Assembly: GCA_001784875.1 (NCBI GenBank)
Contig: MFSH01000015.1
Location: 47,933-111,932, forward strand
From: Candidatus Moranbacteria bacterium RIFOXYB1_FULL_43_19
GTDB lineage: Bacteria; Patescibacteriota; Minisyncoccia; Moranbacterales; UBA11712
DNA: 64,000 bases
Direction of reading: 5' to 3'
In this document: positions 1-64,000 of the stretch, piece after piece
Layout of the letters: the number at the start of each line of letters is the position of its first letter
How positions within the stretch are numbered: the stretch's first letter is position 1
Translations under genes and position numbers: made by a program
The notes under the pieces: generated by a model
Told to the model about the DNA's origin: nothing
The model's input: only the letters and a program-made list of their open reading frames with translations
Database searches by the model: none

Positions 1-87
1 CTGGGAATAAAGGATGGCAATAGGTGCAGTAGCCAAAAAAAGAAGCACCAAGAGCCAAAAAAGAATCCTGCGAAGATGTTTTCTCAT
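1..87 (-). CDS. Partial CDS, N-terminus only; the gene continues past the window start. Hydrophobic N-terminus MRKHLRRILFWLLVLLFLATAPIAILYSQ suggests a membrane protein.
   Basis: Reverse complement of 1-87 reads ATG at 85-87 and stays open to position 1; TM-like segment. Confidence 0.3.
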   Translation of the reverse strand, partial: MRKHLRRILFWLLVLLFLATAPIAILYSQ

Positions 88-388
88 AGATGAATCTTAT
101 CGCGGAAATTGTATTTTGTCGAACCCCGCACCAATTCTGATCATCGACCATTGATTAGACAAAACCAAAAAGGCGAAGCCGCTTCGCTCACGCCCGCAGA
201 TATTTCCAAAAGAGTGCCTGGAATTGGTGCGGGGTAAAGCCAACCAAAAAACCGGGCATTGCCGGTCTTTTGGATATAAACCCCGCACATTGCTACGCGG
301 TTGTATTTCGTTGCTCGCAGCTCTTGGTTTGAGTTATGGTGCGGGGTGAAAATGTACAATTTTTATTTGGGTTATGCTAGAAAGTTTT

Positions 389-1042
389 TTACTTTAGTTC
401 AGGCACTCTTTGCGAGTATTTCTCCAAATTCTTCAGCTGTCCTTCGGTCAGAGTTTTTGACTTTTCAATCGCTTGGGCGATACTGTTTTTGCTGAATTCC
501 CTGGATTCGCCAACTTTCAGCCTCCCGTCTTTGACTTGCCGCCGAAGATAATCTTCAATATAGATCTTGTGTTCGGCAGTGAGGCTCATGTCGGGAGTTT
601 TTTCCAGGTAGTTAGCCAGAGCTCTTCGGGCCAACTTGGTTGTGCTGTCTCCTCTCTGGGCAGTTTCCACAAACGAACTGCCGGTTTCCTTGCTGGCTTC
701 AGCTGGGACTGCTGTTGGCACTTCCTCAGCTGGCTGTGGCGCTTGAACAGCGGCTTCTTCACTATCAGTTGTGGTTTCTCCGGCCACTTGTTCTTCTTTG
801 ACCGTATCGCCTCCGATGACGCTAATTTTGCCCTCAGCGTCTTCAGTTGTTTCCATGGTTTCTTTTTGCGCTACTTGCGGCTGGGTTCTTTTTGAATAGG
901 CATAAATGCCTCCAGCGATTGCAACAACAATGACAATACTTACCAGCATTCTCATGTTTTCTTGCAGCCAGGTCTTCATGCTTTCCCCTCCTTCTTCCAA
1001 AGATTCATCTATTTCTTTGGAATTTTTGGGATTCTTTTCCAC
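389..1042 (-). CDS. Hypothetical single-pass membrane protein with a low-complexity E/T/A-rich linker and a conserved-looking C-terminal domain
   Basis: 217 aa ORF; one predicted TM helix (LVSIVIVVAIAGGIYAY); no recognisable catalytic motif. Confidence 0.45.
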   Translation of the reverse strand: MEKNPKNSKEIDESLEEGGESMKTWLQENMRMLVSIVIVVAIAGGIYAYSKRTQPQVAQKETMETTEDAEGKISVIGGDTVKEEQVAGETTTDSEEAAVQAPQPAEEVPTAVPAEASKETGSSFVETAQRGDSTTKLARRALANYLEKTPDMSLTAEHKIYIEDYLRRQVKDGRLKVGESREFSKNSIAQAIEKSKTLTEGQLKNLEKYSQRVPELK

Positions 1043-1107
1043 TTGTTACACCTTCCTTTCTAGACTAGGATAAATTATTAATGTTCATTGTATAAAAAAT
1101 ATAGCAG

Positions 1108-2001
1108 TTATAAGCATTTTTTGTCAACAAACGCAGAAATTTCAGCTATCCGCCATTTTCTCGACAAATCTTTGAAAAACTTTATTTGAGCCGAAGGCAG
1201 TTCTTTTTTTACAATTATTGTTAGCTCGGTTTTTTGTTCTGGACTTATTTCTACGTAACACGTAACACGTAACACGCAACATATCGTGCATAATTGCTGT
1301 ATTTGCCGAAAAAACTTGACATAATAGCCTAAACCATTTTTTTTGCTTATTAATGCGTTTTTTGGTTCATACTTGAGGTTATTTTTATTTTTTTTGTATA
1401 GGCTAGGGGAAACGTAGGGAAGATTAGCAGTGATTAAAATATTTCCTGCCAGATTCTTTGGGGCAAATTTCAGAAGATCAGATTGGATAAACTTTATATA
1501 TTTGGCAACTTTATGCTTTCTGGCATTTTTTTTTGCTGCCAACAAAGCTTTTTTGGATATGTCAATAGCGTAATAATTTATCCTGCTTTTGGTTTTAGTA
1601 GGGATATTTTTGACAATAGAAACAATAATATTCCCGCTTCCGGCGCCAACGTCGATTATAGTATCTGGCATCTGGGATTTTGTATCTAGTAATTGATCCA
1701 GCGCTCTTTCAACTAGTAATTCCGTTTCGGGACGGGGGATGAGGACGTTTTTGTTTACTTCAAATTCCAAGCCATAGAACTCTTTTTTTCCGGTTATATA
1801 GGCGATTGGCTCACCCCGCAGCCGTTTCGAAACGTATAGTTTGTAGCTCACATTTTGTGATCTGATAAGTCTGTGTTCAGGATGGGTGAAAAGGTATTCA
1901 CGGGGCACATTTACGGCCAAAGACAAAAGAATCTCCGCGTCGAGGGGAGATAGGCGAGTATTTCGAAGTATTTCTTTGATATTCATCAAATTATTTGCCA
2001 A
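1108..2001 (-). CDS. prmC: Release factor glutamine N5-methyltransferase PrmC/HemK
   Basis: SAM-binding [11 protein letters not shown], substrate motif region ANLPYV (NPPY variant), C-terminal HemK-like tail; overlaps prfA by 11 nt (operon). Confidence 0.8.
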
Positions 2002-3052
2002 TTTTTCTCTTCAAATCCTCTTTTTCCAGCTTTTCTACAATCTTGCCCAAATTCCCGTCCAGGATATCTCCAATGTTGCTCCAGTTTTCCTTGATCCGGT
2101 GGTCAGTGATCCGGTCTTGGGGAAAATTGTAGGTTCTGATCTTTTCACTCCGGTCCCCGGTGCCGATCTGGCTGCGGCGGGCGTCTCCAAGTTCTTTGGC
2201 TTTCTTTTCCTCTTCGGCGGCCAGAATCCGGGAACGCAGCACTTTCATGGCTTTTTCCTTGTTTTTTTGCTGGGATTTTTCATCCTGGCAGGTGACAACG
2301 GTCCCAGTCGGGATATGGGTGATGCGGACCGCGCTATAGGTCGTGTTGACGCTTTGTCCTCCGGGGCCGGACGAGCAAAAAGTGTCTATGCGCAGATCAG
2401 CCGGACTTATCTCAATATCAACCTCTTTGGCCTCCGGAAGTACGGCCACGGTTGCCGTTGAAGTATGGACACGGCCGTTTTTTTCAGTTTCCGGGACTCT
2501 TTGAACCCGGTGGACTCCGGATTCATATTTCATTTTTCCGAAAGCTCCACTCCCTTCAATGCTGAAAATAATTTCCTTGAAACCGCCGATAGGGGTGCGA
2601 TTTGAATTGAGCAGCGACAATTTCCAGCCGTTCTTCTCGGCATAGCGCGAATACATCCGGAGAAGCTCGGCGGCAAAGAGGGCGGATTCATCTCCGCCGG
2701 CGCCGGCTCGGATTTCAACGATGACGTTTTTCAAGTCGTTTGGGTTTTTCGGAATAAGCAGGGCCTGCAACTCTTTTTCCGTTTCTGCTTTCTTCTTCGC
2801 AAGATTCACATTTTCTTCCATAGCCATGTTCTTGAGCTCCGTGTCATGTTCTGCGTTCACAATCTGGGCGTTTTCGCGCATGTTTTTTTCAATGTTCTCA
2901 AGCTCTTTTATTTTTTTTATGATTTCCTCAAGCTCGGTCATTCTTTTGCCAATTTCTTTCATTTTCTGGCCATTGGAAACGATCTCGGGCTTTTCAAGCT
3001 CGGTTTTCAGTTTCTGGTATTCCTTTTTAACTGCGTCAATTTGGCTTTTCAC
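1991..3052 (-). CDS. prfA: Peptide chain release factor 1
   Basis: GGQ motif ([12 protein letters not shown]), RVPETE..GRVHTS region, 353 aa. Confidence 0.9.
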
Positions 3053-3138
3053 TGCAATTATGTTAATATCAAACTATCCAATTTCTGATTAAAATTAGCA
3101 TAAATTTGAATATTTCACAACATTAGGGAAAACAAAAA

Positions 3139-3393
3139 ATGGACGCAATCCAACTCACGGGTTACTTAGCAGGGTTTGTTATCGCGATGTCGCTCACACC
3201 GCAAGTATGGAAAGCCTGGAGAACAAAATCAACTCGAGATATATCACTTCTTTGGAATGCAATTTATATTTCAGGACTGCTGCTTTTTCTTGCTTATGGA
3301 ATAGGAATAAGGGAAATGCCAATCATTGTGATGGATATAATCGAGATATCGCTGGCGGTATCGTTGATGATTGCCAAGCTAATTTACAAATAA
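3139..3393 (+). CDS. SemiSWEET sugar transporter (PQ-loop / MtN3 family, 3-TM)
   Basis: 84 aa, 3 TM helices, LTPQVWKAWRTKSTRDIS matches the SemiSWEET PQ-loop signature. Confidence 0.75.
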   Translation: MDAIQLTGYLAGFVIAMSLTPQVWKAWRTKSTRDISLLWNAIYISGLLLFLAYGIGIREMPIIVMDIIEISLAVSLMIAKLIYK

Positions 3394-3416
3394 AACCCGC
3401 TCGAAGCGGGTTTTCG
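3393..3416. terminator. Bidirectional rho-independent terminator between the SemiSWEET gene (+) and rpmE (-)
   Basis: aaacccgct-cga-agcgggttt hairpin flanked by T/A runs on both strands. Confidence 0.6.
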
Positions 3417-3433
3417 GGATATATTGCAAAAAC

Positions 3434-3775
3434 CTATTTCTTTTTGATTACTTTCTTTGCGGCGGTTTTTTTCGCAATTTTTTTCTTGGAAATCTTTTTC
3501 TCGATAACTAGCTTGGCTTTCTTCTTTTTCCCTTTCACAGCCTGTTTTTTGGCCAGTCCAGCCTTCATTTCTGCCGTCTTTTCAAAGCGCTTCTTGAAGC
3601 GGTCGAGACGGCCGGCTGAGTCAACCAAGCGTTTTTTTCCAGTATAAAAAGGATGGCACGCGCTGCATACCTCAACTTTCATTTCGGGTCTTGTTGAGCC
3701 AGTGGTGATGATATTCCCGCAAGCGCAAATTATCTTGGCTTCGGGATAATACTTCGGATGGATGTCTTTTTTCAT
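3434..3775 (-). CDS. rpmE: 50S ribosomal protein L31 with a lysine-rich C-terminal extension
   Basis: [10 protein letters not shown]...[11 protein letters not shown] core; start placed at the internal Met because the upstream part of the six-frame ORF has no L31 counterpart; K-rich tail of about 45 aa. Confidence 0.8.
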
Positions 3776-3900
3776 GGAATATAGGTGAATGATGCTAATA
3801 AATGCCAATCCGCAAATTGCGAATATAGGCATGAAAGTATCAGCAAGTTCGCAATTCGTTGATTGGCATAACATTTGCAGATTAGCATAGCATAGAGAAA

Positions 3901-3929
3901 TTGACAAGTGCCGATGTTCTTGCTAACAT
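3901..3929 (+). promoter_or_regulatory. Putative sigma70-type promoter for rpsB-tsf
   Basis: TTGACA-17 nt-TAACAT about 105 nt upstream of the rpsB start. Confidence 0.4.
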
Positions 3930-4033
3930 CATTAATGTCATTATTCATATCTCCTACGGGAAAATCCTTGCCCCCCTCCTTCAAGAAGGAAGGGGTAAAT
4001 CGGGAGATAGGTGTTTATAATTAAAGGAAAAAC

Positions 4034-4858
4034 ATGGAAAATAGTAAACAGGCTCAAGCCGAGCCCAAAAAAGAGATAACCTCTCAAAACAGCCAAATTC
4101 TGCCGGCTGGTTTTAAGTATGAGGAGCTGGGACTCTCGATCGAGCAAATGCTGAAATTCGGCGTCCATTTCGGACACAAAAAATCCCGCTGGAATCCGAA
4201 AATGAAACCTTATATTTTTTCTGAAAAAGGCAATGTCTATATCATTGATCTTGAAAAGACCATGGCTTTGCTTGAAAAATCCCTTGAATTTGCGCGCCGT
4301 GTCGCAGCCAACGGAGGAAAGATTATTTTTGTCGGAACAAAGCCGCAGGCCAAGCAGGTTGTTGAGGAATGTGCCCGGATGGCTGGAATGCCCTTTGTGA
4401 ACAACAGGTGGTTGGGTGGGACATTGACGAATTTCCGGGAAGTGAAAAAAAGGATAAAATACTTGAATGACCAGGAGGAGAAAATGGCCAAAGGCGAACT
4501 TCAAAAGTATACAAAATACGAAAGGCTTCGCTTCAAGAAAGAAATAGAGCGGATGAACGAAAAGATGGGCGGAATCAAAAAGATGGATTCTCTTCCGCAA
4601 GCTATTTTTGTTGCTGATGCCAAAGAGAATGATTTGGCGGTCAAAGAAGCCAAGAAAATGAAAATTCCGGTGATTGGGATAGTGGATACAAATACTGATC
4701 CGGATCCCATAGACTACCCGATTCCGGCCAACGACGATGCTCTTTCCTCACTTCGATATGTTGTTGGCCTGGTTGCTAAAACCATAAAAGAAACGAAAAA
4801 AGAACCTAAGCCAGCTCCAGTTCAAGAAAAAAATAATTCAAAAAATAAGACGAGTTAA
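4034..4858 (+). CDS. rpsB: 30S ribosomal protein S2
   Basis: GVHFGHKKSRWNPKM signature, 274 aa. Confidence 0.95.
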   Translation: MENSKQAQAEPKKEITSQNSQILPAGFKYEELGLSIEQMLKFGVHFGHKKSRWNPKMKPYIFSEKGNVYIIDLEKTMALLEKSLEFARRVAANGGKIIFVGTKPQAKQVVEECARMAGMPFVNNRWLGGTLTNFREVKKRIKYLNDQEEKMAKGELQKYTKYERLRFKKEIERMNEKMGGIKKMDSLPQAIFVADAKENDLAVKEAKKMKIPVIGIVDTNTDPDPIDYPIPANDDALSSLRYVVGLVAKTIKETKKEPKPAPVQEKNNSKNKTS

Positions 4859-4937
4859 AAATATTCACCCCGCTAGAAATCCAACAAAAAAGAAAGAAAG
4901 CGGGGAAATTAAATGAAATTGATAAAAAGCTAATAGT

Positions 4938-5552
4938 ATGAAAAAGATAATTTCAAACAGGGTAAAAAAGATATCAGCCGATCAAGTCAAAAAACTGAGG
5001 GAAGAAACCGGCGCGAGTGTCATGGAATGCCGGGAGGCCCTTGTGAATTCGGAGGGGGACGCAGAAAAAGCCCGGGAGTATCTCAGAAAAAAAGGCAAGG
5101 AGAAAGCTCAGAAAAAGTCAGGACGGGAGACAAGAGAGGGTGTTGTATCCGCCTATATTCATAGCAACAAAAAAATAGGCGCGCTGGTTGAAATTCGCTG
5201 CGAAACTGATTTTGTTGCTAAAAATGCAGAATTTCAAGAACTTTCTCACGATCTTGCCATGCATGTTGCGGCAATGGATCCGAAATTCATCTTGTTTGAT
5301 GAGGTTTCTGAAAAAGAAAGAAAAGAATATGAAGATTTGGCAAGAGAAGAGATTACCAAAGAAAAAAAGCCCAAAGAGATCGTTGAAAAGATCGTCTCCG
5401 GGAAGACGGAAAAGCATTTTTCCGAACAGTGCCTGATGCGTCAGAAGTTTATAAAAAATCCTGATATCACAGTGGAAGACCTAGTAAAGGAAAAAATTTC
5501 AAAGATAGGGGAAAATATCAAAATTGAAAGGATTGTTCGCTTTGAAATCTGA
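4938..5552 (+). CDS. tsf: Elongation factor Ts
   Basis: N-terminal UBA-like ADQVKKLREETGASVMECREAL; short (204 aa) form. Confidence 0.9.
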   Translation: MKKIISNRVKKISADQVKKLREETGASVMECREALVNSEGDAEKAREYLRKKGKEKAQKKSGRETREGVVSAYIHSNKKIGALVEIRCETDFVAKNAEFQELSHDLAMHVAAMDPKFILFDEVSEKERKEYEDLAREEITKEKKPKEIVEKIVSGKTEKHFSEQCLMRQKFIKNPDITVEDLVKEKISKIGENIKIERIVRFEI

Positions 5553-5565
5553 CTGAATTTGATTG

Positions 5566-6360
5566 ATGAAAAATTTTTATGCAAAAACCAGCCGCTGGGA
5601 AAGTCCGTTTTTGATCCAAGCGCCGCAAGCTCTGGAAAGCGGAGATGTTGTGATAGCCGAAACGGAAAGCGGCATGACTTCGGCTATTATTGAAAAAGAA
5701 GCGCCGTCCCGGAGAAAAGAAGACACGGGGCAAAATCTGGCGACAGCCAAGTACATAAGAAAAGCGAATCTTGTTGATCTGAAAAATATCCGCGGACACC
5801 AAAAAAAAGAACAGGAAGCGCTCAGGCTTTGCCAGAGCGAGGTGAAAAGGTCTGGCCTTCCGATGAAAATTGTCGGCGCCAAGTACTCTTTCGAGGGGGG
5901 CGGAATCACTTTTGCTTTCACTTCTGACGGGCGCGTCGACTTTCGTGATCTTGTCAAAAATTTGTCGAAAAAACTGCAAAGATCGATCAGGCTGCACCAA
6001 ATTGGAGCTCGGGATGAGAGCCGTCAAAGCGGGGGATTTGGGATTTGCGGCCGGGAGCTGTGCTGTGTTAGATTTAGAAGCAATCTTCCGAGCATAACTT
6101 CGGAAATGGCGAAAGTACAGCAAATCGCCCACCGCGGATCGGAAAGAATTTCAGGCATATGCGGCCGACTGATGTGCTGTTTGGCTTTTGAGGAAGAGCA
6201 ATATAGGAAGCTAGCCGAGCAGTTCCCCAAACACGGAGAAAAAGTGACATACAAAAGCAGGCCCGCCACAGTCAAAGAGGTAAACTTAATGACCGGAAAA
6301 GTGGGGATTGAGCTCGAGGATAAGACTTTTGCATTTGTGGATAAAAATGAACTTGAATAA
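5566..6360 (+). CDS. ricT: PSP1 C-terminal domain protein, YaaT/RicT homolog
   Basis: Aligns along its length with B. subtilis YaaT (sequence recalled from memory, not searched): FTSDGRVDFRDLVK, GICGRELCC and GICGRLMCC cysteine motifs. Confidence 0.8.
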   Translation: MKNFYAKTSRWESPFLIQAPQALESGDVVIAETESGMTSAIIEKEAPSRRKEDTGQNLATAKYIRKANLVDLKNIRGHQKKEQEALRLCQSEVKRSGLPMKIVGAKYSFEGGGITFAFTSDGRVDFRDLVKNLSKKLQRSIRLHQIGARDESRQSGGFGICGRELCCVRFRSNLPSITSEMAKVQQIAHRGSERISGICGRLMCCLAFEEEQYRKLAEQFPKHGEKVTYKSRPATVKEVNLMTGKVGIELEDKTFAFVDKNELE

Positions 6361-7072
6361 TATGTTTTGGATTTATGTGCCACCGATAATTTTTGTCACC
6401 GCGCTGATTTTTTTGGTTGTTATGTTCGGGAAAAAAACGGCTCTTTTGAAAAAAAAGGGAGAAATCTCACGTCCCCGCGCAGAGACTTTTTCTATGGGAA
6501 AAAACAGAAGCGAAAAATGGAAAAGCATATGGGCTCTTGTTTTGAGATTTTTGGAAGGAACGATGAACTTAGTCAAAATTGGCATAAGAAAAACAGAGGC
6601 AGCCTTGTCAAAAACTCTTCACAGAATGAAGGAAAGAAGGCTGGGAAGAAAAATTCACGAGCCGCTTGCTGAAAAAAGAGACGAGAGCCTTTATTTCGAA
6701 AGCGAGGAGGCGGCACAGAATCTTGACCTCGTGAAAAGTGAAAAAAGCGAAGAGCGCAGCCGCAATATCCCTAAAAAAGATTTTTTCAGCGAAGGAGTGG
6801 TTGTAAAAAAGAAAGAAGAACCTGCGCCGCAAAGGATCGTCCCGGAACTAGCGGCGGAAGACAGGGCAAAGGAGGAAGCGCTAATCCATCGGATCGCGGA
6901 AAATCCCAAAGACAATGAAGCCTATCGCGAATTGGGTGATTATTATATGTCCATTGGCAATATAAAAGACGCGAAAGATTCTTTCAAAATGGTCTTGAAA
7001 CTTCGCCCGAGAGACCTCAAAGCCAAAAGCAGCCTCAGGGAGATTGAGATGAGAATGAGGCTGGGTTCGTGA
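6347..7072 (+). CDS. Membrane-anchored TPR-repeat protein
   Basis: N-terminal TM helix, charged linker, C-terminal TPR-like AYRELGDYYMSIGNIKDAKDSFKMVLKLRP. Confidence 0.45.
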   Translation: MNLNNMFWIYVPPIIFVTALIFLVVMFGKKTALLKKKGEISRPRAETFSMGKNRSEKWKSIWALVLRFLEGTMNLVKIGIRKTEAALSKTLHRMKERRLGRKIHEPLAEKRDESLYFESEEAAQNLDLVKSEKSEERSRNIPKKDFFSEGVVVKKKEEPAPQRIVPELAAEDRAKEEALIHRIAENPKDNEAYRELGDYYMSIGNIKDAKDSFKMVLKLRPRDLKAKSSLREIEMRMRLGS

Positions 7073-7145
7073 AATTAAAAACTAAAAAATAAAAGCGAAA
7101 AATTGTTGTGTCGCTCCGCGACGATTCTTTACTGATTATTTCATT

Positions 7146-7217
7146 GCCGCCCTAGCTCAATGGCAGAGCAACTGTTTTGTAAACAGTAGGTTGTGGGTTC
7201 GAATCCGACGGGCGGCT
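7146..7217 (+). tRNA. tRNA-Thr (anticodon UGU)
   Basis: Cloverleaf folded by hand: acceptor GCCGCCC/GGGCGGC, anticodon stem ACTGT/ACAGT, loop TTTGTAA, T-loop TTCGAAT; one G-G mismatch in the T-stem. Confidence 0.75.
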
Positions 7218-7290
7218 CATATTTGTTGTCAAGAGCGATAGTATCTAGATATCATTGCTTTTTGTGTAGTGTTCCTTTATAATCTGATTA

Positions 7291-7899
7291 ATGGCGGCAA
7301 TAAGCGAAAAAAATTTGGATAAAGTTAAAGAGCTGTATTATAAAGAGCAGCTTAGCGTTCAGGATGTCGCAAATAGGCTCAACGTTTCAATTGATGCGGT
7401 TTTTTACTGCATGAGAAAAAATAGTTTAGCAAGAAGAAAGACAAATGAGAGCAATTCCTTGAGATTCGAAAGATGCGCGCCCTCATTTAAATTAAAAAAT
7501 ACTAACAGCGAAAAATTACGGACATTGAAAATAATCGGCATAATGTTGTATTGGGCAGAAGGCTCCACAGCAGGTGACATGACAGTGGACTTTGCGAACA
7601 GCGACAAAGACATGATAGCGCTCTTTCTGAAATTTCTGCGAAAAGTTTGCGGCATAGATGAAGACAGGCTTCGGGTTTATTCCTATTTCTATGCTAATCA
7701 GAACATCAGCAAAAATATAAATTTCTGGAGTAAGGTTACGAAAATAGACAAAAAACAATTCACAAAGCCTTATATTCGGGAAGATTATGATAAAAACAAA
7801 ACACAAAAAATGCCATATGGCCTGATTCATATCAGATATTCAGATAAAAAATTGCTCAATTTGATAAAAAATTGGATAAATGGATATAGGAATTTTTGA
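7291..7899 (+). CDS. HTH-containing protein with a single LAGLIDADG-like motif (putative free-standing homing endonuclease)
   Basis: N-terminal HTH (LSVQDVANRLNVS), LYWAEGS motif resembling LAGLIDADG/LIWGDGS, downstream helix ALFLKFLRKVCGID; sits between two tRNA genes. Confidence 0.4.
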   Translation: MAAISEKNLDKVKELYYKEQLSVQDVANRLNVSIDAVFYCMRKNSLARRKTNESNSLRFERCAPSFKLKNTNSEKLRTLKIIGIMLYWAEGSTAGDMTVDFANSDKDMIALFLKFLRKVCGIDEDRLRVYSYFYANQNISKNINFWSKVTKIDKKQFTKPYIREDYDKNKTQKMPYGLIHIRYSDKKLLNLIKNWINGYRNF

Positions 7900-7904
7900 A
7901 TTAG

Positions 7905-7987
7905 GGGTCGGTACCCAAGTGGTTAAAGGGGACGGTCTGTAAAACCGTTGGCTTCGGTCTACGCAGGTTCGAATCCTGCCCGGCCCA
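7905..7987 (+). tRNA. tRNA-Tyr (anticodon GUA), long variable arm
   Basis: Acceptor GGGTCGG/CCGGCCC (one G-U), anticodon loop CTGTAAA, 14-nt variable arm, T-arm GCAGG-TTCGAAT-CCTGC. Confidence 0.8.
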
Positions 7988-8067
7988 AAAATGATTCCAG
8001 TCGAGGACTGTTCTCGACTACCTGCCATATTTCGACAAGTATCTTTGAATTTCGATAGAAAATATCA

Positions 8068-9057
8068 ATGCTTGATAAACCGGAACAAAACTCTCCTTAT
8101 CAGGAAAAAGGAAAAGAGATATCCGTTGCATCTGATATTGAAACATTTGGCCGCAGGCCGCGGAAAATTATAATCAAACTGGACTCAGATGGTTTTCCCA
8201 AAGCTGTGGCTTTTTTTGATATAGACAAAACTCTAGCGGAGTGTGGTTTTATTCATGGCGAAGCGTTTAAAAAATTATTTGCGGAGATATATCCCGACCA
8301 AGATCCAGACAAATTGACAGAACTATATCTAAAAGGTCTTCATCTTGGCACAACGTTTCGTGTTTTTCATCGTATGATCGGTATTGCGAGGGATGGAAGA
8401 AAAGAATGGGAGGATCCTGAAAAATATTTAGAGTGGCTCCCGGGCCATGAAAAAGAAGTTGATAAAAAAGGGGATGATCATAACTTGGCAGCCGAGCTTT
8501 CGATCAGGCACAGCCAGATGAGCGCAAAAATGGCCGAAGATATGTTCAACCGAGACCCGCAAATATTTGAACAAACAAAGATAAAACCGGTTTTTCACCT
8601 TGCAAAAATTTACCAGCGCATGGGAATTCCCATGTGTGTAATGACAGCTAATGACGAACCTTTTGCCAAAGCTGTTTGCAAATCACTAGGCCTTGCAGAC
8701 TCATTTATTGCTTTAGCGTGTCAGAAAGATTTTGTGGGACAGGGGAAAGAAGGCGCCATAGAATATTTAATCCAGAGACTAGAGGGAAAAGGAGTCCCTA
8801 TTCCGAGAAAATTTATTGTAGTAGGAGATTCGTTGAATGGAGATATTGGCAGTGGAGCAAAGTTTATGGCGGAGCACGGAGGTTATTCTGTGCGGGGCGT
8901 TTTGATAAGCGAAGGCGATATTGCGGACATGAGAGAGAAAGTCGAAAAGGATCCTAATCTGAAAGACATGCAGGTCGAAGTGTTAAAGCCTAGCGCGATA
9001 GGCGATGGAAGTCTGGCCAGTTACAGACGAAATAAAAAGACGAAGCCAAGAGTATAA
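8068..9057 (+). CDS. HAD-superfamily hydrolase
   Basis: Motif I FFDIDKTL, motif IV VVGDSLNGD. Confidence 0.65.
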   Translation: MLDKPEQNSPYQEKGKEISVASDIETFGRRPRKIIIKLDSDGFPKAVAFFDIDKTLAECGFIHGEAFKKLFAEIYPDQDPDKLTELYLKGLHLGTTFRVFHRMIGIARDGRKEWEDPEKYLEWLPGHEKEVDKKGDDHNLAAELSIRHSQMSAKMAEDMFNRDPQIFEQTKIKPVFHLAKIYQRMGIPMCVMTANDEPFAKAVCKSLGLADSFIALACQKDFVGQGKEGAIEYLIQRLEGKGVPIPRKFIVVGDSLNGDIGSGAKFMAEHGGYSVRGVLISEGDIADMREKVEKDPNLKDMQVEVLKPSAIGDGSLASYRRNKKTKPRV

Positions 9058-9072
9058 TATCATTCCAATAAT

Positions 9073-10035
9073 ATGGAAAAGTTTTACTCAAAAAAACAAT
9101 ATCAAAAAATTGCAGATATATATGGCCTGGGAAAGGTGCAAAAAATATCTAAGCTTCACATAGGTTTTGGTATGTCTACTAAGGCAGCCGCGCTAACGTC
9201 TTCGGGGAAATTTATTATTTCAAAAAATATATTGTCAGAAAAAAAAGATATAGTTAGCAAGTCGAAAGAATCGTTGCAATATGAAATAGATATGCTGAAT
9301 GCGGTTCGAAGATTGCCCGTGCCTGCTTATAAAACTTCCTCGCGCGGAAATTTTATCGAGAGATTTGGAGACGATTGGATAACTGTTTATGATTTTATAT
9401 CTGGAAAATCACCAAAGAGAATCATGGCTCCGATGGCTCGTGAACTAGGTGAGTTTTTGGGAGAATTTCATAAACGTGCTCGAAAGTTCAAGAAAAAATT
9501 AAAATCTCGAAGAAAGTTTTATGATCTGAATCAGCGCGTTATGAAATTGATGGATCCATATGCTCATAAACAAACAAATCCTGTATTGAAATCGGTTGTC
9601 GAAAAAGTTAAACGAGGAGTGATCCATAACAGTCCGCCTGCCGTTCTTCCCGAGGGCCCCATCCATGTTGATATAGGGCATACTAACGAGCTTTTTCAAG
9701 GTGAAAAATTATCAGGAATTATTGATTTTGGCAATTTTTATATCGGTCCTTTTATGGTAGATGTGGGAAAAACCATTATGTGGAATTTCTGCCCGAATAA
9801 AAAACTTGATCGAAGACTTCTAAAGGAATTTATAAGAGGTTACAATAGCCGGAGAAACTTTAGTAAAGCCGAGCACTTATATTTGGAAAAAGCAATTCTT
9901 TTCGCCATTTACAGCCATATTTGGGTCGATCTATACCACATCCCAATAAAATATGTCCCAGAATCTTGGCCGCTGATGCTGATTAGGCGATTTTTACCGG
10001 TGGCGAATCAAATTGAAAAATCTCAAATTAAATAA
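9073..10035 (+). CDS. Phosphotransferase-family kinase (APH / choline-kinase-like fold)
   Basis: HVDIGHTN catalytic-loop-like and IDFGNFYIG DFG-like motifs. Confidence 0.55.
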   Translation: MEKFYSKKQYQKIADIYGLGKVQKISKLHIGFGMSTKAAALTSSGKFIISKNILSEKKDIVSKSKESLQYEIDMLNAVRRLPVPAYKTSSRGNFIERFGDDWITVYDFISGKSPKRIMAPMARELGEFLGEFHKRARKFKKKLKSRRKFYDLNQRVMKLMDPYAHKQTNPVLKSVVEKVKRGVIHNSPPAVLPEGPIHVDIGHTNELFQGEKLSGIIDFGNFYIGPFMVDVGKTIMWNFCPNKKLDRRLLKEFIRGYNSRRNFSKAEHLYLEKAILFAIYSHIWVDLYHIPIKYVPESWPLMLIRRFLPVANQIEKSQIK

Positions 10036-10163
10036 ATAGCCCAAGCAGAACCTTCATGTTTGAATCTCGTCTGCCTGAAAATTTTGCGCTAACTTCGCGG
10101 TAGTGCTAAAATAACGAAAAGAATAAAACGCCTTCAGGGGTGGTTTTATTATTAGAAAAATCA

Positions 10164-11594
10164 ATGCCTAGAAAAATTCTCTCTAAAATAAAAAAATCCC
10201 TTTATGCCATTCCCTTCGAAGATGATATCCAGCACACGAGGCACAAAGCAAATGGAGGGAAAGGTAAAAAAGACATTCTGGTCCACAATGTTCCCTTTCT
10301 TTTCACCTGCGACGAAACAGACAAACTGCAATGCCTACAAAATTATTCAATTGTGATTTCAAATGGAATCATTCAAGAGGTTCTTCCGGCAAAAAAAGTC
10401 AATCCTGGAAATTATAATCTTGTTTATGAGGCCGGAATGCGGGGAGGAATTGTCGTCACGCCGGGACTTATCAATGCGCACGCCCATCCGCCAATGTATT
10501 TGATGCGCTCGGCTATGATGCTCGACGAAGGAGAATCAATCGATGAAACAATTGCCGCTATGCCAAAATGGGAACGTTCAATGACTGACGAAGACTACAC
10601 CTTTTCTGCCATAGGCGACATAACGGAACAGCAAAAAGCAGGGATCACTACGACCCTTAGCCATTTTGCGGTCTATTGGCCCATTGAACTGGCAACCCGG
10701 GCGACAAAACACAATATGATCAATGCAGTGAGCGTGGCTTCAAATACCCATCCGGAAAATTCTCCCGCGCTTATCCGCAATATATTGAATATACAGGAAG
10801 CTCCGCCCGAATCACAGTTGGCCATCGCGCTCCATTATGTCCATCGGGCGAACGCCAAGATTCTCAAAGAGGTGAAAAAACTGCAATCGGAGCACAATCT
10901 TTTGTTTACCTGCCATATGGCGGAGAGTGAAAGAGTAGCCAGAAAATGCGTCGCGCTTCACGGAAAAAGGGAAGTGGAAATGCTAAAGAGCCACGGACTT
11001 CTCACAAACAAAACTATAGCGTCTCATTCAATATACGTGACAGAAAATGAAATAAAAAAACTGGTGAAGAATAGAGTCGGCATTGTTCACCTTCCGACCT
11101 CGAATGCAATTCATAAAAGCGGCACCTTCCCCCTTTGGAAATTCATTGACGTGGCTGGAAACTCATATGTCGCGCTCGGGACGGATGGCGTAGTTTCAAA
11201 AAGCCGCCTGGATCTTCTCTCTGAAGCCTACCAGACAAGAATCACCCATCTATATTCCCGGACAGTGAAATTCGGCTCCCTTTTCAAAATGATGACGATG
11301 AATGCGGCGCGGACGCTCAATATGCCTGATCGGGGAAAAATCCTGCCAGGAATGAAAGCTGATCTTGCCTTTTGGAAACTCAAAGACCGGGGCTTTATTC
11401 CGTTTGATGAAAAAAATCCAATGACGCTTCTTGGAAACCTCATCACGCACGGAGGCCGGGCAGTGAGGGATCTGATGATAAACGGAGATTTTGTCGTGAA
11501 AAGCCGCCGGCACACAAAGATCAATGAAAGCAAGCTTCTGGCCGTTCTTCAGAAAAAGCATATAGCGATGCGAAAAAGAGTAGGTAAAAAATAA
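10164..11594 (+). CDS. Amidohydrolase-family deaminase/chlorohydrolase (MTA/SAH-deaminase-like)
   Basis: GLINAHAHP metal-binding His pair, HMAESE, ALGTDGVVS; the six-frame ORF starts at a GTG at 10140 and the first ATG is at 10164. Confidence 0.65.
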   Translation: MPRKILSKIKKSLYAIPFEDDIQHTRHKANGGKGKKDILVHNVPFLFTCDETDKLQCLQNYSIVISNGIIQEVLPAKKVNPGNYNLVYEAGMRGGIVVTPGLINAHAHPPMYLMRSAMMLDEGESIDETIAAMPKWERSMTDEDYTFSAIGDITEQQKAGITTTLSHFAVYWPIELATRATKHNMINAVSVASNTHPENSPALIRNILNIQEAPPESQLAIALHYVHRANAKILKEVKKLQSEHNLLFTCHMAESERVARKCVALHGKREVEMLKSHGLLTNKTIASHSIYVTENEIKKLVKNRVGIVHLPTSNAIHKSGTFPLWKFIDVAGNSYVALGTDGVVSKSRLDLLSEAYQTRITHLYSRTVKFGSLFKMMTMNAARTLNMPDRGKILPGMKADLAFWKLKDRGFIPFDEKNPMTLLGNLITHGGRAVRDLMINGDFVVKSRRHTKINESKLLAVLQKKHIAMRKRVGKK

Positions 11595-11669
11595 GTTGCC
11601 AGCCTCATTTTCTCAAATTACATGTTTCTAAAACTAGACTTTTTCCTTTTTTTTATGTAGATTATAATT

Positions 11670-12689
11670 GTGGCTAAAGAGAATATAGACGGAATAAAAA
11701 CCAAGTTTCTTGAAGAAATATGCAACTCTCAAACCGAGAAGGATCTTTATTTTGTCAAAGTGAAATACGTTGGCCGGAGTGGGGAGCTCACAAAAATTCT
11801 CAAAAACCTCAAGAATTTGCCGGCAGAAGAGCGAAAAAAAATTGGGCCGCCGGCCAATCAAGCTCGTCAGGAAATTGAAAAGGCTTACGAAAAAAGAAAA
11901 AAAGAATTGACCAATCAGATTGATTGGGAAAAAGAAAAAATAGATGTCACCTTGCCCGGAAAAAAAGCTGAAATTGGCAGCTTGCATCCGATAACTATCG
12001 TCTATCGGGAAATTGAAAAAATATTTTCCTCGATGGGGTTTGAAATTGTCGAAGGGCCGGAACTGGAAACCGAATGGTATAATTTTGATTCATTGAATAT
12101 TCCAGCAGACCATCCTGCCCGGGACGAGTGGGACACGTTTTGGATAAAATCAAAAGAAAAATTTGTTTTGCGGACACATACATCGCCTGTTCAGATGCGT
12201 TACATGCAAAAACACAAACCGCCTTTTCAAATCATTGCTCCAGGACGATGTTTCCGACGTGAGGCTACTGATGCGGCCCACGAACACACGTTCCATCAAT
12301 TTGAGGCACTTGTGGTAGGCAAAGATATAAATGTCGGTCATTTTAAGCATATTGCATCTCAATTCTTTTCCGCCTTTTTCGGACAAGATATTAATATCAG
12401 AATTCGGCCAACATTCTTTCCATTTGTTGAACCCGGCTTTGAATTTGATATAAGTTGTACTGTATGTAAAGGCAAAGGTTGTCCGTCGTGCAAAAATGGC
12501 GGTTGGCTTGAGATCGGCGGTGCGGGAATGGTCAATCAAAATGTTTTTGTGGCGGCCGGCTATCCACGGAACCGATACCAGGGTTTTGCCTGGGGATTTG
12601 GAATTGAGCGCCTGGCAATGATGAAATATAGAATCGACCATATCCATTGGTTCGAAAGCGGAGATTTGAGGTTTATAAAGCAATTCTAA
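11670..12689 (+). CDS. pheS: Phenylalanine--tRNA ligase alpha subunit
   Basis: Class II motifs FRxE, GxGxER-like GFAWGFGIERLAMM; GTG start. Confidence 0.9.
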   Translation: MAKENIDGIKTKFLEEICNSQTEKDLYFVKVKYVGRSGELTKILKNLKNLPAEERKKIGPPANQARQEIEKAYEKRKKELTNQIDWEKEKIDVTLPGKKAEIGSLHPITIVYREIEKIFSSMGFEIVEGPELETEWYNFDSLNIPADHPARDEWDTFWIKSKEKFVLRTHTSPVQMRYMQKHKPPFQIIAPGRCFRREATDAAHEHTFHQFEALVVGKDINVGHFKHIASQFFSAFFGQDINIRIRPTFFPFVEPGFEFDISCTVCKGKGCPSCKNGGWLEIGGAGMVNQNVFVAAGYPRNRYQGFAWGFGIERLAMMKYRIDHIHWFESGDLRFIKQF

Positions 12690-13033
12690 ATTTTTTGAAT
12701 AATAAATTAATTTAAAATAATATACTGAATATTTTTGAAAAGATCCTAGGGAAAAAAGAAAAACCTGAAGAAATAATTTCAGAGCCTTCTTTAGAAAATT
12801 TAGTCAACGCTATATCATCAGAAGATCTAAAAAAGGAATTTATTAGCCTTGTAAAGGAATTAGGCGGGGAAGCGGGGTATCCAGATTTTTATAAAGGAAA
12901 TTATGACAAATTAACTCCAGAACAAAGAAGATACAATGAAATCCTTCAAATAGCAAAAAAGGAATACTATGGGGTTGGGGAAGAAGGATATGGTCAATAA
13001 TAAACATTGAAAAAGTTTGCAAGATAGATCATT

Positions 13034-15082
13034 ATGAAATATTCCTACACTTGGCTGAAAGAATTGTCCAAAACCAAAAAAACGCCCAAACAACTGGCGG
13101 AGCTTTTGACCATGCGCGCTTTTGAATTTGAAGGATCTCAAACTGAAGAGAAAGAAACCCAGATGGAATTTTCAATTCTTCCTAACCGGGGTCATGATGT
13201 CCTTTCTCACATCGGGATGGCGAGGGAAATTTGCGCTTGTGAAGGTCGGAACTTTATCCTAAAGGAAACCTTTAGGCATTTTCTAAAGGTTTCCTTTAGG
13301 AAGAACTTTAGGAAGAAATTTATAGTTGAAATAAAGGACAAAAAACTTTGCCCGCGATATATAGGAGCGGTTTTGGAAAATATCAAAGTCGGTCCTTCTC
13401 CGAAATGGGTGCGGGAAAGACTGCTGGTTTGCGGAGTGAAGCCAATAAACAATATTGTTGATGTCACAAATTATGTGATGCTTGAGACGGGACAACCATT
13501 GCACGCTTTTGATGAATCGATGATCAATGATCAAGGATCAAGGATCAAGATTATTGTTAGGCGAGCGAAAAAAGGGGAGGAGATAAAATTGCTCGATGAA
13601 ATGACTCATAAACTTCGCGATAACGATTTAGTCATTGCCGATTCAGGAAAAGCGCTGGCTCTCGCTGGTGTGATAGGTGGGTTTGATTCTTCGATAACCA
13701 GCAAAACGACGTCGATTATTCTTGAGTCAGCTAATTTCAATTCGACGAGCATCAGAAAAACGAGAACGGCGCATAATCTTATCACCGAATCGTCACACCG
13801 CTTCGAGCGCGAGATTGACCGGAAGCTGGCAGAGGTTGGTATAGCGCGGGCAGTTGAATTGATAAAGGAAATTTGCGGCAAAAATGTCGAGATTGCTGCT
13901 ATGGCGGACGTTTATCCCAAAAAAGTGAAGCCGTGGCAGATAAAATTAAACTCGAGCCATGTATATAGTCTCTTGGGGGAAAATATTCCGGTATCAAAAA
14001 TGAGAAATATTCTTAAAAATCTTGATCTCAAAGTGCTTGGAAGTTCGGCTTCCAAGTTGAATGTAGAGATTCCGACTCGCCGGATTGATCTCAAGACTCA
14101 AGAAGATCTCATCGAAGAAATTGGCCGAATTTATGGCTATGAAAATATCAAGGAGCAAGTGCCGGTCGTCGAAGTGAAGACTCTGCCTCAAAACACGAAA
14201 AGAAATTTTGAAAATAAACTGCGCGATATTTTGATTGGGCTTGGATTTTCAGAAGTTATGAATTACGCGTTTTACTCAAAAGAAGATATTGAAAAATGTA
14301 ATTTGAGAATTGAAGACCACATCGAAGTGGCGAATCCCTTGAGTCTGGACCAGCAATTTCTGCGGAGAAACTTGATCTCCAATCTTCTTAAAAACGTGAA
14401 ATTAAATCTGAAAAATCTTCCGAAAGTCCAAATATTTGAGATTGGCAAAAAATTCCGGAACAACAAAGGAAGGTTTTTGGAATATGACCATTTAGCGGGA
14501 GTATTCGTTGATAGTTTGTCAAAAAACACCCCCTTTTTTGAGCTTAAAGGAAAGGTTGAGGCATTATTGAGAAATTTTGGATATCAAAATGTTAAGTATG
14601 AGGCTCTGACGAATTCTGAAATGAAATTCTGGCACCAAAACCGAACAGCCAGAATGCTGATCGATAATCAGGAAATTGGAAAAGTCGGAGAGATTAACCC
14701 TCAAATTCTCGAGAATTATGGCATTAAAAAACGAGTGGCGGTTTTCGGTATCAAAATTTCTGTTTTACTGGAAATGAAATTGCCCGAAAAACACTACAAA
14801 CCAATCAGCAAATTTCCGATCGTGGAACGTGATATTTCAATGTTTGTTGGTAAAAACACAAAATATGCTGACATAGTTTCAAATATTCGAAAAAACGGAA
14901 GCAGTCTCGTGAAAAATGTCAATCTTTTTGATGTTTTCAAAAATGAAGGCGAAAAAAGTCTGGCGCTGCGCCTCAAAATCGGCTCCGAGGCAAAAACTTT
15001 GACTTCCGCCGAAATTGACACCGCGATGAAAAAAATTACCTCCGCGCTGGAGAAAAATTTGAGGGTAAGAGTGAGAAAATAA
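13034..15082 (+). CDS. pheT: Phenylalanine--tRNA ligase beta subunit (short form, no N-terminal tRNA-binding domain)
   Basis: MKYSYTWLKEL start, B3/4 and B5 regions, C-terminal FDVF anticodon-binding motif; 682 aa. Confidence 0.9.
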   Translation: MKYSYTWLKELSKTKKTPKQLAELLTMRAFEFEGSQTEEKETQMEFSILPNRGHDVLSHIGMAREICACEGRNFILKETFRHFLKVSFRKNFRKKFIVEIKDKKLCPRYIGAVLENIKVGPSPKWVRERLLVCGVKPINNIVDVTNYVMLETGQPLHAFDESMINDQGSRIKIIVRRAKKGEEIKLLDEMTHKLRDNDLVIADSGKALALAGVIGGFDSSITSKTTSIILESANFNSTSIRKTRTAHNLITESSHRFEREIDRKLAEVGIARAVELIKEICGKNVEIAAMADVYPKKVKPWQIKLNSSHVYSLLGENIPVSKMRNILKNLDLKVLGSSASKLNVEIPTRRIDLKTQEDLIEEIGRIYGYENIKEQVPVVEVKTLPQNTKRNFENKLRDILIGLGFSEVMNYAFYSKEDIEKCNLRIEDHIEVANPLSLDQQFLRRNLISNLLKNVKLNLKNLPKVQIFEIGKKFRNNKGRFLEYDHLAGVFVDSLSKNTPFFELKGKVEALLRNFGYQNVKYEALTNSEMKFWHQNRTARMLIDNQEIGKVGEINPQILENYGIKKRVAVFGIKISVLLEMKLPEKHYKPISKFPIVERDISMFVGKNTKYADIVSNIRKNGSSLVKNVNLFDVFKNEGEKSLALRLKIGSEAKTLTSAEIDTAMKKITSALEKNLRVRVRK

Positions 15083-15083
15083 A

Positions 15084-15410
15084 ATGGAAAAATACTATCA
15101 AGCGATCGCTGATTTCCACAAAAAATATAAAATGAAAGGCACGAATAACGAAGATATGACCTTTCGACTAAACCTTTTGATTGAGGAATTAGGTGAATTG
15201 GCGCAAGCCGTAACAAAAGGGAAATTAAGAAAAGAAGTTATCGAAGAAAATATAGATCTTTTGAATTTAGTTATCGGAAATTTTGTCAGCCTTGGCGCAG
15301 GATTGGATGAGATCGATAAAGCCTTTTGGGAAAAACACGAAAAAATTATGAACCGAAAGAAAAAGAAGCTAAAAAGTGGAAAATACAGAGTTTCGGAATT
15401 TAGGAAATAG
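15084..15410 (+). CDS. MazG-like nucleotide pyrophosphohydrolase (all-alpha NTP-PPase)
   Basis: EELGELAQAV motif; 108 aa; start 1 nt after the pheT stop. Confidence 0.65.
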   Translation: MEKYYQAIADFHKKYKMKGTNNEDMTFRLNLLIEELGELAQAVTKGKLRKEVIEENIDLLNLVIGNFVSLGAGLDEIDKAFWEKHEKIMNRKKKKLKSGKYRVSEFRK

Positions 15411-15418
15411 AAGTTTTT

Positions 15419-17878
15419 ATGTCCAAAGAAATCTCCAAGCGCTACAACCCAACTGAAACCGAGCCGAAATGGCTGAAGTTTTGGGAGAAAGAAGGAATAT
15501 ACAAATATAATCCCCGCGCCAAAGGGGAGGTTTTTTCAATTGACACGCCGCCGCCGACAGTGAGCGGTAAAATGCACATCGGCCATGTGTATTCGTATAC
15601 CCACGAAGATTTCATCGCGAGATACCAAAAAATGGCCGGACGGAACGTTTTGTTTCCTTTTGGGACGGACGACAATGGCCTGCCGACTGAAAGACTGGTA
15701 GAAAAACTGAAAAAAGTCCGAGCCAGCAAAATGAAGCGCCAGGATTTCATTGATCTTTGCAATGAAACCCTGAAAGAAATCACCCCTGATTTCGTCGCGG
15801 ACTGGAAAAAAATCGGGATGTCCTGTGATTTTTCCCGTGTTTATTCGACGATCGACGACGATTGCCGCCGTACGAGCCAAAAGTTTTTTATCGATTTATA
15901 CAAAAAACAAAAAGTCTACCGCCAGGACGCGCCGGTGGTCTGGTGCCCGCACTGCCAAACGGCGATAGCCCAAGCCGAACTCGAAGATAAGGAAGCGGAA
16001 ACTTATTTCAATGACATCGTTTTCGAATTGCCGACTAATCTGCCTGCCGGCAGTAAGAAAAACAATCTTGTCATCGCTACAACCCGCCCGGAGCTACTTT
16101 CCAGCTGCGTGGCAATTTTTGTGCATCCGAGTGACAAAAGATACAGAAACCTTGTCGGAAAAAAAGCCCAAGTTCCGATTTTTGGAAATCGTGTCGAAAT
16201 TATATCCGACAAAAAGGTGGACATGAAAAAAGGCAGCGGAGCAGTGATGTGCTGCACCTTCGGGGATAAAACGGATGTCGAATGGTTCAAAGAATACAAA
16301 TTGACTCTCGCAATGTCGCTTGACAAAGCTGGAAGGATGACCGAAAAAGCGAAAAAATACGCTGGCCTTTCCGCAAAAGATGCCCGGCATGAAATCATTG
16401 AAGATCTCAAAAAGAAAAAATTACTCATCGGGCAGAAAAAAATAACCCACACGCTCAATGTTCATGAGCGCTGCAAAACAGAAGTGGAGATTCTCAACTC
16501 CGAGCAGTGGTATGTCAGAGTTTTGGATCAAAAGAAAAAGCTTATCCAGTTGGGAGAAGAGATAAAGTGGCATCCCGAATTCATGCAGACGCGTCTTGGT
16601 AACTGGATAAAAGGACTCAACTGGGACTGGTGCATTTCCCGTCAACGCTTTTTCGGGATTCCATTTCCGGTTTGGTATTGCGTGAAATGCGGAGAAGCGA
16701 AAATGGCAGATGAAAAAGACTTGCCGGTGGATCCGCTCTCCGCGAATCCAAAAGGAAAATGTGAAAAATGCGGCGGATCGAAATTTATTCCCGAGCATGA
16801 TGTGATGGACACGTGGGCGACGAGCTCTCTTTCTCCCGTGCTCGCTTTACATCTGTTTTATAAAGAAAAAGACGTAGAAAAAATGATTCCGATGAATTTA
16901 CGGCCGCAAGCCCACGATATTATATCTACCTGGCTATTCTATACCGTTGTCCGCTCAAATTATCACTTTGAAAAAATTCCCTGGACCGAAGTGATGATTT
17001 CCGGGCATGTTCTTGATTCCGCCGGCCGGAAAATGTCTAAAAGCCTCGGAAATGTGGTTGCGCCGCAGGAAATTCTTGAAAAATACGGAGCGGATGCTCT
17101 GCGTTTTTGGGCGGCTGGAAGAAGCCTGGGGCAAAACATCAATTTTTCCGAAGAGGAAATCCAGGCGGGGAAGAAATTTTTGACGAAACTTTGGAACGCG
17201 ACAAGATTTGTGATGATGAATATTAATCCTCGCGATTTGAGAGCGAATGAAAAGCGAATTGGAACGAATAGCCTGTATCCTACAGATAAGTGGATTTTGG
17301 CGGAATTGGAGGTATTGGTCGCGACAGCCACAAAGAGTTTTGAAAATTATGATTATTCTTCTTCAAAGCTTGCAATCGAAAAATTTTTCTGGCTGAAACT
17401 TGCCGACAATTATATCGAAATTGTGAAAAATAGATTATATGACGAAAGCCCGAAAGGGAAAAAAGGGCGCGAGTCAGCCCAGTTCACGCTATATTCAGTA
17501 TTGTTCACGCTTTTGCGGCTCCTGGCGCCGTTTATACCATTTGCGTCCGAAGAAATATATCAAACTTTTTTCAAAAGTGCCAAATGCGCAAAATCAATCC
17601 ACCTTTGCGGTTGGCCGGAAACTGACAAGAAACTGGCTGACAAGGAAAAAATCAAAACCGGAAAAATCATCGTTGAAATCGTCGCCGCAATGCGAAAGCA
17701 CAAAGCCGAACGGGGGCTTTCGATGAAAGCGGAGCTTGAAAAGGTGGAAATCTTCTGCGACGCAATGACAAAAAAAGCCATCCAGGAAATAGAAAGTGAT
17801 TTGAAAGCAGTAGGGAACATTCGGAAAATAAATTTTATTGCAAAGAAAAACTCTAAACTTAGGATAGCAATCCAATAA
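15419..17878 (+). CDS. valS: Valine--tRNA ligase
   Basis: PPPTVSGKMHIGH (HIGH), KMSKSLGN (KMSKS), class-I editing-domain Cys clusters; 819 aa. Confidence 0.8.
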   Translation: MSKEISKRYNPTETEPKWLKFWEKEGIYKYNPRAKGEVFSIDTPPPTVSGKMHIGHVYSYTHEDFIARYQKMAGRNVLFPFGTDDNGLPTERLVEKLKKVRASKMKRQDFIDLCNETLKEITPDFVADWKKIGMSCDFSRVYSTIDDDCRRTSQKFFIDLYKKQKVYRQDAPVVWCPHCQTAIAQAELEDKEAETYFNDIVFELPTNLPAGSKKNNLVIATTRPELLSSCVAIFVHPSDKRYRNLVGKKAQVPIFGNRVEIISDKKVDMKKGSGAVMCCTFGDKTDVEWFKEYKLTLAMSLDKAGRMTEKAKKYAGLSAKDARHEIIEDLKKKKLLIGQKKITHTLNVHERCKTEVEILNSEQWYVRVLDQKKKLIQLGEEIKWHPEFMQTRLGNWIKGLNWDWCISRQRFFGIPFPVWYCVKCGEAKMADEKDLPVDPLSANPKGKCEKCGGSKFIPEHDVMDTWATSSLSPVLALHLFYKEKDVEKMIPMNLRPQAHDIISTWLFYTVVRSNYHFEKIPWTEVMISGHVLDSAGRKMSKSLGNVVAPQEILEKYGADALRFWAAGRSLGQNINFSEEEIQAGKKFLTKLWNATRFVMMNINPRDLRANEKRIGTNSLYPTDKWILAELEVLVATATKSFENYDYSSSKLAIEKFFWLKLADNYIEIVKNRLYDESPKGKKGRESAQFTLYSVLFTLLRLLAPFIPFASEEIYQTFFKSAKCAKSIHLCGWPETDKKLADKEKIKTGKIIVEIVAAMRKHKAERGLSMKAELEKVEIFCDAMTKKAIQEIESDLKAVGNIRKINFIAKKNSKLRIAIQ

Positions 17879-17966
17879 ATCGTCTAATCTCTTAGAAAGC
17901 AAGGATAAACAATGTCAATTAAATATGCTATAGCAATTTTATTTGACATTATTCATTTGCGAAAAA

Positions 17967-18818
17967 ATGGGCAATAAAAGAAAAATCACCGTCGGAAAAA
18001 ATAGCGGTTTTTGTTTCGGAGTGAAAAGGGCATATGATCTGGCAAGTATGAATTCTTTTGATTGCGAAAAATTGCATATGCTGGGAAAGATGGTTCACAA
18101 CAATGATGTCTGCGCCAAACTCAAAAAAATGGGAATAAAGGAAATAAAGCGACTGTCCGATGTCAGGGACGGGGCAATAATTTTCACGGCGCATGGAGTC
18201 GGACCCGGTCTTTATGAAAAAGCCAACCGAAACGGATTGAGGATTATAGACACCACCTGTCCCAAAGTGATGAAAGCCCAGAGGTTGGCCCAAAATTTCA
18301 TCGAAAAAGGTTGGTGCGTGGTTATATTCGGTGACAAGCACCATAAAGAGGTGAAGGGGATCAAAGAATGGTCAAAAAACGAGGCAATCACTGCTGGATG
18401 CTTGAAAAATATCAAGAAAATAAAACTGGATAAAAAGAAAAAATACTGCCTGATTTCGCAGACAACTCAAAACGTTGCCGAATTCAAGAAAATAAAAGAA
18501 TATTTGTCAAAAAAACTGCCAAATTTTTTATCTTTTAACACTATCTGTGATTCAACCGACAACCGGCAAAACGAAATCCGGAAATTAGCGAAAAAAAACG
18601 ACGCGGTGATCGTGATCGGCGGCCGCGACAGCGCGAACACCAAAAGGCTTTTTGAGATAGCAAATTCCATAAATCCAAATTCATACTTAATCGAAAACGA
18701 AAAAGGACTCAGAAAATCTTGGTTCACCGGCGCAAAGAAGATCGCCATTTCGGCCGGAGCATCGACTCCAGAGTGGGTGATTCGAGCAGTGATTGATAAA
18801 ATTGCGAAAATAGATTAG
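17967..18818 (+). CDS. ispH: 4-hydroxy-3-methylbut-2-enyl diphosphate reductase IspH/LytB
   Basis: GFCFGVKRA, HNxxV, TCPKV motifs; the ORF may begin at 17943. Confidence 0.8.
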   Translation: MGNKRKITVGKNSGFCFGVKRAYDLASMNSFDCEKLHMLGKMVHNNDVCAKLKKMGIKEIKRLSDVRDGAIIFTAHGVGPGLYEKANRNGLRIIDTTCPKVMKAQRLAQNFIEKGWCVVIFGDKHHKEVKGIKEWSKNEAITAGCLKNIKKIKLDKKKKYCLISQTTQNVAEFKKIKEYLSKKLPNFLSFNTICDSTDNRQNEIRKLAKKNDAVIVIGGRDSANTKRLFEIANSINPNSYLIENEKGLRKSWFTGAKKIAISAGASTPEWVIRAVIDKIAKID

Positions 18819-18827
18819 TTTTATATC

Positions 18828-20054
18828 ATGCGGCAGTCCCAACTTTTCACTAAAACTCAAAAAAACGCGCCGGCGGGAGAAGTAAGCGCCAACGCCCAGT
18901 TTTTGACGCGCGGAGGTTTTGCCGACAAATTGATGGCGGGAGTCTATACGATTCTTCCCCTTGGCTTGAGAGTAATGAAAAAAATAGAAAACATTATTCG
19001 CGAGGAAATGGACGCTATCGGCGCTCAAGAATTTGAAATGCCGGCTCTTCATCCCAAAGAAAATTGGGAAAAAACGGGACGCTGGAACAAAATGGACGAC
19101 CTATATAAAGTGAAAGACTCAAGCGGACGTGAATTCGCGCTTGGGCCGACCCACGAGGAGGTGATCGCTCCGCTCATGAAAAAATTCTTGAATTCCTACA
19201 AAGACCTCCCGTTTGCCGCTTACCAGTTCCAGACCAAATTTCGGATGGAGCTTCGGGCCAAGTCCGGAATTTTGCGCGGACGGGAATTTTTGATGAAAGA
19301 CTTATACTCTTTTCATATCGAAGAAAATGACCTCGACGAATATTATGAAAAAGCCAAGGCAGCGTATAAAAAAGTTTTTGACCGGTGCGGAATCGGCCGC
19401 AAAACATATGTCACTTTCGCGTCCGGCGGGTCGTTTTCAAAATATTCGCACGAGTTCCAGACCGTGACAGCGGCCGGAGAAGACACAATCTATATTTGCG
19501 AAAAGTGCCAAAACGCCGTGAATAAGGAAATAAAGTCCGAAACTCCGGTTTGCCCAATTTGCGGCGGAAAAAAATTCAAAGTGGAAAAAGCGATCGAAGT
19601 CGGAAATATTTTCAAGCTGATGGACAGGTTTACGAAGCCCTTTGACTTGAAGGTGGCGGATAAAAAAGGAAAACCACAGATGCTTATCATGGGATGTTAT
19701 GGCATTGGCCTATCGCGCCTCTTGGGAACGATTGTCGAAGTCCACCACGACGAAAAAGGAATCATCTGGCCGGAAAGCGTTGCTCCGTTCAAAGTCCACT
19801 TGATCAGCCTTGGGAAAGGCAAAGAAGCGGAAGGAATATACAAAAATTTTTTGGCGAAAAATATCGAAGTTCTGTTCGACGACCGCGACGTTTCGGCGGG
19901 CGAAAAATTTGCCGATGCCGATCTTATCGGCATTCCCAGGCGTGTGGTTGTGAGCGAAAAATCCCTCGCAGGCGGGGGAGTGGAAGTGAAAAAAAGAGAC
20001 GAAAAAACAGGAAAAGTTATTCCCGAAAAGGAGATCATAGGCCTAATTCATTAA
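18828..20054 (+). CDS. proS: Proline--tRNA ligase, bacterial-type core without the INS editing domain
   Basis: N-terminus SQLF...ANAQFLTRGGF, LPLGLRVMKKIENIIREEM, LGPTHEEVIAPL, class II motifs; 408 aa with a Zn-binding Cys cluster. Confidence 0.8.
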   Translation: MRQSQLFTKTQKNAPAGEVSANAQFLTRGGFADKLMAGVYTILPLGLRVMKKIENIIREEMDAIGAQEFEMPALHPKENWEKTGRWNKMDDLYKVKDSSGREFALGPTHEEVIAPLMKKFLNSYKDLPFAAYQFQTKFRMELRAKSGILRGREFLMKDLYSFHIEENDLDEYYEKAKAAYKKVFDRCGIGRKTYVTFASGGSFSKYSHEFQTVTAAGEDTIYICEKCQNAVNKEIKSETPVCPICGGKKFKVEKAIEVGNIFKLMDRFTKPFDLKVADKKGKPQMLIMGCYGIGLSRLLGTIVEVHHDEKGIIWPESVAPFKVHLISLGKGKEAEGIYKNFLAKNIEVLFDDRDVSAGEKFADADLIGIPRRVVVSEKSLAGGGVEVKKRDEKTGKVIPEKEIIGLIH

Positions 20055-20065
20055 AGTAAAGAATC

Positions 20066-21331
20066 ATGGACGCAAATAAAAATTGGGAAATTCTCAATCA
20101 AACCGATCCAGAGGTATATGACGCTCTGATCGGCGAAGAAAAAAGAGAACAAAAAGGAGTAGAGCTTATCCCTTCCGAAAACTATACCTATCCCGAAGTT
20201 TTTGCTGCCAATGGGTCGATTCTCACCAATAAATACGCCGAAGGCTATCCCGGGAAACGCTATTATGGCGGGCAGACCTACACCGATATTGTCGAAAATC
20301 TGGCGAGAGACCGCGCCAAAAAACTTTTCCGGTGTGAACACGCCAATGTCCAGCCGCTTTCCGGCTCGCCCATGAACCAGGCAGTCTATTTTGCTTTTCT
20401 CAACCCGGGCGACACAGTTCTTGCCATGGAGCTTTCTCATGGGGGGCATTTGACCCACGGCGCGCCCGTTTCCCACATGGGAAAAGTTTTCAATTTTGTC
20501 CGCTACAAAACACATCCGGACGAGAAAGGGAGAATTGATTTCGAAGAACTGATGAAAGTTGCGAAGGATTGCAAACCGAAAATTGTAATGTGCGGATATA
20601 CTTCTTATCCGCGGGACTATGACTACACGAATTTCAAGAAGGTGGCGGACGAAGTCGGAGCGATAACCTTCGCCGACGTCGCGCATATCGGAGGGCTGAT
20701 CGCGGCCGGAGTGATGAGAAATCCATTTGATTACGGTTTTGACGTGGTTTCGACGACAACTCACAAATCGTTGCGTGGCCCGAGAGCGGGGATGATAATG
20801 TGCAAAAAAGAGCACGCGGATGCGATTGACAAATCCGTTTTTCCGGGACTGCAGGGAGGTCCGCATATGCAAACGATTGCCGCCATAGCCGTGGCCCTCG
20901 GGAAAGCGCTCGAGCCTGAATTTAAGGAATATGGGAAACAAGTGCTGGCCAATGCGAAAACTTTGGCCCAGGAACTGGTGGATAGCGGCGTGAAACTCAT
21001 CACCGACGGAACTGACAACCACATGATGGTCGCGAACACGGTGCAGAGTTTCGGCATTGATGGCAAACTGGCCGAGCAAACTCTGGATAAAATATCAATT
21101 GCCGTGAACAAACAGATAATTCCGGATGATCCCAATCCGCCGCTCCGGCCCAGTGGAATCAGGCTGGGGACTCCTGCGGCAACAACGCGGGGAATGAAAG
21201 AAGATGATATGAAAAAATTGGGCGCATGGATTGTTGAAGCTTTGAAAAATCATCAAAACGAAAACAAGCTGGAAGAAATCAAAAAAGAAGTAGAGGGTTT
21301 TTGCGTTAAATTCCCGGTGCCGGGGATATAG
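20066..21331 (+). CDS. glyA: Serine hydroxymethyltransferase
   Basis: LIPSENYTYPEV, VVSTTTHKSLRGPRAGMI PLP-lysine region. Confidence 0.95.
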   Translation: MDANKNWEILNQTDPEVYDALIGEEKREQKGVELIPSENYTYPEVFAANGSILTNKYAEGYPGKRYYGGQTYTDIVENLARDRAKKLFRCEHANVQPLSGSPMNQAVYFAFLNPGDTVLAMELSHGGHLTHGAPVSHMGKVFNFVRYKTHPDEKGRIDFEELMKVAKDCKPKIVMCGYTSYPRDYDYTNFKKVADEVGAITFADVAHIGGLIAAGVMRNPFDYGFDVVSTTTHKSLRGPRAGMIMCKKEHADAIDKSVFPGLQGGPHMQTIAAIAVALGKALEPEFKEYGKQVLANAKTLAQELVDSGVKLITDGTDNHMMVANTVQSFGIDGKLAEQTLDKISIAVNKQIIPDDPNPPLRPSGIRLGTPAATTRGMKEDDMKKLGAWIVEALKNHQNENKLEEIKKEVEGFCVKFPVPGI

Positions 21332-21402
21332 GAAGAATATTTGCGGCAAAACGTGCCCGCTATACAAAAAATCAGGGAGAAATGGTAAAATAGGGTTTAG
21401 TA

Positions 21403-22128
21403 ATGGACCAATTCCAAAAAGAAAATAAAACTGAAGAAATAAGGCTTGATGTAAAATCAAAAATCCTTTTTGTCATATTGGGAATTCTTATCGTTGGTTC
21501 GGTCTCGGTGACATACTGGCGCTATATGGTTCAGCGCGATTATATCATCAAGGCCCAGATTAACTGTGATCCGGAAACAGAAAACTGCTTCATTTGGGAA
21601 TGCGACCTGATGTCGCTTGAAGAGGGCGAGGCTTGCACGGGCGTTCCCGACAATGATATCTGGTATTACAAGATATTCAACCGCAACGCGAAAAATATCC
21701 CCGATTGCGATCCGGCGGACGAAAATTGCACAGCTTATGTTTGCGGCGAGGGGGAAGCGGATTGCTCCGAAGAATTATGCAACGCGGAAAATGTCCCCGA
21801 AGGCGAAGAGTGCAGCAATCCCGAACAATATCTTCTCGAAAATCCTCCGATGGATGAAGAGGAGTGCGCCGAGGATGACGAAGAATGCCTGTCAGGATCG
21901 GAAGAAAGTGCAGAAGAGTGTGCTCCCGAAGATGAAGAATGTCTGGCGCAGCAAGAGGCCGCTGAATGTGAAGATGGGGATGAAAAGTGTCTAGCCGAGG
22001 AAGAAAGCCTGGAAAATAATGAAGCGCTGGACGAAATGGAAAAACAGGGAAATCCCAGTGAAGACAAGCCGGGCGAAACAGATTCCGGTGATCCGTATAT
22101 TCCTCCCTTAGGCGCAGAGCCGAACTAA
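21403..22128 (+). CDS. Membrane-anchored, extremely acidic Cys-rich repeat protein (hypothetical)
   Basis: N-terminal TM helix, then about 190 aa containing ten or more Cys in a repeated [D/E]EEC pattern and a very high Glu/Asp content. Confidence 0.5.
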   Translation: MDQFQKENKTEEIRLDVKSKILFVILGILIVGSVSVTYWRYMVQRDYIIKAQINCDPETENCFIWECDLMSLEEGEACTGVPDNDIWYYKIFNRNAKNIPDCDPADENCTAYVCGEGEADCSEELCNAENVPEGEECSNPEQYLLENPPMDEEECAEDDEECLSGSEESAEECAPEDEECLAQQEAAECEDGDEKCLAEEESLENNEALDEMEKQGNPSEDKPGETDSGDPYIPPLGAEPN

Positions 22129-22142
22129 TTCAAAACACCAGA

Positions 22143-22562
22143 ATGTTCAAAAAACTTTTCAAAAGCAAAAAAACATGCAACTTCGGAGAGCATTTCACGC
22201 TGGACGGATATGGTGGAAGCTTCAAAAAGCTTGATGATAGAAAATTGGTTCTTCGTTGCCTTGAAGAGCTTCCCAAAAAAATTGGAATGAATATTCTTGG
22301 CGCTCCCGTTGTTTATAAGGCCGACGACAACGGGATAAAAGACGCCGGAGGCTGGAGCGGATTCGTGGTGGTGGCCGAATCTCACATAAGCATTCATACT
22401 TTTCCCCACCGGCAGTTTGTGAGCATTGACGTCTATACCTGTAAAGACGGCATGAACCGAAAATTTGTCGCCAGCTATTTCACCAAGAAATTCAACCTGA
22501 AAGATGTTGAAACCCACTTTATCCGGCGGGGAACAAAATATCCGGTTGATATGGTCTGTTAA
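22143..22562 (+). CDS. speH: S-adenosylmethionine decarboxylase proenzyme (pyruvoyl-dependent, SpeH type)
   Basis: VVVAESHISIHTFPH matches the AdoMetDC self-cleavage motif (E-S cleavage site). Confidence 0.7.
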   Translation: MFKKLFKSKKTCNFGEHFTLDGYGGSFKKLDDRKLVLRCLEELPKKIGMNILGAPVVYKADDNGIKDAGGWSGFVVVAESHISIHTFPHRQFVSIDVYTCKDGMNRKFVASYFTKKFNLKDVETHFIRRGTKYPVDMVC

Positions 22563-22580
22563 AATTTTGCAATTTAAAAA

Positions 22581-23108
22581 TTGGATGCAAATACTATAAA
22601 AAATAAAAGATTCATTCTCCGGAGGCTCAAAATGAGTGACGCAGAATCAATTGTAAAATATGCAAATGATAAACTTGTTGCCAAAAATTTGGCAAGGCTT
22701 CCACATCCTTACACAATAGGAGACGCTAGAGCTTGGCTGAAGAAAAAACAAAATCAATATAAGCAAAAAAATCCCACTGAATTCGTCTTTGCAATCGAAA
22801 TTGAAAATGAAGCGGTGGGTTCAATAGGATTTAATAATATTACTGTTGGGCACAAAGCAGAAATGGGCTATTGGATTGGAAGAAAATATTGGGGTAAAGG
22901 ATTGATGACCGAGGTTGTAAAGAACGCTTCCAGATACGCCTTCAAAGTTTTCAAGCTACGAAGACTTCAGACCTATACTTATCCGAGCAACAAAGCATCT
23001 AAGCGCGTTCTTGAGAAAAATAATTTCAAATTTGAAGGTGTGCTGAAAAAGGGCATCAGAAAAGAAGATATGTTTTTTGATGCTCATATTTTTGCGAAGG
23101 TGTCTTAA
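22581..23108 (+). CDS. GNAT-family N-acetyltransferase (RimJ/RimL-like)
   Basis: GSIGFNNITVGHKAEMGYWIGRKYWGKG acetyl-CoA-binding motif. Confidence 0.7.
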   Translation: MDANTIKNKRFILRRLKMSDAESIVKYANDKLVAKNLARLPHPYTIGDARAWLKKKQNQYKQKNPTEFVFAIEIENEAVGSIGFNNITVGHKAEMGYWIGRKYWGKGLMTEVVKNASRYAFKVFKLRRLQTYTYPSNKASKRVLEKNNFKFEGVLKKGIRKEDMFFDAHIFAKVS

Positions 23109-23133
23109 CTTTAAAATATTTATTCCGATTATT

Positions 23134-23157
23134 AAGGCTTATATAAAGCCTTTTTTA
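23134..23157 (+). terminator. Rho-independent terminator after the GNAT gene
   Basis: aggctt-atat-aagcct hairpin followed by TTTTTT. Confidence 0.6.
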
Positions 23158-23184
23158 ATTGGAATGATTGTTTCCTAACTGTAT

Positions 23185-23213
23185 TTGACATAAAATAATA
23201 ATTGTGATATTAT
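23185..23213 (+). promoter_or_regulatory. Putative sigma70-type promoter for the 23241-27315 operon
   Basis: TTGACA-17 nt-TATTAT, 28 nt upstream of the start codon. Confidence 0.45.
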
Positions 23214-23240
23214 GAACCGTTGGATAATTAGGTAAAATAT

Positions 23241-24278
23241 ATGGTCTTGATATCACAAATTTTTGAATTTATTTCGAGCAATTGGCTAATTGTAGCTTTT
23301 TTAGCGCCAATGTCTTGGGCGCTGGTGAACATCATTGATGTTTATTTTGTTGAAGAAATTTATCGAGACGAAGTCGACGGTACAATAATCTCGGGTATTT
23401 TCCAGATACTTCCTTGGATTATCATATTTCCTCTTTTTAACATTAATATTTCTGATTATTTTAGTATAAATTTTGGTTATTATAGTTCTAATAAAATGCA
23501 ATTTTCTTTCTTTATGCATGATTCCCTCCTTTATTCACTCATGGGTGGCCTATTATTTTCATTAGTTTTTTATTTTTATTACAGAGCGCTCTTCAGGCAA
23601 AATGACGTATCTCTTGTCGAGATATTCAATAATTTATCGGTGGTTATTATTCCTTTTGTTGCGTATATTTTTTTTAGAGAAAAATTATCCTTTATCGGTT
23701 ACGTTGGAATGGGTATCACTCTTCTTGGAGCTATGATGTTGATGGGAGATTCGATAGTTAAGAAAAATATCTCATTTAGTCTTCTGAGTACGATGTTTGC
23801 CTGCGCCTTATTCTTATCCTTGAGTCTTGTTTTTGAGGAACATGCTTATTCTATATTGAACGTCCAAGGTCTCGACAATTCAGGTTTTTGGGCTGGTTTC
23901 TTTTTCTTTTCACTTGGGGTTTTTGTGGGTTCGATTATTTTTGCAGTTGTTCATTCTAGAAATATATTGCCTATATTAAGAAAATATACCTATGTTTTTA
24001 TAATTGCAGAAGGTATTTCATTCTTAGGTACGCTTTTTATGCAAAGAGCTCTCGACATCGGGCCATCGGCGTCATTCGTGGTCACCATTGAAACATTTGT
24101 TCCCGCATTTGTTCTGTTGTATAGTATAATTATTGTCTGTGCCTTCCATATTTCCAAGCGTTCAGAAAAAATTGGCCAGATTTTGCCCAATCTCTATAAA
24201 ATGCAGCTAAAAAAACTCGTTCCGAAGATTTTATCAATAGTTATTATGGGGATGGGCGTTTATATTTTTAATCTGTAA
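23241..24278 (+). CDS. Polytopic membrane protein (about 10 TM; possible DMT/EamA-like transporter)
   Basis: 345 aa, repeated hydrophobic helices; only 12 nt before the PRMT-like gene. Confidence 0.45.
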   Translation: MVLISQIFEFISSNWLIVAFLAPMSWALVNIIDVYFVEEIYRDEVDGTIISGIFQILPWIIIFPLFNINISDYFSINFGYYSSNKMQFSFFMHDSLLYSLMGGLLFSLVFYFYYRALFRQNDVSLVEIFNNLSVVIIPFVAYIFFREKLSFIGYVGMGITLLGAMMLMGDSIVKKNISFSLLSTMFACALFLSLSLVFEEHAYSILNVQGLDNSGFWAGFFFFSLGVFVGSIIFAVVHSRNILPILRKYTYVFIIAEGISFLGTLFMQRALDIGPSASFVVTIETFVPAFVLLYSIIIVCAFHISKRSEKIGQILPNLYKMQLKKLVPKILSIVIMGMGVYIFNL

Positions 24279-24290
24279 AATAAGATATAA

Positions 24291-25127
24291 ATGTGTGACG
24301 AAGCATTTAGTTCGATAGATATAGTTCATCAGTGCCTCATAGATGAATCGCGAACCACAGCATTTGCCAGGGCAATAAAAAAACTAGTAAAAAAGGGAGA
24401 CATTGTTATCGATGCCGGAACTGGATCGGGCATTTTGGCGTTATTTGCTGCCAGGGCTGGCGCAAAAAAGGTGATTGCGCTCGAAAACGATGATTTTGTC
24501 GCCGAAATTACAAAAAAAATAGTCGCGGATAATGGATACGAAGACATAATCGACATAAAAATCGGGGATGCAAGAAACTTCAATTTTGGAAAAATTAAAT
24601 TCGACTTGGTTATTATGGAATTATTGACAACAGGAATGATAGATGAATATCAACTTGAAGCGAATAACAATCTTCATAAACAAAAAGTTATTAAGAAATC
24701 AACCATATTTATTCCAAGTCGTGTCGAAACATTTATTTCTCTTGTAAATGCACAATTTGATTTATATGGCTTTAAAATGAAAATGGTAAAACATTTGTGG
24801 AATAATTTATCAGAAAACCAAAAGTATGATATTATTAGTAATGAAAAGGCACTAAACCTGATAAAATTTAATAATAGGAATAAACAGATATTTAAATCCC
24901 TAGTCTCCCTAAAGCCAAAAAAGAATGGAAAGGTGAATGCAATACTATTAAGAAGTAAAACCTATTTATCAAAAGGGATATCTCTTAGTGATACAGAAAC
25001 ATTTAATGCTCCCGTCATAATTCCTTTTGAAGATGAATTTGTCGTAGAAAAAAACAAGAACGAAAAAATAAAAATACAGTATGAATTTGGCAAGGGATAC
25101 CAAACATTTTCAACAAGAAAAAAATGA
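24291..25127 (+). CDS. PRMT-like class I SAM-dependent protein (arginine) methyltransferase
   Basis: Motif I VIDAGTGSGILALFAARAGAKKVIALE, double-E-loop-like VIMELLTTGMIDE; 4-nt ATGA overlap with the next gene. Confidence 0.6.
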   Translation: MCDEAFSSIDIVHQCLIDESRTTAFARAIKKLVKKGDIVIDAGTGSGILALFAARAGAKKVIALENDDFVAEITKKIVADNGYEDIIDIKIGDARNFNFGKIKFDLVIMELLTTGMIDEYQLEANNNLHKQKVIKKSTIFIPSRVETFISLVNAQFDLYGFKMKMVKHLWNNLSENQKYDIISNEKALNLIKFNNRNKQIFKSLVSLKPKKNGKVNAILLRSKTYLSKGISLSDTETFNAPVIIPFEDEFVVEKNKNEKIKIQYEFGKGYQTFSTRKK

Positions 25128-25642
25128 TTCAAAAAAATTTCTCTCTATATAGCGAGAAACTTCACCTAAAAAGAATTGCGGGAGGTGGAAAAGGAATATT
25201 CACAAAGAAAAATATAAAAAAAGGGGAAACTGTGATTGTTTATGGTGGTTACGCAATGACTTCCGAACAACACGCAAAGCTTCCAAAATATATGGAGTAC
25301 TTTTCTTTTCATATTGATGATAATATATTAATAGGCATTAAGAATAAAAAGCAGATATCCTTAGGGGAATATATAAATCATAGTTGCAATCCAAATTGTG
25401 GATTTAGAGACCAATTATTTTTAATCGCTATGAGAGACATAAAGAAAGGAGAAGAAATTACAACTGATTATGCCTTTTTTGTCACTTCAAACACCCTTAC
25501 CTTAAATTGCCAATGCGGTTCGCCTAACTGTAGAGGAGTTATAAGACATACAGACTGGCAATTAAAAAGTTTGCAAAAGAAGTATAAAAAATATTTTCAA
25601 ATTTATATTCAGGAAAAAATAAAAAATAAAAGCAAAAGATGA
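25124..25642 (+). CDS. SET-domain protein (putative protein lysine methyltransferase)
   Basis: NHSCNPNC, EEITTDY and post-SET CQCGSPNC motifs; ATGA overlaps on both sides. Confidence 0.8.
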   Translation: MIQKNFSLYSEKLHLKRIAGGGKGIFTKKNIKKGETVIVYGGYAMTSEQHAKLPKYMEYFSFHIDDNILIGIKNKKQISLGEYINHSCNPNCGFRDQLFLIAMRDIKKGEEITTDYAFFVTSNTLTLNCQCGSPNCRGVIRHTDWQLKSLQKKYKKYFQIYIQEKIKNKSKR

Positions 25643-27315
25643 TAACTTGTCCATGGGAACCAGCAAAGTATCTGATATTTTCTAGTAATGTGCCATCAAT
25701 TCTTTTTTATGCTCTAATTCCCGGAATGATTGTCGGCGCGCTTCTGGGCTTTTTCGTTTATTTAAAAAATAGAAAATATCTTCCTGCATTAATATTGCTA
25801 GTAATTTCAATCCTTTTCTTTGCCTGGGGATTTTTCGATTTAATACTTTTTGCTACAAATAATCCTTTCGCAGTTATAGTTTTATGGGCATACACGATTT
25901 TAACTGAAGTCCTCATTTACGCTTTTAGTCTGTATCTTTCTTACGTTTTCCTATTTAAACGTGATGCTTCTTTAAAAATAAAAGCATTTATCTTTTTTCT
26001 TTTGGCCCCAGTTATCGCAGTTCTTCCAACACCACTTAATCTCAAAGGTGTTAACCTTGCGGATTGCACCGCGATTGAAAATAAATTTATTATCTTTTAC
26101 AGTTACTCATTGGAAATATTTTTTGCATTGCTTATTTTAGCAATGGCTCTTAAGAAGTATCGAATTTCGCGGGATTCTTCAGAAAAAAAGCAAGCAATTC
26201 TATTTGCATTTGGGATTTCCCTGTTTCTTATTACTTTCTCATCCGGAAATATTATCGGAAGTATTACGGGAGACTGGGTTACATCGCAGTATGGTTATTT
26301 TGGCATGCCGATATTTATCGGTTTCCTGGCCTATCTCATCGTGAAATATAAGGCTTTTAATGTGAAGCTGATTGCATCGCAGGCCCTTGTTGTGGGGCTT
26401 ATCATCGGAATCGGCGCGCAGTTTTTCTTTATACAGAATACGACCAACCAAATTTTAACAGCAATTACTCTTGCCATCGCGATAATTTTTGGCTATCAGC
26501 TCGTCCGTTCTGTGAAGCTTGAAGTCCAGCGGAAAGAGGAATTGGAAAAGCTCTCAACATTGCTTGCGCAGGCCAACGACAAACTGCACCAGCTTGACAG
26601 GGCCAAATCGGAATTCATTTCCATTGCATCTCACCAGCTGCGGACGCCGCTCACATCCATCAAGGGCTTCGGGTCTTTGCTTCTTGAAGGGACATACGGC
26701 CAGGTTCCCGATACCCAAAGGCATGCTCTCGAAAAGATATACGTGTCCAATGAGCGCCTGATCCAGCTCGTTGAAGATCTTTTGAACATTTCCCGGATGG
26801 AGGCAGGGAGGATGGAATTTGACTTCCAGGAGGCGCAGATTGAGGATCTGATCCAGGAAGCGGCGGATACTCTTGAGCTTTCTGCCAAAGCCAAGAGCCT
26901 TTATCTCCATTGGCAAAAACCGGCTTTGGCTTTGCCGAAAACAAAAATTGACATCACCAAAATCAAAGAAGTGATTTCAAATATGATCGACAACGCTATC
27001 AAATATTCGCAAAGGGGCGGGGTGACTGTGCGGGCGGAAAAAGGGAGTTTCTTTGACCATGAAGCGAGAGAACAAAAAAATGTCATCCGCGTCACCGTTT
27101 CTGATACGGGAATCGGCATGGACAAGGAGGAACTGGAAAGCATCTTCAACAAATTCGAGCGGGGGAAGCAGGTGAGCCACTATCACACCGACGGGACAGG
27201 GCTTGGGATGTACGTCGGCAAGAAAATAGTCGAGGCCCACCATGGGCGCATCTGGGCTGAATCAGATGGAAAAGGAAAGGGGAGCCGTTTTATTTTGGAA
27301 TTGCCAATTAGTTAG
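25639..27315 (+). CDS. Sensor histidine kinase with an N-terminal 7-8 TM domain
   Basis: H-box SHQLRTPLTSIKGF, N-box and G2 GTGLGMYVGKKIVEAHHG; multi-TM N-terminus. Confidence 0.85.
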   Translation: MITCPWEPAKYLIFSSNVPSILFYALIPGMIVGALLGFFVYLKNRKYLPALILLVISILFFAWGFFDLILFATNNPFAVIVLWAYTILTEVLIYAFSLYLSYVFLFKRDASLKIKAFIFFLLAPVIAVLPTPLNLKGVNLADCTAIENKFIIFYSYSLEIFFALLILAMALKKYRISRDSSEKKQAILFAFGISLFLITFSSGNIIGSITGDWVTSQYGYFGMPIFIGFLAYLIVKYKAFNVKLIASQALVVGLIIGIGAQFFFIQNTTNQILTAITLAIAIIFGYQLVRSVKLEVQRKEELEKLSTLLAQANDKLHQLDRAKSEFISIASHQLRTPLTSIKGFGSLLLEGTYGQVPDTQRHALEKIYVSNERLIQLVEDLLNISRMEAGRMEFDFQEAQIEDLIQEAADTLELSAKAKSLYLHWQKPALALPKTKIDITKIKEVISNMIDNAIKYSQRGGVTVRAEKGSFFDHEAREQKNVIRVTVSDTGIGMDKEELESIFNKFERGKQVSHYHTDGTGLGMYVGKKIVEAHHGRIWAESDGKGKGSRFILELPIS

Positions 27316-27390
27316 TATTTTGTATCTGGTATATCGTATTTGGTATTTTCTGAGGGACTAAATACTAGCTATAAAATACTAAATACCAGC
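27314..27390. repeat. Imperfect palindromic intergenic element containing CTGGTATTTAGTATTTT modules (same family as 38653-38677)
   Basis: tagtattttgtatctggtat... and reverse-complement aaaatactaaataccag arms; a second copy sits after pgk. Confidence 0.5.
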
Positions 27391-27448
27391 CTTGTTTTTT
27401 CGTGCCATTTGTGGTACGATTTTTTGTGTCAAGCAGAATTATTAACTT

Positions 27449-28726
27449 ATGGAAAACAACCAAAAAGTCTGTGTCATTGGGTTGGGGTATGTCGGCTTTC
27501 CGCTGGCAGTTTTGTGTTCAGTCAAAGGCTACGAGGTGTATGGCTACGACAAAGACAAAGAGAAGCTCGCGCGGATTGAAAAAAAGGAAAATATTGTCGA
27601 GGAGAAATATCTTGACGAAATGATTCCTAAGGCGAAAATCAATATTGTCCGCGACGAAAACGAAATAAGAAATTGCGATATCAGCATCATCGCTGTTCCG
27701 ACACCAGTCGATGAAAAGCATTTTCCGGATTTGAGTTTTGTCCAGTCGGCTTCCCAAACCGTTGCTAAAAATTTGAAACCTGGAGCCTTGGTAATTGTCG
27801 AATCAACCATCAATCCCGGAGTTTGCGATGAAATAGTTAGGCCTATTTTTGAAAAAGAGGGGTATACAGTTGGAAAAGATGTTTTTATTTCCCATTGCCC
27901 CGAAAGGATAAATCCCGGAGATTCGAAATGGAACGTAGCCAATATTCCCCGCGTGGTTGGGTCTTTTGAAAAAAATGGCCTCGAGAAAGCGCTGGATTTT
28001 TATCGGAGTGTGATCGATGCCGAAATAATGCCGATGGAAACAATCCAGGAAGCCGAAGCGGTAAAAATAGTCGAAAACTCTTTTCGGGACATAAACATTG
28101 CCTTCGTAAATGAGTTGGCAAAGTCTTTCAGTCTCATGGGGATTGACGTGACAAATGTCATCAGAGGGGCGGCGACAAAGCCATTCGCCTTTATGCCTCA
28201 TTGGCCCAGCCGGGGAGTGGGCGGGCACTGTATTCCGGTTGACCCTTATTATCTCATTGAAAAAGCGAAGGATTATGATTTTGACCACCAATTTCTACGA
28301 ATCGCCCGGGCCATAAACAACAGCATGCCTTTTTACACGATTGAGCTGCTTCAAACGGCTCTGGCTGAAATAGGAAAATCTCTCAAAAATGCAGATATTG
28401 GAATTTTGGGAGTTTCCTACAAGGCCAATGTCGGTGACCTTCGGGAAAGCCCCACGCTGAAAATAATCAAAAATCTTGAAGAAAACGGCGCCAAGCTTCA
28501 CGTATATGATCCCTATATCCCCGAACATTCAAATGTTTCCGGGATCGAAGAAATTCTGGAAAAATCAGAAGCCGTAATGGTGCTTACGGATCACAGGGAA
28601 TTTCTGGAAATAGCGCTCGAAGATTACAAAAAACAGGGCATAAAAGCCATCATCGACGGGATGAACTGCCTTGACAAGAAAAAAATTCTTGAGCTCGGGA
28701 TGATTTACAAGGGGATCGGAAGATAA
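27449..28726 (+). CDS. UDP-sugar (UDP-glucose / UDP-ManNAc) dehydrogenase family protein
   Basis: Rossmann VCVIGLGYVGFPLAV, catalytic GGHCIPVDPYYL. Confidence 0.85.
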   Translation: MENNQKVCVIGLGYVGFPLAVLCSVKGYEVYGYDKDKEKLARIEKKENIVEEKYLDEMIPKAKINIVRDENEIRNCDISIIAVPTPVDEKHFPDLSFVQSASQTVAKNLKPGALVIVESTINPGVCDEIVRPIFEKEGYTVGKDVFISHCPERINPGDSKWNVANIPRVVGSFEKNGLEKALDFYRSVIDAEIMPMETIQEAEAVKIVENSFRDINIAFVNELAKSFSLMGIDVTNVIRGAATKPFAFMPHWPSRGVGGHCIPVDPYYLIEKAKDYDFDHQFLRIARAINNSMPFYTIELLQTALAEIGKSLKNADIGILGVSYKANVGDLRESPTLKIIKNLEENGAKLHVYDPYIPEHSNVSGIEEILEKSEAVMVLTDHREFLEIALEDYKKQGIKAIIDGMNCLDKKKILELGMIYKGIGR

Positions 28727-28908
28727 AAATACGCATACGAATAATTGGAAAAATGTTTTTTTATCTGATAAACTTGAATATATGCCCGGTAGTAGTCCCG
28801 CTCATTTTTTACGGACTATATCCGAGCCAGATATTAAAAGATGATTTATATTTTAATTCGCTTTTGTTGCTTTTTATCTAGGCAATATGAGCGGGATCAC
28901 TACCGGGT

Positions 28909-29901
28909 ATGAAGCTAATAGTAAATTTGCCTGCTTACAATGAGGAGGAAAAAATAGGCGAAACCATTGCCAGCATTGAAGAGAGCTTCAAGGCTGATTT
29001 TTATACTCAAAAGGGTTCGGCAATCAAGGAAAAATTGATACAGATTGTTGACGACGGTTCGACTGACAATACCCTCGAATATGCCAAAAAAGCCGGCGTG
29101 GACATCATTGTATCCTACAAACCCAATCGTCGCCTTGCTTACGCCTTCAAGCAAGCGGTGGAAAGCGCCCTGGACAACAAGGCGGATATAATGATAAATA
29201 TCGACGCTGACGGGCAATTTGACCCCCAGGACATTCCAAAGCTTCTTGAGCCTATTATCGAGGGGAAATACGACATGGTAATTGGAAACAGATTCGGAGA
29301 AATACAGGCGAAAAATATTCCGTGGATCAGAAAATTCCTCAACCGCTTCGCCGCTTCGATGGTTGGATTTTTTCTCAACTGCAAAACTGACGATTTGACT
29401 TGCGGCTTTCGGGCGCACAACCGCGAAACTCTTCTTCGCCTGAATCTTGTGAATGAAACTTTTACTTATACCCAGGAGACTATCATTGACGCGATTGGGA
29501 AAGGACTGAAACTCAAATGGGTCCCGATAAAAGTGACCTATCATCCGGGCCGCAAAGCCAAAATCACCAAATCCATCTGGAAATTTGTCGGTAACGGATT
29601 CAAGATAATCATCAAGGCTGTGCGCGATGTGCGTCCGCTCAAATTTTTCGGGAGTCCAGGCATTTTCATGATAGCCGTTTCCTTTGTGGCGTTTGTTGTT
29701 TTTTTATACCATTATTTCCAGACTTTTCAAATTACTCCTTACAGGAATTATATTCTTCTAGCTTTTTTCCTCTTTGTTATCGGTCTTCAATTTCTGATTC
29801 TGGCGCTTATAGCGGACATGATCAAATCAAACCGAAAGCTGAGCGAAGACCAGATGTATCTCATGAAAAAAGAAAAATATAAGCGCCACCACGGCGATTG
29901 A
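28909..29901 (+). CDS. GT2-family glycosyltransferase, polyprenol-phosphate sugar transferase-like, with C-terminal TM helices
   Basis: PAYNEEE, VDDGSTDNT, DADGQ (DxD) motifs; two C-terminal TM segments. Confidence 0.8.
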   Translation: MKLIVNLPAYNEEEKIGETIASIEESFKADFYTQKGSAIKEKLIQIVDDGSTDNTLEYAKKAGVDIIVSYKPNRRLAYAFKQAVESALDNKADIMINIDADGQFDPQDIPKLLEPIIEGKYDMVIGNRFGEIQAKNIPWIRKFLNRFAASMVGFFLNCKTDDLTCGFRAHNRETLLRLNLVNETFTYTQETIIDAIGKGLKLKWVPIKVTYHPGRKAKITKSIWKFVGNGFKIIIKAVRDVRPLKFFGSPGIFMIAVSFVAFVVFLYHYFQTFQITPYRNYILLAFFLFVIGLQFLILALIADMIKSNRKLSEDQMYLMKKEKYKRHHGD

Positions 29902-29946
29902 AATTGCGTCACTGCAAGCAATTATAAAAAATATTAATAAAAAAAC

Positions 29947-30759
29947 ATGAGCAAAATCTACATTATTGAAGATGACCCGATGCTCGTTGAAATATACGAG
30001 AAAAAGCTGACAGATGCAGGATTTGAGGTAAAAGTCACGGCGAGCGGCACAACGGTCAAAGATGAGATGATCGACTGGAAGCCGGATCTGGTGCTTTTGG
30101 ATGTCGTTCTTCCGGATATGGACGGCTTCGAGATTATGGAAGTTATCAAAAAAGAACCGAACATCAAAGATATTCCAGTGTTTGTTTTCAGCAATTTGTC
30201 ATCTAAAGAAGATATGGACAGGGCAACAAGCCTTGGAGCGGCCGGATTTCTCACAAAATCGAGCTTCACCCCATCCCAGCTGGCTGATGAAATAAAGAAG
30301 ATTCTTGGCCACGCGGTGCCGGCCTCAACTCCTCTTTCTGCTCCAAATTCCCAAGAAACCGTTCCTCATCAAATCAGTGCCGAACCGAATGGCCATAAAG
30401 TCCTCATCATTGAAGATGAAGATATTTTCATCGAAATGTTTGGCGCAAAACTGAAACAGGAAGGATTTGAAGTTGTCGCGGCCAAAAACGGGAAATGGGG
30501 GCTCAAAGAAGCGGAAAAAGGAGGTTTTGACTGCGTGCTTCTGGACATGATGATGCCGGCTATGAACGGGTTTGAGGCTATTCAGGAGCTTCGGGCGAAT
30601 GAAAATACAAAAAATATTCCAATCATTATTCTTTCCAATTCGGCTCTTGACAGTGAAGTCCAGAAAGCGATGGAGCTGGGAGCCAATGCCTATCATATCA
30701 AAACTCAAATTACTCCCGGAGAAGTGGCGGAGGAAGTGAAGGAGTTGATAAAGAAATAA
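29947..30759 (+). CDS. Response regulator with two tandem receiver domains and no output domain
   Basis: REC1 DLVLLDVVLPDMDG; REC2 DCVLLDMMMPAMNG; both retain Asp, Ser/Thr and Lys. Confidence 0.8.
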   Translation: MSKIYIIEDDPMLVEIYEKKLTDAGFEVKVTASGTTVKDEMIDWKPDLVLLDVVLPDMDGFEIMEVIKKEPNIKDIPVFVFSNLSSKEDMDRATSLGAAGFLTKSSFTPSQLADEIKKILGHAVPASTPLSAPNSQETVPHQISAEPNGHKVLIIEDEDIFIEMFGAKLKQEGFEVVAAKNGKWGLKEAEKGGFDCVLLDMMMPAMNGFEAIQELRANENTKNIPIIILSNSALDSEVQKAMELGANAYHIKTQITPGEVAEEVKELIKK

Positions 30760-30890
30760 GTCTTTAGTAACAGGGTTATTAGCAGTGGGACAAGTCATGA
30801 GTCATTGGTCATCGGATATCCGAAGACTAAAAACCAAAGACCAAACCAACGGCCAACAACCATGTTATCCATGACCAAAATCGTTATTTT

Positions 30891-32207
30891 ATGAAGAGAA
30901 CTTTAGTTTCAGAAACAATCAACAAAACCGGTGAAACTTTAAAAATATCCGGCTGGGTTCATGTCCGCCGCGACCATGGAAAAATTATTTTCATCGACCT
31001 TCGCGACCGAAGCGGGATTTTGCAGTGCATAATCTCTCCCGGGACGAAAAATTATGAAGAATTCAAAAAAGTCCGCTCACAGTGGGTTGTGAATTTTTCC
31101 GGAGAAGTGAAAAAAAGGCCCGAGAAACTTGAAAATCCGGATCTTGAGACGGGAGAAATTGAACTTGAAGTGAGTGAATTTGAGATTTTATCCGAAGCCC
31201 AAGAGCTTCCAATTGAAATATCGCAGCTTGACATGAAGCTGCATCTCGAAACCCTTCTTGACAACAGGAATTTGACAATCCGGAACGAAAAAGTTGGCGC
31301 GATTTTCAAAGTTTATGCCCAGATTTTGAGAAGTTACGCCGATTTTTTGCGATCGCGCGGTTTTTTGGAGATAAAAACTCCCAAGATACTCGACGGGGCG
31401 ACCGAAGGCGGAGCCAATTTTTTCAAAATTAAATATTTTGAACGGGAAGCATTTCTTGCCCAAAGCCCGCAATTTTTTAAGCAGGCAGGTGTGGGCGCAT
31501 ACGAACGAGTTTTCGAGATCGGTTCTGTCTTTCGGGCCGAGCCGCATTTTACCAGCCGGCACATCAACGAATTTGTCGGTCTGGACGCGGAAATGGGTTT
31601 TATCAGCTGTCCGGATGATGTCATGGACGAGCTTGAAGAAACGATGAAGCATGTTCTTAGCGAAGTGGAAAAAAATTGTCCAGCCGAACTCAAAATTCAC
31701 GAGGCGACGGTTGAAATCCCGAAAAAAATACCGCGTCTTAAGTTGGCTGATGCGGTTGATGTGCTCAAAAAGGAATATGACAAGGAAATGGAAGGTATAG
31801 ACATTGATCCCGAAGGAGAGCGCTTGATTTGCGAATGGGCGAAAAAAAAACACGGGAGCGATTTCATTTTTCTAACAAACTACCCGTGGGATATACGGCC
31901 GATGTATATTATGCCAAATCCGGAAAACCCAAAAGAAACTTTCGGGTTCGACCTGCTTTACAGAGGGGTTGAGCTGGCCTCGGGAGGCCAGAGAATCCAT
32001 GACTATGACCAGCTTGTTGCAAATATGAAAAAGAAAAAACTGGATCCGGATGATTTTGAACATTATCTTCAAATTTTCAAATACGGAATGCCGCCCCACG
32101 GAGGCTGGGGGCTGGGAAGCGAACGTATCGTTCAAAAAATTCTTGGTCTCAAAAGCATAAAGGAGGCAATTTTGTTTCCGAGGGACGTGAAGAGACTGAC
32201 ACCATAA
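30891..32207 (+). CDS. aspS: Aspartate--tRNA ligase, archaeal/eukaryotic-type (likely non-discriminating)
   Basis: 438 aa; OB-fold N-terminus, FRAEPHFTSRHINEF, GGWGLGSERI class II motifs. Confidence 0.9.
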   Translation: MKRTLVSETINKTGETLKISGWVHVRRDHGKIIFIDLRDRSGILQCIISPGTKNYEEFKKVRSQWVVNFSGEVKKRPEKLENPDLETGEIELEVSEFEILSEAQELPIEISQLDMKLHLETLLDNRNLTIRNEKVGAIFKVYAQILRSYADFLRSRGFLEIKTPKILDGATEGGANFFKIKYFEREAFLAQSPQFFKQAGVGAYERVFEIGSVFRAEPHFTSRHINEFVGLDAEMGFISCPDDVMDELEETMKHVLSEVEKNCPAELKIHEATVEIPKKIPRLKLADAVDVLKKEYDKEMEGIDIDPEGERLICEWAKKKHGSDFIFLTNYPWDIRPMYIMPNPENPKETFGFDLLYRGVELASGGQRIHDYDQLVANMKKKKLDPDDFEHYLQIFKYGMPPHGGWGLGSERIVQKILGLKSIKEAILFPRDVKRLTP

Positions 32208-32246
32208 ATTTATTCTGCCGTTTCCAGGTTGCAGTAATTAGTTTTT

Positions 32247-33455
32247 ATGAAGCAAACACACAAAGAAAGATTCAACAAAAATCTCATAAAATATCTGTAT
32301 CTCTCGACATTTCTCCTAGGCATTGCCTCGGCTTTTATTTTATATCTTGAATCAGACTATTTCAAAGTGGCTCTCCAAAGCGAAAATATCACTTCTTTCT
32401 ATATTTTTGCTTACGGCCTTGCTCTTGTACTGATGCTGAACTGGCACCATCTCGTCCGTCTTTACGGAAAAGTGCGGGTATTTCAGGTGTCCCTCTCCGC
32501 GAAACTCGTCATCGCCTTTTTTTTGACGCTTTTTCCTGTTTCAGTTTGGAGCGTATGGCTTTTGGTTGTTTATATAACCTTTACAGTGATCAGCTGGCTC
32601 GATATGGATAATCTTCTCGAAGCCTGCTCCGTGGATAAAAAAACGGGGAAAATCCGTGGCTTATATCTCACTATTGAGAATGCCGGGTATCTTGTGGCTC
32701 CTTTTTTCTCCGGACTTCTAGTGAGCAGATATGGCTTTCAGGCAGCTTTCGCTGTTTCTTTTGTTATTTTATTTTTTGTTTTGATTATTTCGTTGATAAA
32801 GATAAAGAATGTTGATCATTGCCCAATCAAAAAAACCGATTTCCGTTCATTTATGAAAAAAATTTTTTTGCGCAAGAATGTGTTGAAGGCCTACTATATC
32901 TCTTTTCTTCTTGAATTTTTTTACGCTCTGATGATTATCTACACACCGCTTTATCTTCTTGACCTAGGTTTCGACTGGTTCCAAATCGGAAAAATATTCA
33001 CCATCATGCTGATTCCTTTTGTGCTTTTCCAATATCCGGCAGGGTATCTAGCGGATACCAAATACGAGGAAAAAAATATGATGGCTGGAGCTCTTTTTAT
33101 GCTAGCTATTTCGACGATGATTATATATTTTGTCGATTCAAAGTCAGCGCTTGCCTGGGGAGCCGTGCTGTTCACAACAAGGATCGGCGCCAGCCTTATC
33201 GAGGTATTGCGAGACTCCTATTTTTACAAGCGCATTGATCAGCGAGACGTCGATATCACTGATTTTTTTCGCACTGTCCGACCAATTGCCTATATTGCTG
33301 GCGCATTGATTGCAGCTCCAATCGTTTATATTTTCCACATCAAGTTGATTTTCGTTATAATAGGGTTAGCCGCTCTCACCGGAATTCCAGTTAGCTTATC
33401 TTTAGCTTCCAGTCGAATCCCGTCTGTTAGCAGCAAAAGCATGTATAAAGCGTGA
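32247..33455 (+). CDS. MFS transporter
   Basis: 402 aa, 12 predicted TM helices, charged loop between TM6 and TM7. Confidence 0.65.
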   Translation: MKQTHKERFNKNLIKYLYLSTFLLGIASAFILYLESDYFKVALQSENITSFYIFAYGLALVLMLNWHHLVRLYGKVRVFQVSLSAKLVIAFFLTLFPVSVWSVWLLVVYITFTVISWLDMDNLLEACSVDKKTGKIRGLYLTIENAGYLVAPFFSGLLVSRYGFQAAFAVSFVILFFVLIISLIKIKNVDHCPIKKTDFRSFMKKIFLRKNVLKAYYISFLLEFFYALMIIYTPLYLLDLGFDWFQIGKIFTIMLIPFVLFQYPAGYLADTKYEEKNMMAGALFMLAISTMIIYFVDSKSALAWGAVLFTTRIGASLIEVLRDSYFYKRIDQRDVDITDFFRTVRPIAYIAGALIAAPIVYIFHIKLIFVIIGLAALTGIPVSLSLASSRIPSVSSKSMYKA

Positions 33456-33509
33456 AAAGAATCTTCCTTAATTTTCACTTTTTCATTTTTAATTTCTAAT
33501 TTAACTTTT

Positions 33510-34022
33510 ATGTCCGTCTCGAAAAAAATCCTCGATTATCTTAAGAAAAAAAAGTACAAATTTGAAATAATTGAGCACAAAACAACTTATACCGCATTTG
33601 ATACGGCCCGGACCACCCAAAAATTGGAAAAGAAAATCAGACCTGAAGAATTCATAAAGACGCTTATTGTGAAAGCGGATAAGGATTATTTTTTGGCGCT
33701 TGTTCCAGCTTCCAGGAAGCTAGACAAAAATAAACTACGAAAAGTTGTTAATACTGTCCGAAAAAAGAACAAAGAAAAACTGTATAAATCCATCAACCTC
33801 GCCAAAGAAGCTTGGATGAAAAAGAATATTATCGGGAAAGTGGGCGCCACTCCGGCTTTTAAAGAGCTGACCGGGCTGGAAATATATATAGATGCGGTTC
33901 TTGCCAAGCAAATAAATATCTACGTCGGTTCAGGTGAATACGAATACTCGCTCAAGTTGCCGGCAAAACAGTATATAAATAATGAGGCGCCAATCAAAGG
34001 AAGTTTTGGGGTGAAAAAATGA
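33510..34022 (+). CDS. YbaK/ProX-family aminoacyl-tRNA deacylase
   Basis: Aligns to YbaK: FEIIEHKTTYTAFDTA, KTLIVKADKDYFLALVPASRKLD, IYVGSGE. Confidence 0.65.
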   Translation: MSVSKKILDYLKKKKYKFEIIEHKTTYTAFDTARTTQKLEKKIRPEEFIKTLIVKADKDYFLALVPASRKLDKNKLRKVVNTVRKKNKEKLYKSINLAKEAWMKKNIIGKVGATPAFKELTGLEIYIDAVLAKQINIYVGSGEYEYSLKLPAKQYINNEAPIKGSFGVKK

Positions 34023-34738
34023 CTTACGAAGTAAAAATACCAAAATTTGAAGGTCCGCTTGATTTGCTCCTCGAACTTATTGAGGAGCAAAAACTTGACA
34101 TAGCCCAGGTTTCAATCGCCAAGGTGGCCGATGATTATCTTCGATATGTCCGGGACGAAAAAAAAATAAGCCTTGAAAACCTGGCGGAGTTCGTGAATAT
34201 CGCTTCAAAGATCATTCTCATCAAATCAAGAAACATCCTGCCGACAATCGAAGTGACTCCCGAAGAAGAAAAGGAGATCCGAGATCTCGAAGAGCAGCTC
34301 AAAGAATATAAGAAATACAAAGAAGCCTCGCTGAAATTAGCCGCCTTGTTTGGAAAGCAAGCCATGTTTTCCCGAGATTATCTCATGGGTTCGGTGGCAG
34401 TTTTTTCTCCGCCAAAAAATATCAATTCGTTTGATCTCAAAAAACAATTTCAAAAATTAATTGACCAGATTGTCCTTCCGGAAAAGATTCCCGAAGAGGC
34501 AATTCGTGATATAATAACCCTGGAAGAAAAAATCAGCGAACTTCAAAAAAGCCTTGAAACGCGAGTGGAAATGGGCTTTTCCCAGTTGAAAAGGTCCGCG
34601 AAAAACAATATTGAGGTGATTGTGAGTTTCTTGGCGCTTCTGGAGCTAGTGAAGCAAAGGATTATTTCCGTCGAACAAAGCGAATTGTTTGAAGACATAA
34701 GAATTAGGAAATCCGAAATCCTAAGGACTAAATCCTAA
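34019..34738 (+). CDS. scpA: Segregation and condensation protein A
   Basis: FEGPLDLLLELIEEQKLDIAQVSIAKVADDYL. Confidence 0.85.
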   Translation: MTYEVKIPKFEGPLDLLLELIEEQKLDIAQVSIAKVADDYLRYVRDEKKISLENLAEFVNIASKIILIKSRNILPTIEVTPEEEKEIRDLEEQLKEYKKYKEASLKLAALFGKQAMFSRDYLMGSVAVFSPPKNINSFDLKKQFQKLIDQIVLPEKIPEEAIRDIITLEEKISELQKSLETRVEMGFSQLKRSAKNNIEVIVSFLALLELVKQRIISVEQSELFEDIRIRKSEILRTKS

Positions 34739-34846
34739 ATAAATTAAAATCTCAAAATTCAAATATTCTAATCGTTTTGGAATTCGGTTATTGGGATTTT
34801 GATATTGTTTTGGGTTTAGATATTCGGATTTAGAATTTGAAAAGAT

Positions 34847-35404
34847 ATGGATACTCAAAAATTAAAATCTGTCATCGAAAGCCTCCTTTTTGCTTCCGGT
34901 GAACCGATGAAAGCACAAAAACTTGCCAAAATCTGCGGAATTCCTAAGAATGAAGTAGAGACTTCCTTGCAAGAGCTCGAAAAGGACTATCAGGGTAACC
35001 GGGGTCTCAGGATTCTTTCAAAAGAAGATTCCTATCAGCTGGCGAGCAGTCCGGAAAATGCCCGATTCGTGAGCCAACTTGTGAGCGGCGAGCTGAACGC
35101 CGAACTCTCGAAATCTTCCATCGAAACGCTCTCCATTGTTGCCTATCGAGGGCCGATTACAAGAATCCAGATCGAGGCTATCCGAGGCGTCAATTCAAGT
35201 TATGTCCTGCGGAGCCTTCTTATGCGCGGGCTTGTTGAAAGAAAAGAAACATCAGATATTCGAGGGTATATTTATGAGATATCTTTTGATTTTTTGAAAC
35301 ATCTTGGAATCCAAAAATCGAGCGAACTACCGGATTGGGAAGCGCATTCCAAAAATGAAAAAGTTTCGGAACTTGTTTCTTTAAGTGAAAAAACGGAGCA
35401 ATAA
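34847..35404 (+). CDS. scpB: Segregation and condensation protein B
   Basis: LKSVIESLLFASGEPM, winged-helix repeats. Confidence 0.85.
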   Translation: MDTQKLKSVIESLLFASGEPMKAQKLAKICGIPKNEVETSLQELEKDYQGNRGLRILSKEDSYQLASSPENARFVSQLVSGELNAELSKSSIETLSIVAYRGPITRIQIEAIRGVNSSYVLRSLLMRGLVERKETSDIRGYIYEISFDFLKHLGIQKSSELPDWEAHSKNEKVSELVSLSEKTEQ

Positions 35405-35405
35405 T

Positions 35406-36434
35406 ATGAATTCTATTTCAATCTTGCTATTGATATTTTTTCTGCCTTTCAACTATTTTTTTCTTCCGGCAGCAAATTTTGAAAAAGATAATTCGACAAG
35501 TCAGGTCGAAGGGGTTTCTGTCCAAAAGGACGACTTTCCGCTTTCTCCCGAAGATAGCAGCCTGAAAGGGAGCTTGAAAAATGCGGACATGGCCAAAAAT
35601 GAAAACTATGGCGGATCGGGGCTGGTTCCGCAACGAAAAAAGGATTACTGGAACACGAAAATATTTGCCACTTCTTCCGTCGTGATTGATGTGGACACCG
35701 GGACAATTTTGCATTATGACAACGGGCGCGAAAAAATTCCGATTGCTTCGCTGACCAAGATGATGACGGCCATAATCGTTATGGAAAAAGTGAAAAACCT
35801 CGATGAGCAAGTAACGATTGATGAAGAGGCTATTATGACGGATGGCACGAAAGTCGGCTGTCCGAGAAGCGGCTATTGCGTGAATGAAAGGCTCCATGAA
35901 GGGGAAAAAGTAACCGCGAAGGATCTCCTCATGGCGATGCTTCTCAACAGCGCCAATGACGCGGCCGTGGCGTTGGGAAACCATATTGCCGGATCCCAGA
36001 AAGGTTTTGCCAAGCTTATGAACGAAAAAGCGGAAGATCTCAACCTCGGGGATTCGAAGTTTTGCAACCCTTCGGGACTTGACGAAGACGACTGCTATTC
36101 TTCGGCCTATGATCTTGCCCGAATAGCGGCCTACTCCATGCGGTATGACCTGATTTGGAATATCATGAAAATGCCGGAAGTGGAAATAAATTCCTGCGAC
36201 GGCAAGTACTCCCACCTTCTCAAAAACACGGATCTCCTGATCGGCCAAATGTCAAATTGCATCGGAGGAAAGACAGGCTTTACCTATAACGCCGGAAAAT
36301 CGCTTATGATGGCGGCTGTCGATCCAGAAACAAGAAAGCATAAAATTGTGGCTGTCATACTCAACGACAACAATCGTTGGGAGGACATGGCGGGCCTCAT
36401 CAGCTGGACATACGATAATTATGAATGGAAGTAG
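35406..36434 (+). CDS. Serine-type D-Ala-D-Ala carboxypeptidase (PBP5/DacA-like, peptidase S11)
   Basis: SxxK ASLTKMM, SxN NSAND, KTG KTGFT; N-terminal signal/TM. Confidence 0.75.
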   Translation: MNSISILLLIFFLPFNYFFLPAANFEKDNSTSQVEGVSVQKDDFPLSPEDSSLKGSLKNADMAKNENYGGSGLVPQRKKDYWNTKIFATSSVVIDVDTGTILHYDNGREKIPIASLTKMMTAIIVMEKVKNLDEQVTIDEEAIMTDGTKVGCPRSGYCVNERLHEGEKVTAKDLLMAMLLNSANDAAVALGNHIAGSQKGFAKLMNEKAEDLNLGDSKFCNPSGLDEDDCYSSAYDLARIAAYSMRYDLIWNIMKMPEVEINSCDGKYSHLLKNTDLLIGQMSNCIGGKTGFTYNAGKSLMMAAVDPETRKHKIVAVILNDNNRWEDMAGLISWTYDNYEWK

Positions 36435-36435
36435 T

Positions 36436-37521
36436 ATGCAATTTGCCGATATCACAACAATCCCTGCTGCAATGTCAGTTCTCAAAATTTGGATTTTGGG
36501 AACTCTGTCTTTTGTTCTGGCAATGGCTTGGACGCCGATTCTTTCCAATTTTCTCTATAAGTATAAAATCGGGATAAAAATAAAAGAAACTTCAGTTGAC
36601 GGAAAAAAAGCTCCGATATACCACAATCTTCACAAGAATAAAAGTGGCACGCCTTCCATGGGCGGAGCGCTGGTCTGGGTAACGGTCTTGTTTCTGGCTG
36701 TTTTTATGTATCTGGTAACGCCATTTTTCAGCGCCAAGCTGATTACCCGTCTTGATTTTTTTTCCCGCTCCCAAACCTGGCTCCCTTTTTTCGTTTTGAT
36801 TTCAGCGGCCGCTGTCGGGGCGTTTGATGACATATTCAGTGTCCGTGGATGGGGAACCAACAAAGGGGGAGGAATCAGGTTTCTTTACCGATTCGGCTGG
36901 CTGGTGGTCATTGCTGTCGCGGGCGCTCTCTGGTTTTACTTTAAGCTTGAACACCACTCTATCCATGTTCCGGGAGTGGGAGATTTTGGAATAAATTGGT
37001 GGTATATCCCGTTTTTCTCTTTTGTAGTCTTAGCCACTGCCTTCTCTTCGAATATCACGGACGGGCTTGACGGATTGAACGGCGGGATTCTTCTTATCGC
37101 CTTTGCTTCATTCGGCGTCATCGGTTTCACCCAGGATAAAATCAACCTGGCAGCTTTTTGCGCGGCTATCTGCGGAGCTCTTCTGGCCTTTCTTTGGTTC
37201 AATATTTATCCGGCTCGTTTTTTCATGGGCGACACCGGAGCTGTTTCATTGGGAGCGACTTTGGCGGTGATCGCCATGCTTACCAATTCGGTGTTGATTC
37301 TTCCCATTATTTGTCTGGTTTATGTGATTGAGGCCGGATCGGTTATCGTCCAGCTCACTTCCAAAAAATTTTTTGGCCGAAAGATATTTCTTTCCACGCC
37401 GATTCACCATCATTTTGAAGCTCTCGGCTGGCCGGAAACGAAAGTGACAATGCGAGCCTGGATTCTCACGGGAGTGGCTTCCGGGATAGGATTGATCATC
37501 GGGATATTAGGCATGGGGTGA
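36436..37521 (+). CDS. mraY: Phospho-N-acetylmuramoyl-pentapeptide transferase
   Basis: NITDGLDGLNGG, HHHFE motifs; start moved to ATG 36436, directly after the dacA stop. Confidence 0.9.
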   Translation: MQFADITTIPAAMSVLKIWILGTLSFVLAMAWTPILSNFLYKYKIGIKIKETSVDGKKAPIYHNLHKNKSGTPSMGGALVWVTVLFLAVFMYLVTPFFSAKLITRLDFFSRSQTWLPFFVLISAAAVGAFDDIFSVRGWGTNKGGGIRFLYRFGWLVVIAVAGALWFYFKLEHHSIHVPGVGDFGINWWYIPFFSFVVLATAFSSNITDGLDGLNGGILLIAFASFGVIGFTQDKINLAAFCAAICGALLAFLWFNIYPARFFMGDTGAVSLGATLAVIAMLTNSVLILPIICLVYVIEAGSVIVQLTSKKFFGRKIFLSTPIHHHFEALGWPETKVTMRAWILTGVASGIGLIIGILGMG

Positions 37522-37602
37522 ATGCGAACGGTCGCAAATGGAAAAACGAATGCATACGAATAAATTTCGTGTTCATTCGCCTAAACATTCGCGATAATTT
37601 GC

Positions 37603-38646
37603 ATGAAAAATCTGAAAGATTTAGATTTCAAAAACAAGCGTGTTCTTGTCCGGGCTGATTTCAACGTCCCTCTCGAAAATGGGGCGGTGAAAGACGATTT
37701 TCGGATCAAACTCTCTATTCCCACGCTGGAATATATTCTCAAGCAATCCCGATCAAAGATTGTAATTATTTCGCACTTGGGGCGACCTGATGGAAAAAAC
37801 GTGGCCGATTTTTCGTTGAAACCGGTTGCCCAAACTTTGTCGAAGCTCATGAAAAAGGAAGTGAAATTTATTGGCGGAATAAAAAGCGGGGAAGGAGACG
37901 AATGTGTCCGCAACCTTTCCGACGGTGAAATCGCTCTTACGGAAAACATCCGTTTCTATGCCGAGGAAGAAGCGAATGACGAAAAATTCGCCATTGATGT
38001 TTGCCACCATTTTGGCGTTTATGTCAACGACGCTTTCAGCGCTTCACATCGCGCTCACGCGACTATTGCCCAAATTCCGCGGTTCAAGCCATCCTGCGCC
38101 GGTTTTTTGATGCAAAAAGAGGTAGAAGAGCTTTCAAAGGCCTTGAAACCTGCCAAGAGGCCGTCTATGGCGATTATCGGCGGGGCGAAAATCGAGACGA
38201 AACTACCGGTGATTGAAAATCTGGCGAAAATTTATGACGTTGTCATTTTGGGAGGAAGAATATCCGTTGAGGCTAAGGAAAAAAATATGAAATTTTCACC
38301 AAATGTTGTTTTGCCGGAAGATTTTGCCGAAGGCAATTTTGATATCGGCCCTAAAACAACAGAAAAATATAAAATGGCTATATCTGCCGCATCTTTCGTA
38401 ATCTGGAACGGTCCGATGGGAAAATTTGAAGAAAAAGGATTCCGGCGGGGGACAGACGAAATTTATGAGGCTATAGTGGCTTCAGACGCCTACAAAATTG
38501 CCGGCGGCGGTGAATCGGTTGAATATATCAATATGAAAAATGGCGCGGAAAATTTTGATTTCATCTCCTCTGGCGGCGGAGCCATGCTTGAATTTTTGAG
38601 CGGGAAAAAACTGCCGGGAATTGATGCGCTGGAGAATAGTATTTAG
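37603..38646 (+). CDS. pgk: Phosphoglycerate kinase (short, 347 aa)
   Basis: RADFNVPL, SHLGRP motifs. Confidence 0.9.
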   Translation: MKNLKDLDFKNKRVLVRADFNVPLENGAVKDDFRIKLSIPTLEYILKQSRSKIVIISHLGRPDGKNVADFSLKPVAQTLSKLMKKEVKFIGGIKSGEGDECVRNLSDGEIALTENIRFYAEEEANDEKFAIDVCHHFGVYVNDAFSASHRAHATIAQIPRFKPSCAGFLMQKEVEELSKALKPAKRPSMAIIGGAKIETKLPVIENLAKIYDVVILGGRISVEAKEKNMKFSPNVVLPEDFAEGNFDIGPKTTEKYKMAISAASFVIWNGPMGKFEEKGFRRGTDEIYEAIVASDAYKIAGGGESVEYINMKNGAENFDFISSGGGAMLEFLSGKKLPGIDALENSI

Positions 38647-38652
38647 CAGTTG

Positions 38653-38677
38653 GTATCTGGTATTTAGTATTTTGTAT
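38653..38677. repeat. Second copy of the CTGGTATTTAGTATTTTGTAT intergenic element
   Basis: Exact 17-mer shared with the reverse complement of 27372-27390. Confidence 0.5.
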
Positions 38678-38684
38678 AAAAAAT

Positions 38685-39938
38685 ATGAATGCAATCAAAA
38701 AAATATCGGCTCTCGAGATTCTTGACTCCCGTGGCAACCCGACTGTAAAAGCAACTGTTGCACTCGAAAACGGCATTTTGGGTTCAGCAGCGGTGCCGTC
38801 CGGTGCTTCAACGGGAAAATACGAAGCTCTTGAGTTGCGGGACAGCGACACGCGCTACGGCGGGCAAGGGGTTTTGACGGCCTGTGACAATATCGAAAAA
38901 AATATTAGCAAAGAAATCAGCGGAATCGACGCTTTTGATCAGAAAAAAATTGACGAAATCCTTGTCGAAATGGACGGAACAGAAAACAAGTCGAATCTCG
39001 GGGCGAACGCGACGCTGGCAGTTTCCCTTGCCGCGGCCCGCGCTGCCGCAAAATCAGAAAATACTCCTCTTTTTGAGTATCTTGCCAAAAATTACAGCTT
39101 CCGAAAACCAAAAAATATTCCGACAGCATTCTTCAATATTTTGAACGGCGGAGCCCACGCCGATTCAGGTCTTTCTATCCAGGAATTTCAGATTATTCCG
39201 CGCGAGTTCGAAAATTTTTCTGAAAAAGTCCGGGTAGCCAGCGAAATTTTCCACAAGTTGAAAGAATTGCTGGTCGGCGCCGGATTTTCTGCCGGAGTGG
39301 GTGATGAGGGCGGATTTGCTCCAAAATTGGAAAGCAATGTCGAAGCTCTCGATTATGTCGAAAAAGCTATCGAAGAATCCGGATACAGTTTTGCCGGCAC
39401 GGTTTCGATAGGAATTGATGCCGCCGCGTCAAGTTTTTTCGAAAGCAGCCAGAGTAGCTATATCCTGAAACCGGAAAATATTTCTCTCGAGCCGGAGCGC
39501 CTCATTGCGCTTTATCAGGAATGGAAGAAAAAATACAAAATATTTTCAATTGAAGACGGTCTGGCGGAAGATGATTTTGAGAGCTGGAAAATGATGAATG
39601 GAAAAATGGGGGATAATACGCTTATTGTCGGTGATGATCTGCTGGCGACAAACAAAAACCGGCTAGAGAAAGCCTTGTCATTTTCAGCGATAAACGCGGC
39701 TATCGTAAAACCGAACCAAATCGGAACCCTTTCCGAAACAATGGAATTTATAAAAAAATGCCAGAAAAATAAGATAAAAATCGTCGTATCCCACCGAAGC
39801 GGAGAAACAGAAGACGATTTCATTGCTGATCTGGCCGTCGCCGCCGGCGCGGAATTCGTCAAATTCGGCGCCCCCTGCCGGGGGGAGCGGACGGCAAAAT
39901 ATAACCGTCTTCTGGAAATTGAAAATGAAATCAAATAA
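38685..39938 (+). CDS. eno: Enolase
   Basis: ILDSRGNPTV, SHRSGETED motifs. Confidence 0.95.
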   Translation: MNAIKKISALEILDSRGNPTVKATVALENGILGSAAVPSGASTGKYEALELRDSDTRYGGQGVLTACDNIEKNISKEISGIDAFDQKKIDEILVEMDGTENKSNLGANATLAVSLAAARAAAKSENTPLFEYLAKNYSFRKPKNIPTAFFNILNGGAHADSGLSIQEFQIIPREFENFSEKVRVASEIFHKLKELLVGAGFSAGVGDEGGFAPKLESNVEALDYVEKAIEESGYSFAGTVSIGIDAAASSFFESSQSSYILKPENISLEPERLIALYQEWKKKYKIFSIEDGLAEDDFESWKMMNGKMGDNTLIVGDDLLATNKNRLEKALSFSAINAAIVKPNQIGTLSETMEFIKKCQKNKIKIVVSHRSGETEDDFIADLAVAAGAEFVKFGAPCRGERTAKYNRLLEIENEIK

Positions 39939-39964
39939 ATACCCGTACCAAATTTTTACAAAAA

Positions 39965-41548
39965 ATGAGAAAATCGAAAACAATTTCAAAAACAGAAGTT
40001 CACGGGAATTTAGTGCGGGGTAAACCCACAATCCTTGCTATCCTCGACGGCTGGGGAATCGGCCCTAAAGACAAAACCAACGCGATCTGGCTTGCCAAGA
40101 CGCCGGCTTTTGACGCGCTCACGAAAAAATATCCCTATACCCAATTGGGCGCGACCGGCTCTAATGTCGGCCTCGATAATCATCAGACAAGCGGCTCGGA
40201 AACCGGGCATATGAATATCGGCGCCGGCCGCGTTGTTCCACAGGATTCGAGAAAAATATCCGAAAGTATCAATACCGGAACATTTTTTCACAATCCGGCT
40301 TTCTTAGGGGCAATCTCGCACATCAAAAAAAATAATTCCGATTTGCATCTTATGGGGCTTCTTGGAAATGAGGACAGTCCTCATATGAATCCCTATCATC
40401 TCGAAGCCCTTCTTCTGCTCGCGAAAAGAAATAATATAAAAAATGTTTATATCCATTTTTTCACGGATGGGCGGGATTCATATCCAAAAAGCGCGCTCCA
40501 GCATCTTGCCAGTTGGGAAAAAAATATCGAACAAATCGGGGTCGGGAAAATTGCAAGCCTCATCGGCCGCTTTTGGGCGATGGATAGAGCCAAAAATTGG
40601 AACCGGTTGAAGACAGCCTATGATCTTTTGGCAAGCGGTAAGGGGAAAAAATTCAACGTGGCATCCGAGGCGGTGAGATATGCTTATCAAAAAAAACTTA
40701 CCGACGAATACATAAAGCCGTCAGTGATGGCCGAAAAAGGGAAACCAATCGCCAGAATAAAAAATAATGATTCCGTGATTTTTTTCAATCTGCGCTCCGA
40801 CCGCGCCCGCCAATTCACAAAACTCTTCGTCCTTGAAAAATCAAAAGAGACAAGGTTGCCCTCTCCGCGGCTCAAAAATCTGTATTTTGTCGCTATGTCC
40901 AATTTTGGCCCCGATCTTCCGGTGCACACCGCCTTTCAGGACCATCCGCTGAATGGAACTTTGCCTGTGGCGCTGGCCGAATTTTCTCAATTATATATCG
41001 CCGAAAAAGAAAAATTTGCCCATATTACCTATTTTTTAAATGGCGGCTACGCGGACTCACTCAACGGCGAGGATCGTCTGATGGTTCCGTCACCGGTTAC
41101 CGACAATTATGCCAAGATTCCCCAGATGTCCGCCGGGAAAATCACGCAAACAGTTTTGGATTTTTTGAAAAAAAGAAAATATGATTTCACTGCAATCAAT
41201 TTCGCCAACGCCGACATGGTCGGACATACGGGAAATATGAAGGCAACGATCAAAGCGGTCGAAGTCGTGGACAAATCTCTCGCGAGAATATACAAAGAGC
41301 TCGCGAAGTTCGACGGGAATCTTGTCATTGCGGCTGATCACGGAAACGCTGACTGCATGTGGGACGCGAAAGCCAAACTACCCATGACTTTCCACACCAA
41401 AAATCCGGTTCCGCTGGTTATTTGCGCCGACAGGTTTCGCAGAAAGAAGCTCGCGTCTGGTGGAGTGCTGGGAAACATTGCGCCGACATTGTGTGATATA
41501 ATGGGAGTGAACAAATTGAGGGAAATGAAGTTAAAAAGTTTGTTATAA
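39965..41548 (+). CDS. gpmI: 2,3-bisphosphoglycerate-independent phosphoglycerate mutase
   Basis: ILDGWG, ADHGN motifs; 527 aa. Confidence 0.9.
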   Translation: MRKSKTISKTEVHGNLVRGKPTILAILDGWGIGPKDKTNAIWLAKTPAFDALTKKYPYTQLGATGSNVGLDNHQTSGSETGHMNIGAGRVVPQDSRKISESINTGTFFHNPAFLGAISHIKKNNSDLHLMGLLGNEDSPHMNPYHLEALLLLAKRNNIKNVYIHFFTDGRDSYPKSALQHLASWEKNIEQIGVGKIASLIGRFWAMDRAKNWNRLKTAYDLLASGKGKKFNVASEAVRYAYQKKLTDEYIKPSVMAEKGKPIARIKNNDSVIFFNLRSDRARQFTKLFVLEKSKETRLPSPRLKNLYFVAMSNFGPDLPVHTAFQDHPLNGTLPVALAEFSQLYIAEKEKFAHITYFLNGGYADSLNGEDRLMVPSPVTDNYAKIPQMSAGKITQTVLDFLKKRKYDFTAINFANADMVGHTGNMKATIKAVEVVDKSLARIYKELAKFDGNLVIAADHGNADCMWDAKAKLPMTFHTKNPVPLVICADRFRRKKLASGGVLGNIAPTLCDIMGVNKLREMKLKSLL

Positions 41549-41591
41549 TTCAGCTTGGCTTTGAGGAATCCCGTCTCTTGCGAGAGGCGGG

Positions 41592-42476
41592 ATGAAAAAG
41601 CTTAGCTTTGAAAAAAATATGATATACGATTTAATCAGCATTGGCTCGACTACCAAAGATATTTTTCTTCTCACTGACCGGGGAAAAATTTTTAAAACAC
41701 CAGATGATAAATTGGCGCCTGTTTGGCTCGGTTTTGAATTGGGAGAAAAAATTTCTATCCAGGAAATTGTGGAAAGCGGCGGCGGAGTAGCAACGAATTT
41801 GTCGCTGGGAACAAAAAAGTTGGGCTTGAATTCTTTTCCAATGGGGCCGGCCAAGCCGGCCATCTCCGTGATTATAGTTGACAAAAGGACGGGCGAACGG
41901 ATTATTTTCTACCAAAAATCATCCGGCGCCGTGAAGCTCAAGTCGCTTCGGAGCAAAAAAACAAAATATCTCTCCGTTTCCTCCCTCACCGGAAACTGGA
42001 GCCGGCAGGCAAACGAAATTCTGGCTTATAAAAAGAAAAACAAAGCAAAGCTAATTGTTGCACCCAGCACGAGCATGATTCGGGACGGATTTAGCAATTT
42101 AAGAAAATTGCTCAAAAACACCGAAATATTATTTCTTAATAAAAATGAAGCCATTGAAATTGCTGTAAATGACAAAGTTGAAACTTCAAACGTAAATAAT
42201 TTGATCAAATTTTTACATAGGCTCGGACCAAAAATCGTTTGTCTTACAGATGGAATGAAGGGCGCTTGGGCCAGTGATGGAAAAAATATTTTCCACTCGC
42301 CGATTAAAAAAGTAAAGACTATCGATGTTACCGGCGCAGGGGACGCGTTCGCCGCCGGATTTCTGGGAGTATACATCAGGGAAAAAGATATCCAAAAAAG
42401 CCTGAAAATGGGAATTTCGAACAGTGCCAGTGTCGTTCGCCATATCGGAACGACAAAGGGTTTGCTAAAAAAATGA
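41592..42476 (+). CDS. PfkB-family carbohydrate/nucleoside kinase (ribokinase-like)
   Basis: DVTGAGDAFAAGF PfkB signature. Confidence 0.75.
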   Translation: MKKLSFEKNMIYDLISIGSTTKDIFLLTDRGKIFKTPDDKLAPVWLGFELGEKISIQEIVESGGGVATNLSLGTKKLGLNSFPMGPAKPAISVIIVDKRTGERIIFYQKSSGAVKLKSLRSKKTKYLSVSSLTGNWSRQANEILAYKKKNKAKLIVAPSTSMIRDGFSNLRKLLKNTEILFLNKNEAIEIAVNDKVETSNVNNLIKFLHRLGPKIVCLTDGMKGAWASDGKNIFHSPIKKVKTIDVTGAGDAFAAGFLGVYIREKDIQKSLKMGISNSASVVRHIGTTKGLLKK

Positions 42477-44551
42477 GAAATCTCACAAAATTTTTCAATC
42501 CCAGATCCATCGCCATTGTCGGCGCATCTCCTAATAGAAAAAAATTGGGAAATATTTTGGTAAAAAATATTATTTCTTGTGGTTGGAAAGGGAAACTATA
42601 TTTCGTCAATCCGAAATATACGACAAGAAAAAAAGAATATTATGCAAATCTGGGCAAAATAAGAAAGCCGGTAGATTTGGCGCTAATCGCCATACCGGCG
42701 CCGGTGGTGAACGCAGTTTTAAAAGAAGGAGCCTTATCGAAACCCAAAATTGAAAACTACGTCGTTATTTCCGCCGGATTCAAGGAAGCTGGAAAAAAAG
42801 GGGGAAAACTTGAAGAAGAACTCAAGAAAATAGCCAATGATTTTCGATTGAACATTTTGGGGCCAAATTGCCTTGGTTTTATAAATACTTTGAAAAACTT
42901 AAACGCGACCTTTACTGATGCGCGGGTAAAAAAAGGAAAAATTGCCATTGTTTCGCAATCCGGAGCGCTGGAGGTTGCCCTTCTCGATTGGGCAGAAGAA
43001 TGCGAAGCTGGTTTTTCTAAGGCGATTTCAATAGGAAATAAGGCTGTTCTTGGCGAAAATGAAGTGCTGAATTATCTCAATAAAGATAAAAGTACGGGCG
43101 CCATCGCTCTCTATCTCGAAGACATAAAAGACGGTGCAGAATTTGTCCGTGCTACTTCGGACATAAATTGCAAAAAACCCATCGCGGTTATAAAGGCCGG
43201 CAAAAGCAAAGCCGGTCAAAAAGCCATTGCTTCTCATACTGGCTCGCTGGCGCAGGACGAAAGCGTAATCGAGGCTGTGTTCAAAAAACTAGGCATTATT
43301 AAGGCAGAATCCGTGGAGCAGTTCCAGGATCTTATTTCTTATCTAGAATACAATAAAATCCCCCAAAGCGATAAAATCATTGTAGTCACGAATGCGGGGG
43401 GACTGGGCGTTCTTTCTGCCGACTTTATCGGCGAGTCCAAAAAAATTGATCTGCTGCCTTTTTCAGAAAATGTTAAAAAATATTTCAAAGAAATTCTTCC
43501 TCCAGGGGCTTCCGTAGAAAATCCAATTGACATTTTAGGCGATGCATCTCCGCAGCGCTACCAGGCAGTCCTCGAGATTATTTCGAAAAAATTTAGCTCT
43601 CATCCGCTTCTAGTGGTCCTCACCCCTCAAAATCAAACCAATCCCTTGAAAGTCGCAAAAATACTCGGGTCCTTCCGCAAAAATTTTGGCTCGATTTCAG
43701 CCTCCTTTGTAGGGGGAACGAAAATAAAAGAAGCCTTGAAAGAATTGGAGAAGAAAAAAGTGCCTAATTTTGAAAGTCCCGAAAGGGCGCTCCTGACACT
43801 TCAGGAAGCCATGGAGCAAAAGACTTGCCAAAGGAATATGTCAGCCGCGGTCGAAAAGAAAAAAATTCACCTGAAAATCAAGAAAAATTTTGTACCGGAA
43901 AAGGCAAAAGCTGAAAAAAGAGATCTTCTTTCTTGGAAGGAAACGGAAGTATTTTTCAGAAAGTACAAAATCAATCTGACGAAATCCCAGTCTGTGAAAA
44001 GCTTCAAAGAAATAAACCTTAAAAAAACGAAGTTTCCCTGCGTACTCAAAACTGATGATCCCGAAATAGTGCACCGCTGGGAAAAGAAAGCCGTATTTAT
44101 AAATTTAAGAAATATAAATAAACTGAAATCTGCCTGGAGCAGAATAGCGAAGAAGACAAGTGCCAAAAATTTTCTCCTTCAGCCGATGATCGATCCTGGT
44201 TTTGAAATAATAATCGGAATGAAAAGGGATCAAAACTTTGGCCCTGTTGTCATTGTTGGCGGTGGCGGAACGTTCGCGGAGATATTCAAAGACCGTGCTA
44301 TTCTTGTCCCGCCTTTTTCGGAAAAAGATGTGAAAGAGAGCCTCTCCGGCTTGAAAATATTTCCAATTCTAAATGGATTTCGCGGTGAAAATGAATACAA
44401 TATAGACGAAATAGCAACACTTGCCGTGGCTCTGCAGAATATCGCCATCGAAAATTCCGACATTTCGCAAATTGATATAAATCCAGTGATACTCTATAAT
44501 AACGGTAGCAAGTATCAGATTGTAGACGCAAAAGTTTATCTTAAATACTAA
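42473..44551 (+). CDS. ADP-forming acetyl-CoA synthetase (fused alpha/beta; NDP-forming acyl-CoA synthetase)
   Basis: CoA-binding SIAIVGAS, succinyl-CoA-synthetase-like ligase-CoA domain plus C-terminal ATP-grasp; 692 aa; ATGA overlap with the PfkB gene. Confidence 0.8.
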   Translation: MRNLTKFFNPRSIAIVGASPNRKKLGNILVKNIISCGWKGKLYFVNPKYTTRKKEYYANLGKIRKPVDLALIAIPAPVVNAVLKEGALSKPKIENYVVISAGFKEAGKKGGKLEEELKKIANDFRLNILGPNCLGFINTLKNLNATFTDARVKKGKIAIVSQSGALEVALLDWAEECEAGFSKAISIGNKAVLGENEVLNYLNKDKSTGAIALYLEDIKDGAEFVRATSDINCKKPIAVIKAGKSKAGQKAIASHTGSLAQDESVIEAVFKKLGIIKAESVEQFQDLISYLEYNKIPQSDKIIVVTNAGGLGVLSADFIGESKKIDLLPFSENVKKYFKEILPPGASVENPIDILGDASPQRYQAVLEIISKKFSSHPLLVVLTPQNQTNPLKVAKILGSFRKNFGSISASFVGGTKIKEALKELEKKKVPNFESPERALLTLQEAMEQKTCQRNMSAAVEKKKIHLKIKKNFVPEKAKAEKRDLLSWKETEVFFRKYKINLTKSQSVKSFKEINLKKTKFPCVLKTDDPEIVHRWEKKAVFINLRNINKLKSAWSRIAKKTSAKNFLLQPMIDPGFEIIIGMKRDQNFGPVVIVGGGGTFAEIFKDRAILVPPFSEKDVKESLSGLKIFPILNGFRGENEYNIDEIATLAVALQNIAIENSDISQIDINPVILYNNGSKYQIVDAKVYLKY

Positions 44552-44609
44552 CATTATCCCAGCTTTAATGCGGGTATTTTCCTGGCATTGGGAATTGGGA
44601 GGAATTTAT

Positions 44610-45170
44610 ATGACAAAACCAAGGATTCTCATTGTTGATGACAACGATGTTGTCAGGGAAACATATGCTCAGGTTTTTAAGCAAAAAGGCTTTAACGTCA
44701 TTTCGGCAGTTGATGGAGTAGAGGGAGTCGATTTTGCTACAAAAGAAATTCCAAATGTGATCCTGACCGGAATTGTTATGCCTCGCATGGACGGGTTCCA
44801 ACTGATCAGAACTCTTCAGGAGAATGTACAAACCAGGGAAATTCCAATTGCCATTATTTCTCATTTGGGGCGCGAAGAAGATCGGAGAAAAGCCCAAGAA
44901 CTGGGCATTAACGAATTTATTGTCCAGGGAGCAGCCTCAGTGAATGAAATAGTTGAAAGAATAAAAAATCTTGTGAAAGACGGTGAGAGTTTCAAGCTAA
45001 GCTTTGATCCCTATGCCTGGGATGCCCCGAGAATGGCAAAAACTCTTCCTGGCAAGAGTTTCAACTGCCCGAATTGCCAGGAAAAAATGATCCTGGAAGT
45101 GATTCCCAAACCAGAAGGAGCTGGATATAACGCTGCCCTAAAGTGTCAAAAATGCAATTATATTTTATAG
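44610..45170 (+). CDS. Pseudo-receiver domain protein with a C-terminal zinc ribbon
   Basis: REC fold with DD pocket (LIVDDN), but the phospho-acceptor is Gly (VILTGIVMPRMDG) and the conserved Lys is Gln; C-terminal CPNCQ...CQKC; GGGAGG RBS 8 nt before ATG 44610. Confidence 0.6.
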   Translation: MTKPRILIVDDNDVVRETYAQVFKQKGFNVISAVDGVEGVDFATKEIPNVILTGIVMPRMDGFQLIRTLQENVQTREIPIAIISHLGREEDRRKAQELGINEFIVQGAASVNEIVERIKNLVKDGESFKLSFDPYAWDAPRMAKTLPGKSFNCPNCQEKMILEVIPKPEGAGYNAALKCQKCNYIL

Positions 45171-45203
45171 ATATGTTTTTCCGCGAGAGATTCTCAGCAT
45201 TTT

Positions 45204-46910
45204 ATGAATTGGAAGCTTAAAGAAAATCCGCAAATTCCGGCTGGACTAAAATCAGCATCCTTGAGCCAAATAACTCTCCGATTACTTCTTCAGAGAGGTT
45301 TTTTTTCAAAAGAGAAAATAGAAAAATTTTTGATGGCTCGCTATGAAGACCTCCATTCACCGGATGATCTTTCTGGTGTGAGCGAAGCAGTTGCGAGAAT
45401 TGGAAAAGCAAAAGATAGAAAAGAATCCGTGACAGTTTTTGGGGATTATGACGCCGATGGCATCACCTCGACCGTGCTGCTCAAGGAATCTTTGGAAGAA
45501 ATTGGCATTTCCCCGTCAACATATATTCCGGATCGCAACAAGGAAGGATACGGAATAAACAAGGAAGCAATTGATTTTTTGGAAAAAGAATATAAGACGA
45601 AACTTCTCATCACTGTTGACTGTGGTATATCGAACCGCGAGGAAATAAAATACTGCTCCCGAAAAGGGATGGAAGTTATCGTTGTCGATCACCACTCCCT
45701 GCCTAAAAAACTTCCGGAAAAATCTATTCTTATAAACCCCAAGCTGCCGAATCAGGAGTATCCTTTCAAGGATCTGGCGGGTGTTGGCGTAGCTTTCAAG
45801 CTATGCCAGGCCCTCTGGAAAAAATTTATACCTAAAAAAATCGGCCAGTTGAAATGGCTTCTTGATTTGGTGGCGATCGGAACAGTCGCTGACTGCGTAC
45901 CCTTGGTTGATGAGAATAGGATTTTCACCAAATTCGGACTGGTTGTCCTCCAAAAGACAAAAAGGACAGGCGTTCAGGAAATCATAAAAACAGCTCGTCT
46001 CAACATAAGCGAAGCCAGCCCCCCAAGCGCGAAAAATATCGCTTTTCAGATTGGTCCGCGCCTCAATGCGGCCGGAAGAATGGATCATGCTGATCTCACT
46101 CTCAATCTGCTTTTAGAAAAAGATGTTGTGAAAGCCCGCGTAGCGGCACTCGAGCTTGAGGCAAAAAACAGCGAGCGGCAAAAAATGACTCAGGAAATAT
46201 TTGCGGAAGTAAAGTCAACCCTGGAAGACAACGAAAAATACAAACTGATAATCCGGAAGGGTAAAAACTGGCCGCTTGGCATCTTGGGTGTGGTGGCCGG
46301 AAAAGTGGCAGAGGAATACCACTGCCCGACTTTCATTCTCCGCGAAAACAATGAAATTCTGGAGGGTTCAGGAAGAAGCATTGATGTTTTCAATCTTATC
46401 GAAGCGGTTTCGAGCCTCAGCGGACAGCTTGAAAAATATGGCGGTCATTCCCAAGCGATGGGAATCAAGATAAAACCGAAAAATTTGCCCCAGTTTGAAA
46501 AAAATTTGCTCAAAATTATCGAAAAAGGCTATGATGAAAATACCTGGGGGAAAAGGATTCAAATTGACGCGGAAATACGGCCTCAAGAAATTGACTGGGA
46601 CATTCTTTCGGAAATCAGAAAATTTGAGCCTTTCGGCGAAGGCAACCGCGAGCCCGTATTTTTGACAAAAGGCTTGTTTGTTCTTGGGATTCGGCAGGTT
46701 GGAAACGGACAAAAGCATCTCAAATTTGTTTTCGGATCCGACAATTCCGGAAAAAGGTCTTTTGAAGGGATTTTTTTTAAAGGAGGGGATTTCTTTTCCA
46801 AGTTTCGGTCTGGAGACAGGGTTGCGGTTGTTTATAATCTAAGGTCGAATGAATGGAGCGGAAACCGCAAGATCGAGCTGGACATCATTGACTTGAAAAA
46901 AGACAAGTAA
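45204..46910 (+). CDS. recJ: Single-stranded-DNA-specific exonuclease RecJ
   Basis: DHH motifs VFGDYDADGITS, VDHH; DHHA1 domain. Confidence 0.85.
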   Translation: MNWKLKENPQIPAGLKSASLSQITLRLLLQRGFFSKEKIEKFLMARYEDLHSPDDLSGVSEAVARIGKAKDRKESVTVFGDYDADGITSTVLLKESLEEIGISPSTYIPDRNKEGYGINKEAIDFLEKEYKTKLLITVDCGISNREEIKYCSRKGMEVIVVDHHSLPKKLPEKSILINPKLPNQEYPFKDLAGVGVAFKLCQALWKKFIPKKIGQLKWLLDLVAIGTVADCVPLVDENRIFTKFGLVVLQKTKRTGVQEIIKTARLNISEASPPSAKNIAFQIGPRLNAAGRMDHADLTLNLLLEKDVVKARVAALELEAKNSERQKMTQEIFAEVKSTLEDNEKYKLIIRKGKNWPLGILGVVAGKVAEEYHCPTFILRENNEILEGSGRSIDVFNLIEAVSSLSGQLEKYGGHSQAMGIKIKPKNLPQFEKNLLKIIEKGYDENTWGKRIQIDAEIRPQEIDWDILSEIRKFEPFGEGNREPVFLTKGLFVLGIRQVGNGQKHLKFVFGSDNSGKRSFEGIFFKGGDFFSKFRSGDRVAVVYNLRSNEWSGNRKIELDIIDLKKDK

Positions 46911-46945
46911 TTTTTGTCTGCTGGCATTTTTTTATAAATCATAAT

Positions 46946-47392
46946 TTGACCAATATGAATAAAGTTCGAATCTTTAGCGATGGAGCGGCAAGGGGAAATC
47001 CCGGGCCTTCAGGAGTTGGTGTTGTTATCGAAGTTGGAGCGAGCAAAAAAAACTATCGCGAATTTATTGGTTATGCGACAAACAATGAAGCCGAATACAA
47101 AGCGCTCATTTTCGCCCTTCAGAAAGTGAAGCTCATTTTTGGAAAAGCGAAAAGCAAAAACTTGAATGTCGAATGTTTTTTGGACAGCGAACTAATCGTG
47201 AAACAGCTGAACCACGAATACAAGGTTCTTGAAGAAAATATCCAAAAATTTTTTCTCCTCCTTTGGAATCTTTCCACCGATTTCAAGGAAGTGAAGTATT
47301 TTCATATACCAAGAGCCAAAAATTCGGAAGCAGACAGATTGGCGAATATGGCTCTGGACGAGGCAACCCGGGCCCAAAGCCGCATGTTTTGA
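46946..47392 (+). CDS. rnhA: Ribonuclease HI
   Basis: DGAARGNPGP...NNEAEYKALIFAL...ADRLAN catalytic DEDD residues. Confidence 0.9.
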   Translation: MTNMNKVRIFSDGAARGNPGPSGVGVVIEVGASKKNYREFIGYATNNEAEYKALIFALQKVKLIFGKAKSKNLNVECFLDSELIVKQLNHEYKVLEENIQKFFLLLWNLSTDFKEVKYFHIPRAKNSEADRLANMALDEATRAQSRMF

Positions 47393-47397
47393 AGATT

Positions 47398-47426
47398 AAA
47401 AAGGCTTATAGAAGCCTTTTTAATTT
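47398..47426 (+). terminator. Rho-independent terminator after rnhA
   Basis: aaggctt-atag-aagcctt hairpin followed by TTTTTAATTTT; nearly identical to the hairpin at 23134. Confidence 0.6.
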
Positions 47427-47436
47427 TGTTCTGGCA

Positions 47437-47465
47437 TTGACAGAGGGAAAAATATGCTATAATAT
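47437..47465 (+). promoter_or_regulatory. Putative sigma70-type promoter for rnpB
   Basis: TTGACA-15/16 nt-TATAAT immediately upstream of the predicted P1 5' strand. Confidence 0.5.
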
Positions 47466-47470
47466 GGGTA

Positions 47471-48130
47471 GTTAGTTAAGGCCGGATAACCGCCTCGGTG
47501 TCTACGAATTACGAATCAAATACAAATATACGAATACTAAAAATTAGTAATTCGTATATTCGTAAAGCGAAGCGTATTAGTAATTCGTAGACATCTGGGA
47601 GGAAAGTCCGGACACCTGCTGATGCTGCGCATCAGCAAAGGGGCAATGGATAACACCCATCGGGCGCAGTGAAAACTGCGCTTAGGGAAAGTGTCCCCCT
47701 CACGGGGGATCTCCCGCAAGGGAGGCCACAGAGACTATACGACCCGCCCAAGTTTTTGACTTTTGAAGAGGTCCGACCGCGCGACCAAAAAAGAATGCGG
47801 ACGGACCTCGTCAAAAACTTGGGCGGACAAAGGTGAAAAGCGGGTTGATGTTAGATATCTTGCTCACGTGAAATATTTAGCTGCAACTCGAATCGACCGG
47901 TGACGGTCGAAGTTTGGCAAACCCTGCCTGGTGCAAGCCTGAGCCTCGATTCTATATCGGGGAAGGCGCTTGATCCCGACGGTAACGCCGGGGCTAGATA
48001 AATGGTTATCTCATCCCTCACCACTTTTTGTGAATTTATTCCCAAATATTTTCTTGAGGCAGTAAGAATTTTATTCAGTGAAAGTGGTGAGGGATAAGAC
48101 AGAATCCGGCTTACAGGCCTTAGCTAACAT
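47471..48130 (+). ncRNA. rnpB: RNase P RNA, bacterial type A, with expanded P3, P12 and a 3'-domain insertion helix
   Basis: P1 pairing GTTAGTTAAGGCC / GGCCTTAGCTAAC; P4 GGAGGAAAGTCCGGAC and ACAGAATCCGGCTTA; ACAGAGA...CCGCC; AAAGGTGAAAAG; GGCTAGATAAATGG; terminal T-run. Confidence 0.75.
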
Positions 48131-48215
48131 TTTTTTACGAATAACGAATTTATTTTTTTATTCGTAATTCGTATATTCGTAAAGCGAAGCGTATTCGTAA
48201 TTTGTTGAGATCTTC

Positions 48216-49634
48216 ATGAAAAAGTCCGAACTATTTTTCGCGATACTGCTTGTCCCGGTTGATTTCATCATGATAATCGCGGCTTCCGTCCTCGCTTTTT
48301 GGTTTCGTTTCACCCCCAACATAATTGAAATAAAACCCGTCCTGTTCGATTTTCCTTTTGAGTCATATCTCAAGGTCGCGATTCTTGTCGCGCCGTTTTT
48401 TTTGCTGATTTTTGCTCTTGAAGGCCTATATTCGCTCAAATCCACTCGTGTTTTTTGGAAGGAATTCATCAAAATTGTTTTTTCAGTCACCGTGGGTGTC
48501 ACCTTTGTCGTTCTTTTGATCTTTCTCCAACGAGAATGGTTCTCTTCGCGTTTTGTCATTCTAACCGGCTGGCTCCTGGCGATAATTCTAATCACAATAT
48601 CCCGATATGTCATAAACTTTATCCAAAAACTTCTTCTTGTTTACAAAGGCATTGGTGTCCACCGGCTGGTGCTCATCGGGGAGGGAGGTTACTGCGACAC
48701 AATCTGTCATGAATTCAAAAACAAGCCCGACTTCGGATATCGGATAGTTTCGAAAGAAAAAAAAATAGATCTTGATTCTCTGAGGCTTCTTCAAAAGACG
48801 AAAGGAATTGATGAAATTCTCATCTGCGATCCCAATCTAACCATGAGGGATCTTCGCCAAGTGAGCGATTTTTGCCATCGCAAAAGGATTGAATTCAAGT
48901 TTGTTCCAGCCATTCTTCAGTCAATCAGCACAAATTTTGAAGTGAAGGTTCTTTTTGACGAGCCCCTTATACTTATAAAAAACACCCCTCTTGAAGGATG
49001 GGGAAAAATAGCCAAAAGAATTTTTGACATTTTCGGTTCGATTCTGGGGATTATCGTTACTTCGCCAATCACGATTTTCACGGCGATTGCGATCAAGCTT
49101 GATTCCAAGGGGCCGATAATTTTCAAAAATGAGCGAGTAGGCCACGAAGGAAATTTCAACGTCTATAAATTCCGTTATATGAAAATGGAATATTGCACCG
49201 GATCTCAGAATCCCAATTTCAAAAAAGCTCTTGAGCTTGAAAATGAACTCATAGAAAAGCAAAGCGTCCGCCGGGGCCCGCTCTATAAAATAAAAAACGA
49301 TCCCCGAAAAACCCGGGTAGGAAGAATCATCGAAGCGCTCTCAATTGACGAGCTTCCTCAGCTCTGGAATGTTCTCAAGGGGGAGATGAGCCTCGTTGGT
49401 CCACGTCCCCATCAGCCGCGGGAAGTCGAAAAATATGAAACCTGGCAAAAAAGAGCTTTGTCCGTGAAACCCGGAATCACGGGACTGGCGCAAATATCCG
49501 GCCGCTCCGATCTTTCTTTTTCCGACGAGGCGCGCCTCGATATCTACTATATCGAGAACTGGTCGCTCTGGCTCGATATCCAAATTATCTTCAAGACATT
49601 TTTCGTACTGCTCAAAAAAAGAAAGAATCTGTAA
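48216..49634 (+). CDS. Polyprenyl-phosphate sugar phosphotransferase (WbaP/WcaJ-like bacterial sugar transferase)
   Basis: N-terminal TM bundle, C-terminal PIIFKNERVG...LPQLWNVLKGEMSLVGPRP. Confidence 0.85.
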   Translation: MKKSELFFAILLVPVDFIMIIAASVLAFWFRFTPNIIEIKPVLFDFPFESYLKVAILVAPFFLLIFALEGLYSLKSTRVFWKEFIKIVFSVTVGVTFVVLLIFLQREWFSSRFVILTGWLLAIILITISRYVINFIQKLLLVYKGIGVHRLVLIGEGGYCDTICHEFKNKPDFGYRIVSKEKKIDLDSLRLLQKTKGIDEILICDPNLTMRDLRQVSDFCHRKRIEFKFVPAILQSISTNFEVKVLFDEPLILIKNTPLEGWGKIAKRIFDIFGSILGIIVTSPITIFTAIAIKLDSKGPIIFKNERVGHEGNFNVYKFRYMKMEYCTGSQNPNFKKALELENELIEKQSVRRGPLYKIKNDPRKTRVGRIIEALSIDELPQLWNVLKGEMSLVGPRPHQPREVEKYETWQKRALSVKPGITGLAQISGRSDLSFSDEARLDIYYIENWSLWLDIQIIFKTFFVLLKKRKNL

Positions 49635-49643
49635 AAAATATCC

Positions 49644-50237
49644 ATGTTCCAACATCCTTCTCAAGAGCTGGTTCATATCCTTTCTCTTTGGGGCTATCCC
49701 ACCATGCTTCTTCTTATGACGCTTGAGGGGCCGGTTGTAACCATAATCGCGGCCTTTTTGGCTTCAATTGGTTATTTCAACGTCTTCGCCGTTTTCGGAT
49801 TGAGCGTGGCGGGAGATGTCATCGGGGACGTTGTACTCTACTCCATCGGATATTTCGGGGGACAAAAAATTCTTCCCAAAGTTGAAAAGCTTTTGAAAGT
49901 CAACCAGTCCACCGTTGATAAATTGAAACAGAAGTTTCACGAAAACAGCGGGAGAATAATTTTCTACGTGAAATCCACTACGGGACTTTCCTATATCACC
50001 TTTATCACGGCTGGAACGCTCAAGATGCGCCTTTCGAAATTCGTCAAATTTTCCATTCTTGGCGGGCTGGTCTGGAGCTCTATGCTGGTTGCGGTCGGTT
50101 ATTTCTTCGGATACGCGGCGGACCGCATCAGTGAATATATCAAATACGCGGGGTATATCATTTTTGCCGCCGCGGTGATTTTTTTTGTCGGATTGGGGTG
50201 GTACAAAAAAAGGCAGGCGAGGGAGATTTTGGAGTAG
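49644..50237 (+). CDS. DedA/VTT-family membrane protein
   Basis: LEGPVVTIIAAFLAS...GDVIGDVVLYSIGYFGG DedA signature. Confidence 0.7.
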   Translation: MFQHPSQELVHILSLWGYPTMLLLMTLEGPVVTIIAAFLASIGYFNVFAVFGLSVAGDVIGDVVLYSIGYFGGQKILPKVEKLLKVNQSTVDKLKQKFHENSGRIIFYVKSTTGLSYITFITAGTLKMRLSKFVKFSILGGLVWSSMLVAVGYFFGYAADRISEYIKYAGYIIFAAAVIFFVGLGWYKKRQAREILE

Positions 50238-50383
50238 TTTCGTGCTGATAATTTTGTGAGTTCTCACTGCAATTAGTTGCAGTGGGTATTTTTTTAAAAA
50301 ATTGACAAATTTCGCGTTTTGTCGCAAGCTACAAAGAATTCCTTAAAAAATGAATAAAAATTCCCCGCGAGGAGGGTGGAAAA

Positions 50384-51352
50384 TTGAAGATTATTGCGAC
50401 TTCAGATTGGCATGAAACTCCCTTTAAAAAAGATAAATTCAAAACCCAAAAGCCGAATTGGATCGAAAAGATCATCATTTGGCTCACGAGCAGCCAGAAA
50501 AAGCTGCAGCGGATATTCGTCCGAATGACTGAAGTCATTCGGGAGGAGAAGATTGAAATCGTCATTCATAACGGGGATCTCATGGAAAATCCTCAAAATG
50601 AGCAAGGTCTCGTGACTCGAGAAGGAATACAAACTGCCAAACAAATACGCCGGTCTTTTTGCTGGGAAAATCATGTTCACATGCAAATAAATGCCGGCAA
50701 TCATTGCCTGGGATACAGGTTACCGCTTTCCACTGACCCTGAAGGAGGCATAAGTCTTGCCAGTATAAAAGGATTTCAAGAATTGACGGGTACGCACGGA
50801 GAATCTCTTTGCCGCTTATTCAACTACAAAGGTCATTCATTCGTTTTTGTTCCCTTTGGGTTGGTTCAAGAATTCGCAAAAGATTTCGACATCGAGGAAT
50901 TCAAGGCAATCATAATAAACGACCTTTGGAATATCTTTCAGGGTCTGGGAGAAAGAAAAATAATTCTTTTCCTTCATGATCCGGAAGCCCTTGCAAATGA
51001 CGACTTATACCGGGTCATTCGGCGACATCAAAACAAAATCAGGCACGTTTTCTGCGGGCATTGGCATGCCGCTTGGAGCTTCTGGTCGAATTGGCTGCTG
51101 GCAAAAATCTTCAACAACTGGTGGCTATATCCCGATGATCTGTTTGTCCGCTTTCTTCTTCTACTGCTCTCAAAAAGTTTGAGGATATCCGGCGAAGTAA
51201 AGCGAAGCTTCAAGCGCTTTAAAGACGTTCCTGCGCGAATGCGAGAGCTGGGGGTTACAATTATACCGGCCCCGCTCGGGATGTTGGGATTTGGAGGAGG
51301 ATTTCTGACCTTGGATATGGAGACTATGGAAATTCAAAAATTTTCAGCGTGA
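50384..51352 (+). CDS. Calcineurin-like metallophosphoesterase
   Basis: DWHE, GDLME, GNHC, FCGHWH metal-ligand motifs; TTG start as given by the ORF track. Confidence 0.6.
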   Translation: MKIIATSDWHETPFKKDKFKTQKPNWIEKIIIWLTSSQKKLQRIFVRMTEVIREEKIEIVIHNGDLMENPQNEQGLVTREGIQTAKQIRRSFCWENHVHMQINAGNHCLGYRLPLSTDPEGGISLASIKGFQELTGTHGESLCRLFNYKGHSFVFVPFGLVQEFAKDFDIEEFKAIIINDLWNIFQGLGERKIILFLHDPEALANDDLYRVIRRHQNKIRHVFCGHWHAAWSFWSNWLLAKIFNNWWLYPDDLFVRFLLLLLSKSLRISGEVKRSFKRFKDVPARMRELGVTIIPAPLGMLGFGGGFLTLDMETMEIQKFSA

Positions 51353-51383
51353 GCATTGTCGAGGTCCCACCTCGATGTCTTAC

Positions 51384-51413
51384 AGGGCCTGTCGGTGGCG
51401 GCAGGCCTTTTTT
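51384..51413 (+). terminator. Rho-independent terminator
   Basis: ggcctgtcg-gtgg-cggcaggcc hairpin followed by TTTTTTATT. Confidence 0.6.
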
Positions 51414-51619
51414 ATTGCCAAAATTCCCCAAAAAAGCTACAATTCACTTGAAATATTCGCAATTCGCTCAAAATCGTATATTCGTATAGATTCGCCCGCC
51501 TGCTTTGAAATGCTTTTCTGTAGCAGAGTATTAATCAAAAATAAGTAGTCAAATATATCGCTCGAATAAGCATTGAATAAATTCAAAGCATTTCGGGCAG
51601 GTAATTCGTTGAGAATTTC

Positions 51620-52723
51620 ATGAAAATAGCCTTAGTCCACGATTATCTCGTCCAATACGGCGGGGCGGAAAGAGTGCTCGAATGTTTCACGGAAATTTGG
51701 CCGTATGCGCCGATTTATACGCTGATTTACGACGAGGAAAAAACGCATGGTATATTCAAAGGGAAGAGAATTTATACGTCATTTCTCCAAAAGTTTCCCT
51801 ATGCGCGCGCCAACCACCGCGTTTTTCCGCCGCTGATGCCCCCGGCCATCGAGCAGTTTGATTTTTCAAAATACGACATTGTACTTTCTGACTCTTCAAG
51901 CTATGCCAAAGGCGCCATCACAAACCCACAGACGCTTCATATCTGCTACTGCCACACGCCAATGAGATATGCCTGGGACGACTGCCAGAAATATATCGAA
52001 GAATTTGGCTTTCCCCGCTTCGTCAAAAAAATGGTTCCTTTTTTCATGAACTATATCCGGATTTGGGATAGGGTCAGCGCCGATCGGCCGGATGAATACA
52101 TCGCCAATTCCAAATTTGTCGCCGGTCGGATAAAAAAATATTATAAAAAAGATTCCCATGTCATAAACCCGCCCGTGGACGTCAAAAAATTTTATATCAG
52201 CGAAAAGACCGGAAATTATTTTTTGATGGTAGGGCGCCTAATGACCTACAAGCGCTTCGATATTGTCATCGAAGCCTTCAATCGGCTTGGCTGGCCTCTC
52301 AAAATAATCGGCCGGGGGCCTGACTTCAAGAGGCTTCAGAAAATGGCCAAAGAAAATATTGTTTTTATGGGAAGGCTTAGCGACGAAGAGCTGGCTAAAA
52401 CATATTCCGAAGCCAAAGCTTTTATCTTTCCACAAGAAGAAGACTTCGGAATTGTTGCCATTGAAGCCATGGCCGCGGGTAAGCCGATAGTCGCTTTTCA
52501 CGGCGGCGATATTGTGGAGCACGTGGCGGACAAAAAAGAGGGAATATTTTTCGAAGAGCAAACGGCTGATTCCCTGATCGGCGCTCTCAAAAAATTTGAA
52601 CCCGAAAAATTCGATGCCCGGAGAATAAGAGAAAAAGCGCTTCCGTTTGACAGGGAAATATTTAAGAGTAGAATAAAACAATACATAGAAAATGGCTTGA
52701 GTAAGCATAAAAACAGATTATAA
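51620..52723 (+). CDS. GT4-family glycosyltransferase
   Basis: EDFGIVAIEAMAAGKPIVA (E-x7-E region). Confidence 0.8.
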   Translation: MKIALVHDYLVQYGGAERVLECFTEIWPYAPIYTLIYDEEKTHGIFKGKRIYTSFLQKFPYARANHRVFPPLMPPAIEQFDFSKYDIVLSDSSSYAKGAITNPQTLHICYCHTPMRYAWDDCQKYIEEFGFPRFVKKMVPFFMNYIRIWDRVSADRPDEYIANSKFVAGRIKKYYKKDSHVINPPVDVKKFYISEKTGNYFLMVGRLMTYKRFDIVIEAFNRLGWPLKIIGRGPDFKRLQKMAKENIVFMGRLSDEELAKTYSEAKAFIFPQEEDFGIVAIEAMAAGKPIVAFHGGDIVEHVADKKEGIFFEEQTADSLIGALKKFEPEKFDARRIREKALPFDREIFKSRIKQYIENGLSKHKNRL

Positions 52724-52785
52724 GCCGTAAAGCAATTCGTAATTGGAAATTTGTAATTTGGATATATTTTTATCCCAGTTACTGA

Positions 52786-53430
52786 TTGCGAATTGCAAAT
52801 TATAATTTTATGGAACTTCGAGAATATTATAAAATTTTAAAATCAAATATCTCAGTTGTTATGTATGCAACTCTTATCACTGTTGTGATTGTTTATGCTT
52901 GGTCAGTCCGACGATCAGAGACTTTTTCTGCCTCATTTCTTTTGAGTGTTGGCCGATTAGCCAGCCAGGACACGGCTGATTACCGGTATGACCAGTTTTA
53001 TCGTTTTCAGGCTGACGAAAAATTTGCTGAAACCATAGTCCAGTGGCTTTCTTCTCCAGGAGTGTCGAAAAGCATTCTTGACAAGGCCGAAGTAAAATCC
53101 GATGGAAAAACAATCCGCCAGCTTTCAAAAAGCTTCCGGGCGGAAAAAATTTCAAGTAGCCTGGTCGGCGTCCGCTACGGGACCCAATCGGAAGATGAAG
53201 GGAAAAAACTGGCTGTTGCCATATCTTCTCTTGTGTTAGACAAGACGAAAAATATGAATTCGGAGGCGCGAGACCCAGATTGGTTTTCAGTCGATATGGC
53301 AAATCTGATTGTTGCAAAAAATACCCAGGACTTGAGGATAAATCTGGGGCTCGCGGCGCTTTTCGGAATTTTCATTGGTTCGCTCCTGGCTTTCGGGAAA
53401 CATTATATTTCGGACGAAACAGAAAAATGA
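52786..53430 (+). CDS. Bitopic membrane protein, possibly a Wzz-like polysaccharide chain-length determinant
   Basis: N-terminal and C-terminal TM helices flanking a soluble domain of about 150 aa; inside a glycan locus; assignment tentative. Confidence 0.3.
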   Translation: MRIANYNFMELREYYKILKSNISVVMYATLITVVIVYAWSVRRSETFSASFLLSVGRLASQDTADYRYDQFYRFQADEKFAETIVQWLSSPGVSKSILDKAEVKSDGKTIRQLSKSFRAEKISSSLVGVRYGTQSEDEGKKLAVAISSLVLDKTKNMNSEARDPDWFSVDMANLIVAKNTQDLRINLGLAALFGIFIGSLLAFGKHYISDETEK

Positions 53431-54566
53431 GAATTGGAATTGATTTGAGATGTCTTGAGGAGGAAAAAATATCCGGAGTGGGGGAATACGCGCTGGAAAT
53501 TGTTCGAAATCTGCTCGAGATTGACCGGGAAAACCAGTACGTCATTTTTTCAAATTCGTTCAAAGAGAAAGGCAAAAATTTCAGTTTTCTTGAAAATTAT
53601 CCCCACGTCAAGGTAAGCCGGTTTCGGTACTCCAATAAACTGCTTAATTTGCTCCTTTGGTATTTTGGCTGGCCGAAACTGGACGAACTCATTGGGGACG
53701 CAGATATTTTTTTTGCGCCGAATATCAATTTTCTCGCAGTCTCCAAAAATTGCAAACTAGTCACGACTTTTCACGACCTTTCCTTTGAAAGATTTCCGGA
53801 ATTTTTCACGGCTAAAACCCGCCTTTGGCACTTTTATTTCGTCAATCCCCGCCGGATTGCCCAAAGATCAAATCGAGTCATTGCTGTTTCCCGCTCAACC
53901 AGAAATGATCTTAATGAAATCTACAAAATCGATGCCGGGAAGATAAGCGTTATCCAGCATGGAGTAAGCGAGGACTACAAGATTATCAGCCGCAATGATT
54001 CCAAAATGCTCGAAGTTCAGAAAAAATATAGCCTGCCTTACAAATTTATTTTATATCTAGGAAATATTGAGCCGAGAAAAAATATTGAATCCTTCGTGCG
54101 GGCCTTCAGCAAACTTCAAAAAGATGATCCGGCTTTGAGAAAATACAAGCTCGTTTTGGTCGGAAAAACCAGCCCGCTTTGCGAAGATATGGCGGCAAAA
54201 AATGATATTTTGGCTGTTGGATATATTGACCGTGAAGACAGGCCCTTTGTCTATAATCTGGCTTCACTTTTTGTTTACCCGTCTTTCTTCGAAGGCTTCG
54301 GGATGCCGGTTCTTGAAGCCATGGCTTGCGGAACACCAGTGATTGCTTCAAATAATTCCTCAATTCCGGAAATAGCTGGAAAATCAGCCTTGATGATAAG
54401 TCCAAACCGTTCGGATGAATTATGCAAAGCCATTCGAAATATATTAAGTAACGATAAATTGTATAACAGATTGCGCGAAAGAGGGCTAAAGCAGTCAAAA
54501 AATTTCAGCTGGAAAAAGTGTGCTGAAAAAACATTAGAAATTTTCAAAGATATCCATAACTCATAA
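53427..54566 (+). CDS. GT4-family glycosyltransferase
   Basis: EGFGMPVLEAMACGTPVIASNNSSIPEIAG; ATGA overlap with the upstream gene; start moved to the internal Met. Confidence 0.8.
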   Translation: MRIGIDLRCLEEEKISGVGEYALEIVRNLLEIDRENQYVIFSNSFKEKGKNFSFLENYPHVKVSRFRYSNKLLNLLLWYFGWPKLDELIGDADIFFAPNINFLAVSKNCKLVTTFHDLSFERFPEFFTAKTRLWHFYFVNPRRIAQRSNRVIAVSRSTRNDLNEIYKIDAGKISVIQHGVSEDYKIISRNDSKMLEVQKKYSLPYKFILYLGNIEPRKNIESFVRAFSKLQKDDPALRKYKLVLVGKTSPLCEDMAAKNDILAVGYIDREDRPFVYNLASLFVYPSFFEGFGMPVLEAMACGTPVIASNNSSIPEIAGKSALMISPNRSDELCKAIRNILSNDKLYNRLRERGLKQSKNFSWKKCAEKTLEIFKDIHNS

Positions 54567-54616
54567 TCTCCGCTCGAGGCGAATCTCGCCGAAGGCAACC
54601 GTATTTTCTCATTTTT

Positions 54617-55798
54617 ATGCGAATCGGCATTGACGCCCGTTTTTTCGGGTCAATTGGGAAGGGTCTTGGAAGATATACCCAAAAACTGATAGAAAATCTG
54701 GAGAAGATTTCCGCCCAAGGCGGACCAGCTTCTGGCTGGGATAATCAATACTACATTTTTTTGCGCAAGGAAAACTGGGACGAGTATCATCCCAAAAGGG
54801 CAAATTTTTTGAAAGTTCTGGCGGATATTCCCTGGTACGGCTTTCGGGAGCAATTTCAGTTTCCGAAGCTACTCGAAAAATTCGATCTTGATCTTGTTCA
54901 TTTCCCTCATTTCAATGTACCCTTTTTCTACAAAGGAAAATTTGTCGTGACAATCCATGATCTCATTCTTTTTCATTATCCGACCAAACGAGCCTCTACT
55001 TTGTCTGCTTTTTTGTATTTTTTCAAAAAGATAGCTCATCGGCTGGTTATCAGGCGCGCAGTCAAAAAATCAGAAAAAATATTTGCCGTTTCCCGCTATA
55101 CAAAGAATGACATAAGAAAATATTTCGGGATATCCGAAGAGAAAATCGAAGTCACTTATGAGGCTTTTGATCCTGTCCAAAAAAAAACGCATGAGCCCGT
55201 CGGGAAGATTCTCAAAAAGTATGGTATAATAAAGCCGTACATATTGTATGTGGGGAACGCCTATCCTCATAAAAATCTCGAGAGGCTTGTTTTGGTTTTT
55301 CGGGAGATTATCAAAAAACATCCCCATCTTCACTTGATCTTTGTGGGAAAGGAAGATTACTTCTACAAGCGCTTAAAAAAATACGTCTCTCAAAAATCCG
55401 CAGGGAATGTGATATTTGCCGATTATGTTTCTGACGAACATTTGGCTACGGTTTATCACGAAGCTCTCCTTTACGTCTTCCCGTCTCTTTATGAGGGGTT
55501 TGGCCTTCCGCCCCTCGAGGCTATGGCTGAAAATGTTCCGGTGGCGAGCTCGAATAGATCGTGCCTGCCGGAAATACTCGGAAAAGCAGCAATATATTTT
55601 GACCCCCAAGCAATGGCCGAAATGGAGGAAATAATCGAGCGGGCCGTCTCTGACAAAGAGCTTCGGCATGATCTTATCCGGGAAGGAAAAAAACAGATAA
55701 AACAATATAGCTGGGAAGATATGGCTAGAAAGACTTTTGATATATATTCAAGAGTTGGATCACAAAAAAATAAATGCCAATACGGAAACGGATACTAA
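54617..55798 (+). CDS. GT4-family glycosyltransferase
   Basis: EGFGLPPLEAMAENVPVASSNRSCLPEILG. Confidence 0.8.
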   Translation: MRIGIDARFFGSIGKGLGRYTQKLIENLEKISAQGGPASGWDNQYYIFLRKENWDEYHPKRANFLKVLADIPWYGFREQFQFPKLLEKFDLDLVHFPHFNVPFFYKGKFVVTIHDLILFHYPTKRASTLSAFLYFFKKIAHRLVIRRAVKKSEKIFAVSRYTKNDIRKYFGISEEKIEVTYEAFDPVQKKTHEPVGKILKKYGIIKPYILYVGNAYPHKNLERLVLVFREIIKKHPHLHLIFVGKEDYFYKRLKKYVSQKSAGNVIFADYVSDEHLATVYHEALLYVFPSLYEGFGLPPLEAMAENVPVASSNRSCLPEILGKAAIYFDPQAMAEMEEIIERAVSDKELRHDLIREGKKQIKQYSWEDMARKTFDIYSRVGSQKNKCQYGNGY

Positions 55799-58341
55799 AA
55801 CAACTTTATGATGTGAAGCCGACTAGGGCAGATGGCTCTTTAGATTTGGAAAAAATTGAGGGAGCCGGGAGAATCGTGCGAATCGAAAGAAAAATTTTTC
55901 CGGAGAAAAAAAACTTGTATCGGAAAATAAGCGATGTGAGAAAATCCGCCGGTTTTTCCTATAAAAGTTCTCAACTTCCCAAAAAAATTGATCCGGAAAA
56001 GAAAAAAGAAAGCTTTCCGGAGCCAGTGGAAGCGCGGCGGGCAAACATAGTCCAGTTGGGAAAAAAAGTATCCAAAGTATCCGAGGACAACATATCCATT
56101 TCCAGAGTTTATGTTCCGACAGTTTTTCATGACAAAAAAACGGAAGACCAGAAGACTATTGAAGAAAGATTTGACCTCGAACCCAATGACTTTTTTGCTT
56201 GTGAAATTCAAAAAAAGGAAGCTGAATTCGAAAAGCCGAAAACTTCATCTGCGGCTGACATATCGAAGTCAACCGAAAATTTGCTTGGTTCTCTCGAGAA
56301 CCGGAAAAAGAAAAAAAGAAAAAAACTTCGGTTCCGGAAAATTTTTTCAAAAAGCACTCTTCCGGCAAATCTTTTTTCCAACTCCTTTGCTTTTGTTGCG
56401 ACAATCCTTCTTTTTTCTTTGGTAATTCCGTCTTTTGCTCTTGTCCAGAAGGGCCTTGAGACAAAAAAAATGCTCTCTGAATCAGGAGAGAATATTTTGG
56501 GAGAGCTGGCCGTCGCCCAGGAGAATCTTTCCAGCGGCCGATTTGAAAACGCCTCTTCAAATCTTGAGCAGTCTTATGAAATTTTGAAAAATGCGAACAG
56601 CGAAGTTTCAAAAATCGGAGGAGATTTCAGCCAGATTCTGAGGTTCATTCCGGGTGTTTCAAAGGTGGCCACGGCCAATTATCTTCTGGACGCGGGAGAA
56701 AATATTTCACTTGCCGGAAAAACAATCATTGACTCGGTAAAATCGTTGGCAAATATCGAAAATCCTCTGAGCGGCGAAGAAAATGTATCCCTAGCTGAGC
56801 TTTTTTTGAATTTGCGCGGAGGAATCCAGGAGGCCACGGGCAAACTCGAAACGGCAAACGAAGATATAAAAAAGGTCAACTTTGAAGACCTTCCTTCGGA
56901 AATCCAGCCAAAATTCCTTAGCCTCAAAGAAAAACTGCCCGTCGTCATTTCCAGCCTCAATTCTTTTTCTGAAAATTCGAGCATAATCCTGGATGTGCTT
57001 GGCTACAACGGGCCGAGAAAGTTTCTTTTCCTTTTCCAAAACAACCAAGAGATGAGAGCGACAGGAGGCTTCATCGGGAGCTACGGCATCCTCGATATAT
57101 CAGACGGGAGGATCAAAAAGCTTTTTGTTGACGATATATATAATCCTGACGGACAGCTTACCGCCCGAGTGATTCCTCCTGAACCAATCCAGAAAATGAG
57201 CGCCGTTTGGACGATGCACGACGCCAACTGGTTTCCGGATTTTCCGACTTCGGCCGAGAAAGTAGCCTGGTTTTACGAAAAAACAGGCGGACCGACAGTA
57301 GACGGGGTGATCGCCATGACTCCCAGCGTCATTGAAAAAATGCTTTCTGTCACCGGGCCGATCGATATGCCGGAATACGGCGCTACCGTTGACAAAGATA
57401 ATTTCGCTGAAATTGCCCAATACGAAGTTGAGGTTGACTATAACAAAGAACAAAACCAACCGAAGAAATTTATTGCCGATCTCACTCCAGAAATTCTTGA
57501 TAAGCTGATCAATACCAAAAATCCCAAAATGATGCTCGAGACGCTCAACATTCTCAGCTCAGCCCTCAAGGAAAAACACATCCTCGTTTATTCAAAAAAT
57601 TTCAATGTCCAAAAAATGATCTCGGACCAGGGCTGGTCGGGAGAGGTTTTGAATTCAAGCAAAGATTACATGAGCGTCATAAATTCAAACATCAACGGTT
57701 ACAAAACCGACGCCGTGATTGAAGAAACAATCGAACACAAGGCTCAAATCGGAGAGGACGGCGGCATTGTCGACGAAGTGACCATCACCCGGCGTCACAA
57801 CGGAGGAAATAAAAAATATGACTGGTGGAACAAAGTGAACGGAGATTGGGTCAGGGTCTATGTTCCGGAAGGGTCAAAGCTTCTCGAAGCCAGCGGGCAA
57901 ACCCGCGAGTTTGTCAGCGCGCCGCTTGACTACCAATCTCTCCAGTTCAAAAAAGATCCCCAAGTCCAAAGCATTGAAGAGGAAACAAAAGTGGACGAGG
58001 CCAGCGGAACGAGAATATATTCCGAAAACAGGAAAACGGTATTTGCAAACTGGGTTTATGTGAGCCCCGGAGAGACAACGGTTTTGAAATACAAATACCA
58101 GCTTCCCTTCAATCTTTCATTCGACGACCTTCACCACCCGGCAGACTCGTATTCAATCCTCTATCAAAAACAATCCGGGAGTATCGGGAGCAGTTTGAGT
58201 TCTCTGATAACCTTTCCAAACGACTACAAAATCATCTGGAAGTATCCGAATTCGTCAGAAATGAACGGCAATGAAATGACGCTCAAAACAAAACTGGAAA
58301 CAGACAAATTTGTCGGCTTCGCGGTTGAAAAAACACGATGA
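55774..58341 (+). CDS. Large N-terminally anchored extracytoplasmic protein, DUF4012-like
   Basis: TM helix near residue 200; NNQEMRATGGFIGSYGILD motif that I associate with the DUF4012 family (from memory, unverified). Confidence 0.45.
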   Translation: MPIRKRILKQLYDVKPTRADGSLDLEKIEGAGRIVRIERKIFPEKKNLYRKISDVRKSAGFSYKSSQLPKKIDPEKKKESFPEPVEARRANIVQLGKKVSKVSEDNISISRVYVPTVFHDKKTEDQKTIEERFDLEPNDFFACEIQKKEAEFEKPKTSSAADISKSTENLLGSLENRKKKKRKKLRFRKIFSKSTLPANLFSNSFAFVATILLFSLVIPSFALVQKGLETKKMLSESGENILGELAVAQENLSSGRFENASSNLEQSYEILKNANSEVSKIGGDFSQILRFIPGVSKVATANYLLDAGENISLAGKTIIDSVKSLANIENPLSGEENVSLAELFLNLRGGIQEATGKLETANEDIKKVNFEDLPSEIQPKFLSLKEKLPVVISSLNSFSENSSIILDVLGYNGPRKFLFLFQNNQEMRATGGFIGSYGILDISDGRIKKLFVDDIYNPDGQLTARVIPPEPIQKMSAVWTMHDANWFPDFPTSAEKVAWFYEKTGGPTVDGVIAMTPSVIEKMLSVTGPIDMPEYGATVDKDNFAEIAQYEVEVDYNKEQNQPKKFIADLTPEILDKLINTKNPKMMLETLNILSSALKEKHILVYSKNFNVQKMISDQGWSGEVLNSSKDYMSVINSNINGYKTDAVIEETIEHKAQIGEDGGIVDEVTITRRHNGGNKKYDWWNKVNGDWVRVYVPEGSKLLEASGQTREFVSAPLDYQSLQFKKDPQVQSIEEETKVDEASGTRIYSENRKTVFANWVYVSPGETTVLKYKYQLPFNLSFDDLHHPADSYSILYQKQSGSIGSSLSSLITFPNDYKIIWKYPNSSEMNGNEMTLKTKLETDKFVGFAVEKTR

Positions 58342-59972
58342 TCCGGAAAATAGTATATAAATTGAAAAATTCCCAGCCATCGAATTCGATCAATTCGGCG
58401 GCTTTTATCATCGCCACAGCCGGAATCTTGAGCCGGGCTTTGGGGCTGGTCCGGGACAGGATTTTGGCGGCAAACTTTGGGGCGGGGGATACGCTTGACA
58501 TATATTACGCCTCATTCCGCGTGCCGGATCTCATCTATAATCTGCTTATTCTCGGAGCCTTGAGCGCCGCTTTTATTCCGGTTTTCACGAGCCTTCTGGC
58601 CCACGAAAAAAGAGAGGAGGCCTGGAAGCTTGCCAACGGCCTTCTCTCGCTGGCTTTTCTAGTCCTGTTTTTCATCAGCCTTGTTTTTGCCATCTTCACT
58701 CCTTTTTTCATGAAATTCATTACTCCCGGATTTTCCGGAGAAAAGCTGGCTGCAGTCGTGAAACTGACCCGGATTATGTTTTTGAGCCCGATTTTTCTCG
58801 GCATCAGCGGCGTATTCGGGGGGATTCTCAATTCCTTCAAGCGGTTTCTCATCTACTCTCTGGCGCCGCTTTTTTATAACCTGGGAATAATTTTGGGAGT
58901 CGTTTTTCTTGTTCCTATTTTTGGAATATCCGGATTGGCCTGGGGCGTGGCTGGAGGAGCCCTTCTTCATATGCTGGTCCAATATCCGGCCGTGAAACTG
59001 AGCGGCTTCAAGTTTTCCCCGGCTTTGAACCTTCGCAACGGGAATCTCCGGAAAGTTTTGAAGCTTATGATACCCCGGACGATGGGACTGGCGGTGACAC
59101 AGGTCAATCTCTTGGTCGTGACGATCATCGCTTCGACATTGCCGGCTGGAAGTTTGGCTATATTTAATTTCGCCAATAATTTGCAAAGTTTTCCGATCGG
59201 AGTTTTTGCTATCCCGTTTGCCCTGGCGGTTTTTCCGAGCCTTTCCTATTTTGCCGCCAAAGAGGAAAAGGGGAATTTTATTGATTCCTTTTCCCGGACA
59301 TTCCGGCAAATTCTTTATTTCGCCATTCCGGCCAGCGTGCTTATCCTGGTCCTGCGTGCCCAAATCGTGCGGGTGATTCTGGGAAGCGGGAATTTTGACT
59401 GGGAAGACACGATCCTTACCTTTCAGGCTTTGGGTATTTTTGCCGTGAGCCTTTTTGCCCAGTGCCTGGTTCCGCTTCTCGCGCGGTCGTTCTATGCCCT
59501 TCAAAACACAAAAATTCCTTTTTACACCGGAATTGTGAGTGAAGTCGTCAATTTGACGCTAGCCCTTGTCCTCTCGCGCTTGTATGGTATTTTGGGGCTT
59601 GCCTGGGCATTTTCGCTTTCGAGCATGGTCAATATGTTCCTTCTTTTTTTGATTCTCCGATCAAAAACGGGTGATCTCGATGACAAAAAAATCATTTCCG
59701 TGACGGCTAAAATAAGCCTCTTTGCCCTTCTTGCCGGCGGGGTTGCCCAACTTTCAAAATATATTGTCGGGCCGTACACCGACACAGAAACTTTTCTGGG
59801 AATCTTTACCCAGCTTGCGGCGGGTGGCGCCGTCGGCTTAGCGCTCTTTTTTGTTCTGTCTTATGCTTTTCGGCTGGAAGAATTTGAAGCGGTCAAAAAA
59901 CTTCTTTCCGGAAAATTTTTGCGCCAGCGCCAGTCCATTCCGGACGACCCGACCGAGGCCAGCGGGCTTTGA
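58338..59972 (+). CDS. murJ: Lipid II flippase MurJ (MviN)
   Basis: N-terminal SRALGLVRDRILAANFGAGDTLDIYYASFRVPDLIYNLL signature; 14 TM helices. Confidence 0.85.
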   Translation: MIRKIVYKLKNSQPSNSINSAAFIIATAGILSRALGLVRDRILAANFGAGDTLDIYYASFRVPDLIYNLLILGALSAAFIPVFTSLLAHEKREEAWKLANGLLSLAFLVLFFISLVFAIFTPFFMKFITPGFSGEKLAAVVKLTRIMFLSPIFLGISGVFGGILNSFKRFLIYSLAPLFYNLGIILGVVFLVPIFGISGLAWGVAGGALLHMLVQYPAVKLSGFKFSPALNLRNGNLRKVLKLMIPRTMGLAVTQVNLLVVTIIASTLPAGSLAIFNFANNLQSFPIGVFAIPFALAVFPSLSYFAAKEEKGNFIDSFSRTFRQILYFAIPASVLILVLRAQIVRVILGSGNFDWEDTILTFQALGIFAVSLFAQCLVPLLARSFYALQNTKIPFYTGIVSEVVNLTLALVLSRLYGILGLAWAFSLSSMVNMFLLFLILRSKTGDLDDKKIISVTAKISLFALLAGGVAQLSKYIVGPYTDTETFLGIFTQLAAGGAVGLALFFVLSYAFRLEEFEAVKKLLSGKFLRQRQSIPDDPTEASGL

Positions 59973-60062
59973 TGGCTTCCATGTGTCCGCCTTTTTTTAT
60001 TTGCAAAAAACAGGCTTTGGGTGCTAGGATATTGCAAATTCCGAAAAGAGGAGGATTGGGCA

Positions 60063-60620
60063 ATGACCCAAAAGAGATATACGGAAAAGAATGATTTCGT
60101 CGCCATAATGGGACGGAACACCGACGGCAAAATCCAGGCAAGGCTCTGGAAACGCATATTTCCGATGGTGGAGAAGGTCAAATTCTTTGTCAACCAAATT
60201 CTGGCCCAAATGATCCACGACCGGGTCATCTGGGATCCGAACAACTCCCGTGAAGAATCCGATTGGTTTGCGGCAGAGAAGCTTTTGCTTCGGACATATA
60301 ACAGCGAGGGGTTCCTGGATATCACTATCGGGTGTTTCCTTTTGGAAGCCGCCAGGGTTCTTCAGATATGGGATCCAAAGAGCTATAACCTCGATCAGGT
60401 GATTGTGAAAAAAAGCGAAAGCTTCTTCATTGTGGGCAAAAAGTTTTTCCTCTATCTCAACGAAATGGCCGTTTCTGGCAAGGGAATATGGCATATCTTT
60501 CAAACAGCCGCCGCCGACGTGGAGATAAATTTTGAAAGCGTCGAGCGCTCGATGTGGGTTGAGCTTGATGAATTGTTCCGTGATTTGGAAAACGAGGGAT
60601 ATCACTGGTTTAGCGGGTGA
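60063..60620 (+). CDS. Hypothetical protein
   Basis: GGAGG RBS 6 nt upstream of ATG 60063; no recognisable domain. Confidence 0.4.
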   Translation: MTQKRYTEKNDFVAIMGRNTDGKIQARLWKRIFPMVEKVKFFVNQILAQMIHDRVIWDPNNSREESDWFAAEKLLLRTYNSEGFLDITIGCFLLEAARVLQIWDPKSYNLDQVIVKKSESFFIVGKKFFLYLNEMAVSGKGIWHIFQTAAADVEINFESVERSMWVELDELFRDLENEGYHWFSG

Positions 60621-60641
60621 AATCCGGGAGGAGGAAAGGTT

Positions 60642-60845
60642 ATGACGCTATACAAGTATAACTCCCAAGAGGCGGAACTGAAGGAATTGGCTCCTCTTCT
60701 GAACCTTGCGTTTGACGACAAAACTCCACTCTTCGCGCACTTTCGCAAGGGCGCAAAACCTGTGGGTTATGTCGTCCGTCCTGGTGTTATTTTTTTGCCA
60801 GACGATATCCAAATTCCGGCGGAGTTGTTTCTCCGACGCTTATAG
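60642..60845 (+). CDS. Small hypothetical protein (67 aa)
   Basis: GGAGGAGG RBS upstream; follows the previous gene by 21 nt. Confidence 0.3.
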   Translation: MTLYKYNSQEAELKELAPLLNLAFDDKTPLFAHFRKGAKPVGYVVRPGVIFLPDDIQIPAELFLRRL

Positions 60846-60884
60846 AGAGGGGGAAACAATTGAAACAGGCGCTAAAACACAAGG

Positions 60885-60917
60885 TCCGGAGATGCAATCA
60901 TCACTCCGGGCTTTTTT
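60885..60917 (+). terminator. Rho-independent terminator between convergent genes
   Basis: ccggag...ctccgg hairpin followed by CTTTTTTATTT. Confidence 0.55.
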
Positions 60918-61009
60918 ATTTGGGAAAGAAATTCAAGTATGGTCCAAAAAAAAGGCCAAGGAGCGAAATATGGCTCTTGGCCTTGCAGGGAGAGCATGAC
61001 AATCATGGC

Positions 61010-61597
61010 TTATCTCTCCCAATCGAGTAGAACAATGCTTTGCTCGGGTATAACCCTTTTCAGCTCCTGCCGATGGAAAACCTGGGCTTCTGGCTCGTAT
61101 ATCCAGGCGAAATATTCATTGGTGTTGATATGGATACCGGGCATCAGATTTTTGTCAATTTTTTCCGTGCGGACAAATCCGGATTCGTCGCAAACATCCT
61201 CGCAAATTTTTTTCGGGTTGAAAAGAATCCAGTCTCCGCAATAAAGCTCCTTTTTTTTCATGTCGATACTTCCCTGAAGCGAAGGAGCCTCTTTTTTCTG
61301 GATGAGCTCGGTGATCAGTTTTGAAAGAGCCATATTGCCTAAATAAGCTTTCTTGAGTTCTTTGGCGAGCTCCTCCACGAGCATCCTGGACCCGACAAGC
61401 TCGGCGTTAGTCTCGAACAGCTCTTGAACAAGATCGTCGGCTTTCTTTTTGAGCCGGGTTATTTCTTCCTGCGCCCCCGCGGCAGTTATTTTTGCCAGAT
61501 CACGAATTTTTTCATTCGGCGGATCTTGGCAAAAAGCCTTAGGAACAACCGCAACAAAAAAAACAGCAACGAATCCCAACAGCAATTTTTTACCCAT
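61010..61597 (-). CDS. Secreted hypothetical protein (signal peptide plus coiled-coil)
   Basis: Start moved to MGKKLLLGFVAVFFVAVVP, which has a GGGAGGGAGGA RBS; the upstream part of the six-frame ORF has no RBS. Confidence 0.45.
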   Translation of the reverse strand: MGKKLLLGFVAVFFVAVVPKAFCQDPPNEKIRDLAKITAAGAQEEITRLKKKADDLVQELFETNAELVGSRMLVEELAKELKKAYLGNMALSKLITELIQKKEAPSLQGSIDMKKKELYCGDWILFNPKKICEDVCDESGFVRTEKIDKNLMPGIHINTNEYFAWIYEPEAQVFHRQELKRVIPEQSIVLLDWER

Positions 61598-61739
61598 TGG
61601 CATGTCCTCCCTCCCTTTCAGCGATTTTGTATAGTCTACCAACCAATTTCCGGAATTGTCAATCGTGCAAACGTCAGCATTTCTTTTTTCTTGAATAAAA
61701 CGGGAGATTGAAGTAGGATAAGGATAAAAATACACCAAT

Positions 61740-62138
61740 ATGGACACTCAAAACTGGTATCAATCACTAATCAAACCACAATGGGCACCTGCGCCATCAA
61801 TCTTCGGCATTGTATGGCCCATACTATACGCGATCATCGCCGTGACTTTCGGCGCGGCCGGGTATATGTTTTGGAAAGGCCGGATATCTTTCCTCGTCCT
61901 TTTGCCTTTTATACTGAATATTATTTTCAACCTGGCTTTCACGCCGATCCAGTTTAGGCTCCAGAACAATCTTCTGGCCGCGGTTGATATTTTACTTGTC
62001 CTCGGAACGCTCATCTGGGCGATGATGGCCATCTGGCCTCATGCGAAATGGATTGCGCTGGCCAACATCCCGTATCTTTTGTGGATCCTTTTTGCAACCG
62101 CGCTGCAACTCACCATCACATATCTCAATTGGAAATAG
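61740..62138 (+). CDS. tspO: TspO/MBR-family tryptophan-rich sensory protein (short, 4-TM)
   Basis: WYQSLIKPQWAPAPSIFGIVWPILY matches the TspO N-terminal signature. Confidence 0.7.
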   Translation: MDTQNWYQSLIKPQWAPAPSIFGIVWPILYAIIAVTFGAAGYMFWKGRISFLVLLPFILNIIFNLAFTPIQFRLQNNLLAAVDILLVLGTLIWAMMAIWPHAKWIALANIPYLLWILFATALQLTITYLNWK

Positions 62139-62198
62139 GGGATTGGATGTAGACTATAAGTAAGGCGAACATAAAAGATATTTTGAAAATCTAGTATC

Positions 62199-63200
62199 AT
62201 GAAAAAAAGAAAACCGGAAATTAAAAAAGGAGAAATTGTGATCTACGAGTCCCAAGGTGGGCCTAGATTAGAGGTGCATTTAGAACAAGAAACTGTCTGG
62301 CTAAATCAAAAACAGATTGCTCTTTTGTTTGGAACGCAGAGGCCGGCCATAACGAAACATTTGAATAATATTTTAAAATCGGGAGAATTAAGTAAAAATT
62401 CAGTTAGTTCCATTTTGGAACATACTGCAGCAGATGGTAAAAAATACAAAACACAATTCTATAGCCTGGATGCAATTATTTCCATCGGTTATCGCGTGAA
62501 TTCCAAGCGAGCGACCCAATTCCGTATTTGGGCGACGAAGACGCTCCGCAGCCACTTAATCCAAGGTTACACTATAAATGAAAAGCGGCTAATGCAGGCT
62601 CAAAACCAATTCAAAGAACTTCAAAAAACCATCTCATTTCTAAAAGAAAAATCAAGCCACAAGCTTCTCGCCGGGCAAGAAAAAGAAATTTTGAGTCTGC
62701 TGGAAAGTTACTCCAAGACTTTGAGCCTGCTTGAGCAATATGACAAGGAAAAGCTGACCCTCTCAAAAAAGGCAAAAGGGAAATTTATTCTGAAATACGA
62801 ACACGCAAAAGAGGTGATCGGCAAAGTGAAGAAAAGATTGACAGTCAAAAAAGAAGCCAGCAACTTGTTTGGGCAGGAAAACAGCGAGAAGCTCAAAGCG
62901 ATTTTGGGAAATATTTATCAGACGTTTGCCAAGAAAGAATTATATCCGTCGCTTGAGGAAAAAGCGGCGCATCTTTTGTATTTTGTCATCAAAGACCATC
63001 CGTTCGTGGACGGCAACAAGCGCGTCGGTTCTTTTCTGTTTGTCTATTTTTTGGATAAAAACAATTATCTCCTCAAAAAGAGCGGAGAACGGAAAATTAA
63101 TGACAATGCGCTCACGGCGCTTTCGCTTTTGATTGCCATCAGCGCTCCAAGGGAAAAAGACAAGCTGATCAAAATTGTCACCAATTTATTGGCGGGATAG
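62199..63200 (+). CDS. RhuM-family protein with a C-terminal Doc/Fic domain
   Basis: N-terminal RhuM-like region (IISIGYRVNSKRATQFRIWATK); C-terminal Doc-type Fic motif HPFVDGNKRVG. Confidence 0.7.
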   Translation: MKKRKPEIKKGEIVIYESQGGPRLEVHLEQETVWLNQKQIALLFGTQRPAITKHLNNILKSGELSKNSVSSILEHTAADGKKYKTQFYSLDAIISIGYRVNSKRATQFRIWATKTLRSHLIQGYTINEKRLMQAQNQFKELQKTISFLKEKSSHKLLAGQEKEILSLLESYSKTLSLLEQYDKEKLTLSKKAKGKFILKYEHAKEVIGKVKKRLTVKKEASNLFGQENSEKLKAILGNIYQTFAKKELYPSLEEKAAHLLYFVIKDHPFVDGNKRVGSFLFVYFLDKNNYLLKKSGERKINDNALTALSLLIAISAPREKDKLIKIVTNLLAG

Positions 63201-63329
63201 TATATGAGCAAGTAGCATGTTACGTAGCAAAATACGTAAAAGAATAAATCAAATATATGGACAAAAATAAAAATGTGCGGAAATTGACGAGGCAGGGTTT
63301 ACCCCATCAAATAATTTCAAATAAAAAAG

Positions 63330-63587
63330 ATGTTTTACACTTACGTTTTATTGTCAGGTAAAGACAGGAATTTTTACACAGGGTATACAAAGGATTTGAA
63401 ATTAAGATTTGAGCGACACAAGAAAGGGCAGGTTGATTCAACTAAAAACAGGCGGCCGCTGAAATTGATATACTATGAAGCCTGTCTGAATCAGCAAGAT
63501 GCAACCCACAGAGAAAAATACTTAAAGAGACATTACGGAAAAATGTTTTTGAAGAATCGGCTCAAATCTTATTTGACGGGGAAATGA
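63330..63587 (+). CDS. GIY-YIG nuclease-superfamily small protein (YhbQ/UPF0213-like)
   Basis: FYTYVLLS...NFYTGYTKDLKLRFERH = GIY-YIG core. Confidence 0.7.
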   Translation: MFYTYVLLSGKDRNFYTGYTKDLKLRFERHKKGQVDSTKNRRPLKLIYYEACLNQQDATHREKYLKRHYGKMFLKNRLKSYLTGK

Positions 63588-63671
63588 AAAGCAGAAGGTT
63601 TGCCCCGTTAAATTGCGCAGCAATATTTAATTGGGGGATTGGAGGAGTAAGAAATAAATTTATCAAACTTA

Positions 63672-64000
63672 TGGATAAAACTACCCGCGAGGAGATAAAA
63701 AGAAACCTCAAACTTTCGCTACGCAAATACGTATCAAATTTTGTTTATAAAAACATACAACCGCTAGACTTTCTGATTCCGAAGGAAAGAAAGATCCGTT
63801 CCGTCGTCGGTGGACTTGAAACCAGCATGGGTACGACAGTTTGGGAGCCAATAGCCAAAACACTTGCGGAAATGAACGGTTTTGAAATTATTGAACAAAA
63901 AATACTTAAGCCTAAGCCCTTCCCAGAGAAACTCGCAAATGAATTGAGCAAGTTAATTACCCTGAGAGAAAACAAGAAGACCTGGATTCCAACAAAAGAA
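63672..64000 (+). CDS. Partial CDS that runs off the window end; possibly type II restriction-endonuclease-like, identity uncertain
   Basis: ATG at 63672, open through 64000 (109 codons or more); absent from the ORF track because it has no stop inside the window. Confidence 0.35.

Follow-up and report, generated by a model that had tools for sequence, protein, structure and literature searches.

LDL-receptor class A (LDLa) and thrombospondin (TSP) type-3 modules bind Ca2+ via short disulfide-closed loops with fixed carboxylates. The protein described here, encoded in the window (the whole 64-kb stretch of DNA that was analysed), resembles these modules and the cbEGF modules, as they are generally known, in its short Cys-pair loops, its Asp and Glu residues fixed by position, its tandem reiteration, its scarcity of regular secondary structure and its predicted extracellular location; Ca2+ binding by the present protein is putative. 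However, it has no sequence or fold match to them and is restricted to Patescibacteria. As compared with the same three modules and with Excalibur, it also differs in its motifs, since the Cys spacing is Cx6C/Cx10C and the loops read C-D-P-x-D-E-x-C, not DxDxDG or CDGxxDC. Membership in any of these four was rejected for lack of a Pfam match and for the different Cys spacing.

Lipoteichoic acid is comparable as a functional analogy: like it, the protein would be a membrane-anchored, extended polyanion that, in a cell of monoderm type, lies at the outer side of the cytoplasmic membrane and could bind divalent cations and protons. However, lipoteichoic acid is a glycolipid-anchored polyol-phosphate polymer, whereas the present molecule is a protein with carboxylate charge, in which a conserved folded domain precedes the polyanion. 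YycH and YycI modulate the kinase WalK, and single-pass ancillary proteins serve transporters. With YycH/YycI, as generally described, our protein shares an N-terminal TM helix, an extracytoplasmic domain and, in some genomes, the vicinity of a two-component system, but it resembles them in neither sequence nor fold, and its gene is loosely linked to that of the kinase, with unrelated genes lying between. The substrates of MdbA/VKOR in Actinobacteria are exported monoderm proteins that need extracytoplasmic disulfides, and the topology and the Cys pattern suggest the same for the present protein; the known substrates are pilins and toxins, and their folds are unrelated to it.

The gene, its protein and its family

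The ORF (241 aa plus stop, ATG start; 21403..22128, +, from the ORF list and its translation) is, in this analysis, the founding member of an unnamed Patescibacteria family. The N-terminal segment (residues 1–20; 21403..21462, +) is of mixed charge, presumably cytoplasmic, and ends just before the TM helix in the conserved D-x-K-S-K, which reads D-V-K-S-K here; D16, K18 and K20 are conserved in the alignments. It is followed by the TM segment (residues 21–39, ILFVILGILIVGSVSVTYW; 21463..21519, +), which is the only hydrophobic segment of the protein, lies within an AF2 helix of residues 17–43 (pLDDT 87–97), and is probably an uncleaved signal anchor. The single N-terminal TM helix noticed in an earlier note on this DNA was thereby confirmed, and the peptide quoted there, EECAEDDEECLSGSEESAEECAPEDEECLAQQEAAECEDGDEKCLAEE, is found verbatim in the translation. 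The conserved core ectodomain (residues 46–150; 21538..21852, +), delimited by the alignments and the AF2 model, carries ten invariant Cys. The remainder is a hyper-acidic tail (residues 151–241; 21853..22125, +), recognised by its composition and its low AF2 confidence.

The 56 other ORFs of the window that reach 120 aa served as the reference, against which the composition stands out. Cys (16 residues) accounts for 6.6% of the protein versus 0.99% in those ORFs (binomial P ~4e-9), and Asp plus Glu (68 residues) account for 28% versus 11.5% (P ~2e-12). All 16 Cys lie in the 202 residues after the TM segment, where 63 Asp and Glu stand against 9 Lys and Arg (net charge −54), in agreement with the Glu/Asp-dominated ectodomain described in the earlier note. 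The successive Cys spacings are 6, 4, 10, 23, 6, 4, 6, 4, 10, 17, 6, 10, 6, 8 and 6, and neither a CxxC motif nor a CxC or CC cluster occurs anywhere in the protein. In the translation as read, the N-terminus (MDQFQKENKTEEIRLDVKSK, then the TM helix, with no Gly-Phe or Cys) contains neither a Class III signal peptide (G|FTLxE) nor a lipobox (LxxC), and the C-terminus (...YIPPLGAEPN, with no hydrophobic segment) lacks a sortase signal (LPXTG, TM segment and basic tail). Type IV prepilins, lipoproteins and sortase substrates were rejected because these signature motifs are missing.

The family was delineated by several searches. At E ≤ 0.01, 193 homologues came up in a word-indexed search, each of them unnamed or 'hypothetical', the named sources among them being Moranbacteria/Parcubacteria/Patescibacteria MAGs; a second search of this kind with a diverse alignment found unnamed proteins only. 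When 1.84 billion representatives clustered at 50% identity were searched exhaustively with a profile, 772 matched at E ≤ 1e-3, of which 405 reached E ≤ 1e-10 and 106 reached E ≤ 1e-30; for close homologues, the E-values went down to 1e-84. A scan of species-representative genomes found 80 loci, whose titles are almost all Moraniibacteriota, Parcubacteria or Patescibacteria; contigs titled 'uncultured Bdellovibrionales' share the same gene neighbours, and such titles are therefore probably placeholders. Gene calls on at least 23 contigs of independent assemblies, among them NCBI GCA_001784775.1, gave the identical protein. The query carries every invariant column of the 26- and 97-member family alignments and the family signature: D-x-K-S-K, the TM helix, (K/R)DY, and then the Cys pattern C-D-P-x2-E-x-C-F-x3-C-D-P...C-T-G...W-Y-Y-K...C-D-P-x-D-E-x-C-x4-C-x3-E-x2-C-x4-C-x10-C-x-D/N-P. 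The ORF is thus a real gene of a large, undescribed, Patescibacteria-restricted family.

The ten-cysteine core and the acidic tail

In the alignments of 26, 97 and 149 members and in a 346-sequence MAFFT alignment, the conserved part of the family was found to be the TM helix and the core. The juxtamembrane core (~105 aa, net charge −22) carries its Cys at positions 55, 62, 67, 78, 102, 109, 114, 121, 126 and 137, in the pattern Cx6C-x4-Cx10C ... Cx6C-x4-Cx6C-x4-Cx10C, together with three C-D-P motifs and a W87-Y88-Y89 strand. The block read in the earlier note as CxxxxxC...C...CxxC is, in its first part, Cx6C-x4-Cx10C, and the closing CxxC does not exist. The search for conserved Cys spacing among homologues, which the same note had proposed, gave a clear answer: all ten core Cys are kept in 324 of the 344 homologues. 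In the 346-sequence alignment, C67 and C78 are jointly missing in 6 sequences, via a loop deletion, and C126 and C137 are jointly missing in 1. Besides the Cys, invariant or nearly invariant residues are D46-Y47, D56-P57, E60, F63, W65, D68-P69, G75-E76, T79-G80, D85, W87-Y88-Y89, R94, A96, P100, D103-P104, D106-E107, E118, P140, Y143 and N147-P148.

The consensus of the core loops is C-D-P-x-T-E-x-C-F for loop 1 (D 95%, E 82%), C-D-P-N-D-E-N-C for loop 2 and C-x-E-G-E-x-D-C for loop 3 (E 96%). Judging from these sequences, the acidic residues are fixed by position in the loops, beyond their mere abundance. The conserved heart of the family is the folded ten-Cys core, not the acidic [D/E]EEC repeat. 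The earlier description of at least ten Cys in a recurring [D/E]-E-E-C spacing held in part: [DE]-E-E-C occurs literally only three times, and only six Cys lie in the acidic repeat, the other ten being those of the core.

The full-length AF2 model, built with the 97-sequence alignment, has pLDDT 86–97 over residues 11–150 and 47–68 in the tail, which is therefore probably disordered. The core modelled alone with the diverse 149-sequence alignment (pLDDT 93, pTM 0.79) consists of a small sheet (strands 48–54, 63–66, 86–95 and 122–124), a short helix (140–146) and long irregular Cys-bearing loops; the modelling that had been advised thus gave a confident core and a low-confidence tail. As an observation on this core, the conserved aromatics W65, W87, Y88, Y89 and Y143 suggest that it may bind a partner or a glycan, which speaks against ion binding.

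The earlier impression that no characterised family has this pattern was upheld by every search made. At a criterion of E ≤ 1e-3, Foldseek found no significant match in the PDB with two models and runs (best E 3.7 and 5, TM ≤ 0.17) or in BFVD (best E 2.7); a sequence-profile search of the PDB gave 0 matches at E ≤ 10, and when the query was scanned at E ≤ 1, none of the four libraries Pfam, NCBIfam, PADLOC and PHROGs contained a matching family. The Pfam scan of 149 members yielded scattered sub-threshold noise, the commonest being ADAM_CR (3 of 149), and that of 10 longer members was uninformative, with a weak PsbP_2 match in one C-terminal extension. In the literature searched, nothing was found on this family. 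The family is undescribed, and its predicted fold is apparently new; 'new' here excludes any demonstrated new mechanism.

The tail of the query contains 37 Asp and Glu and 3 Lys and Arg (net charge −34), and family tails contain on average 37% of the former and 2% of the latter. Three Cx6C units, identified from the sequence and the family alignment, are found in the query tail: C155-AEDDEE-C162 (21865..21888, +), C173-APEDEE-C180 (21919..21942, +) and C189-EDGDEK-C196 (21967..21990, +). Across the family, the tail length varies from 4 to 192 aa with a median of 68 aa, and many members are only 120–160 aa long, consisting of the TM helix and the core with the tail nearly absent; since many tails are short or missing, the tail cannot carry the essential function. 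Its Cys count is 0, 2, 4, 6, 8 or 10 in 97.8% of members, mostly corresponding to 0–5 Cx6C units. Even counts of this kind follow trivially from duplicating a two-Cys unit and are no proof of disulfides. The unit consensus E-E-C-A-(E/P)-(D/G)-D-E-E-C-L (D 85%, E 63%, E 72%) looks like a reiterated C-D-P-x-D-E-x-C core loop. Recent slippage as the source of the units was rejected: Tandem Repeats Finder detected no DNA-level tandem repeat in the gene, and the three units are 56–69% identical in DNA.

The extreme C-terminus, YIPPLGAEPN (22096..22125, +), corresponds to the consensus N-[IV]-P-P-[PL]-G-[AV]-[EQ]-P-[MNQ]-stop of a sub-clade of ~20 of the 346 family sequences, the query included. Translation-arrest monitoring peptides combine a TM or signal segment at the N-terminus with an arrest motif at the C-terminus, and a Sec/YidC-type gene is conserved downstream of them. 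A peptide of this class (MifM/SecM/VemP/RAPP) was considered and rejected, because the downstream gene varies and is never a secretion gene, and because a large conserved folded domain is present.

As for the topology, when the 15 residues on either side of the TM helix are compared, the N-flank carries the more positive charge in 75% of 324 members, and in 14% the two flanks are equal. Two members (P0225 and P0256) have 140-aa N-terminal extensions with a Lys/Arg-rich stretch directly before the helix. These features favour an N-in/C-out topology with the C-terminal 200 residues outside the cytoplasmic membrane, as was to be checked by topology prediction. This topology would place all Cys outside, and paired disulfide loops would therefore be their likeliest chemistry. 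Four facts are most simply read as loops in which each Cys forms a disulfide with its nearest neighbour: CxxC is absent, the ten core Cys are not divisible into Cys4 groups, adjacent Cys disappear jointly, and the Cys number of the tail changes by two; the disulfide map is thus one inferred from Cys spacing and co-loss. The co-loss of C67 and C78 is itself a loop deletion and no proof of disulfide chemistry.

Proposed role and competing explanations

On its anatomy alone, the protein is very probably a bitopic membrane protein with an extracytoplasmic, Cys-stapled acidic core and a disordered polyanionic tail with variable Cx6C copies. The best explanation overall, which we prefer tentatively and which is drawn from the sequence, is that it may be a polyanionic protein of the envelope, stapled by disulfides and binding cations. 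With a short N-terminus in the cytoplasm and a single helix as signal anchor, the rest would lie outside the cytoplasmic membrane. The first ~105 residues there would fold into a compact and very acidic domain close to the membrane, which contains a small beta-sheet. In this domain, five consecutive Cys pairs (Cx6C, Cx10C, Cx6C, Cx6C and Cx10C) most likely close five short disulfide loops; the oxidative folding machinery of MdbA/VKOR type that CPR bacteria are reported to have would form them. The distal disordered polyanionic tail would reiterate a miniature core loop, E-E-C-A-P-D-D-E-E-C-L, with three copies here and 0–5 in the family. With Asp and Glu fixed in closed loops and a net charge of −54, the whole would act as a membrane-tethered polyanion that binds Ca2+/Mg2+ and sets the envelope surface charge; the folded core would be the constant part, possibly binding a ligand or a partner, and the tail would be a fast-evolving spacer or a cation sponge. 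No canonical Ca2+ motif (DxDxDG, EF-hand, LDLa, TSP3 or Excalibur) is present, and Pfam found none in the query or the 149 members. Cation binding is also without support from any homologue of known function. A further-reaching version, advanced by analogy and rather improbable, is that the protein might be a protein-based counterpart of lipoteichoic acid on a new fold, whose C-D-P-x-D-E-x-C loops would be an undescribed Ca2+/Mg2+ module, reiterated to tune the envelope cation capacity in ultra-small, envelope-reduced Patescibacteria.

An extracytoplasmic topology and the conserved aromatic patch W65/W87/Y88/Y89/Y143 would also suit a surface adhesin with which an episymbiotic CPR cell attaches, or a protein for interaction with its host; the Cys-stapled core would then be a binding module with a fast-evolving acidic stalk. 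The strong variation in tail length and copy number, as in many surface proteins, and the occurrence of two paralogues, 59% identical, in some genomes point the same way. We regard this role as unlikely, however: the folded domain lies next to the membrane and the tail is distal, which is the reverse of a stalk-and-head adhesin; the core identity of 50–80% across many species is far above that usual for host-specific adhesins; and the gene sits among housekeeping genes.

The gene neighbourhood bears on a different possibility, to which we give a similarly small chance, namely that the protein is an accessory or sensor subunit whose TM helix and small ectodomain would pair with the co-localised multi-TM histidine kinase, itself devoid of any sizeable external domain, or with the MFS/EamA transporter encoded after it, much as YycH/YycI act on WalK or ancillary proteins on transporters. 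In the window, the gene order is lytB-proS-glyA-[target]-speH-GNAT. A terminator-like hairpin (23134–23152) lies 3′ of the GNAT gene, followed by a strong promoter-like site (23185–23213), beyond which genes for an EamA-like membrane protein, a PrmA-like methyltransferase, a SET-domain protein and a multi-TM histidine kinase are found. Among 81 loci, the immediate downstream gene is MFS in 12, PALP in 8, purD in 6 and EamA in 5. In the 42 loci whose flanks extend 6 kb or more in both directions, HisKA occurred within 6 kb in 25 (a BLAST cluster that may mix paralogues), MFS in 20 and purD in 15; HisKA and MFS both persist in 13 of the 23 most divergent loci. The upstream neighbours are highly variable, and on the downstream side a block of [target]-(MFS or EamA)-(purD/c15/speH/SET)-HisKA recurs. 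In addition, HisKA-RR directly precedes the target in four lineages: the target starts 25 nt after it in L008/L009, and similar orders are seen in L034, L065 and L078. The neighbouring kinase has 8–9 predicted TM segments, and NCBIfam gave generic assignments only for the neighbouring MFS, EamA, c15 and histidine kinase proteins. Against such a subunit, unrelated housekeeping genes (purD, speH, glyA and SET) intervene, the immediate neighbours differ widely, and the terminator-like and promoter-like pair parts the unit of the target from the EamA gene in the window. Moreover, purD, ispG and proS co-localise to a comparable degree, so that inherited synteny within one lineage could explain the block. 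A link to the kinase or the transporter is possible, but it is inseparable from inherited synteny.

Less probable still is that reduced thiols bind soft metals (Fe, Zn, Cu, Cd or Ni), as a phytochelatin- or metallothionein-like Glu-Cys sponge or a metallochaperone. Many such organisms inhabit anoxic groundwater, where external thiols could stay reduced, and the record names indicate groundwater or aquifer samples as the source metagenomes. Sixteen Cys do lie within a Glu-rich sequence, and an Fe-S/metal chaperone was among the roles proposed in the earlier note. However, zinc-ribbon, Fe-S and metallothionein-type sites were rejected, since CxxC, CxC and CC motifs in Cys4 (or Cys3His) groups are absent. 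An Fe-S or zinc-type site is unlikely on the pattern of the Cys, because there is no CxxC, the ten core Cys are not divisible into Cys4, and the tail Cys increase in steps of 2, not 4. The Cys density (6.6%) is far under that of metallothioneins, and AF2 gives a confident fold without any metal. In addition, CPR bacteria encode extracytoplasmic disulfide-forming enzymes: MdbA-like thiol-disulfide oxidoreductase and VKOR are enriched in them (PMC6744442). No MdbA/VKOR-type gene was found in the window, a piece too small to inform on the genome.

A polyamine-related role shared with the two genes downstream, speH (AdoMet decarboxylase) and GNAT, such as that of a surface polyanion that binds spermidine, is very improbable. 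A gap of 14 nt separates the end of the target from speH, and the target probably shares a transcript with speH and the GNAT gene; the position directly upstream of speH given in the earlier note is true here. This adjacency is not conserved, however: speH is the immediate downstream gene in 2 of the 81 loci and occurs within 6 kb in 6 of the 42, and close relatives differ in how speH, glyA and GNAT are arranged around the target. Because the adjacency is so rare, no polyamine link is drawn; the adjacency to speH is incidental, and a functional link with it was rejected. Finally, a spurious ORF, a frame error or an unconstrained low-complexity drift, to which the compositional bias lends some colour in that GA-rich codons make long antisense ORFs (e.g. 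21735..22067, −), can practically be dismissed, since hundreds of homologues keep invariant Cys, Trp, Tyr and Pro positions and align end to end with the 241-aa protein, the core model is confident and the DNA contains no tandem repeat; the two outcomes named in the earlier note as refuting it, a frame error and unconserved Cys positions, were thus not borne out.

Meaning for the Patescibacteria envelope

No function has been assigned to about half of the genes of Patescibacteria/CPR, whose genomes commonly contain uncharacterised families. Because few of these organisms have been cultured, their envelope biology is almost unknown. The present family is large, lineage-restricted and strongly constrained, and has a confidently predicted fold without detectable relatives; it therefore offers a concrete, expressible target in the ~105-aa ectodomain. 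Should the protein be a partner of the kinase or transporter encoded nearby, it would reveal an accessory of sensing or transport that is specific to CPR. If, as in the preferred explanation, the acidic Cx6C loops bind divalent cations, they would represent a minimal Ca2+/Mg2+-binding module of a new kind and would hint at the way in which surface charge is managed in these bacteria.

Synteny downstream of the target gene

The gene for the acidic cysteine-loop membrane protein is followed by a recurring synteny block, which occupies positions 23241–27315 in the window. In the flanks of the family loci L010–L089 and in the window, the recurrent order is the target gene, an MFS or EamA transporter, one of purD, c15, speH and SET, and a histidine kinase with 8–9 TM segments: the two transporter types alternate at one position, and c15 encodes an unknown cytoplasmic protein of 265 aa. 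Unlike this block, the genes upstream of the target are highly variable. In the window, a gene for a PrmA/TRM5-like class I methyltransferase (278 aa) adjoins that for a SET-domain protein (172 aa) with a 4-nt overlap (24291–25642), upstream of the histidine kinase, and this pair is also found in related loci.

Gene and RNA calls in the window

Two long ORFs overlapping the target, a 110-aa Ser-rich antisense ORF (21735–22067, −) and a 125-aa ORF in another frame (21617–21994, +), are not genes but artefacts of the GAA/GAG/GAT-rich target codons; comparable antisense ORFs form clusters across the family loci. The longest ORF of the GNAT gene (22581–23108) starts with TTG and encodes 175 aa, but on identical contigs the gene was called with 158 aa; translation probably begins at an ATG further downstream, at ~22632. 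Elsewhere, an ORF-free gap of ~820 nt contains a full-length match to the Rfam model of the bacterial RNase P class A RNA (47544–48131, +; 91.3 bits, E = 3e-28; model positions 1–367). This score is slightly below the Rfam gathering score of 100, and the RNA was not picked up at that threshold. The match spans 588 nt, and thus includes ~220 nt of insertions.

Copies and taxonomic labels of the family

The exact sequence of the target gene was found on at least 23 contigs. A near-identical copy, which is the cluster representative P0001, lies on a 3272-bp ENA contig (L090, 113–838), and in it the invariant Cys121 is replaced by Gly: the substitution reflects either a rare variant or a mistake in the assembly. 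MAG contigs under the title 'uncultured Bdellovibrionales bacterium' (L017, L019, L020, L023, L029, L043, L057 and others) also carry the family, and their neighbouring genes match those of the Patescibacteria loci; another member comes from a bin labelled 'Aquabacterium', where it lies on a contig of 5.6 kb (L056). Both labels probably represent placeholder taxonomy or bin contamination. The MAG JBAQNU01 has two copies, 59% identical, on separate contigs (L033, 376–825; L068, 8001–8480), which suggests that some genomes carry paralogues.

The extreme C-terminus of the target

Beyond the variable tail, the motif N-[IV]-P-P-[PL]-G-[AV]-[EQ]-P-x (22096–22125, +) is kept at the extreme C-terminus in ~20 close relatives. 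It includes PPP/PPG, which are stalling-type, EF-P-dependent sequences. A regulatory arrest role is unsupported, because the genes downstream of the target differ between loci. The motif could be a docking peptide.

Follow-up and report, generated by a model that had tools for sequence, protein, structure and literature searches.

Is the segment between an RNase H-like gene and a sugar transferase gene of Candidatus Moranbacteria bacterium RIFOXYB1_FULL_43_19 a genuine RNase P RNA gene (rnpB), and, if so, where does its excess length over the 367 positions of the Rfam model RF00010 come from? The segment belongs to a stretch of 64,000 nucleotides, hereafter called the window, and had been described in a first-pass annotation as an expanded type-A RNase P RNA of about 660 nt, part of which was duplicated downstream. 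To place it in an evolutionary context, it was compared with seven syntenic relatives (RecJ identity of 65 to 81%), all of which keep the gene order RecJ - RNase H - rnpB - sugar transferase (Bac_transf), the gap between the RNase H and transferase genes ranging from 547 to 997 nt. Metagenomes scanned for a core block typical of the clade yielded 80 more loci, and individual relatives are referred to below by their locus number (L010, L011, etc.). A RecJ search of genome contigs gave as its sole match one unrelated Anaerolineae locus, the lineage being apparently outside that collection.

When the slice 47350-48300 was compared with RF00010, a search that had been proposed as a check and whose failure would have refuted the reading, a match of 91.3 bits was obtained (E 2.9e-28), so that in substance this refutation did not occur. 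The gathering cut-off of the family is 100 bits, and RF00010 was not reported by the run on the whole window at gathering threshold. The score remains below the curated cut-off because of the inserts and because the aligner wrongly puts P1 into the P3 arm. For the syntenic orthologues, the model scored between 120.7 and 174.5 bits in the gaps of 6 of the 7 relatives, which is above the cut-off. The ends of the RNA were set by P1, in which all 13 base pairs are formed between 47471-47483 and 48116-48128, giving a length of 658 nt. Covariation, another of the suggested controls, was found in every column of P1, where several standard pair types alternate among 20 relatives. P2 is formed by the pairing of GGATAACC with GGTTATCT, and the core of the RNA is 78% identical to the compact 404-nt RNA of L010.

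Two trivial origins of the expanded sequence were ruled out. The 823-nt intergenic stretch holding rnpB is 100% identical in the NCBI, ENA and JGI assemblies, so that an assembly artefact or chimera can be set aside on the agreement of three independent assemblies. Cross-contamination between the window and L011, which share a cassette described below, was also ruled out, since the two cassettes differ at 3 of 69 positions.

The upstream RNase H-like gene is closed by a terminator-like hairpin, and a homologous hairpin, AAGGCTT...AAGCCTTTTT, exists in relatives. In the predicted rnpB promoter, a second motif, TGcTATAAT, overlaps the -10 region at 47455-63, and the layout TTGACA...(TG)nTAtAAT is found at an equal distance from P1 in 7 of 7 syntenic relatives. 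Transcription would start at about 47471. Given the RF00010 matches in synteny, the compensatory changes in P1 and the conserved promoter, 47471-48128 is a real type-A RNase P RNA gene of this Candidatus Moranbacteria bacterium. RNase III and RnpA motifs were not found within the 64-kb window, a result that is uninformative. The features of the locus are gathered in Table 1.

Table 1. Position of the rnpB gene, its structural elements and its neighbours in the window
Feature	Position	Strand	Evidence
RNase H-like gene, upstream	46946-47392	+	synteny
Terminator-like hairpin closing the RNase H-like gene	47392..47427	+	16-nt arms, 94% complementary, 4-nt loop
Predicted rnpB promoter: -35 TTGACA (47437-42), 17-nt spacer, -10 TAATAT (47460-65)	47437..47465	+	10/12 consensus matches
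rnpB, gene of the 658-nt type-A RNase P RNA	47471..48128	+	RF00010 match, synteny, P1 covariation
P3 helix	47493..47599	+	fold -42.2 kcal/mol, z -8.1
P3 insert, 93-97 nt, TACGAAT/ATTCGTA heptamer arms	about 47500-47596	+	93-nt insertion vs L010
Universal block GGAGGAAAGTCCGG	47598	+	order as in type A
P4 5' strand GAGGAAAGTCCGG	47599..47611	+	RF00010 alignment
P5.1-like hairpin between P5 and P7	47617..47637	+	14+ nt insertion in cm alignment
P10/11 5'-strand insert, 32 nt, two small hairpins	47693..47724	+	clean vs L010, L008, L012, L013, L014
Universal block CACAGAGA	47727	+	order as in type A
P12, 83 nt	47744..47826	+	17-bp perfect arms 47744-47760 / 47810-47826
P12 69-nt hairpin cassette, tip GAGGTCCGACCGC...GCGGACGGACCTC	47751..47819	+	match to L011 P15/16
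Universal block AGGTGAAAAG	47831	+	order as in type A
P13, long form common to the clade	47841..47890	+	cm alignment, fold
P14, GTGA loop	47893..47910	+	cm alignment, fold
Universal block GGCAAACCC	47916	+	order as in type A
Universal block GTGCAAGCC	47931	+	order as in type A
Reduced P15/P16	47937..47967	+	12 nt vs 33 in model
P18, GTAA loop	47974..47993	+	cm alignment, fold
Universal block CTAGATAAATGG	47994	+	order as in type A
P2 3' strand	48004..48011	+	precedes P19
Long P19 between P2 3' strand and P4 3' strand	48013..48095	+	15-bp perfect stem
P4 3' strand / universal block ACAGAATCCGGCTTA	48099..48113	+	RF00010 alignment
Spacer heptamer-repeat hairpin ("copy B")	48136..48213	+	54 nt, 91% identity to 47543-47596
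Bacterial sugar transferase gene (WbaP-like, Bac_transf)	48216..49634	+	Pfam PF02397, E 4.6e-64

The universal type-A blocks announced by the first-pass annotation, seven in number, were all found; their order is canonical and they align with the consensus of the model. Both the catalytic core and the specificity core are intact, with P1, P2, P4, P5, P7-P11, P13, P14, P18 and the universal junctions all in place. P17, P6 and the GGU of L15 are absent from the rnpB of the window, whose two tRNA genes do not encode CCA. The L15 GGU, which binds the 3' CCA of tRNA, is known to be variable and is lacking in most CPR RNAs. All relatives possess the P5.1-like hairpin, and compensatory changes across 8 relatives affect 5 of the 7 predicted pairs, which makes it a clade-wide element. 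The same holds for the long P13, the P19 helix, the reduced P15-17 region and the lack of GGU in L15, which are all traits of the whole clade. Consistently, the P13-14 spacing is similar among close relatives (76 to 84 nt).

Aligned to the 404-nt RNA of L010, the RNA of the window shows its excess length as four clean insertions, located in P3 (93 nt), in the P10/11 strand (32 nt), at the tip of P12 (70 nt) and in P19 (about 55 nt). This agrees with the attribution, made from the letters alone, of the excess to P3, P12 and a helix lying between the P2 and P4 3' strands; the 32-nt P10/11 insert and the P5.1-like hairpin had escaped that list. All the features initially noticed are thus present, with slightly corrected coordinates. 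The hairpin made of TACGAAT and ATTCGTA arms in P3 had been placed at 47499-47590, and its limits are rather those given in Table 1. The P10/11 insert consists of the hairpins CCCCC-TCAC-GGGGG and CTCCC-GCAA-GGGAG, and similar inserts exist in L011, L009 and L053. P12, whose 17-bp perfect stem was correctly recognized, ends at 47826 and not at 47835 (fold -49.7 kcal/mol, z -8.3). Finally, the supposedly extra helix of the 3' domain does contain a 15-bp perfect stem (48013-48027 with 48081-48095; fold -36 kcal/mol, z -6.2); it is P19, whose length is known to vary (PMC12974513) and which is just long here, and the proposed start at 47995 had to be abandoned because it takes in J18/2 and the P2 3' strand. 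This P19 is 90% identical over 91 nt to that of L053 at the equivalent position, and P19 is short or missing in L009, L010 and L012. All the inserts fold as very stable autonomous hairpins.

The P3 insert could be traced to a neighbouring sequence. The segment 47543-47596 recurs at 48160-48213, in the spacer between rnpB and the transferase gene, over 54 nt with 91% identity, and a 39-nt core of this repeat is 97% identical. A recurrence of 42 nt of the P3 3' arm had been reported at 48150-48195; the repeat exists, longer and shifted, and it involves both arms. Indeed, the 5' arm is duplicated as well (TACGAATTACGAAT at 47503 and TACGAATAACGAAT at 48136), and it is therefore the whole hairpin that recurs and not a single arm. 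The spacer hairpin, which ends 2 nt ahead of the transferase ATG, has a deletion in its 5' arm and a weak fold (-19.1 kcal/mol, z -2.7). In the window, 18 copies of the heptamer TACGAAT were counted for 6.7 expected, 11 of these 18 lying within the P3 insert and the spacer hairpin; P3 contains it 6 times, including one tandem pair.

The distribution of this element among relatives bears on the direction of the copy. Apart from the spacer element of the window, the only matches to the P3 insert are spacer hairpins in L011 and L008, which are located at the equivalent site just ahead of the transferase ATG, and neither of these relatives has the P3 copy. The insert was not found in the P3 of about 68 other rnpB genes. 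In L053, neither the P3 copy nor the spacer copy is present. A four-way alignment indicated that the P3 copy retains an inner 5'-arm repeat, TACRAATATACGAA, which is present in the L008 spacer and lost from the spacer of the window, and that AAAGCGAAGCGT is common to the P3 copy and the spacer of the window only. Because L011 and L008 possess the spacer copy without the P3 copy, the simplest history would make the spacer hairpin the ancestral source and the P3 copy the derived one. The partial duplication of the P3 arm towards the downstream spacer, as first proposed, is thus to be read in the reverse direction, from spacer to P3, in the light of these spacers and of the four-way alignment. 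According to this scenario, a heptamer hairpin was ancestrally present in the rnpB-transferase spacer, it would have been copied into the tip of P3 in the lineage of the window, from a donor located 0.6 kb downstream, and the 5' arm of the spacer copy would later have been partly deleted.

The position of the spacer hairpin could suggest another role. The duplicated element might be mainly a regulatory signal for the sugar transferase gene, acting as promoter, terminator or 5'-UTR hairpin, in which case the P3 copy could generate cross-talk, for instance if the 5' arm of P3 paired with the 3' arm of the spacer hairpin. The hairpin ends 2 to 7 nt before the ATG in three species, other heptamer arrays of the window and of its relatives also adjoin start codons, and the P3 5' arm (47503-47520) is 94% complementary to 48156-48173. 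Copying a hairpin produces such complementarity automatically, however, and L053 lacks both copies, its ATG following rnpB after only about 20 nt. Nor was any promoter or terminator consensus found in the rnpB-transferase spacer. A mainly regulatory function of the duplicated element therefore seems to us highly improbable.

The heptamer hairpins are not restricted to this locus. Tandem arrays of period 7 are found 10 times in the window, compared with 0.4 on average (maximum 2) in dinucleotide shuffles, and no other repeat period is enriched in the 64-kb window relative to these shuffles. The arrays lie mostly between genes; many of them build both arms of a hairpin and many stop just before a start codon, each locus using its own heptamer unit. 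Heptamer hairpins occur in relatives too, and the L008 genome has a TACGAAT-type array before another gene. We also observed in the L008 genome a CCAAT/CCAAA-type hairpin resembling the P15-17 insert of L089. Matches between rnpB and its flanks were mostly trivial, due to the upstream RNase H gene and to crude boundaries, and only those concerning heptamer hairpins were informative. Judged by its sequence, the P3 insert is one of the genome's intergenic heptamer-repeat hairpins that lies inside an RNA gene, and it is not specific to RNase P RNA. With regard to a possible mobile element of the MITE/REP type, characterized by terminal inverted repeats, target-site duplications and many copies outside the gene, the heptamer hairpins are dispersed, with a different unit at each locus, and no target-site duplication was seen at the heptamer hairpins or at the cassettes, nor were junction signatures identified there.

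The other expansions led to a comparable picture, in which hairpin cassettes recur at different helices. Module lengths vary widely among relatives whose RecJ is 65 to 82% identical. The distance between the two P4 strands is mostly 240 to 390 nt; it reaches 500 nt in the window, 685 nt in L039, 863 nt in L089 and 1054 nt in L045. The P12 cassette of the window corresponds to the hairpin at the P15/16 tip of L011 with 95.7% identity over 69 nt, the P12 of L011 being short. In L008, one hairpin is found three times, in P3, P15-18 and P19. L045 contains three copies of a module of about 200 nt, up to 99.5% identical, and the P3 of L039 resembles its own P19. In L089, P19 is the reverse complement of P3, with 129 of 136 positions identical, against 102 of 148 in the same orientation. 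An inverted copy preserves only the shape of the hairpin, which suggests an event at the DNA level. These comparisons show inserts that are located at peripheral helix positions, are young and have been copied between sites in either orientation.

One family of cassettes is defined by a stem of the type GAGGTC(C/G)(G/A)ACCGC, for which 8 non-redundant copies were collected, all inside rnpB. Its stem sequence is kept over four species and five helix positions, and the hairpin was not found outside rnpB in the 64-kb window and about 560 kb of the relatives' loci. Six matches to this hairpin in viral contigs were discarded as chance palindromes (contigs of 57 to 70% GC, unrelated flanks), as was an exact match to AGTTTTTGACTTT at positions 452-464 of the window, an ordinary sequence without hairpin. 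On visual inspection, the cassette loops lack the consensus elements of a K-turn or of a hammerhead-like motif, and both readings were dropped.

Since no member of the GAGGTC-stem family was found outside rnpB in the sequences covered, selection for RNase P function is conceivable as an alternative to neutrality. The cassettes could be selected functional modules, namely structural braces or protein- or RNA-binding platforms for an RNA devoid of P6, P16 and P17, the reuse of one cassette then reflecting a shared ligand. Besides the restriction of the family to rnpB and the conservation of its stem, the loss of P16, P17 and P6 in the clade speaks for such a role, given that in Bacilli the loss of P6 coincided with the gain of P5.1 and P18.0, which replaced the missing bridge (PMC12974513). 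On the other hand, the position of the cassettes is not conserved, the same one occupying P12 in the window and P15/16 in its closest relative L011, and the compact 404-nt orthologue dispenses with cassettes altogether. Moreover, one copy is inverted, with changed loop and bulge sequences, and the P3 cassette is a repeat of the common intergenic kind. Selection of the cassettes as functional modules thus appears improbable to us.

A further question is the fate of the inserts in the mature RNA. Intervening sequences (IVSs) of rRNA are long, near-perfect stem-loops found at the tips of conserved helices, sporadic in close relatives and sometimes associated with an ORF. Insertions in CPR rRNA genes are reportedly missing from the mature rRNA. 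Such insertions are frequent in CPR (Tsurumaki et al. 2024, PMC11270868). By analogy with the IVSs of 23S rRNA, the inserts of rnpB could be transcribed and cut from their long stems by RNase III or another nuclease, the fragmented RNA remaining functional and held together by the remaining helices. They share with rRNA IVSs the extended stem-loops at conserved helix tips and the sporadic occurrence among close relatives, and stems of 15 to 17 perfect base pairs plus extensions would be plausible RNase III substrates. Furthermore, L011 and L018 carry inside P3 a homologous gene for an 85-aa GIY-YIG protein (Pfam E 2.5e-17; 40% identity). An insertion of the group I or group II intron kind was nevertheless rejected: no Rfam intron family was detected in E-value mode in the window slice 47350-48300, L011, L039, L045, L053 and L089, and this lack of any intron match also counts against the IVS analogy. 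In addition, the P10/11 insert lies within a core strand, and its excision would break P11. Excision of the inserts from the transcript is an unlikely explanation, less so than the regulatory and functional ones.

The explanation that we favour, and consider quite probable, is that the locus is a functional rnpB with an intact core and a sigma-70-type promoter, which would have received about 250 nt of young hairpin cassettes copied at the DNA level and tolerated as near-neutral expansion segments. These cassettes would occupy solvent-exposed tips, in P3, the P10/11 strand, P12 and P19. They may arise by duplicative copying of hairpins into the tips of other hairpins, and the sequence patterns suggest palindrome-mediated template switching or ectopic gene conversion as the route of this DNA-level copying. 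P3 would have been supplied from the spacer as described above, and P12 from the GAGGTC-stem hairpin family, which appears to move between rnpB helices in related species. By lengthening peripheral helices, the cassettes would leave the active site untouched, and they are most likely tolerated with near-neutral effect.

Extended to the whole Moranbacteria-like CPR clade, these observations raise the possibility, which we put forward tentatively, that hairpin cassettes able to copy themselves land preferentially in the RNase P RNA gene. These cassettes would jump between helix tips (P3, P5.1, P12, P13, P15-17, P19) in either orientation, sometimes with a small GIY-YIG gene in P3, and the length of the RNA would as a result range, among sister lineages, from about 400 nt to well above 1,000 nt. 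If this were true, the cassettes would constitute a new mobile module specific to an RNA gene and a live example of the birth of expansion segments. The expansion process also becomes testable, by comparative genomics together with deletion and activity experiments. The heptamer-repeat hairpins, for their part, are worth study in their own right: apparently, intergenic elements of this kind have no description for CPR in the literature searched, where no STRR-like heptamer repeats were reported in CPR genomes.

Compared with the type-A family RF00010, the RNA of the window is alike in P1-P5, P7-P14 and P18 and in the sequences of the P4 strands, J11/12, J12/13 and J18/2. It differs by the inserts in P3, P10/11, P12 and P19, by the additional P5.1-like hairpin and by the absence of P17, P6 and the L15 GGU. 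It is already known that Rfam misses expanded RNase P RNAs of CPR, since Lui, Nielsen and Arkin (2021, PMC8172020) reported extensions below the Rfam cut-offs. According to the RNase P RNA passages of their paper, helices of CPR RNAs can be greatly extended or missing; among 35 RNAs, 10 score under the Rfam thresholds and 23 are devoid of the UGG motif that binds CCA, a description which the RNA of the window fits. In practice, a CPR genome is easily taken to lack rnpB when its gene scores under the Rfam cut-off in this way. The RNase P RNA passages of Lui, Nielsen and Arkin contain no cassettes common to several helices, spacer copies, inverted copies or nested nuclease genes. Thus, the shuffling of cassettes between helices appears to be new: the literature searched gave no description of cassettes common to different helices and to a flanking spacer, of inverted helix duplications or of GIY-YIG genes nested in P3 of RNase P RNA.

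The closest known precedent for the heptamer insert of P3 would be found in heterocyst-forming cyanobacteria, where, as Vioque is said to have described in 1997, STRR heptamer repeats occur inside P12 of RNase P RNA. In both cases, a dispersed and normally intergenic class of heptamer repeats lengthens a peripheral helix of the RNA. The cyanobacterial repeats are in P12, whereas in the window the host belongs to CPR, the helix is P3, the heptamer is particular to each locus, both hairpin arms are involved and the donor is 0.6 kb away. The insertions in CPR rRNA genes are likewise sporadic in the gene of a conserved structural RNA, and some carry ORFs of the homing-endonuclease type. They are mostly similar to group-I or group-II introns with LAGLIDADG genes (Tsurumaki et al. 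2024, PMC11270868), whereas the inserts of the window are plain hairpins without intron match and the ORFs of its relatives are small GIY-YIG genes.

Finally, the accretion model proposes that RNase P RNA has grown in deep time, as deduced from structures, by autonomous helical segments added at helix tips, with a P19 that varies in length and stacks with P3 and a P5.1 gained where P6 was lost (PMC12974513). The RNA of the window resembles this model by its growth through helices added at tips, its variable P19 and its P5.1-like hairpin in the absence of P6. It differs in that the additions are recent, have identifiable donors and are not the same between sister species. The origin of expansion segments has so far mostly been inferred from such deep-time structures, whereas here the donor, the recipient and the orientation can be read in sister genomes, for the hairpin passing from spacer to P3, for the cassette that occupies P12 in one species and P15/16 in another, and for the inverted duplication of a whole helix.

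Hairpin cassettes were found to recur both between RNase P RNAs and within single ones. A 69-nt hairpin cassette at the tip of P12 in the window (47751-47819) is 95.7% identical to one at the tip of P15/16 in the RNase P RNA of a relative, L011 (4824-4891), whose own P12 is short. Multi-copy cassettes within one RNase P RNA were detected in four relatives: in L089, P19 is an inverted copy of P3 (129/136, oriented rnpB segment); in L008, one hairpin occurs in three helices, P3, P15-18 and P19; in L045, a module of about 200 nt is present three times; and in L039, P3 is similar to the P19 of the same RNA. The 3' CCA is encoded by neither tRNA gene of the window (7146-7217 and 7905-7987), and a CCA-binding GGU motif is missing from P15 of the window RNA, whose loop region is at 47937-47967.

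Period-7 tandem repeats are strongly enriched in the window, with 10 arrays versus 0.4 in shuffles. Most arrays are intergenic, they frequently form both arms of a hairpin and frequently lie directly 5' of a start codon, and the heptamer unit differs from locus to locus. A limited literature search retrieved no published description of such an enrichment in CPR bacteria.

Coordinates of the repeat arrays, hairpin copies and P3 sites
Feature	Sequence	Position
Period-7 array	window	1253-1281
Period-7 array	window	13522-13549
Period-7 array	window	27315-27386
Period-7 array	window	30823-30845
Period-7 array	window	34709-34800
Period-7 array	window	38637-38677
Period-7 array	window	52734-52810
Hairpin copy	L008	6836-6872
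Hairpin copy	L008	7222-7258
Hairpin copy	L008	7355-7391
P3 site (side observation)	L011	about 4258-4515
P3 site (side observation)	L018	P3 of its rnpB

Heptamers were also observed in spacers of the relatives. Between rnpB and the transferase gene, L009, L010 and L012 carry a ACATAACACAT.../GTTCCATGTTCC heptamer element instead of the TACGAAT hairpin, and this element runs directly into the transferase ATG (GTTCCAT GTTCCAT GTTCC, then ATG). The contig of the closest relative, L007 (82% RecJ identity), stops shortly before rnpB; besides a GC-rich palindrome (GCCTGCCTGCCGGCAGGCAGGC), its iPGM-PfkB spacer (757-870) contains heptamers, AATTGTA/ATTCGTA as well as TACCAAT/TACAAAT, the latter stopping at the PfkB ATG. 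Upstream of rnpB in another relative, L066, several tandem repeat copies of about 96-109 nt each, 84-91% identical, overlap the beginning of the rnpB segment.

In three of the relatives the P4-to-P4 distance of the RNase P RNA gene exceeds the typical 240-390 nt, at 1054 nt in L045, 863 nt in L089 and 685 nt in L039. The scores of these genes against the Rfam type-A model RF00010 go down to 48-93 bits, and standard annotation would therefore miss them.
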